The notes under the pieces were generated by a model. It worked only from the letters and a program-made list of their open reading frames with translations. It was not told the origin of the DNA and did not search any database. Shown in pieces: positions 1 to 64,000 of a DNA stretch of 64,000 bases. A program made the position numbers and the translations under genes. How positions within the stretch are numbered: the stretch's first letter is position 1; every line of letters begins with the position of its first letter. This DNA comes from a virus. Location: IMG/VR virus record IMGVR_UViG_3300027712_001108, positions 64,001 through 128,000 of that record, one strand, 5' to 3'.

Positions 1-6
1 GGTATT

Positions 7-531
7 ATGTGGTCTGGAACAAGCAGATGGGAATGCTATCAAGAGCCAAAACCTGTTTTTGATAAAAATACGGATGGCTGGCAACACAACCCAACTGCTG
101 TAGCAGACAACAGCCACGGCGGATGGATCATTGCCAATCACTGGTGGAAACATACGGTGTCTGATACATATTATAAAAACTATTACGATCCGGTGTACAG
201 CCAAATACAAACACTGGAACATGTGCTAAGAACACAATGGTATCTCGAACAACATAACATCAAATACTTTATGTCATCTATGAATGGCAGTGTATTTCCA
301 GATGATCTGTTGCAAAATCCCGAATGTCGTCATTTGACAGAAATGGTAGATTGGAACACATTTTTACCATGTGTCGGAGAGTATGAGTGGTGCAGAGACA
401 ATACTGCATATTCGTTTAAACCCAACGATGATCATCCAACTAGCGAAATGCACGGAGAATTTGTGGACCGTATGATCATGCCATGGCTCAGAGCACAGGG
501 TTATTTAGACAACGCCACTGCCATTTTATAA
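7..531 (+). CDS. Hypothetical protein, 3' part (SGNH-like C-terminal DxHP motif), probably truncated by the window start
   Basis: ORF track; DDHP motif near C-terminus. Confidence 0.55.
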   Translation: MWSGTSRWECYQEPKPVFDKNTDGWQHNPTAVADNSHGGWIIANHWWKHTVSDTYYKNYYDPVYSQIQTLEHVLRTQWYLEQHNIKYFMSSMNGSVFPDDLLQNPECRHLTEMVDWNTFLPCVGEYEWCRDNTAYSFKPNDDHPTSEMHGEFVDRMIMPWLRAQGYLDNATAIL

Positions 532-728
532 GAATCCCAGGCCAATTTGACATTGGGATCTGAATTCCTCAACTGTTGTTCATGTAGTTCAGCTGAGCGA
601 TGGTCTTCTACCCATTTTAACAGATCAGCAAGATAGGGACTTGCAGCGATTCTCAACTCGGTTCCGCCGTATACATCCTGTTGTTGAGTTGTTATATAAA
701 GATCGCCGTATAAATTTTTGATAGACAT
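501..728 (-). CDS. Hypothetical protein
   Basis: 75-aa ORF with GGAG-type SD upstream on the minus strand. Confidence 0.6.
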   Translation of the reverse strand: MSIKNLYGDLYITTQQQDVYGGTELRIAASPYLADLLKWVEDHRSAELHEQQLRNSDPNVKLAWDSYKMAVALSK

Positions 729-784
729 GCTGCATTACTCCTGTTATAGAGTGTACGTACAACGAATACCGCAGTCAACCAACA

Positions 785-791
785 CTAAATA
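785..791 (+). promoter_or_regulatory. T4-like late promoter motif (C/A)TAAATA; other copies near 2076, 2794, 7780, 8334, 22986, 26028, 28513, 33172, 43113, 52853, 58525
   Basis: Recurrent TAAATA shortly upstream of virion-type and HNH starts; resembles T4 TATAAATA. Confidence 0.65.
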
Positions 792-815
792 TCCTGTTAA
801 CACAAAGTAAACGCG

Positions 816-1871
816 ATGCGATATTATGAAATAGCAAACACTGCTAGTCTTGAAATGCTAGACGAAGGGTGGATTTCCAAAGCTGCAAAGTGGGCGGCTG
901 CGGGTGCAACAGCCGCAGCATTGGGATATGTAGCAGGTGACATTACCAAACAGCCAGGCCGTGATATACAGCAAACACCTGATAGTATCGCACAGCAAAT
1001 GGATTATGCAAATAATACAGCATTGGACGAACCTGCAGGACCGTCTAGCTTGGCACCTACTACATCGCCTCGTCCTAAGGCAAGACCCGCTGATTTAACA
1101 GGCAACTCTACGCAAGGTAATACAGTAGATGTACAAACGCCAGGTCCTGACACAGTTAGACCAAAATTGAGACCCGACGATACAATAGATGTACAAACGC
1201 CAGGACCAGATACTGTCAGGCCACGGCCACGTCCAGATACTGACCTAAGTAAAATTCCGCCACCCACAATGCCACAGGACGTACTGGTTTCTAGATTGGC
1301 AACCGCAGATGCCAATGTAAAAGTAAACAACATCAGCAATAATAAAGACATAGAAAACATGTTGATAACAACTGCAACTTCTGCAGGTATAGTAGATACT
1401 GAGTTACAGGCATTTTTGGCACAGGCATATCATGAAAGCCGTAATTTTACATCAACTGTAGAGCAACGGTACGGCAAAGGCAAAAACTATTTTAAACGTG
1501 CATATGACATACGATATAACCCTGTTGCAGCAACGAGACTGGGAAATATAAAACCAGGCGACGGTGAAAAATTCAAAGGTCGTGGGTATCTGCAAATTAC
1601 GGGACGTTTTAATTATTCAAAAGCAGCCAAGGCTCTGGGGTTGCCACTGTTAGAACAACCAGAACTGTTGGAAGATCCAAAAATAGCTGCCGCAGTATCG
1701 GTATGGTTTTGGAAATGGCGAGTGCGAGCTCGCAGTTCAGGCGACTGGAACAATGTGCAAGAAATCACCAACATTGTTAATGGAGGCGACACCGCAGTCG
1801 ATGACCGAGGCGAACTGTTTGATGCGTATGGACATCTAAGATCGTTAAAACGCGAAACAAGACCTGATTGA
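816..1871 (+). CDS. GH19 (chitinase/lysozyme-like) hydrolase with N-terminal leader and Pro-rich linker
   Basis: AFLAQAYHES, FKGRGYLQITGRFNY and ITNIVNGG motifs. Confidence 0.85.
   Translation: MRYYEIANTASLEMLDEGWISKAAKWAAAGATAAALGYVAGDITKQPGRDIQQTPDSIAQQMDYANNTALDEPAGPSSLAPTTSPRPKARPADLTGNSTQGNTVDVQTPGPDTVRPKLRPDDTIDVQTPGPDTVRPRPRPDTDLSKIPPPTMPQDVLVSRLATADANVKVNNISNNKDIENMLITTATSAGIVDTELQAFLAQAYHESRNFTSTVEQRYGKGKNYFKRAYDIRYNPVAATRLGNIKPGDGEKFKGRGYLQITGRFNYSKAAKALGLPLLEQPELLEDPKIAAAVSVWFWKWRVRARSSGDWNNVQEITNIVNGGDTAVDDRGELFDAYGHLRSLKRETRPD
1121..1240 (+). repeat. 60-nt tandem duplication (DVQTPGPDTVRP x2) in the GH19 linker
   Basis: TAGATGTACAAACGCCAGG repeated with period 60. Confidence 0.85.
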
Positions 1872-1920
1872 CAACGCTGCATCTTATCGCTATATTACTA
1901 ATGTAGACGAAAAAGAATAC

Positions 1921-1997
1921 GGGGGGTTAGCTCAATTGGTTAGAGCGCCGGACTCATAATCCGTAGGTTGCCAGTTCAAGTCTGGCACTCCCTACCA
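1921..1997 (+). tRNA. tRNA with CAT anticodon, Ile2-like
   Basis: Cloverleaf, loop CTCATAA, CCA. Confidence 0.85.
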
Positions 1998-2002
1998 AAC
2001 TT

Positions 2003-2077
2003 GCGTGTATGGTCCAGATGGATGGGCACGGGACTCTAAATCCTAGGAGGCAGGCTCAATACCTGTTATACGCACCA
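2003..2077 (+). tRNA. Amber suppressor tRNA (anticodon CTA)
   Basis: Acceptor GCGTGTA/TATACGC-A-CCA; anticodon arm CGGGA-CTCTAAA-TCCTA; atypical T-loop CTCAATA. Confidence 0.8.
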
Positions 2078-2110
2078 TAAATAATTCAGTGTTTAAGGAG
2101 AAATAACACC

Positions 2111-2719
2111 ATGTCGTAGATTGAAATTGCCTGTACCGAGTTAGTATTCCACTTTAATAAAAAACACTTAGAAGATCCCACTATTCCAATGTGGGTTGTT
2201 AAGACCAAAGGTGAGACGTATTACGTCCATCATGTCAGCAGTGACATGCCATGGTCTACAAAAGAAACTCCCAACAATAACAGTACCAAAGGCAGCATTA
2301 AGTTTAAACGGTGTCATCTTGTTATTGATGACAACAATGACGCTACTATCAAGCCGTTGACAATGAGCGATGCTATACGTCTCAAAAAGACAGAGCCCAA
2401 GAAAATACGACTGATTATGGATTATCGCAAACAGATAGACGAATTTGTTGAATACTGCGATGAACAAGAGATTTGGCATGATGGGGTTCACATACTGCCG
2501 GGTAGCTGTGGTTCGAGATTCTATGCAACCGATATCAAAGAAGATGACCTGCTGCTTACTCGCATGCGGTTCCCACCTAAGATGTTCCGTGAACTGATGC
2601 CCAATGAATATCTATATGCGTACTACGATAAAGTAGGACCTGATGTAGAACCACCAGATTACGACGACGATTACTACGATGACGACGAAGACGAAGATGA
2701 CGATGAGGACGCAGCCTAA
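2111..2719 (+). CDS. Hypothetical protein with in-frame TAG at codon 3 and acidic C-tail (amber readthrough candidate)
   Basis: AAGGAG SD then ATG TCG TAG ATT GAA..., in frame with ORF 2189..2719. Confidence 0.7.
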
Positions 2720-2771
2720 ATCGTCAAAACTGTGTCAACCAAAGAAAAATAACGTTTTTTCACGTATTTGG

Positions 2772-2801
2772 TTGACACTTTTATAATTGGCTGTATAAAT
2801 A
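2772..2801 (+). promoter_or_regulatory. Overlapping sigma70-like (TTGACA) and late (TATAAATA) promoter
   Basis: TTGACA 2772-2777, TATAAATA 2794-2801. Confidence 0.65.
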
Positions 2802-2848
2802 GATATGTTGTAAGCAAAAATGGTTTTGCACAACAAACAAGGTTACAA

Positions 2849-2989
2849 ATGCAACTCACGCTTTCCATCAATACTTTTACACAGCACGGCTATCAAGCCA
2901 AGCCGTCAACATGGCTAGTTGCTGTTGATAGTATGAATTGTGAAGATCGCGCAATTGTATCAACAGACGGGGTGTCAAGGGAAACCTAG
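2849..2989 (+). CDS. Putative attenuator leader peptide (46 aa, all 20 amino acids, ends in TAG)
   Basis: ATG after AAGG; its 3' codons contain the antiterminator strand. Confidence 0.6.
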   Translation: MQLTLSINTFTQHGYQAKPSTWLVAVDSMNCEDRAIVSTDGVSRET

Positions 2990-3020
2990 CAGCGTAAGCA
3001 GCAAAGTTATACCAAAGCAC

Positions 3021-3050
3021 CCCGGGAATCGAAAGATTCCTGGGTTTTTT
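3021..3050 (+). terminator. Intrinsic terminator of putative attenuator
   Basis: CCCGGGAATC-GAAA-GATTCCTGGG followed by T6. Confidence 0.85.
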
Positions 3051-3095
3051 ATTAGGCAACAGGCATTGCCCAAACAGTGTCGCAGATGTTGCTAG

Positions 3096-3290
3096 TGTGG
3101 GATATGAGGGAACGTGGCCCTCACCGGACGCACTTAAAATGTTCTGGTAAACGGGCGGCCTTGGTGATGGAACTCCTTGTGTGGAGCGAAAAACCCAAGT
3201 TGATAGACGAGCACATCAGCCATCTAAAGTTAGAGATGGTGTAGTTGATGTGCTTCTCTATACACAGTAGGGCGAGCCTACTGTGGATGA
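3096..3290 (+). ncRNA. Unclassified structured RNA downstream of the attenuator
   Basis: Hairpins GAGGG/CCCTC, ACCGGAC/GTTCTGGT, GAGCACATCAGC/GTTGATGTGCTT; no credible ORF. Confidence 0.45.
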
Positions 3291-3356
3291 TTAATTGACA
3301 TATTGCCCAGGGTCCTGTAATAAATATCAAACACGAATTTGCAACAGGGATGTATT

Positions 3357-3584
3357 ATGGAAGATATTGGCAGACTTAGGAAGCTAAGCGGATTGAACGA
3401 AAGTGTGTATGCCGATGAAGCCATGCAGCATATAGAAAAGCTGATACATAAAATCAAACGTATACCCGACGATTTTATATATTTTGCAGCAAATTTGGAT
3501 CAATCCCAAGACCAAACTCACATACTTGAATTAGTAGCTAGAAGCCTAGAAAATGCTGCTGCTAAAATAAGAAATAATTCGTAA
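3357..3584 (+). CDS. Hypothetical late protein
   Basis: ORF after ATAAATA; RLRKLSGL motif. Confidence 0.55.
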   Translation: MEDIGRLRKLSGLNESVYADEAMQHIEKLIHKIKRIPDDFIYFAANLDQSQDQTHILELVARSLENAAAKIRNNS

Positions 3585-3612
3585 TCAGTATGATACCGTG
3601 GTATTATACTAT

Positions 3613-4200
3613 ATGATAGACAGATACATACCCAAGTTTCTAGACATACTGTATGATCCCACTGTGCTACAAGCAGTGCGGTTAGAAGAAATCAGAGATG
3701 CATTTCACTCTAACCAAATAATCAGTAAGAATTGTGCTATTGCTGCATTTGACAGTTTGCCTACAGCAGACAGAAATGTGTTGTACATTGGCTCATGGAT
3801 TGGATTTTTGACGCACTATATCTGCGACAACTATCCTCACTGCACAGTAACAGAACTAGACATTGATGTAAGATGTAAACTCATTAGCCAACGGTTTAAT
3901 GAACGGTTTACAAACTATATCAACAGTTATACAAGTGATGTAGAGTGTTTTGGTTACCTCAATAACTATGACACTGTAATCAATCTAAGCTGTGAACATA
4001 TTAGCAGCAACTGGATTGACAAACTACAAAAAGGCACTACATTAGTGCTACAAACGAATAACTTCAAAATTCCAGAACATGTTAACACTTGTGAAACACT
4101 GGATGAAATGCGCGAAAAATATCAGTTGAGTGAAACATACTATGCGGAAGCAACTGTGTTAAATGCGTATACAAGATTTACACTGGCTGGCAAACGCTAA
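3613..4200 (+). CDS. Class I SAM-dependent methyltransferase-like protein
   Basis: VLYIGSWIG, ELDID and VINLSCEH motifs. Confidence 0.65.
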   Translation: MIDRYIPKFLDILYDPTVLQAVRLEEIRDAFHSNQIISKNCAIAAFDSLPTADRNVLYIGSWIGFLTHYICDNYPHCTVTELDIDVRCKLISQRFNERFTNYINSYTSDVECFGYLNNYDTVINLSCEHISSNWIDKLQKGTTLVLQTNNFKIPEHVNTCETLDEMREKYQLSETYYAEATVLNAYTRFTLAGKR

Positions 4201-4215
4201 TCAGTGATATTAATT

Positions 4216-4289
4216 GGCCGGGTGGCGGAATGGCTACGCAGTGGATTGCAAATCCATGTACGGGGGTTCGATTCCCTCCTCGGCCTCCA
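4216..4289 (+). tRNA. tRNA-Cys(GCA)
   Basis: Cloverleaf, loop TTGCAAA, U73, CCA. Confidence 0.95.
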
Positions 4290-4450
4290 ATGTACAGTAG
4301 TTGTAGAGTTAAGCAGCGCACCCTACGTCTTTGGGATAGCGGGCGATGGGCACGACTACTGTGCGCTAAACACTGTGTCAAAAAAAGGCATTGACGCGAT
4401 ATTAACAAGGTGCTAAGTTACTTGAGTAGACAAAAACGAAACGGTTTACA

Positions 4451-4462
4451 TGCTCTTTGAAA
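4451..4462 (+). promoter_or_regulatory. boxA-like antitermination element downstream of a TTGACG promoter (~4392)
   Basis: TGCTCTTTGAAA; same 21-nt leader as at 27282-27302. Confidence 0.6.
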
Positions 4463-4485
4463 CTGTTAGAGAATACAGATGAAAT

Positions 4486-4605
4486 AATTCTGTTTTCACA
4501 TGCACACAACGGCGTAGGCCACGCCAATGTATGGGATAACAGCTCAGCTAGTGATATAGCAGAGTTAGCGGTTCGAGTCCGCATAGTGTGCAGTTGTAAA
4601 CAGAA
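4486..4605 (+). ncRNA. Y-RNA-like RNA 1 (bulged terminal helix, internal T-arm)
   Basis: TTCTGTTTTCACATGCACAC pairs with GTGTGCAGTTGTAAACAGAA; GCGG-TTCGAGT-CCGC. Confidence 0.55.
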
Positions 4606-4607
4606 AC

Positions 4608-4714
4608 AATTCTGTTTTCACATGTTATATAGGACGGTGGTTCGAATCCATCCTTGGGGTACGCCCCGAGTAGCTGTAGTGGTTAGAGCAAGTATAACAG
4701 TTGAAAACAGAATT
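4608..4714 (+). ncRNA. Circularly permuted tRNA mimic (YrlA-like)
   Basis: T-arm, then acceptor stem closed by TACG loop, then D-arm, all on a long terminal helix. Confidence 0.7.
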
Positions 4715-4889
4715 AGCGATTGTTGCTAGTCAGTTCCAACAACATCAAATGGTTGGACCTTGTAGATATAAGGTTACTGATAGCTAACAAAAAGTTAACT
4801 ATGATTATACACGGTAATAAAGTGTTCCATATCTTTTTTAACATCGTGTATTTATAAGGTCTGATATAGCATATCGCTATAAAAAGTTT

Positions 4890-4966
4890 TGCGGGGTAGA
4901 GCAGTCTGGTAGCTCGCTTGGCTCATAACCAAGAGGTCAGTGGTTCAAATCCACTCCCCGCAACCA
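4890..4966 (+). tRNA. tRNA-Met(CAT), initiator-like
   Basis: GCGGGGTAGAGCAGTCTGGTAGCTCG, loop CTCATAA, CCA. Confidence 0.9.
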
Positions 4967-5073
4967 AGCTAAACTAGCGCAGGTGGACAACACCGTAAGT
5001 CGCAAGCTACACGGTACTGCTTACTCGTAGCAGCTAAGTCGGCCTGTTGAGGTTAGAGCCAAACACACAACGT

Positions 5074-5151
5074 TCCTTCTAAGCTATCCAGGTGATGGTG
5101 CTCGGCTGTTAACCGAGAATAAGGCTGGTTCGAGTCCAGCAGAAGGAGCCA
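5074..5151 (+). tRNA. tRNA-Asn(GTT)
   Basis: Cloverleaf, loop CTGTTAA, G73, CCA. Confidence 0.85.
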
Positions 5152-5333
5152 AATACAAACGGTACTTGCTTGAGGCCAAGTGGCTAAGTCCCAGTGGAGC
5201 AAGTTAAATCGCCTGTAAGGGTAGAGCCAACCACATAGTGCTATACATTCTGCGGTGTGTATGGCAGGGTAGGTGACGCAACGCTTTATAAAATATAACA
5301 ATATTCACAGCGGTGTCCCTACCTACAATATAC

Positions 5334-5423
5334 GGAACGGTGGCCGAGAGGCTTAAGGCAAGCGGTTGCTAACTGCTCGAGGGTGAGAGCCCTCCGTGGG
5401 TTCGAATCCCACCCGTTCCGCCA
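5334..5423 (+). tRNA. tRNA-Ser(GCT)
   Basis: Long variable arm, loop TTGCTAA. Confidence 0.95.
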
Positions 5424-5431
5424 AATAACAT

Positions 5432-5532
5432 GGGGTCGCACCGGCGCTGAAATCGCCTTACAGTAAGGGCAATGCCGGGAATGGAAATAGCGGCGATTGA
5501 TTGGACATTCGATAAGGTCCTCGACTCCACCA
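5432..5532 (+). ncRNA. tRNA-Ala/tmRNA-like acceptor RNA with non-canonical body
   Basis: GGGGTCG/CGACTCC-A-CCA with G3.U70. Confidence 0.6.
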
Positions 5533-5585
5533 AATTATGCTATATGGGCATGTGCCCAATAGGCGTAAGGCAAGCGGTTGCCAAC

Positions 5586-5770
5586 TAATTGATCGGTATG
5601 CTGGAAATGGTATACAGGGGTGCGGGCTAAGCCAACAAGGATAGGGTGTGTAATGCTAATAAGCACCTTTGCGCTCGTTGATGTTTAACATCCGATGGTG
5701 AAACCTACCTGTACTGGACAGCGCAACGTAACAGTACAATATGGGTTCGATCCCCATTGCTGATCAATTA
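5586..5770 (+). ncRNA. tRNA-like RNA with ~120-nt insert in place of the anticodon arm, no CCA
   Basis: 13-bp closing helix, D-arm CTG-GAAATGGTATA-CAG, T-arm ATGGG-TTCGATC-CCCAT. Confidence 0.6.
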
Positions 5771-5778
5771 AACTAATT

Positions 5779-5862
5779 GGGCATCAGGTCACAAGGTGTG
5801 ACAAGGGACTGTAACTCCCTCGGGGAAACCCACGCCAGGTTCGATTCCTGGGATGCCCACCA
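5779..5862 (+). tRNA. tRNA-Tyr(GTA)
   Basis: Loop CTGTAAC, long variable arm, CCA. Confidence 0.9.
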
Positions 5863-5951
5863 TTACTTTGATGATACACTTTGAGTAGCAGGACAACATG
5901 TTTCGGACTGCGGGTTCAGGCGAGGTGGAAAGTGTATCTTCCAAGTAATAT

Positions 5952-6030
5952 GGGGTTGTAGCTTAATACGACAAAAGCGGCCTGGATTGGGGCGAGATGC
6001 GGGTATGCGTTAGTCCCGTTGACTCCACCA
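5952..6030 (+). ncRNA. Aberrant tRNA-Ala-like RNA
   Basis: GGGGTTG/TGACTCC-A-CCA, G3.U70, enlarged T-loop, no standard anticodon loop. Confidence 0.55.
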
Positions 6031-6041
6031 AAATCTATTTA

Positions 6042-6118
6042 CGTCCAGTAGCTCAGTTGGTCAGAGCACACCCCTGATAAGGGTGGGGTCGATGATTCGA
6101 ATTCATCCTGGACGACCA
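6042..6118 (+). tRNA. tRNA-Ile(GAT)
   Basis: Cloverleaf, loop CTGATAA. Confidence 0.95.
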
Positions 6119-6136
6119 AACAATGAAATGCAATAC

Positions 6137-6210
6137 GGCCCCATAGATTATGGATAGATCGCTGCCCTTTCAAGGCGGAGAAACGGGTTTGAGTCCCGTT
6201 GGGGCTGCCA
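6137..6210 (+). tRNA. tRNA-Glu(TTC)
   Basis: Cloverleaf, loop CTTTCAA. Confidence 0.9.
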
Positions 6211-6221
6211 AATTATAACAA

Positions 6222-6374
6222 TGCGTGTGATGGCGAAATGGTAGACGCAGCGGCAGGTGAGGCCGTGGGGCTCTGCTGATAAACATTGAGCGAATGGTAG
6301 TAGGTGCGCAACGAATCCGCTAGCAATAATATGTGTAAGGTATCCCACTGTAGGTTCGAGTCCTGCTCACAGCA
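6222..6374 (+). ncRNA. Leu-type tRNA-like RNA with ~90-100-nt central insert
   Basis: D-arm TGGCGAAATGGTAGACGC, T-arm GTAGG-TTCGAGT-CCTGC, acceptor TGTGA/TCACA. Confidence 0.6.
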
Positions 6375-6383
6375 CTAAAATAT

Positions 6384-6458
6384 GCAGCCTTAGCTCAGTG
6401 GTAGAGCAACACCTCGACACGGTGAAGGCCAAAGGTTCAAATCCTTTAGGCTGCACCA
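6384..6458 (+). tRNA. tRNA-Val(GAC)
   Basis: Cloverleaf, loop TCGACAC. Confidence 0.9.
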
Positions 6459-6484
6459 TATTAATATAATGTACACTACAAATT

Positions 6485-6561
6485 GGCCTGTTAGTCGAGT
6501 GGTTTAAGACGCTTGCCTGTCACGCAAGAGAGCACGGGTTCGATCCCCGTACAGGTCGCCA
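6485..6561 (+). tRNA. tRNA-Asp(GTC)
   Basis: Cloverleaf, loop CTGTCAC. Confidence 0.95.
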
Positions 6562-6565
6562 AATT

Positions 6566-7609
6566 TTATGCAAACTGGTATAAATCTGCAAATGCTGTAT
6601 GTTTGTGTACGTCCCATATATTGTAGTAAAATTGTAAGCTGATATCCGTCCAACATATATTTGTTAATTCTGGTTTTCCTATGCCAGTTTTAACGATATC
6701 TAACATTCGTGCATAGTTTCTTAACGCTTTAGGACGTACTAACATATAAAGATCTTGTAAGTTTTCGCCTTCTAACTTTTTCATCTGCTCCATTACTGCA
6801 ACACATCGCTGTTTCCAATCCAGTATTGAATCGAATCTATAATCAAATACTTCATCATATAATTCTATACCAAGTGTTTGTAAGAATTTGTAATATCCAG
6901 ATGTTGCGAATGTTAAAAATGGTCGCTGATGGTAAATGGCCATCCAGGTTTTTTCAGTAACCATTATCTCATCGGTAACAGTTTCTGATATAAAACTAAA
7001 AAGACTATCAGAAAATTGTGGTGGCGGCGTTTGATTTAACGACATGTTTGCATCATTGGCAATATTAGTATTTTGCCATGCCGCTTCCAATACCAACCTG
7101 TCCGGCATCCAATATTTAAAATTGTACGGCCTATTGTTAGCTTCTGCTTCCAGCAGTGTCATGTTCCAAGACACATAGTTGTTGTCGATCATATTGAAGT
7201 ACGACATGTGATCTATAAACATACATCTGTTATGTCGGGGTTTACTGTTTAGAGATGTAAACAGTTTGTTTATAGGTAACTGATGTCCTAGCGGGGCGAT
7301 ATTGTTATCAATCGAGTGCTGTATGACAGATGATGCAAAAAACATAGTCCATGGTTTAACGCAATCTAAATCAGCAAACCTTGCATCGTGGTAATGTAAT
7401 GGAGAACATCCTGTAACTGAAAGGGATATATTGTTACCTGTGCAATAATTGTGCAAAGATACAGTATCATCATAACCCCACAAAAACTCAGGATACGGAT
7501 CATATGGTGTGAATACTACTACAGTATCTAAATTCGCAGTGTTGACAATTTTGTTGTACAAGTCGGCGTTTGTTAGACCGTAGCCATTAACTATCAATAA
7601 TGTTGACAT
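6566..7609 (-). CDS. Hypothetical protein (glycosyltransferase-like phage family)
   Basis: Start MSTLLIV chosen to avoid tRNA-Gln overlap; ISET..VTEKTW..RPF..YDEVFDY motifs. Confidence 0.65.
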   Translation of the reverse strand: MSTLLIVNGYGLTNADLYNKIVNTANLDTVVVFTPYDPYPEFLWGYDDTVSLHNYCTGNNISLSVTGCSPLHYHDARFADLDCVKPWTMFFASSVIQHSIDNNIAPLGHQLPINKLFTSLNSKPRHNRCMFIDHMSYFNMIDNNYVSWNMTLLEAEANNRPYNFKYWMPDRLVLEAAWQNTNIANDANMSLNQTPPPQFSDSLFSFISETVTDEIMVTEKTWMAIYHQRPFLTFATSGYYKFLQTLGIELYDEVFDYRFDSILDWKQRCVAVMEQMKKLEGENLQDLYMLVRPKALRNYARMLDIVKTGIGKPELTNICWTDISLQFYYNIWDVHKHTAFADLYQFA

Positions 7610-7672
7610 GATATACCTAATCGTGTATGTATTAGTATACGCATAAAACGACAAACACATAATAAGAATTAT

Positions 7673-7747
7673 TGGATCGTCGCCAAGTGGTAAGGCCGCG
7701 GTTTTTGGTACCGCTATACGGAGGTTCGAATCCTCCCGATCCAACCA
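7673..7747 (+). tRNA. tRNA-Gln(TTG)
   Basis: TCGCCAAGTGGTAAGGC D-arm, loop TTTTGGT. Confidence 0.95.
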
Positions 7748-7809
7748 TTAAATATTAGTAAAGCAACGACGTTAAATGGTATAAATAATATTATAATCGG
7801 AGTAATATT

Positions 7810-8355
7810 ATGATACCTATTAGCGAATATATGAAATTGTCAAGAGACGACAGACGTGTACATCTTAAATTAAATGAACCGTGTGATGTTCGAGGCATAC
7901 GATATTCGTATAATTTGATAGGATTAGTTGCGTACTATATTAATACAAGTGTGCCGCAAAAAGGCGACAATGCAATAGTTTGTCATGCCTGTAATAATTC
8001 AGGTTGTTCAAATCCCAATCATTTATATTGGGGATCTTACAAAGATAATCATTCAGATCAAGTAGAATCTGGTACATGGCAATCACCATATGCACGTACT
8101 GTTAACAAATATGGAATTGATACTACAATCTCTATGTTAACTAAATCCGGTAAAGAAGGTGGTAAAAAACTATTAGGTCGTAGTAAATCGGACAATCATA
8201 AGAAAAGTTTGTCCAATTCTCAATATGGTACAATGTGGATAACAAATGGCATCGATAATAGAAAAATAAAAAAAGAGCAGGATGTAATACCAGAGGGATG
8301 GTATAAAGGTAGAATTCAACCACCAGCCAATCATATAAATACAGTATGCTTATAA
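7810..8355 (+). CDS. HNH homing endonuclease
   Basis: VCHACNNSGCSNPNHLYWG motif; NUMOD-like C-terminus. Confidence 0.85.
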   Translation: MIPISEYMKLSRDDRRVHLKLNEPCDVRGIRYSYNLIGLVAYYINTSVPQKGDNAIVCHACNNSGCSNPNHLYWGSYKDNHSDQVESGTWQSPYARTVNKYGIDTTISMLTKSGKEGGKKLLGRSKSDNHKKSLSNSQYGTMWITNGIDNRKIKKEQDVIPEGWYKGRIQPPANHINTVCL

Positions 8356-8657
8356 GAGAAATACTGTCAGAATTAACATTCATGGGTAGTCCTTGCACAA
8401 AGGATTGCAGCGGACACAAAGCCGGTTATGAATGGGGAATCAAACGACGCGGTAAGATTGCCAACAGTTGGAGCAACAGTTTCAACAATGGCACAAACAT
8501 TGCTGCACAGAAGATCGCAGCCAGACCACAAGGTGGTGGTAAGTTGCCTCAACACCTAAGCCAAACTCCTGCTGCGATACGCAAGCGTCAACAACGCAGT
8601 GTTATCAAACAAAATCGGGTTGCACCGCCTGCACCACCACAGAAACCCATAGCATAA
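8346..8657 (+). CDS. Small basic late protein
   Basis: MLIREILSE leader, CTKDCSGHKAGYEW motif, TATAAATA upstream. Confidence 0.7.
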   Translation: MLIREILSELTFMGSPCTKDCSGHKAGYEWGIKRRGKIANSWSNSFNNGTNIAAQKIAARPQGGGKLPQHLSQTPAAIRKRQQRSVIKQNRVAPPAPPQKPIA

Positions 8658-8737
8658 TTAATACCAGCGACATCTAAATCTTGTAAATCATATTATGAGA
8701 TTGCATTTGGTGTTTACAGTAAGTATAACTAATACAT

Positions 8738-8814
8738 CGGAGTGTAGCTCAGCTTGGTAGAGCGCTTGGTTTGGGACCAAGATGTCGTGGGTTCAAATCC
8801 TGTCACTCCGACCA
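8738..8814 (+). tRNA. tRNA-Pro(TGG)
   Basis: Cloverleaf, loop TTTGGGA. Confidence 0.95.
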
Positions 8815-8833
8815 TTTTAAATCTGAGGTAACG

Positions 8834-8980
8834 ATGTCCAAGTCCAGTCTCGAATATGCAGAATTGTCGGGTATAAACATATGCCTAATGAAGTTAAGCG
8901 TTAAGAAAGATAGGACCAAAGATGAAGAAATCGTATTAAACTGGCTTAAAGCCAGATCAGATTATCTTAAAAATTTGTAA
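8834..8980 (+). CDS. Small hypothetical protein
   Basis: GAGG SD, 48 aa. Confidence 0.5.
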   Translation: MSKSSLEYAELSGINICLMKLSVKKDRTKDEEIVLNWLKARSDYLKNL

Positions 8981-8984
8981 TCAT

Positions 8985-10463
8985 ATGGATATTGTAATTT
9001 GTATTTTGCCAAAGATAGAGCCTAGTGCTCCGTCTGTTGGTCCTTCTATTTTAAAAAGCCATTGTATTGCAGCAGGATTTTCCTGTAAGGTGGCGGATTT
9101 TAATATAGAATTGTACAACTCTATACCAACTGATATGCAAAGTATATGGCATAGCAACGATAGTGTATTTGATAATATGCACGAGTGGTTGCCGTTATAT
9201 GAACAGACATTTAAATCTACATTTGAACAGTTTGCAGATAGACTGATAGCAGAAAACTCAACATGGATAGGACTAAGTGTATTCAGTATCAAAAGCATGT
9301 TGCCTGCAATAGAGTTGATTAAACTAATCAAACATAAGAAACCAGAACAAAAAATTGTTGTTGGTGGCGCCGGTATCTATAACGACATAACTGCGCTAAC
9401 CGCAGCAGGTGCAGACCACTGGATAGTAGGCGACGCCGAAGAAAGCATTGTGGAATTGTTAAAAGGCAATATGTCTTTTAGAGGTATAGACAACACACAT
9501 CCTTACCAAATAGACGATTTGGATTCAGCTTCCATTCCCAACTATGACGACATAGATTTTAGCCAATATGCGAATTCTAATAACAGACAAGTATATATAA
9601 CAGCAAGTAGAGGCTGTATTAGAGACTGCACATTTTGTGATGTTGCATCAATGTGGCCTAAATTTAGATTTAGAAGCAGTGCAAATGTAGTAGACGAAAT
9701 CATACAACTGCGCCAACGATACGACATTAGAAATTTCTATTTTACAGACAGTCTTATAAATGGCGGTGTTAAAATATTCAGGGATATGTGCGCAGTATTG
9801 GCACAATACAGGCAAGAAACTGGCAGCGACTGGACATTGGGTAGCCAATTCATATGCAGATCTGCTGAACAGATGCCGCCAAACGATTATGATTTAATGA
9901 AAGCAGCGGGATTTTCTTGGGTTGCAATAGGTATAGAATCTGCCAGTCAAGCTGTGCGAGATCATATGAGAAAAGGATTTACCAATGAAGATATGTGGTA
10001 CACATTCGATCAGTTACATCGGGTTGGTATAAATCTAAACATACTGCTAATAGCTGGATACCTTACAGAAACCAAAGCTGATTTTGATGAAACTCTTGAC
10101 ATGATACATCGTTTAGCTAGGGAAGATTACCTAAGCAACATAGATGCCATTAATATATTTGAAGCAATCATTTTCAAAAAAACACCGTCGTATGATATAA
10201 GCAAGCAGCTTGGTGTTATAGATATAGACAATGACACATGGCATTTGCCAGACAATACCAACAATTTAAGAGTGAGAGTTGTTCGTACATTAAAAGCGTA
10301 TACACTGATAGAACGGTACAGAGGCGATGACAAAATGTTCTGGCTTGCCAAATCTGTAATACATTCTTGTACAACTCGTTACAAAGAACTAACCGGTCGC
10401 GATTTACCAACTGATATACTAAACTATGACGAATCGCTAGAATATAACCAATTGCCTTCGTAG
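8985..10463 (+). CDS. B12-binding-domain radical SAM protein
   Basis: SRGCIRDCTFC, VVGGAG, GDAE and GIESAS motifs. Confidence 0.9.
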   Translation: MDIVICILPKIEPSAPSVGPSILKSHCIAAGFSCKVADFNIELYNSIPTDMQSIWHSNDSVFDNMHEWLPLYEQTFKSTFEQFADRLIAENSTWIGLSVFSIKSMLPAIELIKLIKHKKPEQKIVVGGAGIYNDITALTAAGADHWIVGDAEESIVELLKGNMSFRGIDNTHPYQIDDLDSASIPNYDDIDFSQYANSNNRQVYITASRGCIRDCTFCDVASMWPKFRFRSSANVVDEIIQLRQRYDIRNFYFTDSLINGGVKIFRDMCAVLAQYRQETGSDWTLGSQFICRSAEQMPPNDYDLMKAAGFSWVAIGIESASQAVRDHMRKGFTNEDMWYTFDQLHRVGINLNILLIAGYLTETKADFDETLDMIHRLAREDYLSNIDAINIFEAIIFKKTPSYDISKQLGVIDIDNDTWHLPDNTNNLRVRVVRTLKAYTLIERYRGDDKMFWLAKSVIHSCTTRYKELTGRDLPTDILNYDESLEYNQLPS

Positions 10464-10529
10464 CTCAATGGATAGAGCAGCAGACTTCGAATCTGTAGGT
10501 TGGGAGTTCGAGTCTCTCCGAGGGTGCCA
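10454..10529 (+). tRNA. tRNA-Arg(TCG)
   Basis: Loop CTTCGAA; overlaps the stop of the upstream CDS. Confidence 0.95.
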
Positions 10530-10593
10530 TTTCGATCTATGAACATCGGTTCATCCTGTATCAGTAAGCAGGCGACGTACATGAGAGGACAAT

Positions 10594-10863
10594 ATGAAAA
10601 CGTTAGAAGAGAAAGAAGCATTTTATGCAAAATGCGCAGAGATACTAAACATACCGCATGTGTTTCATGTTCCAGTTCGTAGAAAAACACGATGGAACAC
10701 ACGCTTCTTAGGCAACGGTAGATACCCAGGCTTTGGACTAGTTCAATGCTATGGCTGTGTGGTACGAGTTGTTAGTAAACGTGGAACACGAATATTCAAA
10801 GACTATGATGAAGTCTACGAGTATTTGACCACAGTAGTACACGCATCAGCAACGGTAATTTGA
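10594..10863 (+). CDS. Hypothetical protein
   Basis: GAGG SD, 89 aa. Confidence 0.65.
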   Translation: MKTLEEKEAFYAKCAEILNIPHVFHVPVRRKTRWNTRFLGNGRYPGFGLVQCYGCVVRVVSKRGTRIFKDYDEVYEYLTTVVHASATVI

Positions 10864-10913
10864 TTAAGTATGTTCATACGTTATACTCTATAATCTAACA
10901 TAGAGGACTTCTA

Positions 10914-11822
10914 ATGAAAAAACTTATTGCACTTATTATAATTGCTGTATTGGCAATTGCTGCATGGTATTATCATCCAAAGACTATGCAGCTTTATACC
11001 AGTAATACGTTTACTCCTAGCTTTGTTGTAGACTATGCAAAATGTGGTACCTATCCTGTAATTTCCGGTGCCAGTGTTACGTTTGGATCAGGCTCCACAT
11101 GTGCTGCGGGTCGTGTTGTATCACAGCATGGTTATACAAATATTACCAAAATAACAGCTACTATTGACCTTAGCAAGGTTACACAGAATTATGTTAATGC
11201 GGCTGTGTATATGGTAGAGGATCCAACTAAACCTTCTACACAGCCATCAGGTAGCAATTATTGCGATGCAGGTGGCAACAACAACAATTGGAACTGTAGA
11301 GAACTTGATATTATAGAGACTAATGGGAACAAAATAACACAGACTACCATGCATTTGGGATCTGGCGGCAGCAGTGCACCGCAACGCTATGAATATAGTT
11401 TTTCAGATACTGCCAACACGTCGTGCTTTAATTACAGCAACATGAAAAACGACCCTGCCGCCGGTACACACAGTTTAGTAGACATAATTGATATGTCAAA
11501 ACCATTCCAAATGACTACGGTGTTTGACTATACCACACCCGGTATGACAGTAACATACAGTCAAAACGGTAAAAGCGTAGTTGTGTATGATACCGCAGAC
11601 GGCAGTGGTGCAGAAGGCAGTGGTACACTGGATATGAACGACTTGATCAACAGTATGGCTGTGGGCTATTGGTTAGAGCTTAGTTTTTGGCAAGGCTACA
11701 GCCCAACTGGTCCAAATGGTACATGGTGGAATGGTTCATGTAGTTGGGGCAGTCTTTGCAACAGCAGTGGGCAATACTGGACTATTACTGATATAGTAGT
11801 AACAGCAGATAGCGAAATTTGA
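10914..11822 (+). CDS. Secreted/anchored GH7-like glycoside hydrolase
   Basis: Signal peptide; YCDA, CRELDIIETN (ExDxxE) and IDMSKPFQMTTVF motifs. Confidence 0.65.
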   Translation: MKKLIALIIIAVLAIAAWYYHPKTMQLYTSNTFTPSFVVDYAKCGTYPVISGASVTFGSGSTCAAGRVVSQHGYTNITKITATIDLSKVTQNYVNAAVYMVEDPTKPSTQPSGSNYCDAGGNNNNWNCRELDIIETNGNKITQTTMHLGSGGSSAPQRYEYSFSDTANTSCFNYSNMKNDPAAGTHSLVDIIDMSKPFQMTTVFDYTTPGMTVTYSQNGKSVVVYDTADGSGAEGSGTLDMNDLINSMAVGYWLELSFWQGYSPTGPNGTWWNGSCSWGSLCNSSGQYWTITDIVVTADSEI

Positions 11823-11848
11823 TAACTAAAATTAGAAAGGAGGCAAAC

Positions 11849-12007
11849 ATGAAACAGAATAAACTTGTCAGTAAACTGTATCGTGCTTGTCTCGACCACG
11901 ACGAGAAGACCCTTGACAAACTTCGCAAGATGGAGTTTAAGAAGATCTTTAAGCACCGAGCCGAGAACAAGCCGTTCGGTACTAATTGGACCGTAGTAAG
12001 GTTCTAA
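11849..12007 (+). CDS. Small basic hypothetical protein
   Basis: AGGAGG SD. Confidence 0.65.
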   Translation: MKQNKLVSKLYRACLDHDEKTLDKLRKMEFKKIFKHRAENKPFGTNWTVVRF

Positions 12008-12015
12008 ACAACAAT

Positions 12016-12093
12016 GGGCCTGTAGTGTATCGCGGTGTACACGCTAGCCTGAAAGGCTAGAAAAGGATGTTCGAGTCAAGCCCCGGCCTACCA
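12016..12093 (+). pseudogene. Degenerate tRNA-Phe(GAA)-like gene
   Basis: CTAGC-CTGAAAG-GCTAG anticodon arm, CCA end, poorly paired T-stem. Confidence 0.5.
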
Positions 12094-12230
12094 AAAACGT
12101 ATAAGTAACAATTAGATAGCATCAAAAGGGAAACAGATGCCAAACGACGGTCATAGTAACTAGCCATCAAGAACAGTTGGTATGATCGTCGTACCCGTGC
12201 TCTTGATGGCCTAAACATCAAGGAGCACCA

Positions 12231-12560
12231 ATGAACCAAGTTATATATAATGGATTCGATTTGCTTAGCAATTGGATAGCTAGAACAACTGGTAAACCGC
12301 AGGCATTCTTAATAGCCTGTGCAGTTGTAATTTTTTGGGCTGTAACAGGTCCGTTATTTGGATTTAGCGATACGTGGCAGCTGGTAATCAACACCAGTAC
12401 TACTATTATTACATTCTTAATGGTATTCTTGTTGCAGAATACAGGTAACAGAACTATTGAGGAAATGCATGCTAGACTACGGGGTATGGAGCAGCAAAAT
12501 TCTCAAATAATTGCTGCACTTAACCAAATAACTGTTGACCGTATGTCAATAGATGTGTAA
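12231..12560 (+). CDS. Low-affinity iron permease family membrane protein
   Basis: GPLFGFSDTWQLVINTSTTIITFLMVFLLQNT signature. Confidence 0.85.
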   Translation: MNQVIYNGFDLLSNWIARTTGKPQAFLIACAVVIFWAVTGPLFGFSDTWQLVINTSTTIITFLMVFLLQNTGNRTIEEMHARLRGMEQQNSQIIAALNQITVDRMSIDV

Positions 12561-12589
12561 ATTATATACACAACAAAAGGAGTCGTGTT

Positions 12590-12769
12590 ATGAAACGTAA
12601 ACAGCTAAAAGCGCCTAAACCGCGCAATCCCATTGTTAATATTGTCATGTTCCGCAGCGGTGCCGGTGTACATGACAAGCCCAACAAAGCCAAACGAGCA
12701 GCTAACAAAGTTGCTATGAAAAAGCAGGTCAGGGACAGTTTTGACCCTGACCGCAGTTTTGCAGCATGA
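12590..12769 (+). CDS. Small very basic protein (KPRNP..AGVH motif), not in ORF track
   Basis: AGGAG SD, TTGACC promoter upstream, 59 aa, stop overlaps the next ATG. Confidence 0.65.
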   Translation: MKRKQLKAPKPRNPIVNIVMFRSGAGVHDKPNKAKRAANKVAMKKQVRDSFDPDRSFAA

Positions 12770-13851
12770 CAGATACTAAACCATTTTGTTCTGCACCATG
12801 GACAAGTATTCAACATGGCTCTGTACTTCATCAAGGTGGTACATGCCCATGCTGCGAGTGGAATGGTAAAATATACAAAGGCGGTATTAAACAGTATTTG
12901 GAATCAGACTGGCTGCGCAGTGTTAAAGAAACCATGCAATCATATGACATGGATATAATCAATTCAACTTGTAAATCTTGTTTAGAAGTCGAAAAGCTAA
13001 ACATGCGGTCTAAGAGAAATCTAATAGACAACTGGATCGAATCTACCACTCTTGAATTTGACAAAATTGGATTAGTGGATTATCGGGCTAGCAATTTATG
13101 CAATTTAAAATGCAGAATGTGTTTTCCCAGTAACAGTTCTATGATTGCCAAAGAGATGAATATAGACATAGATAACAGCAACAATTTCGTTGATGATATT
13201 TACGAATATGATTTAAAAGATGTTGCTATTGTTAATATCGTAGGCGGCGAACCCAGTATAGATGATAAAGTTTTTAAGTTCCTAGATTGGTTAATTCTAA
13301 ACAACTGGCATGAACAAATGGAGTTGACTATTACAACTAATGCAACAAATACCAATAAAAACTGGATTGATCGCATTTCGAAATTTAAAAGATTAAATGT
13401 TATAATAAGTGTAGATGGTATAGGTGATGTATATGAATATATTAGAACAAATGCCAAATGGGACAGTGTAAGTAAAAACATATCCGTATACGAATCTATG
13501 CCAAATATTAGTGTAGCTTTTCAAATAACAGGCAGTATGTATAATATACCTGTAATAGAAAAATGGTTACCATGGTTTTTAGATAAGGAATATGCAAACA
13601 TATATCCGGTAGAAAGCCAACTGCATTTGACATTGGCGGCATTATCACCGGATATTAAACAAGAGAAAATTGCGTATTTAAAAACCATAAACTCTCATAT
13701 GGCAGCATCTACTATACAGATGTTAGAAAATGCAACATATGACAAGGCGGTACATTGCGCATTCGTTGATGATACTAATAAGTTAGACGGCATACGACAA
13801 ACAGACATTACCAGTATTGATACTGTTTTCGAACGAATACTGCGCCCGTAG
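12766..13851 (+). CDS. Radical SAM protein with twitch/SPASM-like Cys cluster
   Basis: CNLKCRMC, GGEP, ISVDG, YEYIR; N-terminal CSAPW..CPCC. Confidence 0.9.
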   Translation: MTDTKPFCSAPWTSIQHGSVLHQGGTCPCCEWNGKIYKGGIKQYLESDWLRSVKETMQSYDMDIINSTCKSCLEVEKLNMRSKRNLIDNWIESTTLEFDKIGLVDYRASNLCNLKCRMCFPSNSSMIAKEMNIDIDNSNNFVDDIYEYDLKDVAIVNIVGGEPSIDDKVFKFLDWLILNNWHEQMELTITTNATNTNKNWIDRISKFKRLNVIISVDGIGDVYEYIRTNAKWDSVSKNISVYESMPNISVAFQITGSMYNIPVIEKWLPWFLDKEYANIYPVESQLHLTLAALSPDIKQEKIAYLKTINSHMAASTIQMLENATYDKAVHCAFVDDTNKLDGIRQTDITSIDTVFERILRP

Positions 13852-13918
13852 CTTAGTTGGTCTAAAGCAACCGACTTTTAATCGGTGATCCTGGGTTCAA
13901 ATCCCAGCGGGCACACCA
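13842..13918 (+). tRNA. tRNA-Lys(TTT)
   Basis: Loop CTTTTAA; C2.A71 mismatch. Confidence 0.95.
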
Positions 13919-13995
13919 TTATTTTTTTATATAACACTATTATACTTTTAAATACTGTTATCATTGACACTGCTGTCGTATAGATTGAATAGATA

Positions 13996-14949
13996 ATGAA
14001 ACTTAACTTGCCTGATCATAGACTATTTAAAGATTTCAAACATATTAATCTTAACGTGGATCTAACATTATGTTGGACACCTGCTGCTGGCGGTCATTTT
14101 ATTTGTAATGCAATTTCAGATGTTAAAAATATACCAAATTCAGTGAATGAATATGGACACAGTGATTCATTATGGAACTATATGGATTTATATAACATAG
14201 AACATGAAAATATGGTCGAGTATCTTGATACAGTATATGATATTGCAAGCAACTTAGACTTTTCAAAAAAACGTATGGTATTGCGGTCTCATGGGTATCC
14301 TTTGTTATTATCTAACATTGTCAACTATAGTTCTAAAGAAATAGTAATCATACATCCAGATGAGGAAAGCAAATATTTACTATCTATATTATCAGCAATT
14401 AAACATAACTTCAATCCTGTATTAGATATCAGTGCTATTGTAGATCTAGTAGATAGGGTACAGAAGTCCAATATCAAAGTACATGCAGACGATCTAATAC
14501 TATTAACTGAACAAATTGTAACGTATATTGATCGCAACGTTGATATAAACACTGCTGGGATAATATGGTATTATTTTTTACATTGCAAAAAACATAATTT
14601 AATATCAACAAAATCAATCTTCAATGACTTTATAAAAGATTTATTTAAGAATTGTATTATGTATGATAATATTACACCTGATTGCGGACTGACAGATATA
14701 GTAGAATATCTGTCACAGTTTGGTAATTGTAAGGTTATAAATTACATAGACCTATTTTTTAAATTAAAAATACCATCAGATGGACTGCTAGCTAAATTAG
14801 ATAAAACAGAAATATATAACTACAGTAAAGCAAATTTAAAGTTAATAATTAAGTTTTTATCATTGGTAGATGACACGGAAGCTGCTAAAATAAAAGACTA
14901 CATTGCTGCATTTAAACATTATTTAGAAGAAAGTATACGTTCAGTATAA
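13996..14949 (+). CDS. AT-rich hypothetical protein
   Basis: 317-aa ORF; WTPAAGGHFI motif. Confidence 0.7.
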   Translation: MKLNLPDHRLFKDFKHINLNVDLTLCWTPAAGGHFICNAISDVKNIPNSVNEYGHSDSLWNYMDLYNIEHENMVEYLDTVYDIASNLDFSKKRMVLRSHGYPLLLSNIVNYSSKEIVIIHPDEESKYLLSILSAIKHNFNPVLDISAIVDLVDRVQKSNIKVHADDLILLTEQIVTYIDRNVDINTAGIIWYYFLHCKKHNLISTKSIFNDFIKDLFKNCIMYDNITPDCGLTDIVEYLSQFGNCKVINYIDLFFKLKIPSDGLLAKLDKTEIYNYSKANLKLIIKFLSLVDDTEAAKIKDYIAAFKHYLEESIRSV

Positions 14950-15117
14950 ATTCAGGAGAACTCGATTGACTGTAGAAGAAAGATTGGCAAAATTAGAAGC
15001 AATCGTTGAATTGCTCATTGACGATCCTGTAGTTAGACATAAAATTGAAGTTGCTAGATTGAAGTCTGGTAGTAACAAGAATCCTCTTAGATTCGAAATA
15101 AAGGCAAATTATCAATA

Positions 15118-15519
15118 ATGATTGAATGTTTGATCATGGGAGACAGCATTGCTGTTGGCATTGCACAGCAACGCACCGAATGCGTAGTTGAAGCCAAAGC
15201 TGGTATCAACAGTATGGATTATGTTAACGGACTGTACTTTTTCTATGCAGTACCTAAAGCAAAGACCACTGTAATCAGTCTTGGTAGCAATGATCGGGAT
15301 ACTAGCGAAACATACCCTGTACTGGTCACGCTGCGCGATGAAATCAAAGGCTCCGTGCTTTGGATCCTGCCTGCAAAACAAGACGAAGTACGCAATATCA
15401 TGCTAACTATTGCACGCGAACGTGGCGATGCAGTTGCAGATACTCGTGCATGGCCATTGTCACTGGATGGTGTTCATCCTACTACAAAAGGATACCAAGG
15501 ACTTGCAGAGTCCTTTTAA
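15118..15519 (+). CDS. SGNH/GDSL hydrolase
   Basis: MGDSIA, SLGSND and DGVHP motifs. Confidence 0.85.
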   Translation: MIECLIMGDSIAVGIAQQRTECVVEAKAGINSMDYVNGLYFFYAVPKAKTTVISLGSNDRDTSETYPVLVTLRDEIKGSVLWILPAKQDEVRNIMLTIARERGDAVADTRAWPLSLDGVHPTTKGYQGLAESF

Positions 15520-15526
15520 AGACAAT

Positions 15527-15603
15527 GCATCCGTAGCTCAACTGGATAGAGCGTGGGCCTACGAAGCCTGAGGTTGGGAGTTCGAATCTCTCCGGGTGCA
15601 CCA
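15527..15603 (+). tRNA. tRNA-Arg(ACG)
   Basis: Loop CTACGAA. Confidence 0.95.
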
Positions 15604-15608
15604 ATAAT

Positions 15609-15698
15609 GGATGGGTGTTAGAGTGGTTGATTATGCACCCTTGGAAAGGGTGTCTGGATGCGAGTCCAGCGAGGGTTCGAATCCCTCCTCGTCCGCCA
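15609..15698 (+). tRNA. tRNA-Ser(GGA)
   Basis: Loop TTGGAAA, long variable arm. Confidence 0.9.
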
Positions 15699-15717
15699 TA
15701 TAAAAGGTAAGTTAGCT

Positions 15718-15990
15718 ATGACAATATACAAACATGTTTATCTTGCTGCATCATGGACAGATGACGATTTGGATCGCATACGAGAATTACGCAAAACTCA
15801 TGCACAGCAAGAAGGCAATGCAGATTTACCTAAAGACGTTCGAAAAGATCATCAACGCCATGTGAAAGCCTACACTATATTGTTAGAATACTTTTATGGT
15901 ACTGGGCGTTTTGCCAACACTAACAATAGTGCTGCTTTATGGCCAGATGAGTTAGAAATACATATGCAGATTGCACTATCGCATCTGTAG
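15718..15990 (+). CDS. Hypothetical protein
   Basis: ATG start after tRNA-Ser, AAGG upstream. Confidence 0.6.
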   Translation: MTIYKHVYLAASWTDDDLDRIRELRKTHAQQEGNADLPKDVRKDHQRHVKAYTILLEYFYGTGRFANTNNSAALWPDELEIHMQIALSHL

Positions 15991-16001
15991 AATAACAGAG
16001 A

Positions 16002-16136
16002 TACATAGAACTGATGCCAGAGTCTGGTTTAATGGAACTGTGGAGAACGCAGTGGCCTATGCGCTGACACATACGGTTTTAAAGCCGGTAATCTGTTATA
16101 GCAGGTCCGTGGGTTCGAATCCCACTCAGTCATGTA
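16002..16136 (+). ncRNA. Ser-type tRNA-like RNA with ~55-nt variable region, no CCA
   Basis: D-arm CCA-GAGTCTGGTTTAA-TGG, stem ACTGT/GCAGT, T-arm GTGGG-TTCGAAT-CCCAC. Confidence 0.6.
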
Positions 16137-16413
16137 AAAATAAACGTGTGATAAACAGGGGGTTGCCTATGTTACAGCGCCAAGCGAGAACCAAGTACTA
16201 AAACTTTGGTACGATATACAACACACTATACCAGTCTACTGGTCTAGTAAAGAATCAATTAAACAGTTCAAAACTGCCAGCGAACACATGCAAAAGCATG
16301 GAGTAAACTATCGTATGAACAACAAGGATGGGTATGCGAATGCATATCACAGCTTGAATAATATTGATATCATTCAGTAAATATGCTAGATTTAATATAG
16401 TAGGCATGACAAT

Positions 16414-17307
16414 ATGAAAAACTATGTACTAGTTAGATTTATGGGTGGTAGTGGCGGTGAACGAATTGCCAGTATAGCAGCATATTATTTGGATCAAGAA
16501 TACCAGTCGATAGTTACTAGTCATAACAGGTTTATGTTCAACGATTTGTTTAATACTGCGCTTCAGCTAGAAGCACCATCCGATGATCTAGTTAATAAAC
16601 TTAATATACCAAACACATATTGGTATAATATGGATGCTGAGATGATAAGCACTGTTGTGGAAAGTTTTAAACAACAACACCCGTTTAGATCAGTCGGTAA
16701 AACGCATTATCATTTTGATAAAAACTTAGATTATTCAGTTGCATTTAAAGGATTTAAAATACTAGATTTAAAACCCAGTCATAATAAATTGTGGTTAATA
16801 AATGCATTGCAATTATATAAAACTGCATGCAATATAGAAACTACACAATTATCACATAACGGTATATATACAGGCAAATTCTACCATGCAATAACCGATC
16901 ATTTTAATACACACGGATGGTGGCCTGAATATTGGATGTGGTATGGCCCTATACCATGGAACGAGTTCATAGATAAAGTTTGTTTAGATATCGTATCTGA
17001 ATTAGAACACAACACTGTTATTAGTACACCAGGCATGTTATTAGAATCTGCAAATATAGTAACAGATATTAAATTATCATGGACAGACGAGTTTTGTAAA
17101 TTTATTGGTATATCTGAATTAATACCGGAACATCGCGCAGAGATGGTTGAATGGGTAACCGGTAATTTAAAAATACTAGAACATTTAGGACTAGCTGATA
17201 AAATCAATGAAAATTTATCAGCAACAGAACAGGTACAGTTATTGAAATCTACATTTGTACCTATATATGATGATATCATATATGAAAAGTTCAACATACG
17301 TATATAA
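16414..17307 (+). CDS. AT-rich hypothetical protein
   Basis: 297-aa ORF; FMGGSGGERI motif. Confidence 0.7.
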   Translation: MKNYVLVRFMGGSGGERIASIAAYYLDQEYQSIVTSHNRFMFNDLFNTALQLEAPSDDLVNKLNIPNTYWYNMDAEMISTVVESFKQQHPFRSVGKTHYHFDKNLDYSVAFKGFKILDLKPSHNKLWLINALQLYKTACNIETTQLSHNGIYTGKFYHAITDHFNTHGWWPEYWMWYGPIPWNEFIDKVCLDIVSELEHNTVISTPGMLLESANIVTDIKLSWTDEFCKFIGISELIPEHRAEMVEWVTGNLKILEHLGLADKINENLSATEQVQLLKSTFVPIYDDIIYEKFNIRI

Positions 17308-17313
17308 CATTAT

Positions 17314-17390
17314 GCGCCGATAGCTCAGTGGTCTAGAGCAGGGAGCTCTTAACTCCAAGGTCGTGGGTTCAAATCCCACTCGGCACACCA
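17314..17390 (+). tRNA. tRNA-Lys(CTT)
   Basis: Loop CTCTTAA; C2.A71 mismatch. Confidence 0.95.
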
Positions 17391-17393
17391 ACA

Positions 17394-17696
17394 ATGAACG
17401 CAAAGGAACACGCAATTGGGATGTCTTACCACGAACTAGATACGTATATCCGTTCCAACACAGATCGCTACAGACTGTATGATTGGCAACAGATAGAACA
17501 GATGCGTAATGATCTAGCTGCATACGGCAGTGAATTAAGTTCACTCAGCCTTAGAAGAGCGCAAGACAGTGAACTTGTTGATGCTGTAATCAAATTACGA
17601 CAGGAATTACGCGACGAGAAGAACTATGCGTTAAGTGATAGATTGCGTGATATACTAACAGCATCGGATTATAATATAGCCGATGTTAAGAAATAA
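17394..17696 (+). CDS. Protein with CysRS C-terminal-like helical domain
   Basis: LRQELRDEKNYALSDRLRDIL resembles CysRS R..AR..KDW..AD.IRD.L. Confidence 0.6.
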   Translation: MNAKEHAIGMSYHELDTYIRSNTDRYRLYDWQQIEQMRNDLAAYGSELSSLSLRRAQDSELVDAVIKLRQELRDEKNYALSDRLRDILTASDYNIADVKK

Positions 17697-17698
17697 AA

Positions 17699-17902
17699 TT
17701 ACATTCCAAGCAGTGTTTTTATCATTGGCAGAAGATGATCTAGCACAGTAAGAGTCACTACCATGGCAATAACTGAAATGGATATCCAGTTTTTACGTCG
17801 ACTGTCGCTTATCAGCGTAAAGGCAACCATTTCGTTGCCTAGCAAACGGAATACCATTTCTAAACGCTCCGGTGGTTCCGGTGGTGTAAAATTTTCATTC
17901 AT
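17699..17902 (-). CDS. Small membrane protein
   Basis: AAAGG SD, C-terminal TM segment. Confidence 0.6.
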   Translation of the reverse strand: MNENFTPPEPPERLEMVFRLLGNEMVAFTLISDSRRKNWISISVIAMVVTLTVLDHLLPMIKTLLGM

Positions 17903-17931
17903 AGCTATTCCTTTTGAATATTTATGAATAT

Positions 17932-18007
17932 CCCTAGATAGCTCAGTTGGTAGAGCACGTGCCTGAAGAGCATGGTGTCGGCGGTTCGAGTCCGTCTCTA
18001 GGGGCCA
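17932..18007 (+). tRNA. tRNA-Phe(GAA)
   Basis: Loop CTGAAGA; G73. Confidence 0.9.
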
Positions 18008-18056
18008 ATTACAATTTTTATGAAAACAATTGCATTTTCTTAAAAATATAATAAAT

Positions 18057-18107
18057 CTGTTATCGTTTTTACATAAAACTGTTACATTAATACCACATAC
18101 TTGTAAT
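18057..18107 (+). promoter_or_regulatory. Pho-box-like direct repeats
   Basis: CTGTTAT, TTTACAT, CTGTTAC and TTGTAAT in 11-nt register upstream of pstS. Confidence 0.6.
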
Positions 18108-18145
18108 GAAGGGAAGGCCTTCATTGCCATGTATAGGGGAATTTA

Positions 18146-19135
18146 ATGAAAATATTAGCACTAAGCGTTGCGCTTACACTAGCAGCATTCACGACTGCGT
18201 CTGCCAAAGACGTTGTACAATTAACAGGAAGTTCTACAGTTTTGCCATTTGCCACAATTGCTGCTGAAGCATTTGGTGAAAATTACAAATTTGGCACGCC
18301 AATTGTTGAAGGTGGTGGTACTGGTGCAGGTATTGCAAAGTTTTGTGAAACTGATGATGCCGAATCAGTTGATATTGCTGATGCATCACGCAAGATGAAG
18401 TCAGGCGAATTGTCGCTGTGCCACAAGAACGGTGTTAGTAAAGTTCTTGAAGTGCGTATTGGCTATGATGGTATCGTATTTGCATCTGCTGCAAGCGGGC
18501 CAGAGTTTGCCTTTACTCCCAGTGACTGGTTCAAGGCACTGGCTGCTGAAGTTGACATAGACGGCAAGCTAGTACCCAATCCCTATACCAAGTGGAACCA
18601 AGTTGACCCCAAGTTGCCCGACCAAGAGATTTTGGTATTCATCCCAGGTACCAAACACGGCACACGCGAAGTATTTGACCAAAAGGTCGTCACCAAAGGT
18701 TGCACAGTATTCAAATCTGACAAACTGTTCAAAGCCCGCGATGGCAAGGCAGATGGTTGTACTGTACTGCGTAAAGATGGTCGTGCTGTGGAGATTGACG
18801 GCGACTACACCGAAACTCTAAAGCGTCTCGAAGCCAACCCAACATCTATGGGTGTATTCGGCTTGTCGTTCTATGAGAACAATACTGACAAACTGCGTGT
18901 GGCTACCTTCCAGGGTGTGGTTCCTAATAAAGAAACCATTGCTGCTGGCAAGTATGCAGTATCACGTCCGCTGTTCATGTATGTTAAGACACAACATTTT
19001 GGTACTACTCCTGGTTTGAAAGAGTTTGTACAATACGTTGTATCTGACGAACTGGCTGGCCCAAATGGCGTTATGGTAGAAGCTGGGCTTGTAGCTGATC
19101 CCAAGCTAGCAGAGACTCAAGCAAAAGTTAAGTGA
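18146..19135 (+). CDS. pstS: Phosphate ABC transporter substrate-binding protein
   Basis: Signal peptide, GSSTVLPF, GGTGAG, DIADASR and SRPLFMYV motifs. Confidence 0.9.
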   Translation: MKILALSVALTLAAFTTASAKDVVQLTGSSTVLPFATIAAEAFGENYKFGTPIVEGGGTGAGIAKFCETDDAESVDIADASRKMKSGELSLCHKNGVSKVLEVRIGYDGIVFASAASGPEFAFTPSDWFKALAAEVDIDGKLVPNPYTKWNQVDPKLPDQEILVFIPGTKHGTREVFDQKVVTKGCTVFKSDKLFKARDGKADGCTVLRKDGRAVEIDGDYTETLKRLEANPTSMGVFGLSFYENNTDKLRVATFQGVVPNKETIAAGKYAVSRPLFMYVKTQHFGTTPGLKEFVQYVVSDELAGPNGVMVEAGLVADPKLAETQAKVK

Positions 19136-19260
19136 TTGACCAACGGATGGTGCTCTACACAGGGCACCATCAACTACAATAAAATAGCCAAACAGTATTG
19201 ACATATACTACACAATAGTATACTTACTGTGTTACAGATACACACAGTTGGAGATATACG

Positions 19261-19593
19261 ATGCCTTGCAGCGATGGCGGATACAGCGACGAAGTTCGTG
19301 TTAGCCGAGATGAAGTTCAAGAACATACAATGTTGGAAGCTGCCATGTGCGGTATACTTACCGTGCTTGCAAAAAATGATTCTAATAACGACTTGGATTA
19401 TTTTTTCAAGAATGTCGATTGGAAAGAAGCTGGAGTCAAACGTAAGACACTTGAGATGTGGTGGCGTAAGCACAAGAAGCAAGATGAAGAACGTCGTGCT
19501 CGCGAAGCTGCTGCCCGCAACAAAGAACAACTCAAAGCCAGTGCAATCAACAAACTCACTGCGGAAGAACGTGCTGCACTGGGACTTTTGTAA
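19261..19593 (+). CDS. Hypothetical protein
   Basis: GGAG SD, TTGACA promoter upstream. Confidence 0.7.
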   Translation: MPCSDGGYSDEVRVSRDEVQEHTMLEAAMCGILTVLAKNDSNNDLDYFFKNVDWKEAGVKRKTLEMWWRKHKKQDEERRAREAAARNKEQLKASAINKLTAEERAALGLL

Positions 19594-19614
19594 CAAATCA
19601 AGAAAGATAGACGC

Positions 19615-20130
19615 ATGAAATACTTGGCATTTTTAGACATAGATGGTGTTTTTACATCTGCTCGTGTACAATATGCGTCTGCAAACTCCAATGATATGTG
19701 GAACAAATTCGACCCCACTGCAATCGAGTTTATGAACAAGTTGCACGACAGAGTCAAGGATCTGCATTTTGTTTTGATTTCAACATGGAAAGAACACTTG
19801 CGCGAAGCTGATGAACAAACTGCGCATTGGATAATTGCAGCTTTTCGTAATGCAGGATTTCGCGGCGAATTTGCATCGCCGTGGAAGACCAATCCTGACA
19901 ACTTTGCTCGCTTTTATGAGAAAGGTATGACTCGCGCCAATGAGATCAAAGAATATCTAGAAGTGTATGCACCAAGTAATCAAGACTATATCATCTTTGA
20001 TGACAACGACTACGGGTTCGAAACTGTACTTGGTAAGAATCGCTGGGTGCATACCGACGGAAACAATGGTATCCTGTTGAAACACATGTACAATGCCATG
20101 AGCATTGTAGGTGAATGGGATACAAAATAA
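19615..20130 (+). CDS. HAD-family phosphatase (RNA-repair-associated type)
   Basis: FLDIDGV, ISTW and IIFDD motifs. Confidence 0.8.
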   Translation: MKYLAFLDIDGVFTSARVQYASANSNDMWNKFDPTAIEFMNKLHDRVKDLHFVLISTWKEHLREADEQTAHWIIAAFRNAGFRGEFASPWKTNPDNFARFYEKGMTRANEIKEYLEVYAPSNQDYIIFDDNDYGFETVLGKNRWVHTDGNNGILLKHMYNAMSIVGEWDTK

Positions 20131-20348
20131 AAGTATCAGGCGGTTGGCTTAGAAGCAGCCATCCTTTGAAGAGTGGAACCAAGCACCATTGGACGCCAAA
20201 GAACCTGTATCGGGCTGCAAACGATTGCAAGTGGTGTAGGAGATTGCTATATGGAAAAATGCGGATAGTAACAGAGTCCCCAGTGACTACAAAGTAGTGC
20301 AACTGTACGGCAACTGTTTTCCTTTGGCGTAGCAGCACACTGATACTT
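20131..20348 (+). ncRNA. 23S rRNA L11-binding domain (H43/H44) mimic with ~150-nt insert
   Basis: GTTGGCTTAGAAGCAGCCATC ... GCGTAGCAGCACACTG closed by AAGTATCAG/CTGATACTT. Confidence 0.75.
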
Positions 20349-20420
20349 GTTTTAAACAGTTGACAACCACAACTGAAAAGTATATAACAAACTACAATAT
20401 AAACGTTAAAAGGAAATCAA

Positions 20421-20624
20421 ATGGACGCGACTCTTTTAATTATGGGCATGGCACTGTTTGCATGGCTTAATCATTCTCTTGCTACTCAGCGTGGTCGCAA
20501 TGCTGTAGGTTGGGCAGTTGGGGGTTTAATTTTTGGACTACTGTCTACCATCTTGCTGTTGATTTTGGGTAAAACTGAAGCACGTGAAGTTGAGATTTAT
20601 AAAAAATCCAACAGCGGCCAATAA
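20421..20624 (+). CDS. Small membrane protein
   Basis: Two hydrophobic segments, AAGGA SD. Confidence 0.7.
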   Translation: MDATLLIMGMALFAWLNHSLATQRGRNAVGWAVGGLIFGLLSTILLLILGKTEAREVEIYKKSNSGQ

Positions 20625-20636
20625 CTCGATAATCGA

Positions 20637-20711
20637 CCTGACTTAGTGATAGCGGTAGCACGTCGGTCTGTGGAACCGATAGGGATGGTTCGAGCCCATC
20701 AGTCAGGACCA
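20637..20711 (+). tRNA. tRNA-His(GTG), A73, no G-1
   Basis: Loop CTGTGGA. Confidence 0.9.
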
Positions 20712-20724
20712 TAAATAAAATTAT

Positions 20725-20800
20725 AGGGGTATAGCTCAGCTGGTAGAGCGTCGGTCTCCAAAACCGAATGTCGCGGGTTCGAATCCTGCTGCCCCTGCCA
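20725..20800 (+). tRNA. tRNA-Trp(CCA)
   Basis: Loop CTCCAAA. Confidence 0.95.
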
Positions 20801-20827
20801 TATTAACACTTACACGACACAATATAT

Positions 20828-20904
20828 GGCGTAGTAGCTCAGCTGGTTAGAGCACGCGACTCATAATCGCGGGGTCGATGGTTCAAGTCCATCCTACGCC
20901 ACCA
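20828..20904 (+). tRNA. tRNA-Met(CAT), elongator-like
   Basis: Loop CTCATAA. Confidence 0.9.
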
Positions 20905-20963
20905 AACATTTTTATTGTATATCGGCTAGAGATGATATATAATAGTGTTATAAAAGAAAACGT

Positions 20964-21093
20964 TCCCTAGTAGCTCAGGGGCAGAGCAGCTGACTGGGTC
21001 CGAAAATACTGTAAAGTGGATTTGTGGAGTTCGAAACTCCTAGGACAAAATTTAATCAGCGAGTCGGTGGTTCGAAACCATCCTAGGGAGCCA
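20964..21093 (+). tRNA. tRNA-Asn(GTT)-like with a 55-nt insertion in the anticodon
   Basis: Perfect acceptor TCCCTAG/CTAGGGA-G-CCA; GCTGA-CTG[55 nt]TTAA-TCAGC. Confidence 0.75.
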
Positions 21094-21099
21094 AAAATT

Positions 21100-21300
21100 T
21101 CAGAAGGCAGCGTAGCTTGCACGGATGAGTGTACCACTGCAAACCAAACTTAACTGTTTTGAGTTTTGTATGTCGCCACATCGAGGTCGGGAGATCTATT
21201 CCCTATATGAGTTAGCCAAGGCTCACTCATACTGGACAAGAGTAGATCATAACCTTGGGAACCCGGACGCTGAAAAGGGGATGCATACCCGTGCCTTTTG
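21100..21300 (+). ncRNA. Unclassified structured RNA
   Basis: Closing helix CAGAAGGCA/TGCCTTTTG, internal hairpins, no ORF. Confidence 0.4.
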
Positions 21301-21525
21301 ATTTACCATGGTCCGGAAACGCCTCTTAACAATGCGCAACATTTATAGCAGGGATTTACCTGTGAACCCCAAGGACGCTTGGGACTACGGACATCAAGGG
21401 GTAATAAGCCCCACTTTATTAAACTATACAGTTGCTGAAATCACTTGCATTTCATACCCATAGACGTTAAATATATACAGTGCGGTAAGGTGCTGCACAA
21501 AACACACACATAGAGGAAATACACC

Positions 21526-21843
21526 ATGTCTGATTCAAATTTTGATTACCAACGCATCGCAGAAGATGTTGCAGAGAACGTTAAGAAATTGATTCCCGAA
21601 GTCAAGTTCAACAAGAACGGATATGAAATCCGCAGCGACATTCTCAAAGAAGCCAAAGACCTTATTGCACAGGACTTCCACTACAAGTGGCAAGGTTGGG
21701 AAATGAGCGCAGAACGCACTTCAACTGGACAAGTTGTTACCAGCGTTGCTATGCCTCAATTTCCTGGACTTGACAAAGTTCTTGAAGCTGCTGAAAAAAT
21801 GTACGAGTTTGTCAACAACGGCAATGTTCGTAAAAGCAAGTAA
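21526..21843 (+). CDS. Hypothetical phage protein
   Basis: GAGG SD; hairpin terminator at ~21855-21880. Confidence 0.8.
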   Translation: MSDSNFDYQRIAEDVAENVKKLIPEVKFNKNGYEIRSDILKEAKDLIAQDFHYKWQGWEMSAERTSTGQVVTSVAMPQFPGLDKVLEAAEKMYEFVNNGNVRKSK

Positions 21844-21894
21844 CTGCTAACATTTGTGGTGGGATTAGTCCCACCACAATTGACACTTTATTAT

Positions 21895-21971
<77 letters not shown>

Positions 21972-22006
21972 TAAAGTGCCAATTAACGTGGTATAAATAA
22001 CAGCAT

Positions 22007-22080
22007 GCGGGTGTTGTGTAATGGTAAGACCTTAGCCTTCCAAGCTAAAGACACGGGTTCGATTCCCGTCACCCGCTCCA
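22007..22080 (+). tRNA. tRNA-Gly(TCC)
   Basis: Loop CTTCCAA, U73. Confidence 0.95.
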
Positions 22081-22093
22081 AAAACAAAGCAAC

Positions 22094-22771
22094 ATGTTCA
22101 CATATCAACACATACGCAATGAAATAAAACAACTGTGCAAGTCGCGTCCAGCAGCTATGATACCGTCGTGGGTACTGGACTATATGATGAAACATATAGT
22201 TGTTTTGCCGCCTGGCAGCATTGTGGTAGAATTGGGTACCTTTGTCGGTGGTACAACAGTGCTTATGGCTGATGCAAATCCCACAGTGATCGTACACACC
22301 TACGATATCAACCAGTTTGACAAATATGAAGACAGCGCAATGTTGCAACACATGCGCGACATATACGAATTACCATTGTTACAGGCCACTGACATTATTG
22401 AAATGCAACGCTTGCATTTAGAAGACTATGATAATATAGTGATGCATGTCGATGATACAACTAACATTGCAGAAACTGATATCGCAGTTGCACTGGTAGA
22501 TGATAACAGAGACGAAGCTGCATTACTCAATGTATTACAACAGTTGTGGCCTAAAATGGCACAAGGCGGAGTTGTACTGGGAGACGATATAGACTCGCCG
22601 GAAATATACAATGCGTTTGCTAAATTTGCAAAACTTCAAAATATAGAGTTGACAATCTATAGCAAATGCGTTAAATTAGTTAAAACAAACAACGTGTTCG
22701 ATAACAGACAGTTTGACTTTAAAGATACACTACTACACAAACCACACATAGAAGATTGCGAAAAAATATGA
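22094..22771 (+). CDS. Class I SAM-dependent methyltransferase
   Basis: VVELGTFVGG and GGVVLGDD motifs. Confidence 0.8.
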   Translation: MFTYQHIRNEIKQLCKSRPAAMIPSWVLDYMMKHIVVLPPGSIVVELGTFVGGTTVLMADANPTVIVHTYDINQFDKYEDSAMLQHMRDIYELPLLQATDIIEMQRLHLEDYDNIVMHVDDTTNIAETDIAVALVDDNRDEAALLNVLQQLWPKMAQGGVVLGDDIDSPEIYNAFAKFAKLQNIELTIYSKCVKLVKTNNVFDNRQFDFKDTLLHKPHIEDCEKI

Positions 22772-22888
22772 AAAAAGCCATTAACAAAGCAAACGAACAC
22801 AAGCAAATGCTTATGTTGCGACGTGGTTTGGTAGGACGTAAGACACGCAAGCAAAAGCGAATGGCGCCTGCTGCTGGTTAAAGAATTT

Positions 22889-22962
22889 GGGCTGTTGGTA
22901 TAGTGGGAACACAGTAGCTTTGCAAGCTTCAGTCACCGGTTCGACCCCGGTACGGTCCACCA
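22889..22962 (+). tRNA. tRNA-Ala(TGC)
   Basis: Loop TTTGCAA, G3.U70. Confidence 0.9.
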
Positions 22963-23014
22963 AATTAGAATTCGATGGTAGACTTGATAAATAAAATTAA
23001 AGGAGTCTACCAGC

Positions 23015-23461
23015 ATGCCGAGCGGAGTTAAAGGAACTGGTGCAAGTTATAAAACTTATAAATGTTTGTATTGCAGTAAAGATCAAAAATGTGGTAACAG
23101 TAAAGTAAACAAATACTGTGATAATAAATGTAAGGCAGCATATGAATATATCTACAAGTACATACCACTTGTTGAAAGCGGTCAATGTGCAGCCGGTAGT
23201 AATCCTTTAAGACGATATATTTTAGAAAGAGATAATCACACTTGTACTGAATGCGCCTGCGGAGACGAACACAATGGAAAACCATTAACGCTGCATATAG
23301 ATCATATTGACGGTGATAGCGATAATAACTTTCCAAAAAACTTAAGAACACTATGCCCGAATTGCCATAGTCAAACAGATACATTTGGCAATGCAGGTAG
23401 CGGAAATAGATACAAGAAGACTGCAAAACGAAACTTGTATTTACAACAATATAAATCCTAA
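23015..23461 (+). CDS. HNH homing endonuclease
   Basis: LHIDHIDGDSDNN..NLRTLCPNCH motif. Confidence 0.9.
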   Translation: MPSGVKGTGASYKTYKCLYCSKDQKCGNSKVNKYCDNKCKAAYEYIYKYIPLVESGQCAAGSNPLRRYILERDNHTCTECACGDEHNGKPLTLHIDHIDGDSDNNFPKNLRTLCPNCHSQTDTFGNAGSGNRYKKTAKRNLYLQQYKS

Positions 23462-23462
23462 T

Positions 23463-23537
23463 GCGGAATTAGCTCAGTGGTAGAGCGTTTGGTTTACATC
23501 CAAGATGTCGGGGGTTCGAACCCCTCATTCCGCACCA
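23463..23537 (+). tRNA. tRNA-Val(TAC)
   Basis: Loop TTTACAT. Confidence 0.95.
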
Positions 23538-23907
23538 TATAACTGCCTATGCTATAGAATATGCGCCGAGCGTCAACTCTATCTAGGGAAGAAGCGCGAT
23601 GTATGTCATAGAAAACTTAAACTACCGCTTGAACTATAGAGCATATGTAGTATATAATATAATACTACCACATATTTGCATATGCCATAGATAAAGCAAA
23701 CAAACGGTGTTCAACACGATAGAGTGATCCCACTGAGGGGACAACATGGTGAGAACAATACTACTAGACTATTGCCGATGTTATAGAATGAGACGGTTGC
23801 AGATACCAGTTTCGTCATGATAAGGCAACACTAACCTGCTTAGACTATAGAATTTTTTGTTTACTACATCCAAAAAATCATAGTCAACGCAGCATAACTA
23901 ATAGAAT

Positions 23908-23983
<76 letters not shown>

Positions 23984-24004
23984 TTTAACATGGATTATAG
24001 TTAA

Positions 24005-24715
24005 TTGGATTTAGAATTTATACCAGTTTTATATACTCCGGGACATTTTGGTACTTGGATTTGTTGGTTAATAAATCAACATTTGAGATTTCCAAAATAT
24101 GAATCTAGTCCTAAAAATCGAGATAGTCGAGACGTAATAATTGCAGCAGATATAGGATCAATTGAATCTAACTTTTATTGCTACAATTTATCTGACTGGG
24201 ATGCATATTACGCAGATGTCATACATCCAATAGCCGCAAATAACAAAAATCTAAATAAGTTTTCATTTAAATTCCATCCCAGTCACAATTTTAGAAAAGA
24301 CGATAAATCGTTAGATGTAGATGGCATTAATAAAATATTTTCATATATAGGTGTGAAGAAAACTGTTATCACATTTGTAGATAATACCTTAGTAAACGAA
24401 ATAAAAAAACGTTGGGAATATTTAGAAGACTACGAGTATGGTGCAGCTGATGCAGAAATGTTATATCAATGGCAACTTGCTAATATTCCAAATTACAATA
24501 AAATAAATGCAGATTATTTGTTATTAGATGCTGGTAAAATGTTATTGGGATCCGCGGAAGAATACAAAAAATTAACAGACTTTATTGATGAACCACCATT
24601 GGATAATTTTAAAGAACTAAGCAAGTTGCATTACGACTTTTCATTTTATTTTATGAATAGTATTAATAAAATTGCCATGGAGTTAAAAAACTATAATTAC
24701 AAAGTCGGAGTGTAG
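24005..24715 (+). CDS. AT-rich hypothetical protein
   Basis: YTPGHFGTWI motif; stop lies inside tRNA-Pro. Confidence 0.7.
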   Translation: MDLEFIPVLYTPGHFGTWICWLINQHLRFPKYESSPKNRDSRDVIIAADIGSIESNFYCYNLSDWDAYYADVIHPIAANNKNLNKFSFKFHPSHNFRKDDKSLDVDGINKIFSYIGVKKTVITFVDNTLVNEIKKRWEYLEDYEYGAADAEMLYQWQLANIPNYNKINADYLLLDAGKMLLGSAEEYKKLTDFIDEPPLDNFKELSKLHYDFSFYFMNSINKIAMELKNYNYKVGV

Positions 24716-24782
24716 CGCAGCCTGGTAGCGCAACTGCTTTGGGAGCAGTGGGTCGGGAGTTCGAATCTCTCCACTCCGACCA
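24706..24782 (+). tRNA. tRNA-Pro(TGG), second copy
   Basis: Loop TTTGGGA. Confidence 0.95.
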
Positions 24783-24808
24783 TTTTATCACGGGACGTTT
24801 AAACTTTT

Positions 24809-25978
24809 ATGACATCAGATCCCATTGACTGTTTTTACGCTAAAAATCATGCATTGGTATGGAGTAATGGATCTATTGCGCCTTGTTGCAATTACAAGGA
24901 TGGCGAAGATCCTATCGGCAATTATACCAACGTGTTTGAGTTTTTTAACAGCCCTGAAATGGCGCAGTTACGAGAAGATCACGCCAATGGTGTCAAACGT
25001 CAAGGTTGCCGTAAATGTTGGTCAGTTGAAGATATTGGCGGTACTAGCTATAGAAAACCCAGCAATCCCGATCACACAGGACAACTAAAAGGTTTAGATA
25101 TCGCCCTTGGTAGAACCTGCACATTGAAATGCAGAACCTGCGGTGCATTTGCTAGCAGTGCATGGGAAAGCGAATTAAAGTCGCGTGGTATACATAAGGA
25201 TTGGGGTAAACTTACCAGTGATGAAATACCAACGGCGGCATACGATCACATTGAGCAGTTAGACATCCAGGGCGGCGAACCGTTTCTCGATAAAAGACTA
25301 CCAGGCATATTAAATCATCTGCATACAAATGGTATCAGTAAGAATGTAAACTTGACTATTATCACCAATTTAGAATGGTTTCCAGACCAACGATTTACTG
25401 AACCGTTGAAACGATTTAAAAATCTACTAATCAAAATCAGTATTGATGGTGTGGGTACTAGAAACGAATATATGCGCAGTGGCAGTACGTGGGCAAACAC
25501 AATTAATACTGTTGAAAAATGGGGTCAGTTCAAACACAGTAAACCAGATAGCAATATAAAAATAGTAATCAGTCACACTATAAGCACTTTTAACTTTTTG
25601 TATTACGATGAAATGGTAGAAGAAACTGGTAAACTACGCACTTTACAGGGACTTGAAGATTTAGAACTCTGGGCGCATTATGCATTAGAGAATGAATGGC
25701 ATAATTGTTTCCTATTGCCAGATTCTCTTAAAGAAGAAGCTATAGGTATATGGGAGCAAGGTACTATACAGCCGTGGGAATATCAAACTTTTCGACATAA
25801 TACAGTAAGTATGCTATCTCAAGCGAGACCTATCCCACCGTTGCCGTTTGATAAATGGTGGTATAACAATGCCGAAATGGATAATATCAGAGGTCAGTCA
25901 ATACAAGATGCGCTGCCGGAATTAGTAAGCATGTTTGAAAAACACGGGCTCTTTTATAAAGATCAATGGACTAGGTAA
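24809..25978 (+). CDS. Radical SAM protein with twitch/SPASM-like cluster
   Basis: CTLKCRTC, GGEP and ISIDG motifs. Confidence 0.9.
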   Translation: MTSDPIDCFYAKNHALVWSNGSIAPCCNYKDGEDPIGNYTNVFEFFNSPEMAQLREDHANGVKRQGCRKCWSVEDIGGTSYRKPSNPDHTGQLKGLDIALGRTCTLKCRTCGAFASSAWESELKSRGIHKDWGKLTSDEIPTAAYDHIEQLDIQGGEPFLDKRLPGILNHLHTNGISKNVNLTIITNLEWFPDQRFTEPLKRFKNLLIKISIDGVGTRNEYMRSGSTWANTINTVEKWGQFKHSKPDSNIKIVISHTISTFNFLYYDEMVEETGKLRTLQGLEDLELWAHYALENEWHNCFLLPDSLKEEAIGIWEQGTIQPWEYQTFRHNTVSMLSQARPIPPLPFDKWWYNNAEMDNIRGQSIQDALPELVSMFEKHGLFYKDQWTR

Positions 25979-26039
25979 ATATTTTAGATATAGTGCGACC
26001 GTGGTGATCGTAGTATTGCGTGTCTACCATAAATAAAGT

Positions 26040-26612
26040 ATGGAACATATCTGTGATCTCGGCTGCGGACGTACAGCAACATATTACTCTAAATGGACAA
26101 AACGTTATAGATGCGAGGCTAAGTCGCAGCAGTGTCCTGCTGTTAAAAATAAAAATATAACAAAATGTAAACAAGCACACGCAGACGGCAGGCACGGTTA
26201 TACTCATAATTCTAAATCTGCATGGTCAAAAGGTTTAACAAAAGAAACAAGCATAGCAGTTGCTAGAATATCAGTGCTTAATAGCCGTCCTCGTAAAGAT
26301 GAAACTGCAAGGCTTGCAAAAAACCGTTATCGAGAACAATGTAGATTCAAGTTAACAACCGCAGATCTAACTAAAATACCCGGCTATGAATTATTAGCAA
26401 TACACGGACAATATTGTAAACATACTAATCCAAACGGAGTAGTTAAAGATCACAGATTGTCGGTACACGAAGCATATAATTTAGGGTTAGATACAACATT
26501 AGTAAGTCATCCTGCTAATTGTGAATTTATGTTACACAAGAAAAATGCTGCAAAGACACTAAAATCGTCTATTACAGTAGAAGAACTAATTGCGACCGTG
26601 GCGAAATGGTAG
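26040..26612 (+). CDS. Putative homing endonuclease (Zn module plus DH..S/HPANC nuclease-like domain)
   Basis: CDLGCG..C..C N-terminus; KDHRLSV..HPANC; own late promoter. Confidence 0.7.
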   Translation: MEHICDLGCGRTATYYSKWTKRYRCEAKSQQCPAVKNKNITKCKQAHADGRHGYTHNSKSAWSKGLTKETSIAVARISVLNSRPRKDETARLAKNRYREQCRFKLTTADLTKIPGYELLAIHGQYCKHTNPNGVVKDHRLSVHEAYNLGLDTTLVSHPANCEFMLHKKNAAKTLKSSITVEELIATVAKW

Positions 26613-26675
26613 ACGCTGTAGTTTGAGGGACTATTGCCGCAAGGTGTGAGAGTTCGAGTCTCTCTGGTCGCACCA
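26592..26675 (+). tRNA. tRNA-Leu(GAG)
   Basis: Loop TTGAGGG, long variable arm. Confidence 0.95.
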
Positions 26676-26748
26676 ATTATAGCTATTGACAAGTTATCAG
26701 TTCTATGTTATCGTCAATCAACAGTATTACATTGAACAAGGTGATGGC

Positions 26749-27129
26749 ATGTCTAGCAAAACTGATCAATTAATTGCCAAAGCACTCAGTACGTTTAGTG
26801 AAGACGAAGCTATTGCATGTTTGCGTATGGCTCGTAAGCACAACACTGGCGGTACCGCTACACAATCGACTGCATCAGCTGAACGAGATTGGGAAGCACT
26901 TGCTCGCAAATATCACAAAGCTGCATACGAGCTACAAGAAGAACTCAAGATAGTAAAAAGGCAAAGGCAACTTTATGCAGATTCGTCTGCACGTCATTCA
27001 CTTGATGCAAAGTTTGCCAAACAACAAGCAGAAACTATATCCCAAGACATGAAAAATCGTATAGTATACTGTGTAGTTATGCTAGTTCTTGCTGCATGCA
27101 CGTCATTTGCAATTGGTTATATAATTTGA
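26749..27129 (+). CDS. Hypothetical protein with C-terminal TM segment
   Basis: TTGACA promoter, AAGGTGA SD. Confidence 0.7.
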   Translation: MSSKTDQLIAKALSTFSEDEAIACLRMARKHNTGGTATQSTASAERDWEALARKYHKAAYELQEELKIVKRQRQLYADSSARHSLDAKFAKQQAETISQDMKNRIVYCVVMLVLAACTSFAIGYII

Positions 27130-27150
27130 TAAAATGTTTATACAATGGTG

Positions 27151-27302
27151 TTGACAACTGGTATATTACAAGTTAAAGTAACACATGTAAGCAGCAATAA
27201 ACGAAGTTGAACTGTTGCTTACAAAAAATAAAAAACAGTTGACATGCTGTGTGTAAGATGTTAAAGTTATCAAGTAAGCAAGAAACGGTTTACATGCTCT
27301 TT
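27151..27302 (+). promoter_or_regulatory. Tandem sigma70-like promoters plus boxA-like element
   Basis: TTGACA..TAAAGT at 27151 and 27239; TGCTCTTT 27295-27302. Confidence 0.7.
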
Positions 27303-27329
27303 ATAAACGACACTGTGTTTACACAGACA

Positions 27330-28465
27330 TATTGGGTAGTAACACTGTTAAGTAGCATTTGGTGATTCTTATGTGAAACAACAGGGTTAAACGCTTTCAA
27401 CAATAAGTTGGGATGTTACAATTAATCACTGTATCTACCGACTGACGATAGAGTAACAGTATGTCGATGCAAACACAGTTAGCTTTAATACACCTAACAA
27501 CAGCGAATGCTCGTTGCTGCTGAAAGAAACGACGGATGATGCAGCTTTAAAGTCCGTTGAACGCTTCTGTTGTAGATGTATTAGAGTTTGGATGATACGG
27601 CCGTTGAGAAACGTGAATATCATCTATGAGATTGGGGGTTTAGCCTCAATAGGATAAGTGCAGTGATGCACCCAAAGCCGGAAAGCCTACATACCGGCGC
27701 TAGTAAAATAGTCCATCTAAACAAGCCTGAACCAGTGTTGACTCGGGCAACCGAAAGCAACACCCGTCCGTAGAAAGGCGGTAGGCAGTAAGTTAGGAGC
27801 TCTGTCCGAAAGGATAGTCGCAGAGCCAGTCGGTGAGCGATAAGAGGGTTGGCGCCCAAACAGAGTTCAGCCAAACTAACGAATGCTGACAGTTAACAGG
27901 TAGTTACAGTGTCTGAGCCCGCAAGCAAAGGCATGGTAGCATTTCAAGAGTGGAAGGGTTAGGCCCCGGATACTTGAAGAAAGGTCAAGTAGTTCGCAAG
28001 ACGAAAGACACGAGGTGTGTTGTATTGGGTATGCCAAAAGCATATTCAGCAGCGGTGGTAGCACATCTCAGATAGGTTGCAAATAACTCAGCGGTAGAGT
28101 AATTCCCTTCTAAGGAATCGGCGAAGGTTCAATCCCTTCTTTGATAAATGCAAAGTCTACCACGGTATGTTGTGTAAGGTGTCAAATACTTGAGGCGCAA
28201 GCCAATCAAGTTCAACAAAGCTCGCAAGGCAGCGTTGATTTGTACTAGAAGATTCGTAGCTCGCAAGGCTTAATGGTTCGCAAGATCAACGGATAATAAG
28301 GTGCAGAATAGCAGCATATGACGAGTCTACTGCCTGACTCTAAAAACGGCGACACTGTTAGTGGACCAGATTACCGCAAGGGATCTAGTGGATGTCGGAA
28401 GAAAGCAACTCGCAAGGTTGGTAATAATGTCCGAAGCATTAACATCGAACGTGTAATCTCAGCGT
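27330..28465 (+). ncRNA. Large ornate ncRNA, GOLLD-like (5' boundary uncertain)
   Basis: >1 kb with no credible ORF, dense GCAA/GAAA tetraloop hairpins, 3' GTGTAATCTCAG, inside a tRNA island. Confidence 0.7.
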
Positions 28466-28469
28466 TTTC

Positions 28470-28494
28470 AAAAAAGGCCCTTAGGGGCCTTTTT
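28470..28494 (+). terminator. Intrinsic (bidirectional-type) terminator
   Basis: AAAAAGGCCC-TTAG-GGGCCTTTTT. Confidence 0.85.
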
Positions 28495-28547
28495 GCATGA
28501 CTGAAACATCTGCTAAATATCTGTGCAACATTTAGCGAGCTCACATC

Positions 28548-29225
28548 ATGCGTATCAACGAAATCTTAAACGAAGCAGAAACACCAAAAGTGGACATAGA
28601 GCATTATGGAAATTGGACAATAAGCATGAGCAAAGATCCAGTTATAATGAAAGCCATAACCGGAGACACGGCACAATTTGTTGCAAAAGTCACTAATAAA
28701 CGTCGTCCGCAAGCTGTGTTTTTTGGAGTAGGTACTACTCAGGGTGCAGCCAGAGACGATGCCATGTCAAAAGCTGTTGACCAAGAACGTCCAGACATGC
28801 ATGTAAAATATTCTTTAATACAAGGCAAGCTAAACGTACCGTTTTTTCGCGAATATTCTTCAGATAATCGTAATACGTATGTTAAATTCATAAAAGATGA
28901 CATCGGTAACACATCACTTGTGTTAGCAAACGACCAGTATGCTAGAGAATTTGGTAAATCATTATCAGAGTTGGGATTCAGTAGATGTACGCCGACACCC
29001 AATTTTGGTATGAATTTCACTATAACAGGCGATATGTTGTCAACTTATGGTCTTATACCTAATATGCGATATTCATTGAGCGCATATGACACAGACAATG
29101 ACGGCAATCAATTGTTTCAGTTAATACCCGAATCAAGATCACAAGGTCCGTGGGATAAGATGATTATGCGCACACCGGGACTTACTATTGCTGCAATACC
29201 AATGCGCGACACAATAAATAAATAA
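28548..29225 (+). CDS. Late protein, paralogous to a C-terminal domain of the 58569..63617 protein
   Basis: MRINEILNE leader; shared LIPNMRYS and MRTPG motifs. Confidence 0.75.
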   Translation: MRINEILNEAETPKVDIEHYGNWTISMSKDPVIMKAITGDTAQFVAKVTNKRRPQAVFFGVGTTQGAARDDAMSKAVDQERPDMHVKYSLIQGKLNVPFFREYSSDNRNTYVKFIKDDIGNTSLVLANDQYAREFGKSLSELGFSRCTPTPNFGMNFTITGDMLSTYGLIPNMRYSLSAYDTDNDGNQLFQLIPESRSQGPWDKMIMRTPGLTIAAIPMRDTINK

Positions 29226-29432
29226 TTGTGATATTATCTAACTGATATCTAACATAAATTTTTAAGTATTTTGCATGATTAATGTCTCAGTTGATCCATT
29301 AAAAATATCTAGCAGCATGCGTTGACAGACTGCTGGTCCTCGAACACACTATGCATGTGATGTTTCTAATCGGACACATATACCGGTAGCAACTCATTAC
29401 ATAGCACAACAGTACAAAATGGAGAACCAAAA

Positions 29433-30665
29433 ATGTCAAGTGCAACGACTCTTGTCGCTAATAACACACAGGTAAATGCGACTGCTATAACAACTGCAAC
29501 GGCAAGTTCTAAGCAGAACTATGCTGCTGTTCGCAATAAACGCTTTTCTAATAAAAAAGGTATTAGTGTAAGTATTGATAAACGCTGGAACGATACTATT
29601 GCAGCATTACCTGCCAAAGAGCAAGCATCAATCAGTCAACAATTAACCAATGCTGTTGCAGAGTTTCGCAGACGTATGCCTCATGTAAAATCCTGGACAG
29701 ACTTGGATTTGGTAGAGGCTAAATCACTGATGATGAGTACCGTATATATCGACATAACTATCCAGCGTCTGCCAGACCCCGACTGGATATTGAAAATCAT
29801 AAACAAGTTTAAAGAATCCATGGTGACACCAATTGCAGTGTATAAAGACGAACACGGCGTATATCATGCTCGCGACGGACAGCATACTTTGATTGTGTTA
29901 TGGATTATTGCTACTAAAATTCTTGGCATTAATCCCGACAATGTGCAAATACCTGTCAACATTTACAAAGACAAGACCCGTGCAGAAGTTCGTGAAAATT
30001 TTATCAGCTCTAACAGCGACGGCAAATTGCAACTGGATGCATTTGATATCTACGAGCAAAAAATCTGCGGCGTTCGTGTAGACGGTAGCAAAAACCCGGA
30101 CTGGCTGCAAACAGAACTCAAACAACGTCATATTGAAAACAATGGCATGTTTGTAACAGCTAAAAAGTTTGGCGATGCCGACGAACCGGGTGCAATTAGT
30201 CGTTTACACGAAATTAATAAAATGCAAGCTGTTGCGGTAAAGAACTGCTGCGAGTATCTTAAGATAGTAGGATGCAACAACCGTGCAGTAGAAGAAAAAG
30301 AAATGGTGATGATGGGTCAGTTTTTTGATCGTTGTTATCATGCAGAACAAAACTACAAAACCAATAAGAAAGACCAATTACCAAATGTAGTTGTAACGCC
30401 ATCTTTTATAAAAGATCTTGCAACTACTACTACAAAATTATGGAATGCAGATTTTAAACCAGACAGTAAGTTTTGGAAAAAAGGTGCAGTTGCATATGTT
30501 AATTGGCATACATCTGTAGACATTAAAACCAAAGCCAAGTTTATGCCTGAACCTGTACACGGTATGCCATTTATGTTAGCATGTCTAGATAAACATTTTT
30601 CATATGCTATTCCACTTAATAGCAGCACATCAGAGTTTACCCCCGCAGAAAAGGATCTATTCTAA
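29433..30665 (+). CDS. ParB/Srx-like (DGQH) domain protein
   Basis: IDITIQR and ARDGQHT motifs. Confidence 0.65.
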   Translation: MSSATTLVANNTQVNATAITTATASSKQNYAAVRNKRFSNKKGISVSIDKRWNDTIAALPAKEQASISQQLTNAVAEFRRRMPHVKSWTDLDLVEAKSLMMSTVYIDITIQRLPDPDWILKIINKFKESMVTPIAVYKDEHGVYHARDGQHTLIVLWIIATKILGINPDNVQIPVNIYKDKTRAEVRENFISSNSDGKLQLDAFDIYEQKICGVRVDGSKNPDWLQTELKQRHIENNGMFVTAKKFGDADEPGAISRLHEINKMQAVAVKNCCEYLKIVGCNNRAVEEKEMVMMGQFFDRCYHAEQNYKTNKKDQLPNVVVTPSFIKDLATTTTKLWNADFKPDSKFWKKGAVAYVNWHTSVDIKTKAKFMPEPVHGMPFMLACLDKHFSYAIPLNSSTSEFTPAEKDLF

Positions 30666-31147
30666 TGCTGTATGCAGAATATGACATTGTAAAATCCTCA
30701 GCAGTATTACGCACAGAAGTTGGTAATGTTTGTACTGTACCAGGGTGTAAAGAGCATATTACCCAAATGCGAGGTCCAGGCAGTAGCGTGCTGTGCAGAA
30801 ATCATCAACTCTATATGAGAGAGTACGGCGGTATGGGACGTATAGATAGACCGTGGACGTTTCATCGTAAACGATTTTGTATCGAATGTGGATTTAATCC
30901 ATACGAAGATACCAAAAATAAGTATTTTTATTTAAAAGATATAAATCCAGATCTCTGGCACAGGTTATGCAGAGGTAAACTAGTTGGTGATCATATAATC
31001 AGACCATCAGAGGGCGGCACAGATGAAGAGGATAATATACAAACATTGTGCAGACTTTGCGATAGTGATAAGACTACTATTAACGAAGACTGGCGTAAAG
31101 GCGACAAACGGCGACTAGACGAAGATAATAATGTAATAGACGATTGA
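30665..31147 (+). CDS. HNH endonuclease
   Basis: GDHIIRPSEGGTD..NIQTLCRLC motif. Confidence 0.85.
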   Translation: MLYAEYDIVKSSAVLRTEVGNVCTVPGCKEHITQMRGPGSSVLCRNHQLYMREYGGMGRIDRPWTFHRKRFCIECGFNPYEDTKNKYFYLKDINPDLWHRLCRGKLVGDHIIRPSEGGTDEEDNIQTLCRLCDSDKTTINEDWRKGDKRRLDEDNNVIDD

Positions 31148-31226
31148 GTAAAATGTCTATATGACTACTTTTACTATTGATGTATATAGATACATCTTAT
31201 ATAATTAACACATACGGAGAAATATC

Positions 31227-31436
31227 ATGGCTAAAAAATCTATCACTAAAATCAGTGACAAGCTGGTCAAAGTAAACGAAAATTTCACTGTTAACATCTA
31301 CGACAACGGTTTTATGATCGAAGTTGGTGGGCGTGACAGAGAAGACAACTGGACCGCGGTAAAACTTATGGTTAACAATATAGAAGAACTTGTTACACTT
31401 ATCCGTGAAACAGTCGAAATGGAAATTAGTAACTAA
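31227..31436 (+). CDS. Small hypothetical protein
   Basis: GGAG SD. Confidence 0.75.
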   Translation: MAKKSITKISDKLVKVNENFTVNIYDNGFMIEVGGRDREDNWTAVKLMVNNIEELVTLIRETVEMEISN

Positions 31437-31444
31437 CACACACA

Positions 31445-31534
31445 GGAGGGATGGCCGAGAGGTTGATGGCTCTAGTCTTGAAAACTAGCGAGGGTGAAAG
31501 CCCTCCGTGGGTTCGAATCCCACTCCCTCCGCCA
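31445..31534 (+). tRNA. tRNA-Ser(TGA)
   Basis: Loop CTTGAAA. Confidence 0.95.
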
Positions 31535-31548
31535 ATAATAATGCCAGC

Positions 31549-32685
31549 ATGACAAAGTTTTGTATACACAGCAATGCTGGCATCAGTTTAGTATCTGCAA
31601 CTGGTAAATTGATGCCGTGCTGTAAGTATAATGCAGATGACAATATCAGCAGCATTTACAACGTAACTACATTAAACGGGTTACATGACACGCCGCAATA
31701 TAAGCAGATGCAAGCACAGCTAAATGCTGGCATTTTTCCCACAGGTTGCAACTATTGCAAGACTACAGAAACTGCTGGTAGACAAAGTCGCAGACAACAT
31801 ACAAATCAAATGTATGACGATTTGAATATGTACGTACCAGGCCATGTGCAAGACATGGAAATTGCACTGGACTATACTTGTAACATGATGTGCAGAATGT
31901 GCAATCCAGGTGCTAGCAGCAAATGGAATATTGCACAATCTGTAATAAAGCAATTTGCAGAGCAGAAGATTGAATTAGATGGCAATAACAAATACCGTTC
32001 ATACCAAGATCAACTGCGCAGCGTATTAGACAATACTGATCTTAGCCATGCTAGAATAGTAAAAATAGAAGGCGGTGAACCGTTCTATGCTAAAAATTTA
32101 GAATGGTTCTTAGACAAACTAGATAAAGAAGTACTTGATAAAAGCAAACTATACATAAACATATTCACCAATGGCAGCATATATCCATCTGTTACGGTGC
32201 TGGAAAAACTAGCAAAATTGAACGCTGCAATCATATTCAGTATTGATGCAGTAGGTGAATTAGCTAGTACAATTCGCTGGGGTGTAGATTGGAACGTCAT
32301 TGCTGACAACATAGGCAAATGGCGCAAATTTGTTGATGCAAATCCACAAATGTCATTGCAAACCAACATAACAGTAAGCTTGCTTAATGTTAATAGACTG
32401 TCACCACTGCTGGCATTTTGTAAAAAATTGAATATAGATATAAACTTCAGCGAGTTAACATTCCCACATTACCTTAGTATCTATCAGCTACCCAAATCTG
32501 TTAGACAGCGTTGGACATACGATGACGAAACGCTAACTGGTATGATAATGGCAGATGTTGCGATTGAACCGGAATTTGCCAAGTTCATAGCCAGTGTAAA
32601 TATACTAGATGCATATCAAGGCTACAGTTTCGAAACTGTTAACAATGAGATGTATCAACTAATACAATCTCTATCCCCATGTTAA
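31549..32685 (+). CDS. Radical SAM protein with twitch/SPASM-like cluster
   Basis: CNMMCRMC, GGEP and FSIDA motifs. Confidence 0.9.
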   Translation: MTKFCIHSNAGISLVSATGKLMPCCKYNADDNISSIYNVTTLNGLHDTPQYKQMQAQLNAGIFPTGCNYCKTTETAGRQSRRQHTNQMYDDLNMYVPGHVQDMEIALDYTCNMMCRMCNPGASSKWNIAQSVIKQFAEQKIELDGNNKYRSYQDQLRSVLDNTDLSHARIVKIEGGEPFYAKNLEWFLDKLDKEVLDKSKLYINIFTNGSIYPSVTVLEKLAKLNAAIIFSIDAVGELASTIRWGVDWNVIADNIGKWRKFVDANPQMSLQTNITVSLLNVNRLSPLLAFCKKLNIDINFSELTFPHYLSIYQLPKSVRQRWTYDDETLTGMIMADVAIEPEFAKFIASVNILDAYQGYSFETVNNEMYQLIQSLSPC

Positions 32686-32931
32686 CACATAGAGGGTCTT
32701 ATCAACAAAGGTCGGATGTAACAACAAGGTTCAATACAATAAATGACCCGTCTACCGAGATAAGCGTATGCTGAAGTACGTCAGCGTTCAGTAGGCTACA
32801 TGATGTGAAGGTGGCAGTGTTGCTGGTAATGCTAAAGAGTTGATAACTCAAACCAGCGTTAAAAATGAAGATTTATTGGCATTTTTCCTTAGACAAATTC
32901 AAAAACAGACTATATATTAACAGTAAGATAT

Positions 32932-33006
32932 GCGGGTGTAGCTCAGGGGTAGAGCGTCTGGTTGCCAACCACAAGGTCGTGAGTTCGAATCTCATCACCC
33001 GCTCCA
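32932..33006 (+). tRNA. tRNA-Gly(GCC)
   Basis: Loop TTGCCAA. Confidence 0.95.
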
Positions 33007-33183
33007 AAATTTAACTATATCTATAACGGGCGTGTGGTCCAAGCACCATGTTGGGTATGTGATCAACAAACGAACAGTACAAGTTCAACCGTCGCATGTT
33101 GTAGAAAAGATTCGTGCTGCAAGTCGTTGACAACAGCTGGTATAATAGATTGTAGTGTGTATGCCGACTTTGATAAATAAAGT

Positions 33184-33810
33184 ATGGAAAACACAATTAT
33201 ACCAATAGATCGATACTGCGACAGTGGATGCGGCCATTTAGCACAATTTTTTAGTACTAACACTGGTCGATACAGGTGTACAAAGAGTGCAAGTAGCTGC
33301 CCTGCTAATAAAGCAAAAAATAGTAGTGCATTAAAACAAGCACATAAAGACGGTAAATTACCTAAATTTACCGACGACATGCGACTTAAAAGCCAAATAA
33401 GTTTTCGTCGAAATTTGGTAAAAGAACATGCATTTGAAGATCTCGGTCATACATTGCGCAAAAAAATTGTAATAGAAGATCAGGAATATAAATGTGCGCA
33501 TTGCGAATTAGAAGAATGGATGGGATTACGTATAACATTAGAGCTTGACCATATAGACGGTAATCGATCTAATAATGTTAGAAATAATTTACGATGTTTA
33601 TGTCCGAACTGCCATAGTATCACCGATACATGGAAAATGGGACAACATAAAGGAAAGAAATCTAGAAAATGCAGCGATGATGAAATAATTGCAGCATTTA
33701 ATAAAACCGGCAGTATAAATGCGGCCCTTAAAGCATTAAATATGAATTGGGGGTCAGTTAGTACTGTTAAAAAAGTGTTGTTTAAATATGGAATCATAAA
33801 CGAAATTTAG
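33184..33810 (+). CDS. HNH homing endonuclease
   Basis: LELDHIDGNRSNN..NLRCLCPNCH motif. Confidence 0.9.
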   Translation: MENTIIPIDRYCDSGCGHLAQFFSTNTGRYRCTKSASSCPANKAKNSSALKQAHKDGKLPKFTDDMRLKSQISFRRNLVKEHAFEDLGHTLRKKIVIEDQEYKCAHCELEEWMGLRITLELDHIDGNRSNNVRNNLRCLCPNCHSITDTWKMGQHKGKKSRKCSDDEIIAAFNKTGSINAALKALNMNWGSVSTVKKVLFKYGIINEI

Positions 33811-33893
33811 CCTCTGTGGTGAAACGGTAGACACACTGCGCTTAGGACGCAGCGCCGCAAGGTGTGGGGGTTCAAATCCCTCCAGAGGCACCA
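33810..33893 (+). tRNA. tRNA-Leu(TAG)
   Basis: Loop CTTAGGA; G1 is the last base of the HNH stop codon. Confidence 0.95.
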
Positions 33894-33910
33894 ATTTTAA
33901 AGGAAACAGT

Positions 33911-34150
33911 ATGAAGTGGCGAGATTTAAAAGACGACCCACCAACTGGCAATGAATATGCTGTTTTACTTTTTCCTTGTAAAGCAGATTGCGGTGTACTT
34001 TACACAGTAAGTAATCCGCATTATGCTAAAGGCCAGTATGCACTAGATGCCGGTTATACACACTGGTTTGAATTCGAACTAGCACCTGATCATAAAAAAT
34101 GGCAGCAATGGCAAGACGAATTGTTGCCGATGGGATTGACTACACAGTAA
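33911..34150 (+). CDS. Hypothetical protein
   Basis: AAGGA SD. Confidence 0.65.
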   Translation: MKWRDLKDDPPTGNEYAVLLFPCKADCGVLYTVSNPHYAKGQYALDAGYTHWFEFELAPDHKKWQQWQDELLPMGLTTQ

Positions 34151-34173
34151 TACTGTACTATAAATAAAAATAT

Positions 34174-34256
34174 GCGGGCGTGGTGTAACGGTAGCCACAG
34201 GAGACTTAAAATCTCCCGCCTAGTGCGTGTCGGTTCGATTCCGACCGCCCGCACCA
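34174..34256 (+). tRNA. tRNA-Leu(TAA)
   Basis: Loop CTTAAAA. Confidence 0.95.
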
Positions 34257-34263
34257 AAATTCA

Positions 34264-34293
34264 AAAAGGCGCAACGCAAGTTGCGTCTTTTTT
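34264..34293 (+). terminator. Intrinsic terminator closing the tRNA island
   Basis: GGCGCAAC-GCAA-GTTGCGTC-T6. Confidence 0.85.
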
Positions 34294-34354
34294 GTCTATT
34301 GCATTTAAATAGTTGCGGCAATATAGTTTAATTCTAGAATGGAATTTAAATGAA

Positions 34355-34597
34355 ATGACTCCTCAAGAAATCTCAGACTACAAACTAAAATGGCGTGCCA
34401 ATGGTGTTGCTGTACCGTTACACAGCGATCTCGATGTAGCTGGTAAAGACTGGTGCAGACGTCGTCTAGAACGTCATCAGTGGGCATTCAATCCACACAC
34501 AGCAGTATATGCACACACGTTTTTGTTTGAAGATGCTGCAAATGCAGAAGCATTCGTCGAACATTTCAAGCTTGACAACCACATGGTCCAGTCTTAG
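34355..34597 (+). CDS. Hypothetical protein
   Basis: ATG start MTPQEI. Confidence 0.65.
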   Translation: MTPQEISDYKLKWRANGVAVPLHSDLDVAGKDWCRRRLERHQWAFNPHTAVYAHTFLFEDAANAEAFVEHFKLDNHMVQS

Positions 34598-34660
34598 ACA
34601 AAATAATATCTTGCATGTTCTATCCTATGTAGGATAAAATATACGATAAGGAGATATTAT

Positions 34661-35278
34661 ATGTTTACAAACTTGTTTAAAGATCTGGACCGTAATTTAC
34701 TTGTTAAATTAGTCATAATCCAGTCACTATTAATCACCATTAGCAACTATCTAGTACACTATAAGTTTGCCATTGCTGGTTTCCCACTGGCCTATAGCAT
34801 CTGGTGCACGCCACTGTTCATGGTTATAACTGATCTCATCACACGCTTGAGTGGCAAGCCACTGGCACGCGGTGTGTTGGTAGCAGCACTGATCCCAGGT
34901 ATGATAGGCACTGCGCTTGGTGCTTGGATATACGGCAGCGACTTACTAGGTGGCACACGACTCACAGTAGCCAGCGGCGTTTGCTACTTGTTGCCAATGT
35001 TGCTAGATGTCAGTATCTTTGCTTGGTTGCGCACACGCATCAAAGCTTGGTATGTAGCACCTGCTGTTAGCGGTATCATTACCACTATCATTATGACTTA
35101 CTTGTTCTGGTTTGCTGCGTTTGCAGGAGATGGTGGACAGTTTAGCGATACTTGGCACATCATGGCTACCAACCAGATACTAGTCAAGTGTGTGCTTAAT
35201 ATACTGATACTGTTGCCGGCATACAAGCTGCTGTTGGATTGGTTGCAAGGCGGTCTAGAGGACTCGCGAACAGCATGA
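34661..35278 (+). CDS. VUT/YhhQ-family queuosine precursor transporter-like membrane protein
   Basis: SNYLV, TDL..R..G..LAR, AS..YL..LDV.IF..LR and WYVAPAVS motifs. Confidence 0.75.
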   Translation: MFTNLFKDLDRNLLVKLVIIQSLLITISNYLVHYKFAIAGFPLAYSIWCTPLFMVITDLITRLSGKPLARGVLVAALIPGMIGTALGAWIYGSDLLGGTRLTVASGVCYLLPMLLDVSIFAWLRTRIKAWYVAPAVSGIITTIIMTYLFWFAAFAGDGGQFSDTWHIMATNQILVKCVLNILILLPAYKLLLDWLQGGLEDSRTA

Positions 35279-36060
35279 GTGAAACTCCCTGGCGAAACTA
35301 TAGCACTTACTGGGATCATCTGCCTCCACCAATGAGGCCCACTCCCAGTATAATAGATGTGATGACGAGCAATAGCACACCGGGGCATGTGCTGTTGTTG
35401 GGAGTTACACCTGAGATACATGCTGCGTTTGATCACGTCACTGCGATAGATCGAGATTCCAGCATGATTGCTAATGTTTGGCCAGGGAACACCGATAACA
35501 AACAAGTACAGCAGGGTTCATGGACAGAAATGGATTGGCCTGAGGCCACATTCGATACCATAATAGGTGACTGCGCTATACCCTTGCTTACAGATGTTGA
35601 CAGCATTGCCGCATTTCAAACTCGTTGCCTCCATTGGCTTAAACCCGGCGGTAGCTTTGTGCATAGATTGATGCAGCGACCAGAAACGGCTGTGACCAGA
35701 CATGATATTGCCCGTGAATTGTCTGGTCCGGCTACAATAAACTTCCATGCCATGCGGTGGCGCATGCAGCAGTGTATAGCTGCTGACAACAACGGTGTGG
35801 CACCTGCTATGAAAGTACGCGAATTGTTTGAATCGCTAGTACCAGATAGAGATGCGCTATGTGACATCACTGGTTGGAAACGAATAGATGTAGACAGCAT
35901 TGACCTTTATAAGGGCAATACCAACCGTATATTCTTTGGTAGCCAACAACAGTGGCGCAATACAATCCCTGCTAACGCAGTGGACATACGCTGGACATAT
36001 GTGTTTGATCATGATATCAGCGAAGATTTTCCTGTAATGCGTTGGAGAAAACCACTATGA
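35275..36060 (+). CDS. Class I SAM-dependent methyltransferase
   Basis: LLLGVTPE, FDTIIGD and LKPGG motifs. Confidence 0.8.
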   Translation: MSETPWRNYSTYWDHLPPPMRPTPSIIDVMTSNSTPGHVLLLGVTPEIHAAFDHVTAIDRDSSMIANVWPGNTDNKQVQQGSWTEMDWPEATFDTIIGDCAIPLLTDVDSIAAFQTRCLHWLKPGGSFVHRLMQRPETAVTRHDIARELSGPATINFHAMRWRMQQCIAADNNGVAPAMKVRELFESLVPDRDALCDITGWKRIDVDSIDLYKGNTNRIFFGSQQQWRNTIPANAVDIRWTYVFDHDISEDFPVMRWRKPL

Positions 36061-37394
36061 ATTTAGAAGGTATTGTATGGCCGCGTATGTACCAAGGCCC
36101 TAACTTGGTACTAATGGCTATGCTGGCAGAGCTTGATCGTACCATGTGGTTAGATCCTGATGTGATAGAAGCCGAACAGTTTGGTCAGCTTCGTTTGATA
36201 ATAGCGCATCACATGGCGCATAGCCCGCAGTTTGCCGCACGTATGTGTGCTGCGGGGTTAACAGCAACAGAAATTACAGATCCTGTCAGTTTTAGAAAAC
36301 TACCTACTCTGACGCGATTGGACATACAACAAGCAGGCGACAGTTTCTACAGCAGATATATTCCTAAAAGTCACGGACAACCGGGCGAAACTCGCACCAG
36401 TGGTAGCACAGGCGAACCTGTAAGAATACGCAAGACACAGATTGATGCACTGTACTGGACTGCACATGCAATTAGAGATCACTTGTGGGCTCGTAGAGAT
36501 TTTCGTCACAAGCTGTTAAGCATACGTGCTGACATCTTCAAGTACGGCGAGAACCCCAATTGGGGACAGCCTATGTCTGATATATGGCAAACAGGACTTA
36601 GCATAGGCATGCCTGCCACATTCGATATGCGTGAGCAATTAAAAATCATCAAAGAATTCCAGCCTGGTATACTATTGATCTATCCCAACAATCTCAGTAT
36701 TATACTGGACGAAATGGAACTTGATGGTGGTGACTTCAGCTACATCAAACATGTCAAAACCATAGGTGAAACTGTACATCAATGGCAGCGAGATAAGACA
36801 CAGCGTGTTTTGGGATTAAAGATAGAAGACAACTACAGCAGCAATGAAATGGGCTGTATGGCTATACAGTGTCCTACAACTGACAACTATCATGTGATGA
36901 CTGAAACTGTTATAGTAGAAATACTGAATGATGACAACCAACCCTGCGCACCGGGTGAAGTTGGACGTTTGGTAGTTACAGATCTGCATAATCATGCTAG
37001 CCCACTAATACGTTATGATATCGGCGACTGGGCAGAAGCAGGCGAACGCTGTAGCTGCGGACGTGGATTGCCAACTATTAGACGCTTTATAGGTCGTGAA
37101 CACAGCATATTGACTCGACCGGATGGTACACGTATATGGCCTATATTCTATGGTGCCAAAATGAATGACATAGCACCGGTACGTCAATATCAGTTCCGTC
37201 AAAAGACTCTCACCGGCATGGAGTTCCGTTGCTTTACAGAAGAGCCACTAACTGAAGCACAGCGTTCAGGATTGATAGCATTGGTGCAGGATGCACTGGG
37301 CTATCCATATGAAATGGATCTTGTTGAATACAGACAACCTTTGCCAACTACTGGCAGAGGCAAGTTCCAAGAATTTATACGTGAAATTCCCTAA
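36057..37394 (+). CDS. Phenylacetate-CoA ligase-like adenylate-forming enzyme
   Basis: TSGSTGEP, YSSNEMG, PLIRYDIGD and CSCGRG motifs. Confidence 0.85.
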   Translation: MNLEGIVWPRMYQGPNLVLMAMLAELDRTMWLDPDVIEAEQFGQLRLIIAHHMAHSPQFAARMCAAGLTATEITDPVSFRKLPTLTRLDIQQAGDSFYSRYIPKSHGQPGETRTSGSTGEPVRIRKTQIDALYWTAHAIRDHLWARRDFRHKLLSIRADIFKYGENPNWGQPMSDIWQTGLSIGMPATFDMREQLKIIKEFQPGILLIYPNNLSIILDEMELDGGDFSYIKHVKTIGETVHQWQRDKTQRVLGLKIEDNYSSNEMGCMAIQCPTTDNYHVMTETVIVEILNDDNQPCAPGEVGRLVVTDLHNHASPLIRYDIGDWAEAGERCSCGRGLPTIRRFIGREHSILTRPDGTRIWPIFYGAKMNDIAPVRQYQFRQKTLTGMEFRCFTEEPLTEAQRSGLIALVQDALGYPYEMDLVEYRQPLPTTGRGKFQEFIREIP

Positions 37395-37410
37395 TATAGG
37401 CATTAACTCC

Positions 37411-37764
37411 ATGAGCGAACTAAAACAGATGATTGTCATGCGCAAGGATCTAAACATGCGCAAAGGCAAGATGGTGGCACAGGGTGCGCATGCCAGCATG
37501 AAAGCACTGCTGGAAAACATGGAGCACCCTAGCATCAAGCAATGGTTAAGCGGCCCGTTTGCCAAAATTGCTGTAACTGTGGACAGCGAAGAAGAACTGT
37601 TTGCAGTGATGAATAACGCCAAAGCAGCAGGATTGATTACCACCCTGATTACAGATGCAGGACGCACTGAGTTTAACGGTGTGGCAACCAATACCTGCAT
37701 TGCAGTAGGACCTGCATCCAATGAAGACCTTGCACCTATCACCGGACATCTAAAACTGCTGTGA
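37411..37764 (+). CDS. pth2: Peptidyl-tRNA hydrolase, Pth2 type
   Basis: RKDLNMRKGKMVAQGAHA, DAGRTEF and TCIAVGP motifs. Confidence 0.9.
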   Translation: MSELKQMIVMRKDLNMRKGKMVAQGAHASMKALLENMEHPSIKQWLSGPFAKIAVTVDSEEELFAVMNNAKAAGLITTLITDAGRTEFNGVATNTCIAVGPASNEDLAPITGHLKLL

Positions 37765-37827
37765 ATTAACGGTTGCATTTTCTACAATTGTATGTTACAG
37801 TGACTATGCGAAAAAAGGTTTGTAGTA

Positions 37828-38002
37828 GCGGTTGGTAATCCTGAAACCCTGAGACAAGTGAGGTGAGAACGCCCGTCTCACACACCAGCAATGGTAAAGT
37901 AGCGCAAGCGAAGAGATGCAGGAATCCTGTCTGTATGGCAGGTTGAAAACTGGGAACCTGCCACTTGTCAATACCCATTAAGATCGGCAGTAGGCCAACC
38001 AC
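37828..38002 (+). ncRNA. Unclassified structured RNA / 5' leader
   Basis: GGTTGGT/GCCAACC closure, GACAAGTG/CACTTGTC, GGCAGGTT/AACCTGCC. Confidence 0.45.
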
Positions 38003-38023
38003 ATTAACCACAAGGCACGCAAA

Positions 38024-38581
38024 ATGAATAGATATAAAGAATCCTTCAACGTAGGCGATATTGTAATTGCTGTAAATGGCAAAAGACCCTACCGTGTTAC
38101 CAGCATATGGGGCAATCGTGTAGAAGGTCGTTATCTACACAGCGAGAATCCTGCAAGGTTTACACAAGGCCAGGTAAAACACTACGATGAAAACGAAAAA
38201 TCTCAAAAAGACAAGGGGAAAGAAATGAGTCAATCCATTTACCAAGTAACGCTAGAAGATGGTACTACTACATTCGGTACCAAAGCCGGTGCAACTGCAC
38301 AAGGCAAAATCCTTATTGAAGAAAAAGGCACTGGCAAAATTATTATTGTAGACGAGGCTATGCTCGAAGAACAACTGCCTTACACGTTTGCAGTTCGTAC
38401 TCAAGGCAACACTCAACACTACATCGGCAAGCCAGGCGCTGTTGAAAAAGGCGACATCGTTATCGTAATGGATGGCGGCGTTGACAAGTTTACAGTGGGT
38501 ATGGTGTCTGCTGTTGACACTAAGAACAAAACTGCTACAAAGCCGTTCAATGGCCGCAAGCTGATTACTGAAGCTATCTAA
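38024..38581 (+). CDS. Hypothetical protein
   Basis: ORF track; possible internal start at MSQSI. Confidence 0.7.
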   Translation: MNRYKESFNVGDIVIAVNGKRPYRVTSIWGNRVEGRYLHSENPARFTQGQVKHYDENEKSQKDKGKEMSQSIYQVTLEDGTTTFGTKAGATAQGKILIEEKGTGKIIIVDEAMLEEQLPYTFAVRTQGNTQHYIGKPGAVEKGDIVIVMDGGVDKFTVGMVSAVDTKNKTATKPFNGRKLITEAI

Positions 38582-38599
38582 CACAACAAGGATCAAACT

Positions 38600-38860
38600 A
38601 TGAACAGCGAACAAGAACACAAAGTTGTCTTTGCACCCGGCTGCTTTGATGATTTTGAAGGTACACAAGAAGAACTCGATGCATTTATGGCAGAGATTTT
38701 AGAAATGCTAAAATCTGAAGACATTCGAGAACATGCATCAACGGATGGCAATATCATTGCAATCCCACATGTGTATGACAACGAAGATGAGGACGATGTG
38801 GCAGCAGTAGAAGCATACACTGCACAGCTAAATGCAGCAAGAAAGCGTATGCTCAACTAA
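38600..38860 (+). CDS. Acidic hypothetical protein
   Basis: AAGGA SD. Confidence 0.7.
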   Translation: MNSEQEHKVVFAPGCFDDFEGTQEELDAFMAEILEMLKSEDIREHASTDGNIIAIPHVYDNEDEDDVAAVEAYTAQLNAARKRMLN

Positions 38861-38868
38861 ATAGTTTC

Positions 38869-39015
38869 ATGAGATTACATGAAATTGCAAAAAAGCCGCA
38901 GACTATAAAATCTGCAACCACAAAAAGTGGCATGATCAACCGCAAAAAAGCCAATGCTGCGGTTGATCCTCACGGCTATTTTAAATCAACCAGCGCATAC
39001 AAGAACGTGCGCTAA
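38869..39015 (+). CDS. Small basic late protein (MRLHEI leader), not in ORF track
   Basis: CTAAATA upstream, 48 aa. Confidence 0.5.
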   Translation: MRLHEIAKKPQTIKSATTKSGMINRKKANAAVDPHGYFKSTSAYKNVR

Positions 39016-39020
39016 CGCAA

Positions 39021-39305
39021 TTATAGCATTGGATCGTCTAACCAACGTATAATTGCAAACTTCAACATAGATACAGCACGTTCGGGTGTAAGGTTGAACC
39101 ATTCACCTTTCAATCGCAAGTATCCCAACTCTGTATGCAGCTTCTTTTCTAGTATACGCACACGATGTTCTGGCACAGGTTCTGTGTGATGAATCTTTAA
39201 CGGTGCAGGATTGCCTGTTTGCAGTGTAGACAAGCGTTTAGCAACATCTTTGCTAAAGCCTATCTTCTGTCTGTCAGTGTCTGTTCCAATGATATACAAA
39301 TACAT
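39021..39305 (-). CDS. GIY-YIG (T5orf172/MUG113-like) protein
   Basis: YLYIIG, KIGFS..RL..LQTGNP, E..LH and GEWF motifs. Confidence 0.85.
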   Translation of the reverse strand: MYLYIIGTDTDRQKIGFSKDVAKRLSTLQTGNPAPLKIHHTEPVPEHRVRILEKKLHTELGYLRLKGEWFNLTPERAVSMLKFAIIRWLDDPML

Positions 39306-39418
39306 GAAGATACTTAGTTGCAATTTTGCACAGATAGTCAACTATTTCTGCTTGACACTGCTCAACGACTTGTTTATACACAGCACAACGAACACACAGA
39401 CATCGAAAGGACTATCTT

Positions 39419-40402
39419 ATGCAAGACGTTACTATTATGGCAGGCAGCTACCGCAATCAATCTCTTAACGACGTGCGCTGCATGTTGGTGCAGCCTATTA
39501 AGATGGGTAGCCGCGGATGGTACGGCAACTTCCAAGTGCCTGGCTTGGGCAGCATTCGTGTGCAATTGCCCAACGAATCCAGTTTGACCTATCACGGCAC
39601 ACTGAAGTCGCCAGAGTTGGTTGCAGCAGAAGAAATTACCGACGAACAAATTGCCAAGCGTATTGAGGATCGTTTCAAAATCCTTGATGAAATTACCGCA
39701 GGTGTTGCATCTGACACTGTGCGCAGTTTGATTGTCAGCGGTGCACCCGGCATGGGTAAGAGCGTTGGTATCCAGAACATCTTGGATCGCGAAATGTCGT
39801 TGAACGGCATTGAATACAACAAGATCAGCGGTAGCATTGTCAGTGCGTTTCAACTGTATCAAGTGTTGTTTGACAATGCAGAGCCCAACAGCGTGTTGAT
39901 TTTGGATGACTGCGACAGCCTGCTGTTTGACTCGGACTGTGTTAACTTGCTGAAAGCTGCGCTGGAAAGCGGCGACCGTCCTCGTATGGTCAGCTATAAC
40001 AGCGAAAGCGTTGTTAAACTGGGCATGCCTAAAACGTTTGAATTCAATGGGCGTGTGATTTTTATCACCAACTTGGACTTCCAACAGATCATTGACAAGG
40101 ATCGCGGCGCTGCTAAACACATCTCTGCACTGGTTGACCGTAGCTTGTATTTGGATCTTAGCATGCACACCCGTCGTGAGATTTGGTGCAGGGTTGAGAC
40201 CATGGTTCGCCGGCATCGCATGCTTAAATCGTTTTACTTTGACGAGCACGTCATTGACATGCTGTTGGAATACATCAAAGAACGCCGCGATGACTTCCGT
40301 CGGCTCAGCTTGCGGACTGTGGTTCAGCTGGCACAGTTTGCTAAAACCAGCCCCGACGGTTGGCGCCGAATGAGCGAAGCATTCCAGATCCGGCCGCGCT
40401 AA
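39419..40402 (+). CDS. P-loop/AAA ATPase
   Basis: GAPGMGKS, LILDDCD and FITN motifs. Confidence 0.85.
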   Translation: MQDVTIMAGSYRNQSLNDVRCMLVQPIKMGSRGWYGNFQVPGLGSIRVQLPNESSLTYHGTLKSPELVAAEEITDEQIAKRIEDRFKILDEITAGVASDTVRSLIVSGAPGMGKSVGIQNILDREMSLNGIEYNKISGSIVSAFQLYQVLFDNAEPNSVLILDDCDSLLFDSDCVNLLKAALESGDRPRMVSYNSESVVKLGMPKTFEFNGRVIFITNLDFQQIIDKDRGAAKHISALVDRSLYLDLSMHTRREIWCRVETMVRRHRMLKSFYFDEHVIDMLLEYIKERRDDFRRLSLRTVVQLAQFAKTSPDGWRRMSEAFQIRPR

Positions 40403-40644
40403 TGGCAACCAAGTTAAGAACAATTGAGGAAACAATACGTTTGTTTCCTCATCATGTGCGGATTAAACCTGTAAAGGTCGCTGGCGGCAGACGTTCGCAA
40501 ATGCGCGAGTGGCTGTCTGAACAGCAAATACGAGTACATCACTTATACGGCGATGCAGCAGATGTATATTGGGATACAGGTTGGGTCAACTTCTATTTCA
40601 AGCATGATACACAAGCAATGCTGTTCAAATTGAAGTGGTTATAA
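40402..40644 (+). CDS. Hypothetical protein
   Basis: TAATG overlap; FYFK..AMLFKLKW C-terminus. Confidence 0.65.
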   Translation: MATKLRTIEETIRLFPHHVRIKPVKVAGGRRSQMREWLSEQQIRVHHLYGDAADVYWDTGWVNFYFKHDTQAMLFKLKWL

Positions 40645-40671
40645 ACCTATGGCATATCAATGGAGTCGCAA

Positions 40672-41331
40672 ATGTCAGATGTTGAACTAGTAATGCAGCC
40701 AGCTAGATACTGGCGTATCAAGTTGTATGGTTATGGCGGTGAATTGGTATTTGGTACCAGTTCCAAAGAAGAAATGGAATACTGGGAAAGTGAACAAGCT
40801 CGTATTGACACCGACTGCCCCGAAGATGAAACTCCATTTGAACATTATATGTGGGAACAGGACAGCGAAGGTGCAGATTTTCCTAATGTACCAGAGAAGT
40901 TTCGCAGAGACGGTGGGTGGTATGACCAAGATGATCTGGCCCATTCGAATGGAGTAGAGTATTCTGCTGCCTACATTGCCATTGAAGAAGTAGAAAGTGC
41001 AACCTGGGATGCAGAAGCTATCAGAGAAGTGATTGAAGATGCAAGTCTGCCCGACTTTGTTGCAGCCAATTCAATCTCTGTAGGATCAGAAGAGTTCTAC
41101 CCCGATGTTACTCACGTGTTCTGCGGCACCAGCGACGAAAAAGGCATGTTTTTCGAAGGTATTTTTGAAACACATGGTCCACTGGATTTATTCAAACTCA
41201 GCTTTAAGACCACTGAATTTCCCAATGGATATGAAATTGTCGATTGGGTACAGTACGATGGTGCTGATATCGAAAGTTATAATAGCGATACCAACGGTAA
41301 AAGCATGGATATTGGTTTTATCGAACTATAA
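40672..41331 (+). CDS. Acidic hypothetical protein
   Basis: GGAG SD. Confidence 0.75.
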   Translation: MSDVELVMQPARYWRIKLYGYGGELVFGTSSKEEMEYWESEQARIDTDCPEDETPFEHYMWEQDSEGADFPNVPEKFRRDGGWYDQDDLAHSNGVEYSAAYIAIEEVESATWDAEAIREVIEDASLPDFVAANSISVGSEEFYPDVTHVFCGTSDEKGMFFEGIFETHGPLDLFKLSFKTTEFPNGYEIVDWVQYDGADIESYNSDTNGKSMDIGFIEL

Positions 41332-41504
41332 AAACAAAGGGTTATCTATCAACTTTGCCGCAGCATACACCTAGTGTGCTGCGGCTTTTCAATGACCAAT
41401 TTTCAACGATTGCGGGCAATGCATAGCAGTTATGCAATTGCAGCAATTGCTTTTTGCACCGCAGCATGCTATATAGTATGTACACAGAGAGAAGGGAAAA
41501 CATC

Positions 41505-41729
41505 ATGTTTATTACTATGATCACACGAATCATTACCGACGCTATACACGCAATTGCAGTGTATAAGATGAAACAACGCACTATCAAAGAGCTTAATATG
41601 CTGTCAGACAGGGATCTGTTGGATATTGGCATCACTCGTTATGACATTGCTGATATTGCAAAATACGATGCCAGTATGAAAATGTTTGCCAAAAGCAATG
41701 TATCTAGCTGGAATGTTGAAAATGCCTAA
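41505..41729 (+). CDS. DUF1127 (YjiS-like) small protein
   Basis: RTIKELNMLSDRDLLDIGITR motif. Confidence 0.8.
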   Translation: MFITMITRIITDAIHAIAVYKMKQRTIKELNMLSDRDLLDIGITRYDIADIAKYDASMKMFAKSNVSSWNVENA

Positions 41730-41904
41730 CAAATTTTTAACAATGATCATGGGTTTAAAGAATTTATTTAAACCTGATCCCTATCGTGAATATACCATGG
41801 AACAGCGTAGGTTGAATCGGTATCTCAGTCAGGCCACTGACAGATACCATTTAGAACAACTGGAACGCGAATACATGAAAGACCATAAAACAGCTTGGCG
41901 CTAA
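41722..41904 (+). CDS. Small protein, DUF3563-like
   Basis: RYLSQATDRYHLEQLER motif. Confidence 0.55.
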   Translation: MPNKFLTMIMGLKNLFKPDPYREYTMEQRRLNRYLSQATDRYHLEQLEREYMKDHKTAWR

Positions 41905-42155
41905 TCTAGCGCCAACTGCTGCAACGGAGAATATTATGTGCCACTGGCCTTACACAGATGAAGAATTAGATTTCATCAATGGGAAAAAACGTTAATCTGT
42001 TGTTATGTTACAATTATGCAACATATCGTGTTGCAAATTAAACATAACTTATACAGTAAGAGTTGACATTACCCGATAAATTATGTAATATATACATACG
42101 AAAAGAACGCAAAGTCGACTCACGTTCTTATATGTATCAAACAAAGGAAAATCAA

Positions 42156-42713
42156 ATGAAAAAGACTATTTTTGCACTGGCAGCTATTGCGGCACTTGCT
42201 GGAACTGCTGCGGTTGCTAACACTACAGTTGCGCTGACTTACGGCCAGGATTATACTGCGGCTGGCTTCGGTGAGAAGACCAGCGAAACTACTGGTATTG
42301 CTATTTCGCAGTCATACGGTGATTACAAAGTTGGCGTTTCTTACAGCGGCAACACCGATGCACAAAATCTAGAAGCAACTATTGGACATCGATTCGCACT
42401 TAACGATCAAGTAAGCGTGGGTGCTAAACTTGGTTTGGGTGAACGTTTTGACACTGCTGATTTTGCATACTACACACTGAGCGGCGATGTAGGTGTTAAA
42501 GTCAACGACAAGCTGACTTGGACTGCAATCAACTATCGCTATCGCAATGCATTTGACACTGCGAACGATTACGAATCCCATCGTGTAGGCACTGGTGTTA
42601 GCTATGCACTGACTGATGCGGTTGCAGTCAATGCAACTGTTTATCGCAAATTCGATAACAACTTCGATGCCACTGGCAACACTGCTGAAATTGGTCTTGC
42701 ATACCGATTCTAA
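42156..42713 (+). CDS. Outer-membrane beta-barrel/porin-like protein
   Basis: Signal peptide, alternating beta pattern, C-terminal GLAYRF; terminator at ~42736-42772. Confidence 0.8.
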   Translation: MKKTIFALAAIAALAGTAAVANTTVALTYGQDYTAAGFGEKTSETTGIAISQSYGDYKVGVSYSGNTDAQNLEATIGHRFALNDQVSVGAKLGLGERFDTADFAYYTLSGDVGVKVNDKLTWTAINYRYRNAFDTANDYESHRVGTGVSYALTDAVAVNATVYRKFDNNFDATGNTAEIGLAYRF

Positions 42714-42833
42714 TAGTTTAAACTCGCTCCTTTACAAAAGACCCTGGGTGTAAAAACTCAGGGTTTCTTTTTGACTATTGACGACTCTTATAACCTCTGC
42801 TATTATTACAGTATGATAATATGGAGAACGGCA

Positions 42834-43043
42834 ATGAATCGTGTGATTGATGTTGTAGCGTATATGGCACCTGCTGTATTCGTTGTGTTTTTGCTATATG
42901 ATATTGTTGCATATCAAGAACATCTGGCGATAGATGTCATTGGACTGGGCGGATGGCTCAGCTATGTATATGAACGCAGAGACAATACAGTGTTGAAACT
43001 GCGTATGATAAAACTGATTAATGAGGTAACAAAAAAAGCATAA
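42834..43043 (+). CDS. Small membrane protein
   Basis: GGAG SD, hydrophobic segments. Confidence 0.6.
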   Translation: MNRVIDVVAYMAPAVFVVFLLYDIVAYQEHLAIDVIGLGGWLSYVYERRDNTVLKLRMIKLINEVTKKA

Positions 43044-43120
43044 TGCTTGACATAATCACAAACCCTGCTAAGGACATTTGGTTCATCAGCGACACACATT
43101 TTGGCCATTATACTAAATAA
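43043..43120 (+). pseudogene. Orphaned 5' fragment of the metallophosphoesterase (MLDIITNPAKDIWFISDTHFGH)
   Basis: DxH motif I followed by a stop inside the late promoter of the endonuclease. Confidence 0.8.
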
Positions 43121-43149
43121 AATACAGATTGTATTTTATAAGGAATATC

Positions 43150-44001
43150 ATGCCTAAAATTAAATTTGAATGTGCAACATGTGGTAATCAAGGTGAAAAA
43201 TATAAATCACAGTTAAAAAATAAAAACTATTGTTCATCTCAATGTGGTAATAAAGCTAAATCATTAAAAGGCCCTTTAAACGGTAACTATGGTAAAAACT
43301 GGTCATATGATCAAAAATTAAAACAATCGATTTTAATAAAATCTAAAGTGGATGATGATTATAGATCCGCAGCAGGAAGTGCAAATAAAGGCAAACACTT
43401 TTCACAAGAACGGATTGCAGCAATGCATTCCCACAGAAGTCCCGATAGTTACAGGCATTACCCATCTGAAGAAGTACGAATTAAAATAGGTATAAAATCC
43501 GCTGAAAAATTCAACGAACAATATAACATAAATTTTCGTAATATAATGGAAACATCAGGACATTGGATTCCATTAGAAAATGTTTCAGACTATAATCTAT
43601 ATAAAAAAGAAGCCCATTGGATAAGTCATATGTGGGATTTAATTGTAGATATCAACCAAGTAACTCTGCTGAATACACATAAAGTATTTCATCCTATTAA
43701 TAACAAAACAGGTTGTGTACGAGATCATATGTATTCTAAATTAGACGGGTTTAATGCAGGTGTACCACCTGAAATATTACGTCATCCTGCTAATTGCATG
43801 ATAATAACACATAGTCAAAATGCTAGTAAAGGGCACCATTCATTGATATCCATTGACAAACTGTTTGAATTAATACACAGTTATACTGGTAATTGGAACG
43901 AACATACAATTGCGTTAAATAAAATTAACAATTACAACAACGGATTTAGATGGTCTAAATCCTATTATATAAACAAAATGAAAGGAGGTTGTCATGGATA
44001 A
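43150..44001 (+). CDS. Putative homing endonuclease (DH..S/HPANC family, NUMOD-like)
   Basis: AT-rich, CATC..YCSSQC, RDHMYS..HPANC, own late promoter. Confidence 0.75.
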   Translation: MPKIKFECATCGNQGEKYKSQLKNKNYCSSQCGNKAKSLKGPLNGNYGKNWSYDQKLKQSILIKSKVDDDYRSAAGSANKGKHFSQERIAAMHSHRSPDSYRHYPSEEVRIKIGIKSAEKFNEQYNINFRNIMETSGHWIPLENVSDYNLYKKEAHWISHMWDLIVDINQVTLLNTHKVFHPINNKTGCVRDHMYSKLDGFNAGVPPEILRHPANCMIITHSQNASKGHHSLISIDKLFELIHSYTGNWNEHTIALNKINNYNNGFRWSKSYYINKMKGGCHG

Positions 44002-44537
44002 AAATATTTGGTTTATCAGTGACACACACTTTTGGCCACGCCAATTTTCTTAACTTCAAACACACAGACGGAGAATATATTCGCAAGTTTGACAACGTTC
44101 AAGCCATGGACGACTGCATGACTACTCATTGGAATGAAAATATCAAGCCGGGTGATAAAGTATATCACCTCGGTGATGTTGCAATGGGCGGCCCTGCTGT
44201 AGTCAAAAGCATAGGTAGGCTCAATGGACATAAACGTCTCATTGTTGGCAATCACGATGTACTCAAAGGCGAACTGCTGAATCAATTCCACAAAATTTCA
44301 ATGTGGCGTGTATTCCGCGAACATGACTTTATTTGCAGCCATGTGCCGTTGCGTGAAGATTCAATGATGACCACGTTCAATCTGCATGGTCATATACACA
44401 AACATCCTAGCCCTAGCAATCGGCATATGAACATCTGTGTGGAACATCATGACTACAAGCCTGTGCATTTGGATACAATCCTTGCAGAACTGGCACGGCG
44501 CAAGTCAACGATTGGAGAAATTCCTCGTGCGTATTGA
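43994..44537 (+). CDS. Calcineurin-like metallophosphoesterase (apparent +1 frameshift at 44030)
   Basis: AGGAGG-ATG, WFISDTH | FGH, HLGD, GNHD and HGHIH motifs. Confidence 0.8.
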
Positions 44538-44840
44538 GTTGTTAATCAGATCGGGCAAGTTGGTTGCACGGCTGATCGACAGTAGCTTTAGACCCAACGA
44601 TGTAGTAAGTGAAAGCAGCATAGATTTAAAAGATCTTGCTGCTGCATTGCCACAACACACACTTGCACCCACTATAGACGGGGACATGTATGTGCATTCG
44701 CCGCATAAAACAAGTCCGCAAGTGATAACCAGAGAAGAAAACGAAGCACAGGTATTGGCTGAACGAAAAAACACAGATACCCGTTGACAACGGCATTATA
44801 TATGTTATTGTGCAGTTGTAGATAGCAACAGGAGACAGAC

Positions 44841-45281
44841 ATGAGCAAGGTAATTGTATTCGACATCGATGGAACCATTGCTGACATGGAGCACCGTCGG
44901 CATTGGGTTGCAACTAAACCCAAGAACTGGCCCGCATTCAATGCAGGCATGGCACGCGATACTGTGCATAAAGACATTGCTGGCCTCATGGACATGTTTG
45001 CTGACCTGGATTACACTATCCTGCTGTGCAGCGGCCGTGGCGAAGAATCTCGTGCAGTTACCGAGCAGTGGCTGGCAGATAACGACCTGCCTTACCGGCA
45101 ACTGTACATGCGCGGTCTGCAAGACTATCGCCAGGACAGCATTGTCAAAGTAGAACTGCTGGCACAGATCCGTGTTCAGCATGGCAATCCTTGGCTGTGG
45201 TTTGACGATCGTAACCAAGTCGTAGATGCGATCCGTGCAGAAGGCGTTCGTGTTCTGCAAGTAGCCCCCGGAAACTTTTAA
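44841..45281 (+). CDS. HAD phosphatase resembling the polynucleotide kinase 3'-phosphatase domain
   Basis: FDIDGT, SGR, LYMR..D.R.D..VK and FDDR motifs. Confidence 0.85.
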   Translation: MSKVIVFDIDGTIADMEHRRHWVATKPKNWPAFNAGMARDTVHKDIAGLMDMFADLDYTILLCSGRGEESRAVTEQWLADNDLPYRQLYMRGLQDYRQDSIVKVELLAQIRVQHGNPWLWFDDRNQVVDAIRAEGVRVLQVAPGNF

Positions 45282-45659
45282 ATGACTTACAAAATGTTTC
45301 TGGACGACGAGCGTGTACCCAATTTCCTTGGCCTCAAGGGATATGACTATCCCACCAAAGGAAATTGGGTCATCGTGCGCAGCATGCAAGCTGCCATTGA
45401 CTGCATCAAGGAAAACGGCATCCCGTTCTTCATTGCATTCGACCATGATTTGGAAGATGCGCACTATGATGGCAAGGAAGGTCACGAACGTACTGGCTAT
45501 GAGTTTGCCAAATGGTTCTGGGATTATGTTTTGGACAACAACATTGTGTTGCCTGACAACTTTGATTGGGTTGTTCACAGTATGAATCCCACTGGTGCAG
45601 AAAACATACGCCGTTATATGGCAAACTATATGCGTCATTACAAGAGCGAACACCCGTGA
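45282..45659 (+). CDS. Cyclic-phosphate-processing receiver-like domain protein
   Basis: FLDDER, FDHDL, TGY and HSMNP.G motifs. Confidence 0.75.
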   Translation: MTYKMFLDDERVPNFLGLKGYDYPTKGNWVIVRSMQAAIDCIKENGIPFFIAFDHDLEDAHYDGKEGHERTGYEFAKWFWDYVLDNNIVLPDNFDWVVHSMNPTGAENIRRYMANYMRHYKSEHP

Positions 45660-45915
45660 AGCTGTCAGAACGAAATCAAGACAGACTACAACTACTAAAA
45701 CTCTGGGTCCGACTACATTCGTATCATACGTCTGGCGTGTTGACACTTACATATTTGGACCCAGAGTACCCTGCTTGGTTCAAAGCAGCAGTGGAAGAAT
45801 ATATCACAGCGTTAGAACAATATAAAGACAAATATTCTAAAAAATCCCGTTGACACTGTCTGCTGTGATGTTATTGTCACTGTACAGAGACACACAATAC
45901 ACGCTGGAGCACACT

Positions 45916-46329
45916 ATGTCTTACACGTTTGACGCCAACATTGTTTCCGACTTGCACAAAGATGCATACGGTTATCGTCCTACCAGCGTGTTCTGGATCG
46001 ACTGGAACAACGGCTCCGATAGCTACAAACAGAAAATGTGGGACTACTTGCTTGAAGATCTCGATGCCGAACTGGCTCGCGAGCGTGACGAGCAAGCGTT
46101 GGCTGTGTTCAGCTATGAAACACAGATCGCAAATAACATTGCTCTAGGCGCAGCAGACCGTGCTACTGCTATCCGTTGGATGATGCAGTCCATGGAACTC
46201 GGCGAGAATGATCTCTACTACGGCGGCTCGTTGGTTTGCTACAAGTTGGGCTTGCCTTACCACATGGAGACTGAGTTCGACGACATCTGCAAGCAGATGC
46301 TTGCTGCCTTTCAAAAAGAAGCAGCATGA
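45916..46329 (+). CDS. Hypothetical early protein
   Basis: TTGACA promoter, GGAG SD, SDLHKDAYGYRP motif. Confidence 0.75.
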   Translation: MSYTFDANIVSDLHKDAYGYRPTSVFWIDWNNGSDSYKQKMWDYLLEDLDAELARERDEQALAVFSYETQIANNIALGAADRATAIRWMMQSMELGENDLYYGGSLVCYKLGLPYHMETEFDDICKQMLAAFQKEAA

Positions 46330-46420
46330 AAACATTGACAGCGAGCATGACTACTGCTATGCTCACTGAGTTAAACAAAATACGAACACACACTTATCAT
46401 ACAAGCACACAGAGGCAACA

Positions 46421-47479
46421 ATGACCCACTATCTCAAAGACGGCAACTCTTTCCGAGTGGCAGACGACAACAGTCTTGACATTCACAATCTGTTGCCTGC
46501 TGGCAACTATATTGTCAAGACGGATATGTTCGGCAACTTCTTCCTTGAACAGGTAGAATCGTTTACAGCACCTAGCAAAATCTACGGCGACACACTGAAG
46601 TTGGCAGATCGTATGCTGAATACCTATCACAATCGTCCTGCTAGCACCGGTGTGTTGCTGACTGGTGAAAAAGGTTCGGGTAAAACGCTGCTCAGCAAGA
46701 TGCTCAGCATCAAAGCTGCCGAAACAGGTGTTCCCACTATCATTATCAACAGCCCGTGGAAAGGCGACGGGTTCAACAAGCTGATGCAAGATATCAGCCA
46801 GCCGTGCATTGTGCTGTTTGACGAGTTTGAAAAAGTCTATGACGGCGATGACCAAGAAGCTATCCTCACGCTGTTGGATGGTGTGTTCATTACCAAGAAA
46901 CTGTTTGTGTTGACCTGCAACGACAAATGGCGTATTGACTCGCACATGCGCAACCGTCCGGGCCGTATCTATTACATGCTGGACTATGTTGGGCTTAGCA
47001 CTGCATTTGTTCGTGAATACTGCGAAGACAACCTACTTGACAAGACGCAAGTTGATTCAGTATGCAATGCATCAAGCCTGTTTACCAGCTTCAACTTTGA
47101 CATGCTCAAAGCCATGGTTGAAGAAATGAACCGCTACGGCGAAACTCCGCAAGAAGTGTTGAAGTTCCTCAACGCGAAGCCTGAGTTCATGGCAGCAGAC
47201 ACTTTTAATGTAGAAGCCATCATTGACCATGAAACTGTTAAAGCAGACGACCTGGGTAACAATCAATGGCGCGGCAATCCGCTGCGTGAAGAAGTGGAAA
47301 TCAGCGTTCGCACTGTCGACGAAGATGATGACACTGAGTGGGTAGAATACACGTTCACTGCGGACAATCTCAAAAAGGTCGATGGTACCAAAGGTCGCTT
47401 TGTGTTTACCACGGACAAGGGAACTGTTATCCTTACTCGTGTTAAACCCCCGTCGTTTGACTACTGGGCTGCAATGTAA
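46421..47479 (+). CDS. AAA+ ATPase
   Basis: GEKGSGKT, FDEFEK, LLDG and NRPGRI motifs. Confidence 0.9.
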   Translation: MTHYLKDGNSFRVADDNSLDIHNLLPAGNYIVKTDMFGNFFLEQVESFTAPSKIYGDTLKLADRMLNTYHNRPASTGVLLTGEKGSGKTLLSKMLSIKAAETGVPTIIINSPWKGDGFNKLMQDISQPCIVLFDEFEKVYDGDDQEAILTLLDGVFITKKLFVLTCNDKWRIDSHMRNRPGRIYYMLDYVGLSTAFVREYCEDNLLDKTQVDSVCNASSLFTSFNFDMLKAMVEEMNRYGETPQEVLKFLNAKPEFMAADTFNVEAIIDHETVKADDLGNNQWRGNPLREEVEISVRTVDEDDDTEWVEYTFTADNLKKVDGTKGRFVFTTDKGTVILTRVKPPSFDYWAAM

Positions 47480-47544
47480 GCTACTATACTACCGGAATAG
47501 GGCGCTACGGCGTCCTATTCTATTTTTCAATATAAAGGCATCAC

Positions 47545-48186
47545 ATGATAAGACCATTTATACACTCAACAGATTTGCCTATTATAGACAGGCTGTGCAA
47601 TGTTAGATCTAAATTTTGGATAGCAGGTGGTACTGTGCTGAATTGGTACCAGCATAAGCCTGCGGATAGTGATATCGATTTGTTTTTTCACAGCGAAAAA
47701 GATTTCGATAAAATGAACAAGTTGTTCACCAATGCATATGAAATTGCCACGTCTATAGATAGTGTGTTACCTAAATTTGCAGTAAAAAAAACTTACGAAA
47801 CCATAGACAGCGACATCTTTATAACTGACAGGCATGCGTCTGATAATGCTGTAACTTACTCTGTAACTATAAGTGGCGCATCGCATCCGTTGTGGAAAGT
47901 GCAGTTAATCAAACGTCGATTCTATAAAAACATTGAAGACGTTATTGACGATTTTGATATTACTGTGTGTCAAATTGCAACGGACAGTTACAACAAAATC
48001 GTCACTAGCAAGCACTTTGCAGAAGATGTTGCAGCCAAGCGATTGCGATTTGTAAACATGACACCCAGCAGTGCCAAACGTTTGATAAAATATTGGGCAT
48101 ATGGCTTTACTCCCACGGATGATGATATACAATCAGTAATAGACTATCTAGATTTAGACTTGACTCGCAGAGAGGATGATTATTAA
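47545..48186 (+). CDS. Pol-beta-superfamily nucleotidyltransferase (CCA/poly(A) polymerase head-like)
   Basis: WIAGG, DIDLFF and FDITVCQIA motifs. Confidence 0.7.
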   Translation: MIRPFIHSTDLPIIDRLCNVRSKFWIAGGTVLNWYQHKPADSDIDLFFHSEKDFDKMNKLFTNAYEIATSIDSVLPKFAVKKTYETIDSDIFITDRHASDNAVTYSVTISGASHPLWKVQLIKRRFYKNIEDVIDDFDITVCQIATDSYNKIVTSKHFAEDVAAKRLRFVNMTPSSAKRLIKYWAYGFTPTDDDIQSVIDYLDLDLTRREDDY

Positions 48187-48593
48187 TGAATAACAATCAA
48201 CGTCACCAAGCTACGTGGAGCAAGCTCAGCCCTGTTCCATCTATGCATTATCATCCACACAGTGCCAGTCATATTGTGTATTGGAATGGAGTAGGCATGA
48301 CCCGTAGCACTGCACTTATGCTTGTAGGTGCATGGTGGAACTTTATGTGGCCTACTCCCAAAATGAAAACCAAATCCTATGAGGAGTTCGTCAATGCATA
48401 CAGACTGGGTGCATTTGGCAATGTAAACTGGGATGATATGATCAAAAGCGATCCGCAACAATACTTTACACAAATTACCAAGCTGGTTGTCAATTCTAAA
48501 ACTCATTCTATTCAGGACTTGGTAAAGCAATACACTGTGCAAGAAGCATTGTCGTGGTTTAAAACCGAAAATGAATCTGTGATAGAAGACTAA
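48186..48593 (+). CDS. Hypothetical protein
   Basis: TAATG overlap. Confidence 0.65.
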   Translation: MNNNQRHQATWSKLSPVPSMHYHPHSASHIVYWNGVGMTRSTALMLVGAWWNFMWPTPKMKTKSYEEFVNAYRLGAFGNVNWDDMIKSDPQQYFTQITKLVVNSKTHSIQDLVKQYTVQEALSWFKTENESVIED

Positions 48594-48634
48594 TCCGCAG
48601 TATAGTAGCATGTAATATCAAAATAGGAACACAA

Positions 48635-49726
48635 ATGTCATATCTTTTTACAAGCGAAAGTGTCAGTGAAGGACACCCTGACAAAGTAGCAGATGCTATT
48701 AGCGATGCTGTGCTAGACATGGTTATGTCGCATTATGATTCAAGTATGCGATGTGCATGTGAAACACTGGTAACTACCAATCAAGTTGTGCTAGCAGGCG
48801 AATACAAAGGTATTCTCGGCACCAGTGCAGTAGATGATACTGTGCGAAGTGTTATACGCAACATCGGCTATGAGCAAACTGGATTTGACTGGCGTACCGT
48901 TAACATTCTCAATTTGATGCATGGACAAAGCGCAGACATTGCATTGGGTACAGACGACTTTGGCGCAGGTGATCAGGGGCTGATGTTTGGCTATGCTACT
49001 ACCGAAACTGAAAGCTATATGCCCAGTGCTATCTATTGGAGCCACGAGATTCTACGCAAGCTAACTGCTGCTCGCAAAGACGGTACTATGCCTTGGCTAG
49101 GACCTGATGCAAAAAGCCAAGTTACGTTTGAATACGATAACAATAACAAGCCTGTAGGCATTGCCAAAGTTGTTTGCAGTACACAGCACAATGAACACAT
49201 TACCATACAGGAAGTTCGTGAAACTGTTGAACTGCTTATTCGTTCTGTACTGCCGCAACAGTATTTGACCAACACTGAATTCTACATCAATCCCACTGGA
49301 CGTTTTGTAATTGGCGGTCCTGATGGCGATACCGGACTAACTGGACGCAAGATCATCGTGGACAGCTACGGTGGGTATGCTCCTCACGGTGGCGGTGCGT
49401 TCTCAGGCAAGGATCCTACCAAAGTTGACCGCAGTGCAGCTTATATGATGCGTTATATTGCTAAAAACATTGTAGCAAGTGGTAAGGCTGATTGGGCAAC
49501 TGTGCAAGTAAGCTATGCAATCGGTCTTAAAGATCCCATGAGCTTCTATGTGGAAAGCAACGGCGACAGCAGAAATCTTACCAATTGGGTCCGAGACAAC
49601 GTTGACTTAACTCCTGCAGGCATTATAAATCGTTTCAAGTTGTTCAGTCCGATATACAGTTCAACTACCAATTATGGACATTTTGGCAAGACTGACTTGC
49701 CGTGGGAAAAGGTAGACCTATTCTAA
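48635..49726 (+). CDS. metK: S-adenosylmethionine synthetase
   Basis: FTSESVSEGHPDK, GAGDQG and GGGAFSGKD motifs. Confidence 0.97.
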   Translation: MSYLFTSESVSEGHPDKVADAISDAVLDMVMSHYDSSMRCACETLVTTNQVVLAGEYKGILGTSAVDDTVRSVIRNIGYEQTGFDWRTVNILNLMHGQSADIALGTDDFGAGDQGLMFGYATTETESYMPSAIYWSHEILRKLTAARKDGTMPWLGPDAKSQVTFEYDNNNKPVGIAKVVCSTQHNEHITIQEVRETVELLIRSVLPQQYLTNTEFYINPTGRFVIGGPDGDTGLTGRKIIVDSYGGYAPHGGGAFSGKDPTKVDRSAAYMMRYIAKNIVASGKADWATVQVSYAIGLKDPMSFYVESNGDSRNLTNWVRDNVDLTPAGIINRFKLFSPIYSSTTNYGHFGKTDLPWEKVDLF

Positions 49727-50751
49727 TGGAACACACTGCAACTAAGAAGCTGGGCTTTGCTTGCAAATGGTTGGATGACCCCAGTGAAGCTGGTATGAAA
49801 ATCAATGCTCGTAACCGAGAAATTAACACCAGCACAACCACTGTTACATGGCTGAATCGCCAAACTCGCGAAGTGGCTGAGCAGCGACTGTGGGATCTTA
49901 TGGTCCATAATATCGCTGCTAATAGACTGCTGGTATCAGCAGTTGCAAAGCTGCCAGAGTCTCAGCGTATGGTGCGACTGGGCAGTGATATGCTGCCTGT
50001 TTACACAGAAGCATCGTGGCGGTATTTTTGGCAGAAAACAGACGTTAAAAGGTATGCGGAACAAGAGTTTATCAAAGTAGGAGATGTGGCTCGCGACGCT
50101 GGTGTGCGACTCAGTATGCATCCAGGGCAGTACTGTGTTCTTGCCAGTACCACAGATACTATTGTAGAGCGCAGCATTGAAGAATTTGAATACCATGCCG
50201 ATATGGCACGTTGGATGGGGTATGGACAGCAGTTCCAAGACTTTAAAATCAATGTGCATATCAGCGGCCGTCAAGGTCCTGACGGCATCAGAAAAGTTTT
50301 GCCTCGACTGTCCACAGAAGCACGTAACTGCATTACTATTGAGAATGACGAGAACAGTTGGGGTCTTGATGCCAGTTTGGAATTGGAAAAAGATGTGCCG
50401 CTTGTACTTGATATTCATCACCATTGGATTCGCACAGGCGAGTATATTCAAGCCAACGACGACCGAGTCAAACGTGTTGCCGACAGCTGGCGCGGTGTAC
50501 GCCCTGCCATGCACTACAGCGTTAGCCGAGAAGACTATCTTGTGGGATTTGACCACACGGTGCTACCTGATATGACAACACTGCTAGCAGCAGGTTACAA
50601 GAAAGGCAAGCTGCGTGCGCACAGTGATTTCTATTGGAATACTGCTGCCAATGATTGGGCGCTTAGCTTTAACCATGACTTTGATATTATGCTAGAAAGT
50701 AAAGGAAAGAATCTTTCAAGCACGCGGCTGTTTGAATATCTCACAGCTTAA
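49726..50751 (+). CDS. uvsE: UV DNA damage endonuclease
   Basis: LGFAC, RLSMHPGQY, IEND, VLDIHHH, AHSD and IMLESKGK motifs. Confidence 0.9.
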   Translation: MEHTATKKLGFACKWLDDPSEAGMKINARNREINTSTTTVTWLNRQTREVAEQRLWDLMVHNIAANRLLVSAVAKLPESQRMVRLGSDMLPVYTEASWRYFWQKTDVKRYAEQEFIKVGDVARDAGVRLSMHPGQYCVLASTTDTIVERSIEEFEYHADMARWMGYGQQFQDFKINVHISGRQGPDGIRKVLPRLSTEARNCITIENDENSWGLDASLELEKDVPLVLDIHHHWIRTGEYIQANDDRVKRVADSWRGVRPAMHYSVSREDYLVGFDHTVLPDMTTLLAAGYKKGKLRAHSDFYWNTAANDWALSFNHDFDIMLESKGKNLSSTRLFEYLTA

Positions 50752-50761
50752 CTAGACTATA

Positions 50762-51320
50762 CACTGTCGATAGCCTGTCCAGGCGGTTGAATTGGACTGC
50801 TCACCTTCTACGGGGAGGGATGCACGTGGGCGACAGCACGGCTAATGCGCACTAACCCATTGATGGTGGGATGCGAAGCTTCCGGACATACCTCCGGTTC
50901 TGCAATATAAATCAAAAGCTCTGCGCACTAGGATAAAAACAACAGCAGTACGACAAGTTAAAAACTATTTTTGACACTTGGGATAGCGACGGTAATCCCA
51001 CATCTATGAAATCCAGTGGTAGTGTTAGTCCGTAGGCCATTGGACGAGATGGGCAAGCATTTAGCGTAAAAGGGAGGCAATCGTAACAGCCCCTTGCTTA
51101 TAGCAATATAAGTTGCAAACAGATGGACAGGTGAAAAGACTCAGCGAAAAGCTCTACCTTTTTAGCCACATGATGACATGCTACAGTCGTCTTGTGGCTA
51201 TGGATCTAGCGAAAATAAAAGAAGATATGATAATAATCCATCATCCAATAAGTATCAGAATTGGCGATTGAGTTGATGAATAGAGCCTGCGATATGAAAG
51301 CAACGACAGTCGCAGTGTGT
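50762..51320 (+). ncRNA. Large (~560 nt) unclassified structured non-coding element
   Basis: No ORF; long-range CTGTCG/CGACAG and CCTGTCCA/TGGACAGG pairings, many hairpins. Confidence 0.5.
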
Positions 51321-51779
51321 TGAAGACACACTTGGTAGGATTGAAAAATATTATGGCATTTAAGGCAAATTCAGATTAACAATCTGTACATGCGAATGTA
51401 TATTGCGCATAATTGGTATATCAGGGACACAGAATGTTTTGGGATCAAGAATCAAGTGGTGGCGCAATAGCATTGGGTGTGCATCCCAGTCATGTAACAC
51501 AATATAGTTTAGATAGCTATTTCGAATTCTGCATACATTGTGGTAACACTGATCTTGCACCGGGAGGTTGGGATGCATGGGAAGCAGAATGTACTAAAGA
51601 ACCTGAACAACATCGCGTGGCAAGACTGCTGGGTGCTACTACTGAATTCGTCAATTCAACATTGGATAATATATGATAGATTATGGATTAATCTAGATGC
51701 CGTACCCAAGCGCAGTTGACATACTGTAATCAGTATGTTATGTGATTACATCAATAACTGAATATAGGGGATATTCGAA

Positions 51780-52367
51780 ATGTTTAAAAATAGGTTAGTA
51801 TGGATGGTACTGGTTCTTTTGCTTGTACTGTTTACAGCCAGTCAGGTGTTTGCAGGGTCATGTGATCAACTACAAGTACCAGGCATGACTGACAGTCAGT
51901 TGATTGACCTAAAGAAGAAGTGTGTTGATATGGCAGGTAACATTTCTTCTGTTGGTAATACTAGTGTAACCGACCTGTCGCAGTATGCAGAGCTAGGACA
52001 GAAATACGGCATTGCTCTTAGCGAAGTTGCCAAGAGTATTGGCGTTACTGTTAACGAACTTGCACAAACACCTGTTGGACAGTTTATGCTGGTTATGGTT
52101 GCATACAAGGTCATGGGTAACGACTTGCTGGGTATTGTTGGCAGCTTCCTGTGGTTTACAATTATGATCCCGCTGTGGGTATACATGTTTCATCGCATGG
52201 TACTGAGCACTCGCAGTATTAAAGAAACGTTTGATAACACGGGAAAATTAGCCAGTCGTGTTGTAAATCCCACAGATTGGGGCGATGCACCTGGTGTGAT
52301 TGCGATTATCATGATGTTTGTGATGTTGTTTATCTGTATCAGCGGCTTTATTATGGCATTTGGTTGA
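51780..52367 (+). CDS. Membrane protein
   Basis: Signal peptide and TM segments; TTGACA promoter. Confidence 0.75.
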   Translation: MFKNRLVWMVLVLLLVLFTASQVFAGSCDQLQVPGMTDSQLIDLKKKCVDMAGNISSVGNTSVTDLSQYAELGQKYGIALSEVAKSIGVTVNELAQTPVGQFMLVMVAYKVMGNDLLGIVGSFLWFTIMIPLWVYMFHRMVLSTRSIKETFDNTGKLASRVVNPTDWGDAPGVIAIIMMFVMLFICISGFIMAFG

Positions 52368-52374
52368 TAGGTGT

Positions 52375-52833
52375 ATGATGAAAGAAGAACTTGAAAAACA
52401 GCTGGTTGAAAAGTATCCGTTGATTTTCAACCAGCGTTTCGAAATTTCCTGTGGCGATGGGTGGTATCAGCTAATCGATACACTGTGCGGTACCATCCAA
52501 GGTCATGTCAACAGTGTTGAACGGCAGCGTACCTGGGCATTGGAAAAAAATGCCAAAGGTATAGATATAGATAATCCCTATGAAGTACCCGAACCTGTTG
52601 TGCAAGTGAATGTACAACAGATTAAAGAAAAGTTTGGCACTCTGCGATTCTATACTACCGGCGGTGATGCATATATTCATGGTGCCATAAACATGGCAGA
52701 TACTATGAGTGAACACATTTGCGAAGAATGTGGTAATGTGGGCAAACGGCGATCTGGTACTTGGATCAGAACACTGTGCGATCAACACTTTGTTGCAACA
52801 GCACTGGGTGCAGCAGATGAATTTCTTGATTGA
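52375..52833 (+). CDS. Hypothetical phage protein
   Basis: CGDGW, QIKEKFGTLRFY and CEECG motifs. Confidence 0.75.
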   Translation: MMKEELEKQLVEKYPLIFNQRFEISCGDGWYQLIDTLCGTIQGHVNSVERQRTWALEKNAKGIDIDNPYEVPEPVVQVNVQQIKEKFGTLRFYTTGGDAYIHGAINMADTMSEHICEECGNVGKRRSGTWIRTLCDQHFVATALGAADEFLD

Positions 52834-52911
52834 CATCTGCTGCACCCCACACTATAAATAGACATGTGATGGGATAGACCTGTCGCGCTAACATCAATAG
52901 TAGGATTTACT

Positions 52912-53967
52912 ATGTCATACGAATTCGATATGGCCGTATTCATCGGTCGATTTGAGCCTTTTACTATCGCACATGCAACAGTTGTGCAAAAAGCTCTTAA
53001 CAGTGCCAAAAAAGTAACAGTTGTTATTGGTTCTGCAAATACTCCCAGAAATCATCGAAACCCCTGGACATATGAAGAACGTGCTGCAATAATCAAAGCA
53101 GCCTTTCCCAATGATGCTGATCGCATTATTACTACTCCTTTGGAAGATACTATCTACAACGATGAAAAGTGGACCAAGGACGTTCAAGCTGCTGTTAATG
53201 ATGCATTTACTGAAGCGTTTGGTGCATGGCATCCACTGGCCAAAGTTGCGCTGATTGGGCACGGCAAAGACAATACCAGTTTTTATCTTAGCTTGTTCCC
53301 GCAATGGGGTAGCATCAATGTTGAGAACATCGGTGGTATTTCTGCAACTGATGTACGCGATTGGTATTTTGGCAGCGACAGCGAATATTTTCAACGTATT
53401 AATAGTGCAGTGTTGCCTGCTAGCACAGATGCATTCTTGACTGAGTTTCGAAAAACACCAGACTTTGAAAACATCCGTGATGAATATGAGTTTGTTGCCA
53501 AGTACAAGCGTGCCTGGGATGCTGCGCCATTCAAGCCCACATTTGTCACAGTAGATACAGTTGTTGTGCAAAGCGGTCATGTGCTGCTAGTGCAACGTGG
53601 TGCTCGTCCTGGTAAAGGCTTGTGGGCATTGCCTGGTGGATTTCTTGAACAGGGCGAATGGATACAAGACGGTGCTATTCGTGAACTGCGTGAAGAAACC
53701 AAAATCAAAGTACCTGAGCCTGTGCTGCGCGGTAACATCAAAGCAAGTCGTGTGTTTGACGATCCCAATCGCAGCGCCCGTGGACGTACTATTACACATG
53801 CATACTTGATTCACTTGCCTCCTGCAACTGCACTGCCTAAGATCAAAGGCAGTGACGATGCAGTAAAAGCAAAATGGATGCCTATTGCAGATGTCAAACG
53901 CAGCATGATGTTTGAAGATCACTATGATATCGTTCAAACAATGATTGACATGCTCAAACTCAAGTGA
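52912..53967 (+). CDS. nadM: Bifunctional NMN adenylyltransferase / Nudix hydrolase
   Basis: FIGRFEPFTIAH, NPW, SAT; Nudix box PGGF..RELREET. Confidence 0.92.
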   Translation: MSYEFDMAVFIGRFEPFTIAHATVVQKALNSAKKVTVVIGSANTPRNHRNPWTYEERAAIIKAAFPNDADRIITTPLEDTIYNDEKWTKDVQAAVNDAFTEAFGAWHPLAKVALIGHGKDNTSFYLSLFPQWGSINVENIGGISATDVRDWYFGSDSEYFQRINSAVLPASTDAFLTEFRKTPDFENIRDEYEFVAKYKRAWDAAPFKPTFVTVDTVVVQSGHVLLVQRGARPGKGLWALPGGFLEQGEWIQDGAIRELREETKIKVPEPVLRGNIKASRVFDDPNRSARGRTITHAYLIHLPPATALPKIKGSDDAVKAKWMPIADVKRSMMFEDHYDIVQTMIDMLKLK

Positions 53968-53976
53968 GGAATCTAA

Positions 53977-54378
53977 ATGAAAATCGGTGTAACCGGTACC
54001 CGTAGTGGTATGAACGAAATACAATTTGCAGCAGTTCAAGATTACCTGTCTCAATTTGTGCCAGCTGATACAGAATTACATCATGGCGATTGTGTGGGAG
54101 TAGATGTTGAAGTTGCAATCCTTGCACAGTTACTTGGTATGCGTACAGTCTGTCATCCACCTAGCAATGACGAATTACGTGCTAACCATGCTAGCGACGA
54201 GATCCGAGAACCTCTCAGCTACTTTGCTCGCAATCGCAACATTGTAGACGATACAGATGTGCTGATAGTTGTACCTTATCAAGATGTCCATCAAACGAAC
54301 GGCGGTACATGGTATACACATGATTACGCCAAGAAGAAGGGTAAGGCTCTGGTTGTGTTCTTTCCTGGGAGATGCTAA
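53977..54378 (+). CDS. SLOG/DprA-like fold hypothetical protein
   Basis: GVTGTR, HGDCVGVD, RNRNIVD and GGTWYT motifs. Confidence 0.65.
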   Translation: MKIGVTGTRSGMNEIQFAAVQDYLSQFVPADTELHHGDCVGVDVEVAILAQLLGMRTVCHPPSNDELRANHASDEIREPLSYFARNRNIVDDTDVLIVVPYQDVHQTNGGTWYTHDYAKKKGKALVVFFPGRC

Positions 54379-54716
54379 TGTCACAATATAATAAAGGAGA
54401 TCTAAAAATGGTTAAGCCAATTGCACCATCTGATGTATCTGCTTTACAAGTAGAACTGTTTCCAGATTTTGTAATAGAAACATGGAACACTGTTATTGCT
54501 AAAAAATGGTCAGGCACACAAAGTCGTATTCTGCAAGATGATATAGTGCTGAAATTAATTGCTGCATCGCCTATGTTGATTACCAGAGGTGACGTATTTG
54601 CCCGACATTGGCTTGACATTGAAGATCTGTACCGTGCCGAAGGCTGGGTAGTCGAATACGATACGCCCGCATATAGTGAAGGCTACGATGCTTACTTTGT
54701 GTTCAAAAAGAAGTAA
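54378..54716 (+). CDS. Hypothetical protein
   Basis: ORF track. Confidence 0.7.
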   Translation: MSQYNKGDLKMVKPIAPSDVSALQVELFPDFVIETWNTVIAKKWSGTQSRILQDDIVLKLIAASPMLITRGDVFARHWLDIEDLYRAEGWVVEYDTPAYSEGYDAYFVFKKK

Positions 54717-54778
54717 ACCGCACTACCAAAGTCCAACTGATAGACAGTTGGCATCTAACTCAAGGGAGACTTGAAAAA

Positions 54779-56161
54779 ATGACTAACTTAATTCTCAATA
54801 CAGACAGCTACAAAGCCAGCCATTGGGGCCAATACCCTGCTGGCACCGAGCGAGTATACAGCTACATTGAAAGCCGAGGCGGGCGATTTGATCGCACTGT
54901 GGTATTTGGTCCGCAGATGTTTATCAAGAACACGCTGATGAAAGGCGTTACAGTTGATGACGTTAAAGAAGCCAAAGAGATGTGGCCTGCACATGGTGAA
55001 CCTTTCAACGAAGAAGGTTGGATGGACATTGCTGTTCGACTCAAAGGCAAGCTGCCGTTGCTGATCAAAGCAGTACCGGAAGGTACTGTATTGCCTACGC
55101 ACAACGCTATGGTTACACTGGAAAACACTGACCACAAGCATTTTTGGTTGACCAGCTACATCGAAACTGCACTGCTTCGTGCTGTTTGGTACCCGACCAC
55201 TGTTGCTACGCTCAGCTGGCACATCAAGCAGATGATCAAAGCTGCAATCGATAAGACCAGCGATGTGCCTGAGCAGATTGCATTCAAGCTGCACGACTTT
55301 GGTGCTAGAGGTGTAAGCAGCGAAGAGACTGCCGGCATTGGCGGCGCTGCACACCTTGTGAACTTTATGGGTACTGATACCATGAGTGGTGTTGTTGCTG
55401 CCAAGCGTTATTACAACGAGCCAATGGCAGGCTTTAGTATTCCTGCTGCTGAACACAGCACTATGACCAGCTGGGGTCGTGATCACGAAGCAGACGCATA
55501 TTCTAACATGATTGACCGTTACGGCAAGCCGGGTGCTGTGTTTGCCGTAGTCAGCGACAGCTATGACTTTTGGCATGCAGTAAGTAGCATCTGGGGAGAA
55601 CAACTACGCCAGCGTGTGATAGACAGTGGTGCTACACTAGTTGTGCGTCCCGACAGCGGTGATCCTACCACTGTGCCAGTTAAAGCAATTGAACTACTGG
55701 CAGAGAAGTTTGGCTACACTGTGAACAGCAAAGGCTACAAGGTACTGCCTAACTGTGTGCGAGTGATCCAAGGTGACGGCATCACAATCGAAAGCATCGT
55801 TACACTGCTTGCCAACTTGGAAACTGCTGGATTTGCCATCGACAACCTTGCGTTTGGTATGGGCGGCGGACTTGGACAGATGGTCAACCGCGACACGCAG
55901 AAGTTTGCCATGAAAGCCAGTGCTGCTATGGTTAACGGCGAATGGCGCGATGTTTACAAAGATCCTGTCACTGACCACGGCAAGCAAAGCAAGCGTGGAC
56001 GACTGGCACTGATCCGTGAAAACGGCAAGTGGGAGACTGTTGGCGAAAGCGGCTGGGCGTGGGCCAATTACCTAGAACCTGTATTCCGCGATGGTGAACT
56101 GCTGCGTGACCAGACATTTGCAGACGTTCGTGCGCACAGCAACCGTACTGCATTGGACTAA
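54779..56161 (+). CDS. nadV: Nicotinamide phosphoribosyltransferase
   Basis: TDSYKASH, LHDFGARG, SIPAAEHS, VRPDSG and IQGDG motifs. Confidence 0.95.
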   Translation: MTNLILNTDSYKASHWGQYPAGTERVYSYIESRGGRFDRTVVFGPQMFIKNTLMKGVTVDDVKEAKEMWPAHGEPFNEEGWMDIAVRLKGKLPLLIKAVPEGTVLPTHNAMVTLENTDHKHFWLTSYIETALLRAVWYPTTVATLSWHIKQMIKAAIDKTSDVPEQIAFKLHDFGARGVSSEETAGIGGAAHLVNFMGTDTMSGVVAAKRYYNEPMAGFSIPAAEHSTMTSWGRDHEADAYSNMIDRYGKPGAVFAVVSDSYDFWHAVSSIWGEQLRQRVIDSGATLVVRPDSGDPTTVPVKAIELLAEKFGYTVNSKGYKVLPNCVRVIQGDGITIESIVTLLANLETAGFAIDNLAFGMGGGLGQMVNRDTQKFAMKASAAMVNGEWRDVYKDPVTDHGKQSKRGRLALIRENGKWETVGESGWAWANYLEPVFRDGELLRDQTFADVRAHSNRTALD

Positions 56162-56183
56162 CCGGTTATTTAATATAAAAGAT

Positions 56184-56206
56184 AAAAGCGGGCAATGCTC
56201 GCTTTT
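56184..56206. terminator. Bidirectional terminator between convergent genes
   Basis: AAAAGCGGGC-AAT-GCTCGCTTTT. Confidence 0.75.
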
Positions 56207-56777
56207 ATACAACTAACGGATCTGTAATCACAGGTGTACCATCTGCACGTTGCATGATATTTTCGTCATGCAAATCTAAATAAAACTTACCATGTATGTT
56301 AGGTAAGTCTGCTAACACTCTAGCAACATCAGGCCAACGTGTTGCTATCTTATCTACAAATTCTTGGTATTCAGATAATCGTAAGCTTATTGGCGGATCA
56401 GTGAGTTCGTTTGGTAAATCACCACTTAGCCTGTCCAATGGTTCTATACGTATAGCATATGTGGTTTTGTTGATACGAATAGGTCTGCCTTTTATTTTAG
56501 GCACTGCTGATAAATTTTGATGATGTATTGCATAATTCAAATATGCCAGATATGCAGGATCATTGTTAAAAACTTTGAATACCCATGGATAGCCAGGTCG
56601 CTCGAATACTGTGCCAAATCCGCCGCTGCCTAATTCTTCAAACCCCAATTCTTCCAGTTCGAATTTGAACTTTTCCCATGCATTAGTTGGATCTACTCTA
56701 TCACCGATTTCTTTGGCAGCAATGCCCGCGGGCGACTGTTTGATAACCTGTGCACCTTTTAATTCTGCTATAAGCAT
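56205..56777 (-). CDS. Protein-kinase-like fold protein
   Basis: LGSGGFGTVF, VFK, DLHDENIM and ITDP motifs. Confidence 0.8.
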   Translation of the reverse strand: MLIAELKGAQVIKQSPAGIAAKEIGDRVDPTNAWEKFKFELEELGFEELGSGGFGTVFERPGYPWVFKVFNNDPAYLAYLNYAIHHQNLSAVPKIKGRPIRINKTTYAIRIEPLDRLSGDLPNELTDPPISLRLSEYQEFVDKIATRWPDVARVLADLPNIHGKFYLDLHDENIMQRADGTPVITDPLVV

Positions 56778-57400
56778 CAGTCTTCTGGGCCTAATCCAGA
56801 TTTACGCAGCATGTCTTTAAGTCCGGCAACATGATCAGCAGCAGATTTCTTTTCTTCGCCTTTTACTTTGTAACGGTCGTTGCCTATAGTAGCCAATGTA
56901 CCGCCTATAAACTGTTTGATGATGTGTTGTGCAAAAGCAACTGCACTGGATATAGGCATTCCTGATTTACGTGCAATAGCAGACGCAAGTTCTACTAGTG
57001 TAAATTCACCTAATTCACGTATGGTTTTCAATGCAATAGATGTAAGACGTACTTGATCTCCCATGGCATCTTGAACACCTTGTGGTACTGCTGCGCCTGC
57101 ATCATTGTCTTTCTCTGACCAGCCATACCTTTTATCGCCCAGTCGTTCTATACAGCAACCAAACTTACCTACAACTGCTCGTAATAAATCGGCAACTGGA
57201 TGGTCGTCATCTGGGTGTAACATTCGTATTCTATCAGCCCATTCCTTAACACTGATACCTTCGTCACCTGCATCTTTAACAGCTTCCAATGCATCCAGTA
57301 TGCGAGTTTGCATAGCAGGTGCATGCTTTTTAAGTTCACGTTCTATTTGAAAGTTAATAGACGGTCTGTCAGATATTGATTCTCTTAGTTTTCTTTTCAT
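56777..57400 (-). CDS. Hypothetical late protein
   Basis: ORF track; ATAAATA upstream on the minus strand. Confidence 0.7.
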   Translation of the reverse strand: MKRKLRESISDRPSINFQIERELKKHAPAMQTRILDALEAVKDAGDEGISVKEWADRIRMLHPDDDHPVADLLRAVVGKFGCCIERLGDKRYGWSEKDNDAGAAVPQGVQDAMGDQVRLTSIALKTIRELGEFTLVELASAIARKSGMPISSAVAFAQHIIKQFIGGTLATIGNDRYKVKGEEKKSAADHVAGLKDMLRKSGLGPED

Positions 57401-57504
57401 AGCATGCAGCCTTATATGGTCTATTATTTATTGGAATTTTACCACTTGACAACAGTCAACTAACTGCTATATTACACACATACAAACACACACAGGAGAA
57501 CTAG

Positions 57505-57900
57505 ATGAGTGTTACTAAAGGTGTACTTTATGTTGGAGGCGGACTGCTTGCAGTAGCAGTGTTGTTTGGTGTTGCCACACCCATTCTCAGCGTGCTAACT
57601 GCACCTGGGCGTGTGCTTACTGAAACCATGGGCACCACGAACATTATCAACAACTATGAAATGTTCTTTGATCTCAATGCAGGCTATCAACGTCGCATGG
57701 GCGACATTGCTGGTCATAAAGATGCAGTTGCCACTGCCGCTGGCAATGAAAAGAATCGCTTGACAGTTGAACTGTTGGGTATGAAGAACACTTGCCGTGA
57801 CTTGGTTACTCGCTACAATGCAGAAAGCGCCAAACAGAATCGTGCGCTGTTTAAAGCAGCCAATCTGCCTGGCGAACTTGACATCAACACTTGCAACTGA
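57505..57900 (+). CDS. Membrane-anchored protein
   Basis: AGGAG SD, N-terminal TM, TTGACA..GCTATATT promoter. Confidence 0.75.
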   Translation: MSVTKGVLYVGGGLLAVAVLFGVATPILSVLTAPGRVLTETMGTTNIINNYEMFFDLNAGYQRRMGDIAGHKDAVATAAGNEKNRLTVELLGMKNTCRDLVTRYNAESAKQNRALFKAANLPGELDINTCN

Positions 57901-57912
57901 TAGGATAATAAA

Positions 57913-58458
57913 ATGACAACGAAACGGATTCTCACTAGCTTGGCACTTGTTGCTGGCCTTGGTTTGACATTGATGGCTGGTAGCTGTGATGTGCAGCCCA
58001 ATACTTCAACAAAAAACAGTGAAGCCAGTAAAGCTGCTGCCGCTGCCAACTCTATTAGCTTTGCTGCTGGCAATGCTGAAATCGACAACATCAAGAAGCG
58101 TTTGCAATTGACAAGCGACCCTGCGCTGATGGGTTATATCGTTCTGTTCAATGACATGGGGCAACCCGTCATCTATACCACTGTCAAAGGCAAGGTTACT
58201 TCGGGTGGTAAGCGTCTGACTGCACCTTTCCAAGAAACTGCTCTTACACGCGGCGGAGTTGGTGAAGTAAGTTCGAGTGACTTTACCGATGCACCCAGCG
58301 ATGAAGGCACATGGGGTTCCAGCAATCCATACATTTACTTCTGGACTACCGAAGGTCAATACATCCAGTGGAGCGGTAATTACCTCTACAGCGACAAACC
58401 GTTCCGTTTGAACAGTACTCCGTCTGTGGTACTTGTACAACCTGTACCTGCTAACTAA
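57913..58458 (+). CDS. Putative lipoprotein
   Basis: Signal peptide ending AGSC; DEGTWGSS motif. Confidence 0.75.
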   Translation: MTTKRILTSLALVAGLGLTLMAGSCDVQPNTSTKNSEASKAAAAANSISFAAGNAEIDNIKKRLQLTSDPALMGYIVLFNDMGQPVIYTTVKGKVTSGGKRLTAPFQETALTRGGVGEVSSSDFTDAPSDEGTWGSSNPYIYFWTTEGQYIQWSGNYLYSDKPFRLNSTPSVVLVQPVPAN

Positions 58459-58568
58459 CTAAAATCTCACAATTGACACAGTGAGGCAGCATGCGATTAC
58501 ATGCTGCCTCTATTCATATCATTGCTAAATATCTAGTACATGTTATCAAGTATCTGGAAATTCACACA

Positions 58569-61500
58569 ATGAAAATCAAAAATATCACATCGCGAATTAA
58601 GTTGGCAGAAGCACCTGGTACCGGACAAGCGACTCAGGTACGTCCTGCTACTAATGTGCCACGCGGTATGCGCAATTCTACAGGCAATGGTCCTAAAAAA
58701 CCCACTAACTTTGCAGCAAACGACAATATTGTTAAAAAAGCCGCTGACATGATTGGTAGTACAGGTGCATCAGCTGAAGAAATTGTAGCAAGTCCATGGT
58801 ATGCAAGATGGTACGATACATTTGCAGATGGTGCAAAATTTGCGGGCAAAGGTGCCTGGAATGGTGTTAAGATTGCCGGTAAAGTTGCAAGCAAAGTTGC
58901 ATTGCCATTGCTGGCGTGTGTGGCCATATATGACGGCTATACTCAAATAACTGCCATAGATAAAAATGATACCAATCGTAGAAATAAAATAATTGCTATA
59001 GTAACTAAACTTGTGGCAGATTATGGATTTCCGGCAGTTGCAGGATATCTCGGTGCAATGGCAGGTGGTGCAGTTGGTGCATGGGTAGGCGGAGTAGGTG
59101 CGGCACCTGGTGCATTGATAGGAGGTATTGCCGGAGAAGCTGCTGCGTTTATTACACAATGGCAATATGGTGATAATATAGATCAAGCAATTGAAGATCT
59201 AGTAGATAATGTTCTTATGGATGCACCGCCATTGCGAAAAGCAACAGGTACATACACTGCACCGTATGATGTATCCAACGACGAACAAGGTGCACCGTTA
59301 CCCTATGACGATATTGTGCCTAATCCAATTGTCAATCCAAATTCGAATCCTGTTGTAGATCCTTCTACACCAGTTGTAACTAAACCTGCTGCTGTAACTG
59401 CATCACCCACTGCACAAAATACTGCTAAAAAACCTGAAAGTAAACCAAAAACTGCTGTAACACCAAGTGCTGCAAGTACTACTACAAGACCACCGACTGC
59501 TAAGTTGCCAGTTACAACATCTACACCAACTGTGCCTCAAACTCCAAAGGTTACAATACCTAAAACTCCTACAACTGCAACACAGCCTAATTATGATGAG
59601 TTAACATTCAAGCAGGCATTTGCTCGTGCCAGAGAACGTGCAAGACAATTGTCACCTGATGATGCAGGCAAGTATACATTTACATGGCGTGGTAAACCAT
59701 ATCAAACAAATTACAAAGGCAGTGGCACTGCTGCCAGACCAAATGAGCCTTATATATCTCAGAAAAAGCAGCGCGGTATGATGAGTACTGCACCAATAAA
59801 AAATCCATACGAAAATCCAAAAAACGAAAGCATGAATTTTGCTGTTGATGAAGGAGTGTTAGACGTACTTGGCAGACTTGGTACAGGTATCAAAGGGTTG
59901 TTTAAAGGCGGTAAAGCACTTACCGCAGCAGAGAAAGCAGCAGCTGAAGCCGCCGAAGTCGCAGCAAAAGCTGCTAGAGCATTAGAGAAGACACTGTCTA
60001 ACGGTAGGAAATATAGATACGACGAACTTAAAAAAGTCTGGTATGATGTTGAAAAAGAAGCTACCATAGGTAAAAAAGCAGCACAAGTAAATTCTGCCAG
60101 TGTAGAAGGTCGTGAGCTATATGCTATACGATCTGCAAAAATAGATGCAGAGGCTGCGGCTTCGGCAGGTACCACTGCATCTAAAATTACACCAGAGGTT
60201 AAAGCATTATTACGCAAAAAGCCGCCAGAAAGTTGGACAGTTGCAGAACTTACAAGCTTGGGTCTTAAAATAGAGGATGTGCCATTTTTATCTGCTGCTA
60301 GATCAGTGGGGCTTGACATTGCTGCAACTGCTGACGAAATTGTCAAGGCGCCATGGTATAGTGCATGGAGCAAGCTTGTACATGTCACCGGAGTTGTTTC
60401 TAATAATCTATTAATGGCTGCAATAAATGGTGCAGTGCCTGTATTTGAAGCAATTGGAAAACTACAACAACTTGATAAAAATGATCCAAATTATCAACGT
60501 AGACGAAACGAAATATGGGCAGAGTGTATTGCAAAAATTGGTGTACAGGCAACTGCTGCTATACTAGGTGCCGCAATTGCTCGTAAGTTAGTAGGTAAAG
60601 TCACAGCTAATAACAAAGCAAAATGGGTAGCAACACTGGTTGGAGAGTTTGCAGGGTTGACTGCTGAACAAATTTTCATAGATCCAAGTATAGAATCTAT
60701 AGTGCAAAAAGCCAGCGACGTTATAACAGGAACTACAATACCCAGAGGGCAGGTGACTGATCCCACAACCGGTGAACCTCAGACAAACGCAGATGGCACA
60801 CCTGCAAATTACGGCGATGTTACAAATAATCCATTGTATAAGAAGGCATATAACTGGGCAGTAAAATCTGGATATACAGGTGATGGTCCTGCTAGATTTG
60901 CCATGATGATTTATAAACAAGGGCCAAATGGTCCTCTTGTTAATCAACTAAATGAAACTATTTTAGTTGGATGGCTCTACAAACAACTACAAGAGTCAAC
61001 AGATGCACGACGCACTATTAACATCCACAATAGTATTAGATCTATACTAGCAGAACGTACCAATGCCGATGCAATTGAACGTGTTGCATTCACATTGGTG
61101 GAATCTGGTATATTCAATGAAGATGCCGATAGTGATAACTTTATGACCAATGTCACTGCTGCCATTGCAGCCAATACCAAAGGCGACAAAGTAGGCGCAC
61201 AAAAAGCCCTTGATGCTGCAAAATTGAATAACCCAGCCACAGGCACTGATCAAACCAATCAAAAGAAAATGCTGGATCAATTGACCAAAGCAAATCCCAG
61301 CCTGGCCGTACCCAATACCAATCCAAACTCTACTCAAAATCAAACACCAAATCCCAATGCCACACAGAGTAATGTTGAAGAAGCCGGCGGCATCGGCGGC
61401 GGCATGTCTGGTGGTGCAATACACGGTCAGGCAGTTGGTGCTAATGCAACAGAAGTAATTCAAGCCTATAATGAATTTGCAGCACAATATCCCATTGCTA

Positions 61501-63617
61501 AATTCCTGCTAGATATTGCACCAATAACTGGTACCGCAACAAGTATTATTGACGCATCGCAAGATCTTCGCGATGGCAAATATGGGCAGGCTGCATTAGA
61601 TATGTTAGGTGCATTGCCTGGATTTAAAATAGGCAAGTATCTGAGTCGTGGTTTGCAAAATGCAGTACATGCTATTAATAAAGGTGCACGAGCTGGCAAT
61701 ATAGGCAATGCCGCATCTAACCTGATTGGTAATACAATTGGATCTGCAAGTGAAAGCATTGCACCTAAGATGGGCGATCACGTCATGTTGGAATTGGCAG
61801 ATGGTCGTATGATAGTTGCTCCTATATCAGAGCTTCGCGGCAACAGTATGATTGTTACGCTGGATGAAACTGGACATCAATGGCTGGATGAAAGTCCAAG
61901 TCATGACGCACTTAAAATAGGTGATGGCACACAGTCAATAAGCAGCACTGCACAGTTTTGGAACAGTATGATAGATACACTTGTGCATGATACTCCTTCA
62001 GGTTGGGCGCAGATGTTTGTCAATTTGCAAAATACAACAGGTCATGCTGCAAGAACTATGCCAGCGCAATGGGCTAACATATGGAGACAACAACATATTG
62101 CACTGGGTGACGAAATTACTCGCGGTGATATGTTGACATGGGTAGACGAAGTTGAATCTGCAATAGACCGTAGCGGATTGACCGAATCATCACTGAATCC
62201 TGCAGGTGGTAGTAAACTGCGTGACATGTTAGACAGCAAGGATGCTGCAATGCTGGCAGTTTGGATGTCTAGTCGTGCAGGTGGTAAAGGCATTAGTGTT
62301 GCAAAGTTTACCAAAGACAAAGCTGTACAGTGTGGATTGCCTGCCAATCATTGGTGGGGCAAAATCAAACACCTTGTAAACGAAACTGCTGATCCATATT
62401 CAATGGAAAAGCGTTACTACATTGTGCGTAAAACTTCATCCGCTGCACCTGTAGACGGCATCAGTGGATTCCATCGCAAGAGCCAAGCTGAGAAAAAGCT
62501 TGCCGCTATGAAGAATCCGGATCAGTATATGGTACGTGCAATAGACAGCACTAAACTGCCCAAAGATGAATTCGATGAAGCGGCAATACCTGGAATCAAT
62601 ACCAAAGACACACGCTACGACTATTTTAAACATGGCAGATGGGTTATTATGGTCAGCAAGGAGCCGGTTCTGATGCCAGCACTAACTGGTCCTAATCCCA
62701 AGTACGTGGCCAAAGCAATACTAAGTGATGATCCGCGCAAGCAGCATATCAGTGTAGCAATGACACAGAATGGTGCGGTTGAAGCTGTGTCTAACAAGGC
62801 TATAGATGCCAATCGTGCTAGTTTAGATCCAAACGATTATGAAAACTACGTGATAGATTTTAACGTAGACTTCACTCGCGAATACATGGATCCAAAGACT
62901 GGACATTTCTTTAAGTTTACAATTGGTGCAGATGGACAACCGCGACTAATCAGTGTAGGTCTAGAATGGTATCAAAAGTTTGGCACGGAGATGGATCAGT
63001 TGGGGTTCCGTCGTGCTAGCGACAAGAGTTCGCGCAACATTGATACTCCTAATACCCCTACCTACAGCTTCCCAATAGGCAAGCCCATGGTCAAAAACTT
63101 GGGTCTCATACCAAACATGCGTTACTCAGTTGAGTTAGAAAGCCAAGATGCCGATGGTAACGACGTGTTTATTATTAGCCCGCACAGCAGATATACAGGT
63201 GTGGGTACTCGCATGATGATGAGAACACCTGGCTTTATACTGGCTGCGGTGCCCAAGAATAAAACCGACACTCCCCCGAGCCAATATGTTAATGACATGC
63301 CTGGTCTTGCAAGTTCTGGACTTGACGAAGCAGAGTATAAAGGCAAAACTGTACCTCTTAGCAAACCCATACGTACCAGTCCCAGCGAAGGCGGCAAGTT
63401 CAAAGTCTATGTGAAAGATCCAAAAACTGGCAACATCAAAATGGTTCGCTTTGGTGATACAACTGGGCTCAGTATCAAGCGCGATGATCCCAAGCGCAGA
63501 AAAAACTATCGTGCTAGACATCACTGCGAAAATCCAGGTCCTAAGACCAAAGCCAATTATTGGTCCTGTAAATTCTGGGCCAGTACACCTGTTAGTAAAT
63601 TATTAAAGGGCAAATAA
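58569..63617 (+). CDS. Large multidomain late (probable virion/internal head) protein
   Basis: CTAAATA promoter, duplicated hydrophobic domain, pre-toxin-TG-like motif, C-terminal VRFGD..RARHHC..YWSC domain. Confidence 0.8.
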   Translation: MKIKNITSRIKLAEAPGTGQATQVRPATNVPRGMRNSTGNGPKKPTNFAANDNIVKKAADMIGSTGASAEEIVASPWYARWYDTFADGAKFAGKGAWNGVKIAGKVASKVALPLLACVAIYDGYTQITAIDKNDTNRRNKIIAIVTKLVADYGFPAVAGYLGAMAGGAVGAWVGGVGAAPGALIGGIAGEAAAFITQWQYGDNIDQAIEDLVDNVLMDAPPLRKATGTYTAPYDVSNDEQGAPLPYDDIVPNPIVNPNSNPVVDPSTPVVTKPAAVTASPTAQNTAKKPESKPKTAVTPSAASTTTRPPTAKLPVTTSTPTVPQTPKVTIPKTPTTATQPNYDELTFKQAFARARERARQLSPDDAGKYTFTWRGKPYQTNYKGSGTAARPNEPYISQKKQRGMMSTAPIKNPYENPKNESMNFAVDEGVLDVLGRLGTGIKGLFKGGKALTAAEKAAAEAAEVAAKAARALEKTLSNGRKYRYDELKKVWYDVEKEATIGKKAAQVNSASVEGRELYAIRSAKIDAEAAASAGTTASKITPEVKALLRKKPPESWTVAELTSLGLKIEDVPFLSAARSVGLDIAATADEIVKAPWYSAWSKLVHVTGVVSNNLLMAAINGAVPVFEAIGKLQQLDKNDPNYQRRRNEIWAECIAKIGVQATAAILGAAIARKLVGKVTANNKAKWVATLVGEFAGLTAEQIFIDPSIESIVQKASDVITGTTIPRGQVTDPTTGEPQTNADGTPANYGDVTNNPLYKKAYNWAVKSGYTGDGPARFAMMIYKQGPNGPLVNQLNETILVGWLYKQLQESTDARRTINIHNSIRSILAERTNADAIERVAFTLVESGIFNEDADSDNFMTNVTAAIAANTKGDKVGAQKALDAAKLNNPATGTDQTNQKKMLDQLTKANPSLAVPNTNPNSTQNQTPNPNATQSNVEEAGGIGGGMSGGAIHGQAVGANATEVIQAYNEFAAQYPIAKFLLDIAPITGTATSIIDASQDLRDGKYGQAALDMLGALPGFKIGKYLSRGLQNAVHAINKGARAGNIGNAASNLIGNTIGSASESIAPKMGDHVMLELADGRMIVAPISELRGNSMIVTLDETGHQWLDESPSHDALKIGDGTQSISSTAQFWNSMIDTLVHDTPSGWAQMFVNLQNTTGHAARTMPAQWANIWRQQHIALGDEITRGDMLTWVDEVESAIDRSGLTESSLNPAGGSKLRDMLDSKDAAMLAVWMSSRAGGKGISVAKFTKDKAVQCGLPANHWWGKIKHLVNETADPYSMEKRYYIVRKTSSAAPVDGISGFHRKSQAEKKLAAMKNPDQYMVRAIDSTKLPKDEFDEAAIPGINTKDTRYDYFKHGRWVIMVSKEPVLMPALTGPNPKYVAKAILSDDPRKQHISVAMTQNGAVEAVSNKAIDANRASLDPNDYENYVIDFNVDFTREYMDPKTGHFFKFTIGADGQPRLISVGLEWYQKFGTEMDQLGFRRASDKSSRNIDTPNTPTYSFPIGKPMVKNLGLIPNMRYSVELESQDADGNDVFIISPHSRYTGVGTRMMMRTPGFILAAVPKNKTDTPPSQYVNDMPGLASSGLDEAEYKGKTVPLSKPIRTSPSEGGKFKVYVKDPKTGNIKMVRFGDTTGLSIKRDDPKRRKNYRARHHCENPGPKTKANYWSCKFWASTPVSKLLKGK

Positions 63618-64000
63618 TGTACTATATCATTTATAAAATAACAAACCATATTAATGGACGTTATTACATAGGTCGTCATGCAACTGATAATTTAGATGAT
63701 GGTTATATGGGTAGTGGTAAAGGTATAAAGAATGCCATTGCAAAGTATGGTCTTGATAATTTTACTAAAGATATCATTGCTACAGCAGAAACTGCCGTGG
63801 ATCTATGGCAATTAGAAAAAGATATTGTTAACGAAACAGTAGTTAAAGATCCGTTATCTTATAATATGTCATATGGTGGAAAACATTATCTTGACGGTTT
63901 GAAAAAATATGACGAGCAAGCATTTATTGAACATCAAAGACAAGCAGGATTGCGCGGCGGCAAAGTATCTATAGCTACTCGCAATTCAGCATGGCATGCA
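63617..64000 (+). CDS. GIY-YIG homing endonuclease (truncated by the window end; not in ORF track)
   Basis: MYYIIYKITNHINGRYYIGRH..DGYMGSG motif. Confidence 0.85.
   Translation, partial: MYYIIYKITNHINGRYYIGRHATDNLDDGYMGSGKGIKNAIAKYGLDNFTKDIIATAETAVDLWQLEKDIVNETVVKDPLSYNMSYGGKHYLDGLKKYDEQAFIEHQRQAGLRGGKVSIATRNSAWHA

Follow-up and report, generated by a model that had tools for sequence, protein, structure and literature searches.

A conserved early UAG codon in a phage gene lying beside a phage tRNA(CUA) that probably gates its translation

Introduction

Suppressor tRNAs encoded by phages that use the standard genetic code have had no known target. In the present study, we examined a 64,000-nucleotide stretch of viral DNA (positions 64,001 to 128,000 of IMG/VR record IMGVR_UViG_3300027712_001108; hereafter, the window), in which a tRNA with the anticodon CUA is immediately followed by a gene whose third codon is TAG. 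This raised the question of whether the gene is expressed only when the tRNA of the phage overrides the stop. A first-pass annotation, made from the sequence alone, proposed a two-part module in which the translation of one protein depends on the amber suppressor of the phage itself. We attempted to confirm this arrangement, and investigated whether it is conserved in related phages. We found no paper describing this family.

Results

Anatomy of the locus

We first read the locus directly. The following features were identified, all on the plus strand.
1868..1896 (+), putative sigma-70-like promoter (TTGACA, 17 nt, TATATT; 11 of 12 matches), a possible start of a shared transcript
1921..1997 (+), tRNA-Met(CAT), 5 nt upstream of the suppressor tRNA
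2003..2077 (+), tRNA with anticodon CUA (amber suppressor type)
2095..2100 (+), Shine-Dalgarno (SD) sequence AAGGAG, 10 nt before ATG 2111
2111..2119 (+), leader and gate, ATG TCG TAG, followed by ATT
2120..2383 (+), conserved N-terminal domain of the gated protein, predicted to be beta-rich (VFHFNKKHLEDPTIPMW ... STKETP ... TKGSIKFK)
2399..2644 (+), predicted C-terminal alpha/beta domain with a ferredoxin/ACT-like arrangement
2645..2719 (+), acidic Asp/Glu/Tyr-rich tail and TAA stop (2717-2719)

The 75-nt tRNA folds as a cloverleaf with a 7-bp acceptor stem, A73, an encoded CCA, a D-loop with GG, and a 7-nt anticodon loop C-T-CTA-A-A, which has U33 and a purine at position 37. Its anticodon stem has 4 bp because 27-43 is a C.A mismatch. 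The Rfam tRNA model (RF00005) scored it at 41.1 bits against a gathering score of 29. However, this tRNA is atypical: ARAGORN did not call it, its T-loop is CTCAATA with C54, and most of the neighboring tRNAs scored 50-72 bits. Comparison with its orthologues in four related phage loci (L004, L015, L018, and L022 of our set, in which loci are numbered with the prefix L) indicated that seven pairs change on both sides, that 92% of cells are paired, and that the acceptor, D, and T stems are 100% paired, showing that the tRNA is under structural selection. The upstream tRNA-Met was called by ARAGORN and scored 68.4 bits with Rfam. A tRNA-Met also lies just upstream of the suppressor in L004, and about 300 nt upstream in L019, L021, L029, L032, L040, L063, and L068. 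The promoter was identified only by a consensus scan, which found no more promoter-like sites than shuffled sequence gives, and the upstream region is not conserved in L004. The first-pass annotation had also noted a late-promoter motif before the gene. This site is CATAAATAA and not the T4-type consensus TATAAATA, which is not enriched in the window (7 found, 5.5 expected).

The ATG at 2111 begins 33 nt downstream of the tRNA. After the TAG at 2117-2119, the frame is open and in phase with ATG 2189, and no GGAG-like motif precedes 2189. The leader and gate are identical in L004.

The stretch between the TAG and Met 2189 is coding

We next investigated whether the 23 codons between the TAG and ATG 2189 are translated. 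Homologues aligned from residue 4, 7, or 13 of the read-through protein. F10, F12, N13, and D19 were invariant in both of our alignments (A1 and A2), and K14 and L17 were conserved in at least 90% of sequences. The entropies at codon positions 1, 2, and 3 were 10.4, 7.2, and 27.2 bits, respectively, and 64% of codon differences were synonymous. In the AF2 model of the N-terminal domain (pLDDT 91.8), these residues form the first beta-strand. In fused forms, the same residues lie in the middle of a longer protein.

The early TAG and the adjacent tRNA(CUA) are conserved in related phages

The early TAG, in the layout SD-ATG-(0-4 codons)-TAG and usually followed by an Ile codon, was kept in 73 of 76 analysable viral-contig loci. 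The cultured Rhizobium phage RHph_I1_18 has the same layout, MSEFM-TAG-NESCREV, which is unannotated and is followed, 11 nt after its stop codon, by an annotated tRNA(cta). In total, 74 of 77 loci, or 58 distinct ones, have TAG 0-3 codons before the conserved core. This conservation excludes a sequencing error at 2117. A megablast search against cultured phages found only a tRNA-Met match. Across 57 distinct gated loci, the leader is 1-11 codons long (mode 2; mostly 2-4), the stop is always TAG, an SD-like motif precedes the leader ATG in 47, and the next codon is ATT or ATC in 50. The leader codons vary freely while the TAG does not. The base after the TAG (+4) is A in 53 of the 57, against 5 of 11 genuine TAG stops of this genome; in E. 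coli, this is likely the best-suppressed context.

A same-strand tRNA(CUA) was found within 3 kb in 50 of 58 distinct gated loci, 45 of them upstream with a median gap of 137 nt; the remaining 8 showed none within the 3 kb analysed. The anticodon loop CTCTAAA or TTCTAAA was found in 45 of 49 distinct related suppressors. These loci are phylogenetically related, and hence the counts overstate their independence.

The genome is not globally recoded

A scan of the 157,923-bp genome for an SD, ATG, 0-8 codons, a stop, and then a coding-like open frame with no early start returned this site as the only TAG case. The same scan over the related loci gave 64 TAG against 5 TAA and 2 TGA, and 61 of the 64 TAG hits belonged to this gene family. 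No other TAG in the 158 kb has coding-like sequence on both sides, long ORFs are intact under code 11, and 11 of 161 coding-like ORFs end in TAG, the rarest stop. A strong suppressor would extend these 11 ORFs. Tandem back-up stops after the genuine TAG stops occurred at a median of 5 codons, against 9 for TAA and TGA, but 11 cases are too few to conclude anything.

A second gated family

Interestingly, PTH2-like peptidyl-tRNA hydrolases carry the same kind of gate, and there the gate codon covaries with the suppressor anticodon. Phage Phosso has MKY-TAG and two tRNA(cta), whereas Atu_ph07 has MIGEHF-TGA at the same place and a tRNA(tca) (PMC6102473), and no tRNA(cta) was found in it. The PTH2 of the window is a separate, ungated gene at 37411-37764.

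Sequence and predicted structure of the gated protein

To characterize the gated protein, we searched Pfam, PHROGs, and Atlas features, none of which gave a match; accordingly, the gated protein itself is not a recognizable PTH2 (PF01981). A profile search of 1.84 billion proteins found 156 clusters, all in this family. Their architectures were N-domain with C-domain, stand-alone, or the domain after a helical N-region of about 100 aa, with no informative fusion. The N-domain had no fold match (Foldseek best E 0.41, VIA best Z 3.3). The C-domain, which is present only in the roughly 180-220 aa forms, was modelled by AF2 with a pLDDT of 88, but its best structural matches, which were ferredoxin/ACT/uS10-like, were weak (VIA Z at most 6.5, Foldseek E at least 0.013, Atlas TM 0.52 over 74 residues to an ACT cluster) and in the range of a common arrangement. 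The acidic tail (pLDDT 57-75) recurs in the long forms of alignment A1. A complex prediction for the gated protein with the neighboring PTH2-like protein gave no verdict and is not evidence either way.

The amino acid inserted at the TAG was not resolved by tRNA similarity: the best matches scattered over Met, Lys, Thr, and Trp with low scores, and the common acceptor GCG..A73 is shared with Lys, Leu, Met, and Val tRNAs of the same phages. Many database homologues show Q at the gate position. However, one of them, P0060, translates to its record only when TAG is read as Q, indicating that the Q comes from gene calling with code 15.

Discussion

Here, we propose that the locus is a suppressor-gated gene. 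This explanation is likely, although it rests on comparative evidence alone, and suppression itself, co-transcription, and the regulatory purpose are inferred. The tRNA(CUA) and the gene at 2111-2719 lie on one strand and are probably co-transcribed. In this model, ribosomes start at the SD-served ATG 2111 and meet UAG at codon 3. If RF1 wins, only a dipeptide is made, whereas if the charged phage tRNA(CUA) wins, translation continues into a 202-residue protein whose conserved domain begins right after the UAG. The output of this one protein would therefore report how much functional suppressor (made, processed, and charged) is present relative to RF1, and the locus would behave as a one-codon translational AND gate or delay element in a phage that otherwise uses the standard code. 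As the UAG sits in a non-conserved leader, the identity of the inserted residue probably does not matter; a Lys-type tRNA origin is the most parsimonious guess, but a weak one. The UAG-A context and the 4-bp anticodon stem fit tuning of read-through. Recurrent linkage to tRNA arrays and to gated PTH2-like peptidyl-tRNA hydrolases suggests a role of the protein connected with translation or tRNA. The core inference of the first-pass annotation was supported, while its suggestion of a timing switch or a tRNA-integrity sensor remains a hypothesis.

Among the alternatives, termination at the UAG followed by re-initiation on the adjacent AUU, a near-cognate start, survives best but seems unlikely. 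ATT or ATC follows the stop in 50 of 57 distinct loci, and the codon is also Ile in 8 of 11 gated PTH2-like genes, which suggests a signal rather than a protein constraint and leaves room for re-initiation. In addition, one lineage (L065) has ATG directly followed by TAG. On the other hand, re-initiation has no need for a particular stop codon, yet the stop is TAG in all 57 loci although TAG is the rarest stop. Seven of the 57 have AAC, CAC, GTA, or GTT after the stop, and AAC and CAC cannot start translation. Neither the co-located tRNA(CUA) nor the TAG/CUA against TGA/UCA covariation between Phosso and Atu_ph07 is explained by this alternative.

It is also improbable that the TAG is a real stop and that the protein starts at Met 2189, with the upstream conservation being a relic or a regulatory nucleotide element. 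Standard gene callers would annotate the gene in this way, many database members begin at the equivalent 'MWV...' Met (profile position 25), and that Met is nearly invariant. However, the 23 preceding codons are conserved as protein, and no SD precedes 2189. Partial recoding of the phage, with TAG as a sense codon in a set of genes (code 15-like), appeared equally doubtful. TAG is the rarest stop, and Borges et al. (bioRxiv 10.1101/2021.08.26.457843) describe rare stops and acquisition of a suppressor as the route to recoding. Nevertheless, no other leader-TAG design or internal TAG gene was found, although only about 30% of the genome is in hand, and in every related locus the TAG sits at one fixed position at the very start of the gene rather than scattered. 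Least likely is a special residue such as pyrrolysine: 'tRNA-Pyl', as ARAGORN and the RHph_I1_18 annotation label CUA tRNAs, is only the default name given by ARAGORN to this anticodon, and the resemblance to tRNA-Pyl noted in the first-pass annotation fails on every structural hallmark that can be read from the sequence (two nucleotides, TG, at positions 8-9, an 8-nt D-loop AGATGGAT with GG, a 4-bp anticodon stem, and a 4-nt variable loop GGAG, against one nucleotide, a small D-loop without GG, a 6-bp stem, and a 3-nt variable loop), while the TAG lies in a variable leader outside the conserved core, ungated members (L014 and L077) start with Met at the following position, and the suppressor tRNAs of different lineages have unrelated acceptor stems. 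An initiator-like tRNA reading TAG as a start was rejected because 1-72 is a G-C pair and the anticodon stem lacks three G-C pairs.

More speculatively, and only as a tentative possibility, the gate may be the read-out of a self-contained circuit that measures the UAG-decoding state of the cell (charged suppressor against RF1) and produces, in proportion to that state, proteins that manage or amplify suppression, namely the conserved protein of unknown fold and, in sister phages, a PTH2-like peptidyl-tRNA hydrolase carrying the same gate. If so, 'orphan' suppressor tRNAs of standard-code phages belong to a dedicated translation-remodelling module with its own feed-forward control, whose gate codon would co-evolve with the tRNA anticodon.

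The locus can be compared with several known systems. In stop-codon-recoded phages (code 15, TAG read as Gln; crAss-like, Lak, Garnet, Topaz, and others; bioRxiv 10.1101/2021.08.26.457843), a phage-encoded tRNA(CUA) lets in-frame TAG codons be read in a standard-code host, and this dependence is proposed to time gene expression. There, many late or lysis genes carry scattered TAGs that align with Gln, whereas here the genome is standard code, a single gene carries a single TAG at a fixed position (codon 2-6) in a dispensable leader next to the tRNA, and no aligned residue supports Gln. Borges et al. proposed a route to full recoding that begins with a suppressor tRNA, and a phage with a suppressor and just one in-frame stop would sit near its start.

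Cultured jumbo phages such as XacN1, with two tRNA(CUA) (PMC5852040), and Atu_ph07, with tRNA(UCA) (PMC6102473), are standard-code phages with large tRNA arrays that include an orphan suppressor tRNA. The XacN1 authors read through all 18 amber stops and could not find a target, and the Atu_ph07 authors named no specific target. The present module would supply a specific, conserved target, an early gate codon, and we found such a gate in the PTH2 genes of Atu_ph07 (TGA) and Phosso (TAG). It would also explain why the target was missed: gene callers truncate the gene to an internal Met, translate it with code 15, or skip it, and this family and its gated PTH2-like neighbors are mis-annotated in public databases.

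Suppressor tRNAs with 4-bp anticodon stems that enhance read-through are known from Blastocrithidia tRNA-Trp and from a bacterial survey (PMC13092985). The unpaired 27-43 of the tRNA in the window matches a feature reported there to raise UAG read-through in a tRNA-Thr-derived suppressor, and 42 of 49 distinct suppressors in the related loci have fewer than 5 anticodon-stem pairs, against 22 of 127 control tRNAs. In most of these phage suppressors, however, the open pair is 31-39 (C.A or A.C), next to the loop, and the anticodon is cognate (CUA) rather than near-cognate.

The autoregulation of prfB (RF2) also uses a conserved in-frame stop codon (UGA) early in an ORF, where competition between termination and an alternative decoding event sets the output of the protein. 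prfB escapes by a +1 frameshift, and the sensed factor is its own product, whereas here escape would be by a cognate suppressor tRNA, and the protein has no known link to termination. Finally, the same two-part logic, in which output needs both the mRNA and a suppressor tRNA, appears to underlie a synthetic AND gate made from supD tRNA and a T7 RNA polymerase gene with amber codons (Anderson, Voigt and Arkin 2007). That circuit is engineered, probably with separate promoters for the two inputs, while the present one, which would be the smallest natural translational switch of a stop codon and a cognate tRNA that we know of, is natural, and its tRNA and target appear to share one transcript.

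The amber suppressor tRNA and the downstream gene

We first re-examined the sequence, which was as the first-pass annotation had described it, namely a tRNA with a CTA anticodon followed by a gene with TAG at codon 3. The tRNA was read as acceptor GCGTGTA/TATACGC, D-arm GTCC-AGATGGAT-GGGC, anticodon arm CGGGA-CTCTAAA-TCCTA, variable loop GGAG, T-arm GCAGG-CTCAATA-CCTGT, and A73-CCA. The elements of the locus are as follows.

2003-2077, tRNA with anticodon CUA
2095-2100, AAGGAG
2111-2119, ATG TCG TAG, after which the frame runs open
2189, internal ATG in the same frame
2717-2719, TAA

ARAGORN listed 34 tRNAs in the window but not this one, whereas the Rfam tRNA model scored it 41.1 bits against a gathering score of 29. 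Another tRNA missed by ARAGORN was found at window 20964-21090 (+), which Rfam scored 45.2 bits; it has an insertion of about 55 nt in the anticodon loop, and the insertion itself contains a T-arm-like hairpin (GGAGTTCGAAACTCC). The tRNA island is interleaved, in window 8985-32685, with at least four radical-SAM enzymes (8985, 12766, 24809, and 31507) and a PstS-like phosphate-binding protein (18146), and a NAMPT-type nicotinamide phosphoribosyltransferase lies at 54779.

Comparative evidence for translation after the TAG

We next investigated whether the stretch between the TAG and the Met at 2189 is translated. A tblastn search against cultured phages aligned homologues from residue 7 or 13 of the read-through protein, upstream of the Met at 2189. 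In addition, 78 IMG/VR loci (termed L004-L081) aligned, most of them from the first residue after the TAG. In 45 distinct in-register sequences, the 23 codons between the TAG and the Met varied mainly at third positions: the entropy was 10.4, 7.2, and 27.2 bits for codon positions 1, 2, and 3, respectively, and 64% of differing codons were synonymous. Furthermore, these residues form the first beta-strand of a confident AF2 model (pLDDT 88 for the whole protein and 91.8 for the N-domain).

Conservation of the gate and its association with tRNA(CUA)

In 73 of 76 analysable viral loci plus the window, the stop just upstream of the conserved core was TAG, preceded by an ATG-led leader of usually 2-4 codons (MS, MTQQ, MSM, MA, MK, and others) with an SD-like motif. 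This amounts to 58 distinct gated loci, although the loci are related and the counts are not independent. Leader codons vary widely and the TAG does not. The base after the TAG was A in 53 of 57 distinct loci, and the next codon was ATT or ATC in 50. One lineage (L065) has ATG directly followed by TAG. Interestingly, the exceptions were informative: L014 and L077 begin with a normal Met at or next to the position after the gate. Therefore, the leader and the inserted residue are dispensable for the protein.

ARAGORN found a same-strand tRNA(cta) in most loci within the 3 kb inspected on each side, and Rfam added tRNAs that ARAGORN missed in L004, L016, L028, L061, and L064. The tRNA that ARAGORN read as Arg(tct) upstream of the gene in L015, L018, and L022 is the orthologue of the window's tRNA, with loop TT-CTA-AC in the same register. 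In total, 50 of 58 distinct gated loci had the tRNA within this range; 45 were upstream (median gap 137 nt) and 5 were downstream. In cultured Rhizobium phage RHph_I1_18, the homologue is unannotated; it reads MSEFM-TAG-NESCREV and is followed 11 nt after its stop by an annotated 'tRNA-Pyl(cta)'. Other structured RNAs were also observed in related phage contigs. GOLLD RNA (Rfam RF02032) lies at the head of the tRNA arrays in L018 (339-801, 195.8 bits) and L015 (1-441, 157.9 bits), with a tRNA-like match nested inside it, and a permuted tmRNA (RF04321, 70.4 bits) lies 1.7 kb downstream of the gated gene in L081 (4728-4997).

Stop codon usage of the genome

The record is a 157,923-bp IMG/VR contig that CheckV estimated to be about 30% complete. 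Its closest relative, L004 (87% protein identity), lies on a 518-kb contig, and the record is hence probably a jumbo-phage fragment. Of 161 coding-like ORFs, 98 end in TAA, 52 in TGA, and 11 in TAG. In a codon-usage scan of this partial genome, no other TAG with coding-like sequence on both sides was found, and the only short-leader/SD/TAG design was the one at 2117. Over all related loci, the same design scan gave 64 TAG against 5 TAA and 2 TGA. These results indicated that the genome, as far as it is in hand, is not recoded.

A second gated family

The three TAG hits outside the family were two PTH2-like peptidyl-tRNA hydrolase genes (in phage Phosso and L014) and one uncharacterised ORF in L057. 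A tblastn follow-up identified eight further gated PTH2-like genes directly upstream of the family gene. The PTH2-like genes carrying the same early gate (M-x-x-TAG-Ile), often directly upstream of the family gene, together with the corresponding gene of Atu_ph07, a relative of Phosso, are as follows.

L002 381-866, Phosso, MKY-TAG-VEEK (Pfam PTH2 72.9 bits)
L003 417-866, Atu_ph07, MIGEHF-TGA-INYEE
L014 2631-2997, TAG gate
L069-L073, L076, L077, and L079, about 2620-2980, TAG gate

In L014, L077, and L079, where the family gene is not gated, the PTH2-like neighbour is. Interestingly, Atu_ph07 has TGA at the corresponding place and carries a tRNA(tca), and we found no tRNA(cta) in it (see also PMC6102473). 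A 119-nt tRNA match (57 bits) that ARAGORN does not call was seen in Atu_ph07 at 323905-324023 (-), with an insertion of about 45 nt in the anticodon loop that contains a CTCTAAA motif. In contrast, Phosso carries two tRNA(cta), one of them 4.3 kb upstream of the gated gene. This covariation is hard to explain by anything other than decoding of the gate by the phage's suppressor. The window's own PTH2 gene (37411-37764, +; 118.8 bits) is canonical, with an ordinary ATG start and no gate, and an adenylate-forming enzyme-like ORF (36015-37394) lies just upstream.

Features of the suppressor tRNAs

Compared with its orthologues, the window's tRNA keeps the acceptor, D, and T stems 100% paired, with 7 pairs changed on both sides, and no shuffle out of 500 reached the observed values. 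Therefore, it is under selection as a tRNA despite its C54 and low score. The closest orthologue, at L004 2884-2958, has T-loop CGCAATA (G55) and D-loop AGACAGAT (AG in place of GG), i.e. an A18/G55 elbow pairing. The anticodon stem of the window's tRNA has only 4 pairs because 27-43 is C.A; an open top pair is reported to raise UAG read-through by a CUA-anticodon tRNA-Thr (PMC13092985). Across 49 distinct suppressors, 31-39 was unpaired in 32 (C.A in 16 and A.C in 14), and only 7 had five pairs. Among 127 control tRNAs from the same loci, 126 were paired at 31-39 and 105 had five pairs (Fisher p about 1e-21, ignoring relatedness). The suppressors as a class thus have a weakened anticodon stem. 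Acceptor stems differed between lineages (GCGCTAG.., GGCTCCG.., and GCCTGGT..), suggesting that the inserted amino acid is probably not uniform. The hallmarks of tRNA-Pyl, which the first-pass annotation had considered the anticodon arm to resemble, were absent.

Predicted structure and distribution of the gated protein

The protein has three parts: a predicted beta-rich N-domain (residues 1-88), a predicted ferredoxin/ACT-like C-domain (residues 94-175), and an acidic tail. No Pfam or PHROG family matched it. The N-domain showed no convincing structural relative (Foldseek best E 0.41 and VIA best Z 3.3), and the matches of the C-domain were in the range of a common arrangement. A profile search of 1.84 billion proteins found only 156 clusters, in three architectures, many of them truncated at the internal Met by gene callers. 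In public protein databases, members of the family (P0019, P0032, P0060, P0116, and P0166-P0176 in our collection) are stored either truncated to the internal 'MWV' Met or with Q at the gate; the latter was shown for P0060 to arise from gene calling with code 15, and the others share the pattern. The only lead to its function is recurrent linkage to tRNA arrays and PTH2-like genes.

Proposed mechanism and comparison with known systems

Considering the above results, which are all comparative, the best reading is a suppressor-gated gene: competition between tRNA(CUA) and RF1 at codon 3 sets the output, and a failed attempt costs only a dipeptide. The main rival, though an unlikely one, is re-initiation at the following AUU, because Ile follows the gate so often. 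However, re-initiation does not explain the exclusive use of TAG, the non-start codons in 7 lineages, the co-located tRNA, or the TAG/CUA against TGA/UCA switch.

In our literature searches, we found no description of a single early-stop gate paired with a cognate phage tRNA. Standard-code jumbo phages with 'orphan' suppressors are on record, and their authors could not name targets (PMC5852040). Recoded phages are proposed to use suppressors to time late genes (Borges et al., 10.1101/2021.08.26.457843).

Follow-up and report, generated by a model that had tools for sequence, protein, structure and literature searches.

A leader reading frame containing all 20 amino acids in a putative transcription attenuator ahead of tRNA genes in uncultured jumbo phages

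Leader attenuators of enterobacteria, among them trpL, hisL, leuL, thrL, pheL and the multivalent ilvGMEDA leader, control transcription through the position of a ribosome, which selects one of the alternative folds of the nascent RNA. Stalling of the ribosome for want of a charged tRNA leads to read-through, and in these classical systems single codons are weak sensors. To our knowledge, leader-peptide attenuation has up to now been described only at amino-acid, synthetase-related and resistance genes. At bmrB-bmrCD, the leader must be translated and general slowing of translation is sensed (PMC4191407). More than 50 years after phage tRNA genes became known, what they are for is still disputed, and the proposals include codon compensation, replacement once the host is shut off, and evasion of defences that cleave tRNAs (PMC10264068, PMC11555353). 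No published account of leader attenuators ahead of phage tRNA arrays was found.

The locus described here resembles the enterobacterial leaders in having a short promoter-proximal ORF (translated in the enterobacterial case) followed by a mutually exclusive antiterminator and terminator. It is located in IMG/VR record IMGVR_UViG_3300027712_001108, positions 64,001–128,000, analysed as one strand. This stretch of 64,000 nt is referred to as the window; all coordinates are those of the window and all features lie on its plus strand. An earlier note on this DNA had read a promoter, a 46-codon ORF and an intrinsic terminator as an attenuator that senses the tRNA pool. All three parts are present in the window and make up a unit of ~280 nt at 2772–3050.

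Transcription of the unit is predicted to start from a sigma-70-type promoter (2772–2799), in which the -35 hexamer TTGACA (2772–2777) and the -10 hexamer TATAAA (2794–2799) are separated by a 16-nt spacer. The two hexamers do not vary among five homologues, in contrast to the spacer; an automated promoter scan misses the site only by demanding T at position 6 of the -10 hexamer. The -35 hexamer is included in the right arm of an 11-bp inverted repeat, TGTCAACCAAA at 2733–2743 and TTTGGTTGACA at 2767–2777. The arms of the repeat are identical in five homologues, the 23-nt spacer between them varies, and the repeat occurs a single time across the 158-kb contig. It is a possible operator. A stem-loop is predicted at the 5′ end of the transcript (2806–2835), with three pairs altered on both sides between lineages (alignment columns 12:27, 14:25 and 15:24). 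An SD-like AAGG (2839–2842) precedes the leader ORF, which extends from ATG at 2849 to TAG at 2987–2989 (46 codons plus stop). The intrinsic terminator (3021–3050), with a 10-bp stem at 3021–3044, a GAAA loop and six U, is the best-scoring match in the terminator scan, and its stem shows compensatory changes among homologues.

The first sequence that a read-through transcript would enter is a conserved non-coding stretch at 3076–3290. Its blocks are common to L055, L012, L060, L005 and L058, where they occupy the same place after the terminator; no Rfam match was obtained for this stretch. A promoter-like site (3295–3323; TTGACA, 17-nt spacer, TAATAA) comes next, followed by ORFs at 3357–3584 and 3598–4200 and by a same-strand tRNA island at 4216–34256 with 32 ARAGORN calls. 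Together with an upstream tRNA-Met, these calls represent all 20 amino acids. The possibility of a repeated regulatory cassette with conserved promoter and terminator linkers was discarded, as the promoter, 3′ UTR and terminator motifs are each present only once in the contig. A 19-mer of the 3′ UTR was also searched in viral contigs, and six of its seven matches are coding sequence of an unrelated gene.

Homologues of the unit were obtained as 14 DNA copies and 45 peptides from four diverged lineages, all from uncultured freshwater jumbo phages. A covariance model of the window group recovers the switch in L012 (24 bits), L060 (28 bits) and L005 (17 bits). Its matches in L013 and L054 are ordinary terminators behind longer genes and were rejected. 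L007 was not counted as a member either; the promoter, a 33-codon ORF and the terminator are in place there, without a competing helix and with 17 amino-acid types. Searches of GenBank phages, by DNA with 2600–3400 and by tblastn with two leader types, gave no match. When 1.84 billion representatives were searched with a profile of the first two lineages, only the two known peptides came back, together with P0003, a repeat artefact.

The leader is kept as an open frame of 45–55 codons with matching start and stop in the four diverged lineages, so that the ORF singled out in the window is conserved in its relatives. Start, stop and frame are maintained over a 3-nt indel despite 47% nucleotide divergence. 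In the L012-type family every leader indel is in frame, and in the L002 sister lineage five of the six variable leader sites are synonymous, against an expectation of 21%. Translation of the leader ORF is supported by these patterns in the aligned sequences.

The composition of the leader is unusual. It contains all 20 amino-acid types, with an internal Met, and 36 different codons among its 46, including all four Thr codons and three each for Leu, Ala, Val and Ser; a recount agrees with the figures of the earlier note. All 20 amino acids are present in 2.3% of the 46-codon coding windows of this genome. The high codon diversity also proved to be rare when compared with such windows, only 0.4% of which have at least 36 distinct codons (the figure is 1.8% for random small ORFs and 4.8% in an iid base model). 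The leader had been said to mirror an island supplying tRNAs for all 20 amino acids. In a single sequence a complete set might arise by chance, but the completeness of the leader extends to the relatives: 44 of 45 homologous peptides contain the complete set and all 45 have an internal Met, even though the lineages are only 20–41% identical. The rare residues Cys, His and Phe are found at differing positions from lineage to lineage. When the residues shared between lineages are held fixed, the probabilities of a complete set (a ‘pangram’) are 0.079, 0.036, 0.062 and 0.027, and the joint conditional probability is ~6e-5 with the discovery lineage left out. Amino-acid composition rather than sequence appears to be the selected trait of the leader. 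The leader codons were also matched to the anticodons of the island; 91% are readable vs 89% genome-wide, which gives no signal. For singleton residues in conserved columns of the L012-type family, p is ~0.15 by estimate from the alignment, a test too weak to be informative.

The antiterminator helix P1 is formed by CGGGGUGU at 2968–2975, within leader codons 40–43, and GCACCCCG at 3017–3024, of which 3021–3024 are common to the 5′ arm of the terminator. The competition of this pairing with the terminator, claimed in the earlier note, holds in the window, where the two have 4 nt in common and equilibrium folds favour the pairing. Each of the 14 DNA copies has a hairpin with a U tract, and in each the P1 3′ arm runs 3–7 nt into the terminator 5′ arm. 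As P1 and the terminator share nucleotides, only one fold can form; the energy difference between them ranges from -2.8 to +2.9 kcal/mol across the 14 sequences. The interior of the P1-closed domain (2979–3013) consists of P2 (2979–2985/3006–3013) and the hairpin P3 (2989–2993/2998–3002, GUAA loop), and the stop codon of the leader is located at the P2/P3 junction in the window. In all lineages the stop codon is inside the P1-closed domain.

The competition is conserved in the relatives and P1 covaries. With an alignment fitted to the covariance model's own structure, 97.5% of the P1 cells are paired vs 76.6% in shuffles, and none of 500 shuffles reaches the score. Six of the eight P1 pairs are altered on both sides (slid controls pair at 28–62%), as are two pairs of P2. 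Between the window and L002 lineages, positions 2985–3024 are ~95% identical, when neutral sites differ by ~50%. Folding of each of the six close homologues gives P1-P2-P3 as the structure of minimum energy. In the window, the bottom pairs of the terminator have a probability of 0.02–0.03, compared to a median of ~0.9 after shuffling of the upstream sequence; none of 200 shuffles is as low. In the six close homologues, the full terminator has a probability of 0.02–0.32 against a shuffle median of ~0.9, and at L002 9 of 200 shuffles are as low. The outcome of equilibrium folding varies with the sequence context that is folded. At the L005 type, the terminator is favoured with a probability of 0.995 when the whole ORF is included. 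Among native terminator-like sites of the contig used as control, three of the eight that passed, a small set, also have a low terminator probability.

The distance from the P1 5′ arm to the stop codon differs between the types: 3 nt at the L005 type, 12 nt at the window and L002 types and ~18 nt at the L012 type. A standard ribosome footprint at the stop codon covers the P1 5′ arm in the L005, window and L002 types, and marginally in the L012 type. At the L012 type, the ribosome would need to work through occupancy of the enclosed loop.

The unit had been placed at the head of the tRNA island. This part of the claim is inexact for the window itself and holds for the relatives. In the window, a tRNA-Met (1921–1997) and an amber-suppressor tRNA (2003–2077) lie upstream of the unit, and the nearest downstream tRNA, for Cys, starts at 4216, 1.17 kb away, beyond the promoter-like site and two ORFs. 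Because of the promoter-like site at 3295, the downstream genes of the window are not reliant on read-through alone, and with the two upstream tRNAs control would be at most partial there, as the earlier note had suspected. Wherever the downstream sequence of a relative is long enough, a same-strand tRNA array comes just after the unit. A dense array follows the switch after 0.24–0.7 kb in L002, L022, L023, L012, L005, L055, L058, L060, L062 and L063. No tRNA was detected within 4 kb upstream of the switch in L055, L058 and L060, fetched with 4-kb flanks, and no consensus promoter was found between the terminator and the first 11 tRNAs of L055. The L002-type relatives and L051 have a promoter ~100 nt past the terminator, which points to partial control there.

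From comparisons of this kind, made at the level of sequence, the tRNA-pool-sensing attenuator reading is supported. We consider it rather likely that the unit is a transcription attenuator that depends on the ribosome and controls how far transcripts from a strong early promoter read through into phage tRNA genes, with a leader that needs every kind of aminoacyl-tRNA for its translation. A ribosome that paces the polymerase to the stop codon would occupy the P1-closed domain and, in the window, would also cover the P1 5′ arm. With P1 kept from closing, the full terminator would form and transcription would stop, giving an RNA of ~245 nt. If any aminoacyl-tRNA is missing, the ribosome would stall earlier and P1 would form first. 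The terminator hairpin would then be reduced to 6 bp and detached from the U tract, and the polymerase would continue into the tRNA genes. Thus, the phage probably makes more tRNAs when ribosomes lack any one tRNA. Since each amino acid is present once or a few times, the switch should respond to severe tRNA loss and not to mild starvation; cleavage by a host anticodon nuclease or a shut-off of charging may be such a trigger. More tentatively, the leader could serve as a ‘pangram’ test message, elongator Met included, which detects the loss of any single host tRNA, for example by anticodon nuclease cleavage, and to which the phage answers by de-repressing a complete tRNA set of its own. For the lineages of the window and L002, a 21st check might come from the UAG stop beside the amber-suppressor tRNA that the phage encodes.

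Part of the data would also be accounted for by a small early gene of the ordinary kind that has a promoter and terminator of its own. The peptide or the ~245-nt RNA would then be functional itself, for instance as a regulatory small RNA comparable to the released trp attenuator RNA of Sinorhizobium, and the P1 overlap would only tune the strength of the terminator. We regard this as unlikely. The unit is indeed self-contained: the similarity between the window and L051 stops just past the terminator, and promoters follow the unit in the window, in L051 and in the L002 type. In the L002 sister lineage, the synonymous changes indicate that the peptide is under purifying selection. The differences that separate the window lineage from the L002 lineage, however, number 20, 20 and 23 by codon position, as in near-neutral peptide evolution, and AlphaFold gives no confident fold for the leader peptide (pLDDT 52). 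A small gene leaves unexplained the retention of 20 amino acids in four lineages of such low identity, at the joint probability given above, as well as the covariation of P1 with the terminator arm that it overlaps and the constant placement ahead of a tRNA array. The conservation at the nucleotide level, both of 2985–3024 in the window and L002 lineages and of the L012-type core, exceeds the need of a simple antiterminator, and action in trans is known for a released attenuator RNA and its leader peptide (PMC7298713). Complementary 10- to 12-mers in the contig are nevertheless at chance (16 vs ~14.5 expected). A function in trans could exist alongside attenuation.

The architecture of the unit is identical to that expected if overall translation capacity is sensed, i.e. 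ribosome availability, elongation rate or ribosome-targeting toxins and antibiotics, and not each tRNA. In known leaders of this kind, at bmrB-bmrCD or ahead of ABC-F genes, the alternative stem-loops are embedded in a long ORF, and many translation inhibitors elicit a response (PMC4191407). Any slowing of the ribosome would flip the phage switch too. A complete amino-acid set is needless for a general sensor, yet completeness is kept while the sequence drifts, and the genes behind the switch encode tRNAs, the specific remedy for a decoding shortage. A sensor of capacity is judged improbable.

The UAG stop of the leader raises the possibility of a sensor of amber suppression, in which a ribosome reading through UAG would be carried across the terminator and block the hairpin, so that downstream transcription reports suppressor activity. 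A tRNA(CUA) is encoded 0.9 kb upstream in the window, a suppressor tRNA is present in all relatives, and the gene behind it has a conserved early in-frame TAG. TAG is also the rarest stop in the contig (19 of 207 long ORFs); genome-wide recoding of TAG was considered and is not supported. The frame after UAG is open through the terminator in six of six close homologues, but two of the three frames are open across 2990–3050, which makes the open extension uninformative, and a 1-nt indel shifts the frame of the extension between homologues. As the L012-type and L005-type leaders end with TAA, amber is not part of the conserved design. Amber sensing as the basis of the switch is thus very unlikely, and would be a lineage-specific addition at most.

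That P1-P2-P3 is a riboswitch-like or protein-binding element, with the antiterminator stabilised by a small molecule, a protein or a tRNA, is very unlikely. P1 does close a three-helix domain just ahead of the terminator, the usual layout of an ON riboswitch, and the loops and junctions are near-invariant when the window and L002 lineages are compared. On the other hand, coding sequence makes up the 5′ half of the domain, Rfam has no match in 2700–3400 at E <=10 except one chance-level hit on the other strand, and the interior is wholly different between lineages (the L012 and L005 types being unrelated), which speaks for the ribosome as effector and against any conserved pocket for a ligand. 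T-box leaders are recognised by a specifier codon in Stem I and an antiterminator with a UGGN bulge that pairs with the NCCA end of the tRNA; no Rfam T-box hit was obtained and the window antiterminator is without a UGGN bulge.

If the attenuator reading is true, the phage gauges its tRNA supply, leader-peptide attenuation extends to tRNA genes, and evolution has produced a leader that samples the entire amino-acid alphabet. A conserved property of this type is unusual in that composition, and not sequence, is apparently selected. If the pangram reading also holds, the unit would be a feedback-controlled circuit for counter-defence and self-sufficiency. The element could double as a general sensor of translation stress.

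Among the described systems, rnTrpL/peTrpL of Sinorhizobium meliloti offers a case in which the terminated attenuator transcript and the leader peptide can have functions of their own (PMC7298713, PMC7968998). Functions like these could be the reason why the 3′ part of the phage unit is so strongly conserved. rnTrpL/peTrpL has a Trp-specific leader of 14 codons in a bacterial trp operon, and for the phage RNA or peptide a role in trans is only possible. The bmrB-bmrCD leader of Bacillus subtilis (PMC4191407) and ABC-F leaders such as msrD (PMC10314930) are similar to the phage unit in their ~50-codon ORF, alternative stem-loops and intrinsic terminator. They differ in that ribosome-targeting antibiotics are sensed and transporters or ribosome-protection factors are controlled, in bacteria; for these systems nothing is reported on amino-acid completeness or tRNA genes (PMC4191407, PMC10314930). 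The phage leader has no sequence homology with the enterobacterial leaders and no evident 1:2 anti-antiterminator or pause hairpin, and its antiterminator 5′ arm is inside the ORF, upstream of the stop codon. Whereas the enterobacterial leaders contain runs of one to three amino acids and precede genes for biosynthetic enzymes, in the phage leader each of the 20 amino acids has one or a few codons, and the genes that follow are tRNA genes.

A compact unit lies ahead of most of the tRNA genes on the + strand. By sequence reading, its promoter (TTGACA at 2772-2777, 16 nt, TATAAA at 2794-2799) is followed by a 5' stem-loop predicted by folding (2806-2835) and by a leader ORF of 46 codons, which runs from the ATG at 2849, with AAGG 6 nt before it, to TAG at 2987-2989. 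The terminator (10-bp stem at 3021-3044, GAAA loop, six U) ranks best in the first 20 kb by terminator scan. Promoter, ORF, terminator and leader composition are all present as listed in the earlier note. The -35 hexamer is within the right arm of a perfect 11-bp inverted repeat (2733-2777) that flanks an AT-rich 23-nt spacer. The arms are invariant among homologues and the spacer is variable; the repeat resembles the operator of a dimeric regulator.

The window belongs to a 157.9-kb IMG/VR viral contig of about 30% estimated completeness. Its close relatives are all metagenomic, and the nearest named ones, judged by one neighbouring protein only, are Rhizobiales jumbo phages. ARAGORN reports 34 tRNA genes in the window, all on the + strand and jointly covering all 20 amino acids. 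A tRNA-Arg(TCT) call at 28077-28147 falls inside a full-length GOLLD RNA (28012-28465; Rfam RF02032, 217 bits), and a skipping-rope RNA is found at 37853-37969 (Rfam RF02924, 49.8 bits; threshold 36.7).

The pairing of 2968-2975 with 3017-3024, the candidate antiterminator helix P1, proved stronger than had been assumed when it was first proposed, being part of the minimum-energy fold in both local and 206-nt contexts. The bottom pairs of the full terminator had a probability of 0.02-0.03, as compared to a median of about 0.9 after upstream shuffling, and none of 200 such shuffles gave a value as low as that of the window. When P1 is formed, the hairpin is reduced to 6 bp and UGGG separates it from the U tract, so that no terminator is left.

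Five homologous copies were traced via neighbouring proteins, the leader peptide and exact look-ups. The copy in L051, a related metagenomic phage locus, is 96% identical to the window; those in L002, L052, L022 and L023 form a second lineage, separated from the first by 48-57% difference at third codon positions in flanking genes. Between the two lineages no change is seen in either promoter hexamer or in the arms of the inverted repeat at the -35, compensatory changes preserve pairing in the 5' hairpin and the terminator stem, and 2985-3024 is about 95% identical. The ATG, the frame (despite a 3-nt indel) and the aligned stop position of the ORF are kept. Differences in the ORF affect 20, 20 and 23 of 46 sites at the three codon positions, on par with neutral sites; within the L002 lineage, five of the six variable ORF sites are synonymous third positions (21% expected). 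All six copies have P1, together with helices P2 and P3 of the domain it closes, as their minimum-energy structure. Two pairs of P2 are altered on both sides; at this depth P1 and P3 do not vary at all and so give no covariation information. The L002-lineage peptide also has all 20 amino acids (chance 0.066 given 19 shared positions). Taken alone, the first six copies make the case for an attenuator no more than suggestive.

A covariance model of the 97-nt switch was used to search distant relatives within the same phage family, and gave weak matches at L012 (24 bits), L005 (17 bits) and L060 (28 bits). The L012 and L005 loci have the same layout as the window with unrelated sequence: a small ORF (53 and 45 codons, respectively) behind a TTGACA-type promoter, a helix with one arm (5') in the last ORF codons and the other (3') in overlap with the terminator 5' arm, and the stop codon inside the enclosed domain. 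Every indel in the L012-type ORFs is in frame, and the core of this family is conserved at the nucleotide level. In an alignment of ten sequences from three lineages, which was fitted to the model's structure so that pairing counts are biased towards the model, standard pairing is found in 97.5% of P1 cells, a level that 0 of 500 shuffles reach (76.6% on shuffling), 6 of 8 pairs are altered on both sides, and sliding the partner by 1-3 columns leaves 28-62% pairing. The terminator 5' arm shares 3-7 nt with the P1 3' arm in 14 of 14 DNA copies, the energy gap between the two forced folds ranges from -2.8 to +2.9 kcal/mol, and inside the domain closed by P1 the lineages have unrelated sequences. 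The antiterminator/terminator covariation and the leader conservation to be looked for according to the earlier note were thus both seen, the ORF being kept open with its all-20 composition in four lineages (window/L051, L002, L012 and L005 types).

The leader in the window has 20 amino-acid types and 36 distinct codons in 46. Among 46-codon windows of the contig's long ORFs, all 20 types occur in 2.3% and at least 36 codons in 0.4%; the respective values are 2.2% and 1.8% for small ORFs in any frame, and 2.9% and 4.8% if bases are drawn iid. Whichever model is used, a complete amino-acid set has a chance of 2-3%. The codon diversity pointed out at the first reading is real and rare among coding windows, but the small-ORF and iid figures place it largely at the level of an ORF free of codon bias.

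Public metagenomes searched with a profile built from all four types of peptide yielded 42 called proteins, 44-77 residues long. The L012 and L005 peptides contain all 20 amino acids each. In the set of 45 peptides (the 42 proteins, the window copy and two copies read from loci), 44 have all 20 types, the sole exception being one Cys-to-Arg change away, and all have an internal Met. The four types are 20-41% identical, with three invariant alignment columns only, and the rare residues Cys, His and Phe are at differing positions. When residues common to any other lineage were fixed and the remainder redrawn at the amino-acid frequencies of this genome, complete sets had probabilities of 0.079, 0.036, 0.062 and 0.027 in the four lineages, with a joint product of 6e-5 when the discovery lineage is excluded. 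This value is taken as evidence that completeness itself is under selection.

A ribosome that has come to the leader stop in the window, UAG being in the A site, would shield about 2969-2999. With P3 and the 5' arms of both P1 and P2 thus covered, P1 would be unable to close and the terminator would form. Had the ribosome halted earlier, with the A site no further than about codon 36, 2968-2975 would be left exposed, and P1 could then form once 3024 emerges, ahead of the synthesis of the terminator 3' arm. We infer this order of events; the architecture beneath it is evident in the sequences. All 20 amino acids have appeared by codon 34 of the window leader; the corresponding codon is 38 for the L002 type and, as read from the peptides by eye, 40 for L005 and 42 for L012, all of which would be within or at the edge of the sensing range. 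The argument is weaker for the L012 type; here the 5' arm is farther from the stop and the ribosome would act by occupying the enclosed loop. Since the leader has one or a few codons for each amino acid, a response to severe tRNA loss, not mild starvation, is expected. Such a response would fit the proposal in the literature that host tRNAs destroyed in infection or by defence nucleases are replaced by those of the phage (PMC10264068, PMC11555353).

At L012, L005, L055, L058, L060, L062 and L063 a dense same-strand tRNA array starts 0.35-0.7 kb past the switch, and the distance to the next tRNA, a tRNA-Leu, is 0.24 kb at L002, L022 and L023. Flanks of 4 kb were retrieved for L055, L058 and L060, and their upstream 4 kb are tRNA-free. 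At L055 the leader ORF is preceded by three tandem TTGACA-17-TACAAT consensus promoters spaced by about 90 nt (3733-3944); no consensus promoter was found between the L055 terminator and the first 11 tRNAs, the next one being inside the array. In L051 and the L002 type, a promoter follows the terminator at a distance of about 100 nt. The window is the least tidy member, with tRNA-Met and tRNA(CUA) upstream, and a promoter-like site at 3295 and two ORFs preceding tRNA-Cys.

Directly past the terminator, a conserved ORF of 54-55 codons (L012 6370-6534; L055 4233-4397; L060 4243-4410), with no Pfam match in a precomputed look-up, would be the first gene met by read-through in the L012-type lineage. 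A non-coding stretch of about 200 nt lies between attenuator and tRNAs in three lineages, the window, L012 type and L005 type (window 3076-3290; L055 4392-4610; L012 6540-6770; L005 5713-5900). It has invariant blocks (AGTG, GGAACG, ACT.TAAAA, GGGCGG, GATG, AAAG), a weak consensus fold only and no Rfam match; the L005 type carries GGGAAAGTCCG, which we take to resemble the P4 motif of RNase P RNA, as a lead only. The similarity of L051 to the window stops exactly after the terminator, and a T5orf172/MUG113-domain gene (L051 2228-2788), of a family typical of phage homing endonucleases, occupies the place of the stretch. A tRNA-like gene overlooked by ARAGORN (L055 4610-4696) has a T arm and CCA at its end and, by eye, a GUA anticodon and a long extra arm, which is Tyr-like; it scores only 28.6 bits, below threshold, with the Rfam tRNA-Sec model.

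A plain small gene or small RNA would account for the self-contained unit and its conserved 3' part, but leaves the conserved completeness, the covarying competition and the constant place before tRNAs unexplained. A role in trans could coexist with attenuation, by analogy with rnTrpL and peTrpL (PMC7298713). A general sensor of translation capacity, of the bmrB kind (PMC4191407), has its mechanism in common with the proposed attenuator, but would not need a complete amino-acid set.

Region 2003-2719 holds an amber-suppressor tRNA (CUA anticodon, encoded CCA), which scores 41 bits with the Rfam tRNA model and in the window was overlooked by ARAGORN, and then a gene with an early in-frame amber. 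The apparent true start of this gene is AAGGAG-N9-ATG at 2111, with the in-frame TAG at 2117-2119. The order SD-ATG-(1 to 3 codons)-TAG, then 25 conserved residues read in the frame of the annotated ATG (2189), is seen in the window and 14 related loci (L051, L002-L005, L007, L011-L013, L022, L023, L025, L031 and L052 among them). The suppressor seems to gate expression of this conserved, function-unassigned protein next to tRNA(CUA). In the distant relative L007, two overlapping tmRNA calls by ARAGORN (2344-2888), one permuted, are just upstream of the suppressor tRNA. A suppressor nearby, the UAG stop of the leader and the rare use of TAG (19/207) would suit a sensor of amber suppression, but L012- and L005-type leaders end in TAA. 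A riboswitch is unlikely because there is no Rfam match and no conserved core.

Comparative evidence supports the reading of the unit as a leader attenuator gating tRNAs. The existence of a translation-dependent terminator switch is quite probable, and its function as a sensor of any aminoacyl-tRNA gating tRNA transcription is moderately favoured. This reading does not account for four features: the almost unvarying 2985-3024 segment of two lineages, the nucleotide conservation seen in the core of the L012 type, the promoter inverted repeat and the post-terminator non-coding stretch. Full-text literature searches found no account of leader-peptide attenuation of phage tRNA genes or of an all-20-amino-acid leader. 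The logic of the switch is the same as that of classical leader-peptide attenuators, but the genes controlled are tRNAs, the leader contains the whole alphabet in place of runs of one to three amino acids and, unlike in the classical systems, the antiterminator arm is located inside the ORF.

Follow-up and report, generated by a model that had tools for sequence, protein, structure and literature searches.

The window analyzed here, a stretch of 64,000 nucleotides, comes from a 157,923-bp IMG/VR virus record that CheckV rates as 30% complete. The nearest relative of the element described below, L047, lies on a 518-kb contig; taken together, the incompleteness of the record and the size of that contig suggest that the source is a very large phage. 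The window contains 34 tRNA genes, all on the plus strand (ARAGORN), and amid tRNA genes of this uncultured phage lies a 218-nt non-coding RNA (positions 20131-20348, plus strand). It is preceded by an open reading frame for a HAD domain of the "Swiss Army Knife" RNA-repair proteins, whose stop codon abuts the closing helix P1 of the RNA. The same gene precedes the element in L047, where a tRNA-Thr gene stands in between, ending a few nucleotides before the closing helix and flanked by CCAAAATAA repeats; at the same spot the window has a single copy of this repeat and no tRNA. Of the tRNA genes in the window, the closest stand 285 nt downstream of the element and about 2.1 kb upstream of it. 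As none abuts the element, its ends are possibly made differently here. There is no terminator-like site on the plus strand between positions 19000 and 21200. About 8 kb downstream of the element there is a GOLLD RNA, and the window also holds a skipping-rope RNA.

From 5' to 3', the element consists of one strand of the closing helix P1, an H43-like hairpin, a 148-nt insert, an H44-like hairpin, and the second strand of P1. The terminal segments AAGTATCAG (20131-20139) and CTGATACTT (20340-20348) are perfect complements over 9 bp. Between them, CAGGCGGTTGGCTTAGAAGCAGCCATCCTTTGAAGAG (20137-20173) reads like positions 1053-1089 of 23S rRNA and GCGTAGCAGCACACTG (20327-20342) like positions 1091-1106. 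In E. coli numbering, G20139 is equivalent to G1055, A20151 to A1067, A20172 to A1088, and A20331 to A1095. These strings, their positions, and the closing helix had been named in an earlier sequence-only reading of the window, and all were confirmed. The locus comprises the following features.

19615..20130, plus strand: open reading frame of 171 aa, HAD domain of "Swiss Army Knife" RNA-repair proteins (Pfam PF18143 HAD_SAK_2, E 1.6e-15; phrog_1818)
20131..20139, plus strand: P1 5' strand AAGUAUCAG, corresponding to the top of H42 (E. coli ~1047-1055), pairing perfectly with 20340-20348
20140..20164, plus strand: junction (G1056, C1057) and H43-like hairpin (1058-1080), from the alignment to the LSU rRNA model and the family columns; landmarks U1060 at 20144, A1067 at 20151, G1071/C1072 at 20155-20156
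20165..20174, plus strand: linker U1081-U1090, UUUGAAGAGU, equivalents of rRNA tertiary-contact positions; landmarks U1082-A1086 at 20166/20170, position 1084 as G20168, A1085 at 20169, and A1088, the partner of U1060, at 20172
20175..20322, plus strand: insert of 148 nt between the U1090 and G1091 equivalents
20175-20178 (GGAA) and 20319-20322 (UUCC), plus strand: basal stem of the insert, pairs 2-4 of which covary in the family
20179-20184 (CCAAGC) and 20263-20271 (GGAUAGUAA), plus strand: loop-E-like strand pair of the insert
20205-20211 (CUGUAUC) and 20233-20239 (GGUGUAG), plus strand: arm A stem of the insert, with compensatory changes in the four closest relatives
20216-20229, plus strand: inner hairpin of arm A (constrained fold only)
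20271-20274 (ACAG) and 20314-20317 (CUGU), plus strand: pairing of the 3' module of the insert
20277-20283 (UCCCCAG) and 20303-20311 (CUGUACGGC), plus strand: strands of the 3' module, a version of a subclass motif
20286-20298, plus strand: hairpin of the 3' module (constrained fold only)
20323..20326, plus strand: UUUG linker, family-specific and absent from rRNA
20327..20339, plus strand: H44-like hairpin GC-GUAGCA-GC (1091-1100; A1095 at 20331), then A1101, C1102, and A1103
20340..20348, plus strand: P1 3' strand CUGAUACUU; C20340 corresponds to C1104, and the family model match ends exactly here
20421-20624: open reading frame of 67 aa, after the element and before tRNA-His
20637..20904, plus strand: tRNA-His, tRNA-Trp, and tRNA-Met, downstream of the element (ARAGORN)

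Relation to 23S rRNA and the phage family

The bacterial LSU model of Rfam (RF02541) matches positions 20139-20186 at model positions 1096-1145, corresponding to E. coli ~1051-1100, with 18 bits (E 0.0018 for 501 nt searched), short of the gathering score of 50. No family in Rfam 15 reaches its gathering score on 20131-20348, and at E values up to 10 only this LSU match and a chance match of preQ1-II on the opposite strand appear. No further rRNA match was found anywhere in the 64-kb window, which bears out the initial impression that no other rRNA sequence lies nearby. Further rRNA mimicry was also sought in the inserts: blastn-short of 93 elements against the E. coli rrn operon returned only the match described here and two chance 12-mers.

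The imitated region is 23S rRNA's GTPase-associated center (GAC), a 58-nt domain made of the top of H42, H43, and H44 (E. coli 1051-1108). The H43 hairpin of the phage RNA is near-identical to that of rRNA, the H44 loop is of the same GUAAYA type, and the junction adenines match. The phage RNA keeps U1060-A1088, the pair 1082-1086, and the triple-forming G1071 and C1072; both the sequence of H43/H44 and the tertiary-contact nucleotides of the uL11-binding domain are present in the family, as seen from the LSU alignment and the family columns. Several differences set the two apart. The phage RNA is free-standing, whereas the GAC of rRNA is embedded in 23S. Between 1090 and 1091 it carries a helix of ~20 to >330 nt and, after this helix, an additional UUUR, both absent from rRNA, and at position 1101 it has A where rRNA has U. 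In place of the H42 of rRNA it has ~9 bp of unconstrained sequence and so lacks both the kink-turn and the uL10 site. Finally, A1067 and A1095 are not strictly conserved in the phage family.

Homologous elements were collected from IMG/VR by two reciprocal motif scans of viral contigs. The scan by the 3' motif yielded at least 119 contigs. The scan by the 5' motif alone yielded 89 contigs, none of them true rRNA, with 45 new loci, and a closely similar version of the 3' motif UUU(G/A)GCGU(A/G)NNAGCACA(C/U) is present in 44 of these 45; in the single exception, L168, the stored DNA stops 102 nt downstream of the 5' motif. In total, there are at least 156 complete elements forming at least 112 sequence groups at 85% identity, with inserts from about 20 to >330 nt. 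The locus in Paenibacillus phage Pd_22F (L004) was set aside, as it runs straight on into 23S sequence and is a true fragment. A covariance model, R1, was built from 37 other phages, with the window and L047 left out. It matches 20131-20348 end to end (model positions 1-151) with 88.5 bits (E 1.8e-26), the sole match in 64 kb and well outside what chance would give. When applied to genuine 23S rRNA, R1 gives 61 bits for Paenibacillus and 47 bits for E. coli, with the insert and the UUUG simply deleted.

The element also occurs in cultured, unrelated phages. A blastn search against phage records identified it in Pseudomonas phages UNO-G1W1, pf16, Milchi, and Astolliot, Aeromonas phage 4_4572, and Xanthomonas phage XacN1. 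With shorter queries, it was also identified in Cronobacter phage GAP32, Pectobacterium phage CBB, Serratia phage BF, Erwinia phages of the pEa_SNUABM group and Kaldavass, Xanthomonas phages XbC2 and XaC1, Vibrio phage 2.275.O, Ralstonia phage RSP15, and Acinetobacter phage ME3. In every cultured-phage genome matched, the element is unannotated. In bacterial and archaeal genome assemblies, 77 contigs match the 3' motif; 33 of them have the 5' H43 motif upstream, and about 30 look real, being mostly contigs of metagenome-assembled genomes with tRNA arrays, from many phyla. The other 44 matches fit chance, since ~70 are expected as estimated from the size of the collection.

For the analysis of conservation, 91 distinct elements were aligned by anchors, and column counts were made over 73 or 68 members. 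Circularity was avoided by reading each half from the sample collected with the motif of the other half (5' half, 3' motif; 3' half, 5' motif). In P1, 9 pairs covary, with all four Watson-Crick types represented; 6.73 of 8 variable pairs are paired, compared to 3.67 +/- 0.14 after permutation of the partners. In the basal stem of the insert, pairs 2-4 retain pairing in 2.54 of 3 cases (1.39 +/- 0.09 when shuffled), while the insertion point and the closing G-C pair of the insert are constant across the family. The pair 1058-1080 also covaries (UA 27, GC 21, AU 21, CG 2; 100% paired against 42% when permuted), as does the tertiary pair 1082-1086 (UA 39, CG 21, AU 8; 93% against 59%). In the 37-member alignment, 91.8% of cells are paired, compared to 68.1 +/- 1.0 in shuffled alignments and 35-51% with the partners slid; the covariation score is 0.604 versus 0.151, and double changes occur in 17 of 23 pairs. 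Folded as a whole, the element is thermodynamically ordinary (z = -1.34, not significant), so the support for the structure is comparative and not energetic.

U1060-A1088 is kept in all 73 members, G1059-C1079, G1071, C1072, and A1085 are invariant among the aligned members, and G1055-C1104 is invariant or nearly so. In the 5'-motif sample, G1091, C1092, G1093, U1094, A1098, G1099, C1100, C1102, and A1103 are 97-100% conserved, A1101 is conserved at 97% and A1095 at 92%, position 1096 is A or G, and position 1097 is free. The UUU(G/A) linker is present in 72-73 of the 74 members picked by the 5' half alone. A1067, through which factors, tRNA, and thiostrepton chiefly make contact, is kept less strictly: 55 of 73 members (75%) have A at this position, 13 have G, 3 have C, and 2 have U; with the tertiary contacts near-invariant, the fold is thus more constrained than the factor-contact base. 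Beyond its ~9 bp P1 has no conserved sequence, and therefore the uL10 site of lower H42 is absent. Titration of uL10, considered in the sequence-only reading, is accordingly unlikely, as nothing is conserved at the place where that protein would bind.

In summary of the comparative data, the element is shown to belong to a large family of phage RNAs, predicted to fold as the tertiary domain of H42 (top), H43, and H44 with a variable domain at one point of H44. The initial proposal of a selected structured RNA, as opposed to an rRNA scrap, is strongly supported by >150 phage homologs, the covarying closing helix, and the conserved tertiary contacts; phage homologs with a variable insert and a covarying closing helix are what that reading had suggested looking for. 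All members share the insertion point U1090/G1091, the UUUR linker, and A1101, none of which occurs in rRNA. A natural explanation is a single origin, and the pattern of these characters points to one origin followed by spread among phages rather than repeated capture of host rRNA. The family seems to be undescribed, with no Rfam family and no paper found in a search of the full-text literature for a description of such an RNA, and we regard it as a new kind of element, a free-standing viral mimic of an rRNA tertiary domain.

The window copy and its insert

The string GAGU-[G20175...C20322]-UUUG-GCGUAGCAGC-ACAC of the window shows the family pattern of insertion site, UUUR, hairpin, and ACAC. 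At the same time, this copy deviates from the family at two core positions: it has C1057, where 64 of 68 members have A, and G1084, where A is found in 67 of 68 members and the window is the sole exception. Thus, of the near-invariant core positions (A1057, U1060, G1071, C1072, A1084, A1085, and A1088) the window keeps five of seven. The copy may be a variant that departs slightly from the consensus or is compensated locally, and it may bind its putative ligand less well than typical members do.

The insert had been described from the sequence as about 150 nt of unrelated structured sequence. The size was right (148 nt), but the insert is not unrelated: it occupies the one fixed site of the family, and its modules recur in 28 of the 112 groups. 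In this subclass, the insert has loop-E-like strands just above the basal stem, with the consensus C-GAAG opposite GG-N-AAGUR, represented in the window by CCAAGC opposite its partner strand at 20263-20271. A further mark of the subclass is a 3' hairpin module, CACCCCG-NNNN-CGGUAAGGC, for which the window has UCCCCAG and the strand at 20303-20311 with a longer hairpin. RNAalifold on the four nearest relatives offered a pairing of GGAAAAA with UUUUCC, which was rejected, as it breaks H44 against the family-wide covariation, and was kept as a possible alternative pairing. Another subclass, with a length of ~360 nt (seen in L031 and L041), contains an SRL-like motif, AGUACGAGAGGA; the window insert has no such motif. 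The presence of this motif hints that translation GTPases or SRL-directed toxins, and not uL11 alone, may be among the ligands.

Association with tRNA genes

ARAGORN finds 660 tRNA genes in the flanks of the 112 elements, all 660 on the strand of the element, and in 44 of the 112 cases a tRNA lies within 30 nt on either side. This agreement in strand and this proximity argue for co-transcription with the tRNAs, the ends of the RNA being presumably cut by tRNA-processing enzymes. No conserved partner gene was detected in an all-versus-all blastp comparison of 1,212 flanking open reading frames, where no cluster occurs in more than 4 of the 112 groups, and a Pfam scan of the 150 nearest open reading frames found no family in more than two. 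RNA-repair or ADP-ribose-related genes among these 150 are HAD_SAK_2 (two), RNA ligase (two), and NADAR (one); the neighbor in XacN1 is a 2'-5' RNA ligase. A phage gene for uL11 is absent from the record of the window and from five complete carrier genomes, so the partner is probably a conserved component of the host. One of these five genomes encodes a bL12 domain; the genomes are too few for this to be interpreted.

Candidate ligands and alternative explanations

The family keeps exactly those tertiary contacts that make up the uL11-binding GAC, which points to strong selection for interacting with the translation machinery of the host. The RNA probably works off the ribosome by binding something that recognizes the GAC domain. 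To a more specific reading, a stable off-ribosome decoy RNA that is made with the tRNAs and would bind host uL11, we assign an even chance; everything beyond a GAC-like fold is what we infer. On this uL11-decoy reading, the RNA would be transcribed with tRNAs and trimmed by tRNA-processing enzymes to a stable form. Off the ribosome, it would then bind a host component recognizing this rRNA fold, the likeliest being the ribosomal protein uL11, whose C-terminal domain reads the minor groove of H43 and the U1060-A1088 pair. By holding uL11, or by presenting a uL11-loaded pseudo-stalk base, the RNA would alter uL11-dependent events such as RelA activation. It could also divert molecules aimed at the GAC site, and the insert might add a second, lineage-specific function.

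Published work on the rRNA domain is consistent with binding of this kind. The 58-nt domain folds independently and binds L11 and thiostrepton, and its A1061 variant stabilizes the tertiary fold (PMC2719339); in the phage family, 17 of 73 members have A1061. As even the yeast domain is bound by E. coli L11 (PMC2175356), what L11 recognizes is the fold and not the sequence. With the numbering offset, the A-minor triples described for the junction in H. marismortui correspond to A1084/A1085 on 1054-1105 and 1055-1104 (PMC1919483). The conservation pattern of the phage RNAs favors a ligand that would read a uL11-type fold. Some considerations weigh on the other side. A decoy must compete with tens of thousands of ribosomes, which is demanding, and the change of U1101 to A and the insert at 1090/1091 might interfere with binding of uL11.

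The uL11-decoy reading can be extended, tentatively and with a probability that we place well below even, to a viral counterfeit of the factor-binding site. Here, a uL11-loaded pseudo-stalk base would intercept host effectors (ADP-ribosyltransferases, RNases, or RelA-type sensors) or blind the stringent response, thereby protecting phage translation, and the relatives with the SRL-like motif would form a whole pseudo factor site. To our knowledge, no virus encodes a free-standing copy of a functional rRNA domain; if the extended reading is true, this would be the first decoy of an rRNA domain known from a virus.

Among the rival explanations, the main one is a decoy for toxins that attack the GAC site. 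Free H43/H44, with or without uL11, would soak up effectors of the host or of competitors, possibly ADP-ribosyltransferases, RNases, or thiopeptides, sparing the ribosomes that translate phage mRNAs; this is plausible, although we regard it as unlikely. The toxin Tre23 ADP-ribosylates H44 of 23S rRNA at ~1095-1098 and blocks the GTPase activity of EF-G (PMC8661411), toxins cleaving the SRL are known as well (bioRxiv 10.64898/2026.09.18.752725), and one subclass of the phage RNA adds an SRL-like motif. The element sits with phage tRNAs and sometimes beside genes for RNA repair or reversal of ADP-ribosylation; however, the RNA-repair neighbors are few and typical of tRNA regions of large phages. 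Moreover, Tre23 and SRLase1 are interbacterial toxins, and the loop modified by Tre23 is loosely kept in the family (A1095, 1096, and 1097, as given above). The stoichiometry against about 10^4 ribosomes is demanding here too. We also know of no anti-phage system that targets the GAC, which counts against a toxin decoy. An improbable alternative is a sponge or platform for EF-G, EF-Tu, IF2, RelA, or another docking protein, a role that would suit the relatives with the SRL-like motif even more and in which trapping or futile cycles would reprogram translation or the stringent response. H43/H44 is where translational GTPases dock, close to the elbow of the A-site tRNA (summarized in PMC8661411), and SRL-like motifs occur in the ~360-nt subclass. 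Against this stand the variation of A1067 in a quarter of the members and the insert of the window, which has no SRL copy. Isolated rRNA fragments also bind translation factors weakly, which is a further argument against such a sponge.

Action in cis, either as a uL11-sensing leader of a downstream gene or as a spacer guiding the processing of the tRNA array, is very improbable. Operons of ribosomal proteins are classically regulated by mRNA leaders that mimic rRNA (PMC3616713), and in the window the 67-aa open reading frame follows the element. However, many members are closely flanked by tRNAs on one or both sides and have no open reading frame to regulate, the downstream genes are not conserved, and no ribosomal protein genes are adjacent; in the window as well no such gene is adjacent, and the Rfam leader models, including L10_leader (RF00557), give no match at E values up to 10. 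A processing spacer, in turn, has no need of rRNA tertiary contacts. The comparative data contradict a cis-regulatory role. Finally, the element could be non-functional debris of host 23S rRNA, captured or in decay, or an artefact in the form of a chimeric assembly, and records such as that of phage Pd_22F show that some "phage" contigs do hold true rRNA pieces. This explanation has a negligible probability: compensatory changes are seen across 112 sequence groups, no further rRNA lies nearby, the derived characters (insertion site, UUUR, A1101) are non-rRNA in every member, and finished genomes of cultured phages carry the element too. The family covariation, the permutation tests, and the match to R1 refute it.

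Identification of the ligand would give a new view of how phages take over or protect translation, and it could explain part of the purpose of phage tRNA regions. As carriers are in culture, the question is directly testable. Such work would also yield a naturally occurring scaffold of a classic site of antibiotic action, one that folds independently and is highly diversified.

Several known RNAs share one or another property with the element. The mRNA leaders of ribosomal proteins, such as the L10 leader (RF00557; PMC3616713), follow the same principle, imitation of a ribosomal protein site off the ribosome. These leaders, however, are cis-acting, belong to cellular operons, and copy local motifs, whereas the phage RNA is stand-alone, occurs in tRNA arrays, and reproduces a whole tertiary domain. 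GOLLD (RF02032) and ROOL occupy the same tRNA-adjacent niche in phages, with no relation to the element in sequence or structure and no match of their Rfam models. The stable RNAs C and D of phage T4 are likewise structured phage RNAs beside tRNA genes. Unlike the element, none of these four RNAs is known to imitate rRNA. Another phage RNA acting by molecular mimicry is the pseudo-ToxI RNA of phage PhiTE (PMC3475682). The PhiTE decoy copies the antitoxin RNA of one defense system and is recent, whereas the family described here, both ancient and widespread, copies a ribosomal domain that is universal.

Protein genes and apparent tRNA gene turnover beside the element

Two protein-coding genes of the window lie on the 5' side of the GAC mimic, the phage RNA that copies H43/H44 of 23S rRNA:

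18146-19135, + strand: 329-aa ORF encoding a PBP_like_2 domain of the phosphate-binding PstS type (E 1.6e-48)
19615-20130, + strand: ORF adjoining the element, with the HAD domain of 'Swiss Army Knife' RNA-repair proteins (HAD_SAK_2, PF18143)

The former is an auxiliary metabolic gene within the tRNA region. The HAD_SAK_2 gene has a counterpart at 4946-5458 in the sister megaphage contig L047, and in XacN1 the ORF immediately upstream of its own element carries the annotation 2'-5' RNA ligase. Across the family, RNA-repair genes beside the element are few.

The junction between this gene and the element differs in the two related phages. In L047 (5445-5550), a tRNA-Thr(ggt) separates the HAD_SAK_2 gene from the element and has direct repeats CCAAAATAA on both sides. 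In the window (20120-20140), only one copy of the repeat is present, overlapping the stop codon of the HAD_SAK_2 ORF, and there is no tRNA. The site looks like one where a tRNA gene was gained or lost by recombination between short repeats. L047 also encodes a tRNA with the anticodon CTA (1007-1081), an amber suppressor labelled 'Pyl' by ARAGORN. None of the 34 tRNAs of the window has this anticodon. Stop-codon recoding in this phage lineage is possible.

Diversification of the insert

The window segment GGAAAAA (20253-20259), whose conserved form among the four nearest relatives is GGRAAAAU, is complementary to UUUUCC (20317-20322), the 3' side of the stem at the base of the insert. Because RNAalifold, run on those four sequences, favours this pairing, the insert may adopt it as an alternative conformation.

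In the long subclass of the family (elements of approximately 360-390 nt), the insert contains a motif resembling the sarcin-ricin loop (SRL), AGUACGAGAGGA or GGUACGAGAGGA. The motif was observed in L031 and L041; a third locus, L070, was assigned to this subclass by its similar 5' part. In such elements, one RNA imitates the factor-binding site in both of its rRNA parts. The window's element lacks this SRL-like motif.

Ribosomal components in other phages

Among the five complete carrier genomes, one encodes a protein with a bL12 domain and none encodes uL11. The one with bL12 is L259 (Pseudomonas phage UNO-G1W1, 96300-96383 of the record), where the domain is partial (PF00542, 36 bits) and lies in a 195-aa open frame. 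The record of Paenibacillus phage Pd_22F (L004; MZ092003.1, ~83.4-84.1 kb) contains unannotated genuine 23S rRNA sequence that runs past H44 and is probably host DNA.

Other structured RNAs in the window

28012-28465, + strand: GOLLD RNA (RF02032; 217 bits, E 4.6e-60)
37853-37969, + strand: skipping-rope RNA (RF02924; 49.8 bits, gathering score 36.7)

The GOLLD RNA, which encloses a tRNA-Arg(tct) at 28077-28147, shares its tRNA region with the GAC mimic and follows it ~8 kb downstream. The skipping-rope RNA is a third structured non-coding RNA of the window.

Follow-up and report, generated by a model that had tools for sequence, protein, structure and literature searches.

A tRNA-Asn gene split within its anticodon

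The stretch of DNA analysed here (the window) is 64,000 nucleotides long and corresponds to bases 64001-128000 of a 157,923-bp IMG/VR virus record, for which CheckV gave a completeness of about 30%. The phage of the record, a huge and uncultured one, is environmental, uses the standard code and has a G+C content of 42%, and one relative measures 518 kb. There are 35 tRNAs in the 158-kb record, and a tRNA-rich region of 32 kb within the window holds 34 tRNAs called by ARAGORN together with a GOLLD RNA and a skipping-rope RNA. The GOLLD RNA of the window has a tRNA embedded in it.

At 20964-21093, on the plus strand, lies a complete tRNA-Asn(GUU) gene that is interrupted by a 55-nt insert at 20997-21051. 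The 5' exon (20964..20996, +) comprises the 5' strand of the acceptor stem, the D arm, the 5' strand of the anticodon stem and C32 U33 G34, and the 3' exon (21052..21093, +) continues with U35 U36 A37 A38, the 3' strand of the anticodon stem, the variable loop, the T arm, the 3' strand of the acceptor stem, G73 and CCA. The acceptor, D, anticodon and T stems of the split gene are thus all there, as are G73 and the CCA end. An initial annotation had described the host as a tRNA-Asn(GUU) with intact stems and CCA and had given the same bounds and length to the insert, and both statements were borne out by the searches. ARAGORN run in its intron mode (-i) called tRNA-Asn(gtt) with the bounds 20964-21093 and placed a 55-nt intron, 20997-21051, behind position 34. 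The Rfam tRNA model aligned end to end (model 1-71) with 20964-21090 at 45.2 bits, the gathering score being 29, and in this alignment 59 nt occupy the place of 4 expected loop positions. The locus was missed by ARAGORN without the intron mode, and it was likewise missed by an Rfam scan with default filters and recovered when laxer filters were used.

The uninterrupted tRNA-Asn that the initial annotation had placed at 5074 is indeed present. This second tRNA-Asn(GUU) gene (5074..5151, +) is 78 nt long and of unusual shape, scores 40.6 bits, and could in principle make the split copy dispensable. It is a real possibility that the split gene is a disabled copy, in which an insert that landed in one of two tRNA-Asn genes, or that survived in this lineage only, is never removed; the gene would then give no decoding tRNA and would be becoming a pseudogene, and the insert would be at most a selfish passenger on the promoter of the tRNA. 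Loss of function would be tolerable in the presence of the second gene, and no other tRNA of the record carries an intron, so that nothing points to routine splicing by this phage. Against a disabled copy speaks the quality of the gene itself, since without its insert the split copy comes closer to a canonical tRNA-Asn than the other gene does, with 45.2 bits even when the insert is left in place versus 40.6 bits for the gene at 5074-5151. ARAGORN made a second intron call, for Leu with 36 nt at 16007-16134; its stems are mismatched, and the call is probably false.

Intron-less orthologues and the position of the insert

When only the sequence of the locus is considered, a legal 7-nt anticodon loop can be obtained in four registers, which read UUU, GUU, GGU and GGG. 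Through the neighbouring HAD gene we arrived at a phage contig of 518,643 bp (L087), whose HAD protein is 87% identical and which has the same order of genes (His, Trp, Met, Asn), closing with an uninterrupted 75-nt tRNA-Asn. This tRNA-Asn is identical to the joined exons at 73 of 75 positions and its loop reads CTGTTAA. When metagenome contigs were scanned with the 5' exon, three further orthologous loci were obtained (L095, L096 and L097), all of them uninterrupted. The insert is therefore absent in 4/4 orthologous loci (L087/L094, L095, L096, L097), CTGTTAA is found in all four, and the 5' exon (20964-20996) is identical to its intron-less orthologues (L087:19825-19857 and others). Since the insert begins with G and ends with U, and its flanks are G and U, neither of its ends can slide. 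Together with the four intron-less orthologues, this fixes the junction at G34|U35, and as judged from these alleles the position of the putative mini-intron (20997..21051, +) between G34 and U35 is unambiguous. The UUU register, which had been offered as a one-base shift in the initial annotation, is excluded by the same two observations.

Among related phages the insert is a presence/absence polymorphism. Because the four intron-less loci all come from a single sister lineage, a gain here and a precise loss there are indistinguishable. It had been proposed that an unconserved insert, together with an unspliced or missing transcript, would indicate a recent inactivating duplication. The absence of the insert from all four orthologous loci corresponds to one half of this and does favor a disabled copy; nevertheless, what this absence establishes is a polymorphism, which does not necessarily mean inactivation. 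The exons argue in the opposite direction. They differ from the orthologues at only two positions, an A for G in the variable loop and a U5-A68 pair replacing U5.G68, and both changes are compatible with the fold, the second turning a U.G pair into a U-A pair. Between our phage and L087 the identity of the exons (97%, 73/75), which is among the highest of all tRNAs common to the two phages, compares with 45/68 in the upstream spacer.

A reduced tRNA within the insert

Folding predictions suggest that the insert is itself shaped like a reduced tRNA. Its first seven nucleotides, GGUCCGA (20997..21003, +), make up the 5' strand of an acceptor-like stem and face the 3' strand UAGGACA (21041..21047, +), in a register that starts from insert nt 1 and gives 5/7 pairs (G2-C, U3-A, C4-G, C5-G and A7-U), the two mismatches being the terminal G1/A and G6/A. 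A hairpin with a GNRA loop, UACU-GUAA-AGUG (21007..21018, +), takes the place of a D or anticodon arm and is present in the MFE fold of the insert as well as in that of the whole precursor. Downstream of it lies the T-arm-like hairpin GGAG-UUCGAAA-CUCC (21026..21040, +), which has a 4-bp stem, matches the T-loop consensus GTTCRANNC and is directly adjoined by the 3' strand of the acceptor-like stem. The insert ends with the single-stranded tail AAAU (21048..21051, +), which under the 4-bp T-stem geometry is 4 nt long and so has the length of the N73-CCA tail in the tRNA-Lys introns described below. With the cloverleaf enforced, the energy of the cloverleaf-plus-insert fold exceeds the MFE by 0.9 kcal/mol.

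The initial annotation had noticed a GUCC/GGAC pairing as well as the hairpin GGAG-TTCGAAA-CTCC, and both are in the sequence. In 300,000 shuffles of the insert the T-arm-like hairpin appeared 136 times, and in combination with the end stem in register three times, which excludes a chance origin of the mini-tRNA layout. The hairpin had also been said to resemble the T arm of the host. It is a real T-arm-like hairpin, but the likeness of the insert to its host is not specific. The local similarity score of 14 between the two is well beyond that of shuffled inserts (6.9 ± 1.35, with 14 reached by 3/2,000 shuffles) and yet barely above the score of 13 obtained with other tRNAs in the window, suggesting that the insert is generically tRNA-like.

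The same scores (14 vs 13) bear on the duplication named in the initial annotation, as they show that the insert is not a simple copy of the 3' half of the host, with which it agrees at 29/42 columns when gaps are allowed. A remnant of an att site or a partial tandem duplication of the host tRNA was rejected because it would not give the observed order of segments and because the similarity is of a generic kind. A duplication of the attL/attR type, in which a nearly exact copy of the 3' part of the host tRNA would flank an integrative element with its integrase, was rejected as well, the insert being just 55 nt long and its similarity to the 3' half of the host being no better than that to other tRNAs. 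No target-site duplication was found in the sequence at the insert junctions.

Group I introns measure about 200 nt or more and have a P1-P9 catalytic core, in which P3-P9 carry the G-binding site. The statement in the initial annotation that the insert is too short for a group I or group II intron agrees with its 55 nt and with the Rfam searches, in which no family, group I and II introns and small ribozymes included, matched the insert in context or alone at E up to 10. A group I intron was accordingly discarded (55 nt, no RF00028 match at E up to 10), as were the hammerhead, twister, pistol, hatchet and HDV-like ribozymes, for which there was no Rfam match in context or alone; by inspection of the sequence, no hammerhead core of the form CUGANGA...GAAA was found in register. 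The Rfam tRNA model did not recognise the insert when it was scanned alone. The bulge-helix-bulge (BHB) motif consists of two 3-nt bulges at the splice sites with a 4-bp helix between them. A BHB intron was rejected because the cloverleaf-constrained fold has no such motif at the junctions, the 5' junction being part of a weak helix of 3 bp and the 3' junction lying beside a 5-nt bulge. In light of its length and of the missing ribozyme matches, a self-splicing or self-cleaving RNA would be an extremely improbable explanation of the locus, and the same grade is given to an assembly artefact, since random misassembly would not give a tRNA-shaped insert at the exact position used by the class of inserts described next.

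Nested mini-tRNA inserts in other large phages

The insert has few relatives at the level of sequence. No second copy was found in the 158-kb record or in the related loci, a 21-mer of the insert had no match in IMG/VR viral contigs, and the junction pattern of the insert had none in metagenome contigs. The gapped pattern GCTGACTG-N45-65-TTAATCAGC gave 83 matches in viral contigs, none of which is a tRNA, and nhmmer with the insert as query found nothing. In a BLAST search of INPHARED the 3' exon alone was matched, in tRNA-Asn genes of Acinetobacter phages, and no close genome was found in that collection. That no other copy or close homologue of the insert exists in the data searched counts in favor of a disabled copy. 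The nearest look-alike is a tRNA-Lys intron (L140 = L217), which matches the insert over 26 nt at 85% identity (E 0.08 in 1.9 Mb) and shares with it the GGAG T arm-CUCC-UA element, a 4-bp end stem and a 5-nt purine-rich tail. When the insert was aligned with members of the class by MAFFT, the T loop alone was aligned.

Inserts of similar design were sought in viral contigs as a second T loop located 8-20 nt upstream of TTAA-N14-T loop, a pattern that demands the T loop and does not demand the stems. With GTTCGAA fixed as the T loop there were 6 matches, none of them of the family, and the search succeeded when the T loop was relaxed to GTTCRA. It then gave 84 candidates, 31 of which are intron-containing tRNAs by ARAGORN -i. 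On parsing, these comprised nine distinct Asn hosts (CTG|46-69 nt|TTAA) and about ten Lys hosts (CTT|58-81 nt|TTAA), and a tRNA-Ser(GCU) is likewise split after G34. About 20 phage tRNA-Asn, -Lys and -Ser genes thus carry nested mini-tRNA inserts at the same position of the anticodon (e.g. L104, L109, L134, L118, L140 and L102), with junctions after nt 34, or after nt 35 with a 1-nt slide.

A covariance model of the family was dropped, as MAFFT misaligned the variable arms and RNAalifold returned the T arm only, and the stems were instead measured by script. In 9/10 of the Lys-host introns, an acceptor stem of 7/7 bp starts from intron nt 1 and abuts a 5-bp T stem, and is followed by a 4-nt tail, the tails being ACCA, ACAA, ACGA, GCCA and ACCG. 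In six Asn-host introns the +1 of the nested tRNA falls at the junction after the permitted 1-nt slide, and the intron spans +1 to 73. Across the class, therefore, the 5' junction coincides with the predicted RNase P site, or +1, of the nested tRNA. The sequences of the nested acceptor and T stems, and those of the outer anticodon stems, vary among the members, while their pairing is kept. Stems that vary in sequence and yet stay paired indicate, on comparative grounds, that selection across the class acts on the structure of the nested tRNA and of the outer one alike. Outer tRNAs that remain intact, with covarying stems, while bearing homologous inserts are unlike dead genes, and stems of this sort would hardly be expected if the genes of the class were dead.

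The insert at 20997-21051 shares with the class members retrieved the position in the anticodon, a stem that pairs its ends, a GTTCRANNC T arm abutting the 3' strand of that stem, and a short tail, and it fits the register of the Lys type, with +1 at nt 1 and a 4-nt tail. Its stems are weaker, however, and are the poorest in the class, with 5/7 acceptor pairs in place of 7/7 and a T stem of 4 bp, and there is no D arm of the TAGCATAAGTAATGC type. It also differs from those members in having no sequence homologue beyond 26 nt, and its host tRNA is represented by intron-less orthologues as well as by a paralogue. The weakness of the nested stems counts in favor of a disabled copy. By its architecture, the best reading of the insert is that of a somewhat worn member of the nested mini-tRNA class.

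RNA repair genes

As suggested in the initial annotation, RNA ligases and endonucleases were searched for, and an Rnl1 ligase, a kinase and a HAD phosphatase were recovered, whereas a splicing endonuclease was not found. The ligase, whose gene is at G000:C1:7645-8892, is of the T4 Rnl1 type (PF09511 at 106.6 bits, and T4_Rnl1_C) and has a KLDG motif, and the kinase is an AAA_33 P-loop protein with the motif GVPGSGKS. The HAD phosphatase is of the 'Swiss Army Knife' RNA-repair type (HAD_SAK_2; PF18143, 58.1 bits; motif I DIDGV), and its gene (19615..20130, +) lies 830 bp upstream of the split tRNA. It is also found in intron-less relatives and is therefore not specific to the insert. Neither tRNA_int_endo (PF01974) nor RtcB nor Rnl2 was found in the 158-kb record, which covers about 30% of the genome. 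The earlier assertion that bacteria lack the splicing endonuclease of archaea and eukaryotes thus holds for the archaeal-type gene within this part of the genome.

In an earlier publication, repair genes of this kind were described as common among jumbo phages (PMC7824862). Among the 20 class records, Rnl1 was found in 5/20 and RtcB in 0/20, with PF09414 over the cut-off in 6/20, and 2/7 of the complete intron-bearing genomes have sub-threshold ligase matches only. RNA ligases are thus not strictly linked to the class, and the counts, which come from the 20 class records alone, neither support nor refute the splicing model.

The repair genes raise the possibility of splicing by healing and sealing, in which the kinase and the HAD phosphatase of the phage would heal the ends of the cut tRNA and Rnl1 would seal them, much as T4 repairs tRNA-Lys that has been cut by PrrC. 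The three enzymes are encoded by separate genes with intact motifs, that of the phosphatase being near the split tRNA, and the junction G34|U35 is the site at which colicin E5-type nucleases cut tRNA-Asn. Even so, we regard this route as improbable, as it has no candidate endonuclease (the record has no tRNA_int_endo gene and the constrained fold no BHB), it leaves unexplained why the junctions of the class fall at +1 and at the 3' end of the nested tRNA, and the repair genes are also encoded by the intron-less relative.

A possible route of removal

To our knowledge, bacteria and their viruses have been thought to splice tRNAs through self-splicing group I introns only, and phage tRNA inserts of the present kind have barely been described. 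Nested tRNA-shaped inserts of 46-93 nt in intact phage tRNA genes do not fit this picture. The class implies either a protein-based mode of splicing that has yet to be described, or a widespread carriage of tRNA-like RNAs within tRNA genes.

Our tentative reading, which we consider plausible and hold with reserve, is that the insert is a nested tRNA-shaped mini-intron, a worn member of its class, that is cut out and resealed by proteins if the tRNA is used. How the locus is built, where exactly the junction lies, to which class the insert belongs and that the phage encodes a ligase have been observed, whereas excision and the enzymes that would perform it are inferred. The insert cannot remove itself, and, if the tRNA is used, proteins would have to make both cuts and then rejoin the anticodon loop. 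A 'protein-spliced mini-intron' was one of the two explanations offered in the initial annotation; as a proposal, it fits the recurring architecture of the class and the RNA ligase toolkit of the phage. The purpose suggested for it there, a hiding of the anticodon from nucleases, is a conjecture on which our results bear neither way.

In this reading the nested mini-tRNA may serve as a processing signal. RNase P, which is proposed for the 5' cut on account of the class-wide rule that the 5' junction is the +1 of the nested tRNA, would cut at that +1 and leave G34 with a 3'-OH, and a 3' endonuclease similar to RNase Z or RNase E would cut past the 4-nt tail, within single-stranded sequence rich in A and U, so that U35 would carry a 5'-phosphate. 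Ends of this type, 3'-OH and 5'-phosphate, are produced by all three enzymes (RNase P, RNase Z and RNase E), and T4 Rnl1 seals nicks with such ends in the anticodon loops of tRNAs. The two tRNA halves would stay together through the cloverleaf until they are rejoined by an ATP-dependent RNA ligase acting on 3'-OH/5'-phosphate nicks in anticodon loops, for which the T4 Rnl1-type enzyme of the phage would be the obvious candidate. There are difficulties on both sides of the insert. With 5/7 acceptor pairs, a mismatched terminal pair and a 4-bp T stem, recognition of this particular insert by RNase P is doubtful. RNase Z does not normally cut after a CCA-like tail, and the introns of the Lys type pose a difficulty for it, since there the 3' cut must follow such a tail. 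As a general account of the class, split 'pro-tRNAs' whose nested mini-tRNA is excised by the host RNase P and a 3' endonuclease, and whose halves are sealed by a phage ligase, would on present evidence be rather unlikely. If true, it would represent a third, so far unknown, pathway of tRNA splicing, one that operates in bacteria during infection only, and the split locus and its intron-less sister allele would be a ready-made pair for testing it. Through the coincidence of the 5' junction with the +1 of the nested tRNA, inserts that have been called 'enigmatic' now come with a specific hypothesis, one that is open to testing by standard enzymes.

It is also conceivable that the unspliced RNA, or a freed 55-nt mini-tRNA, is the product. 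It might act as a decoy for host nucleases that target tRNAs or for tRNA-binding proteins, or it might be a small tRNA-like RNA that RNase P releases, and the outer tRNA would be a mere scaffold for transcription and processing. The Lys-host relatives end in ACCA-like tails, as mature tRNAs do, their nested stems covary across the class, and phage tRNA arrays hold other tRNA-like RNAs that do not decode, the window itself having a tRNA within its GOLLD RNA. At the present locus, by contrast, the tail is AAAU and not CCA and the nested stems are degraded, and a role as scaffold leaves unexplained why the outer anticodon stems and loops are perfect across the class. The second explanation given in the initial annotation was that of a chargeable non-decoding decoy. 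AsnRS reads G34, U35 and U36 and needs a contiguous GUU anticodon, and the split tRNA, in which 55 nt separate G34 from the other two positions, is unlikely to be charged. A product of this kind is, in our estimation, very improbable.

Comparison with known systems

Group I introns are found in tRNA-Leu(UAA), tRNA-fMet, tRNA-Ile and tRNA-Arg genes of bacteria and plastids, and they resemble the insert in lying in the anticodon loop and in being present or absent among relatives; they differ from it in their length of at least about 200 nt and their catalytic core, as the insert is 55 nt long and without a match in Rfam. The tRNA introns of archaea and eukaryotes, which are removed at BHB motifs by EndA/Sen and resealed by RtcB or Trl1, are similarly short and protein-dependent, and in archaea they are known to occupy non-canonical positions as well. 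Here, in contrast, there is no BHB, the 158-kb record has no tRNA_int_endo or RtcB, and the hosts are bacterial. Embedded tRNA-like signals that are cut by RNase P and RNase Z include mascRNA at the 3' end of MALAT1, the tRNA punctuation of mitochondrial transcripts and the t-elements of plants. As would be the case in the mini-intron proposed here, a tRNA-shaped module sets both cleavage sites in these systems. Their flanks are not rejoined, however, whereas the split tRNA-Asn would require a ligation, and its module is itself enclosed in a tRNA.

The closest precedent comes from the Lak megaphages. In 2019, Devoto and colleagues reported that tRNA genes of these phages carry 'enigmatic' introns (Devoto et al. 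2019, Nat Microbiol, PMC6784885). In their work it was noted that the intron of a tRNA-Thr(TGT) 'itself may encode a tRNA', and that this intron is present in some related phages and absent from others (PMC6784885). In the 93-nt intron of the Lak tRNA-Tyr (Table S6) a T arm, ttggttcgaatccaa, abuts tatgtag, the complement of an upstream ctacata (PMC6784885). The Lak introns and the present insert are alike in that they are short, are not ribozymes and interrupt the anticodon loop of a tRNA encoded by a very large phage, and the Lak tRNA-Tyr intron shares with the present insert the nested design of an acceptor stem plus T arm. They differ in that the present insert belongs to another phage lineage, lies in a tRNA-Asn, has 55 nt as opposed to the 93 nt of the Lak Tyr intron, and is more degraded; no sequence homology between the insert and the Lak introns was found. 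In the literature searched, no paper beyond this one was found to deal with the mechanism by which such inserts are removed, and there was no demonstration of splicing for any member of the class. The present locus, in contrast to the Lak introns, has a junction that is pinned to G34|U35 by orthologues, being exact to the nucleotide through four natural intron-less alleles. It adds a reduced variant, with a 4-bp T stem and a mismatched acceptor, which bounds what a removal machinery would have to tolerate, as well as a phage that has the ligase, kinase and phosphatase required for either of the sealing routes.

Results and discussion

Immediately 3' of the split tRNA-Asn, on the plus strand, lies a stretch of about 325 nt (window positions 21094-21420) that is strongly conserved across the four orthologous loci of the sister phage lineage. 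Across these loci its consensus fold comprises 85 pairs, of which 17 are marked by compensatory changes, and its 3' end carries a GC hairpin followed by a U run. In an Rfam search the stretch returned no match other than a weak abiF-like 20-mer (21320-21339). It has the look of an undescribed structured RNA that would be co-transcribed with the split tRNA-Asn. Since the stretch is also found in the relatives whose tRNA-Asn is intron-less, it is independent of the 55-nt insert.

Inserts were also seen in tRNAs of other contigs. In contig L102 (10267-10400), and also in contig L098, a 50-nt insert after G34 splits a tRNA of class II for which tRNA-Ser(GCU) is the best reading. The insert is very similar to the intron in the tRNA-Asn of contig L116, so one intron type is present in two different host tRNAs. 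In the 518,643-bp related phage contig, ARAGORN in intron mode proposed a candidate tRNA-Tyr(gta) with a poor cloverleaf (L087, 8972-9082), in which a 16-nt hairpin-like insert, TGTAATACCAAGACAG, is placed between CTG and TAA. In the window itself, the same mode placed a 36-nt intron in a proposed tRNA-Leu(taa) (16007-16134, plus strand); this is probably a false call, because the acceptor and anticodon stems of the proposed tRNA contain mismatches and Rfam gave no match to it.

Runs of orphan T-arm-like hairpins were observed directly 3' of a tRNA or tRNA-like gene in several viral contigs, with three consecutive copies in L099 (3771-3819, minus strand) and in L103 (7542-7590), and a single one in L100 (3927-3980, minus strand), 3' of a tRNA-Asn similar to the split tRNA-Asn of the window.

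The window's uninterrupted tRNA-Asn(GUU) (5074-5151, plus strand, 78 nt) scores only 40.6 bits and is atypical in shape, having an odd D arm and a 7-nt variable region; a similar form occurs in contig L089 (7887-7964). Rfam also called a tRNA at 2003-2074 (plus strand, 41.1 bits), 6 nt after the tRNA-Met at 1921-1997, for which ARAGORN made no call.

The tRNA-rich region that holds the split tRNA-Asn also contains, both on the plus strand, a GOLLD RNA (28012-28465, 217 bits), in which a tRNA-Arg(tct) is embedded (28077-28147), and a skipping-rope RNA (37853-37969, 49.8 bits). Interspersed with the tRNA genes are four plus-strand radical-SAM genes (8985-10463, 12766-13851, 24809-25978 and 31507-32685), one with a B12-binding domain and one with a SPASM domain, and likewise genes for HNH endonucleases (23015-23461 and 33184-33810).
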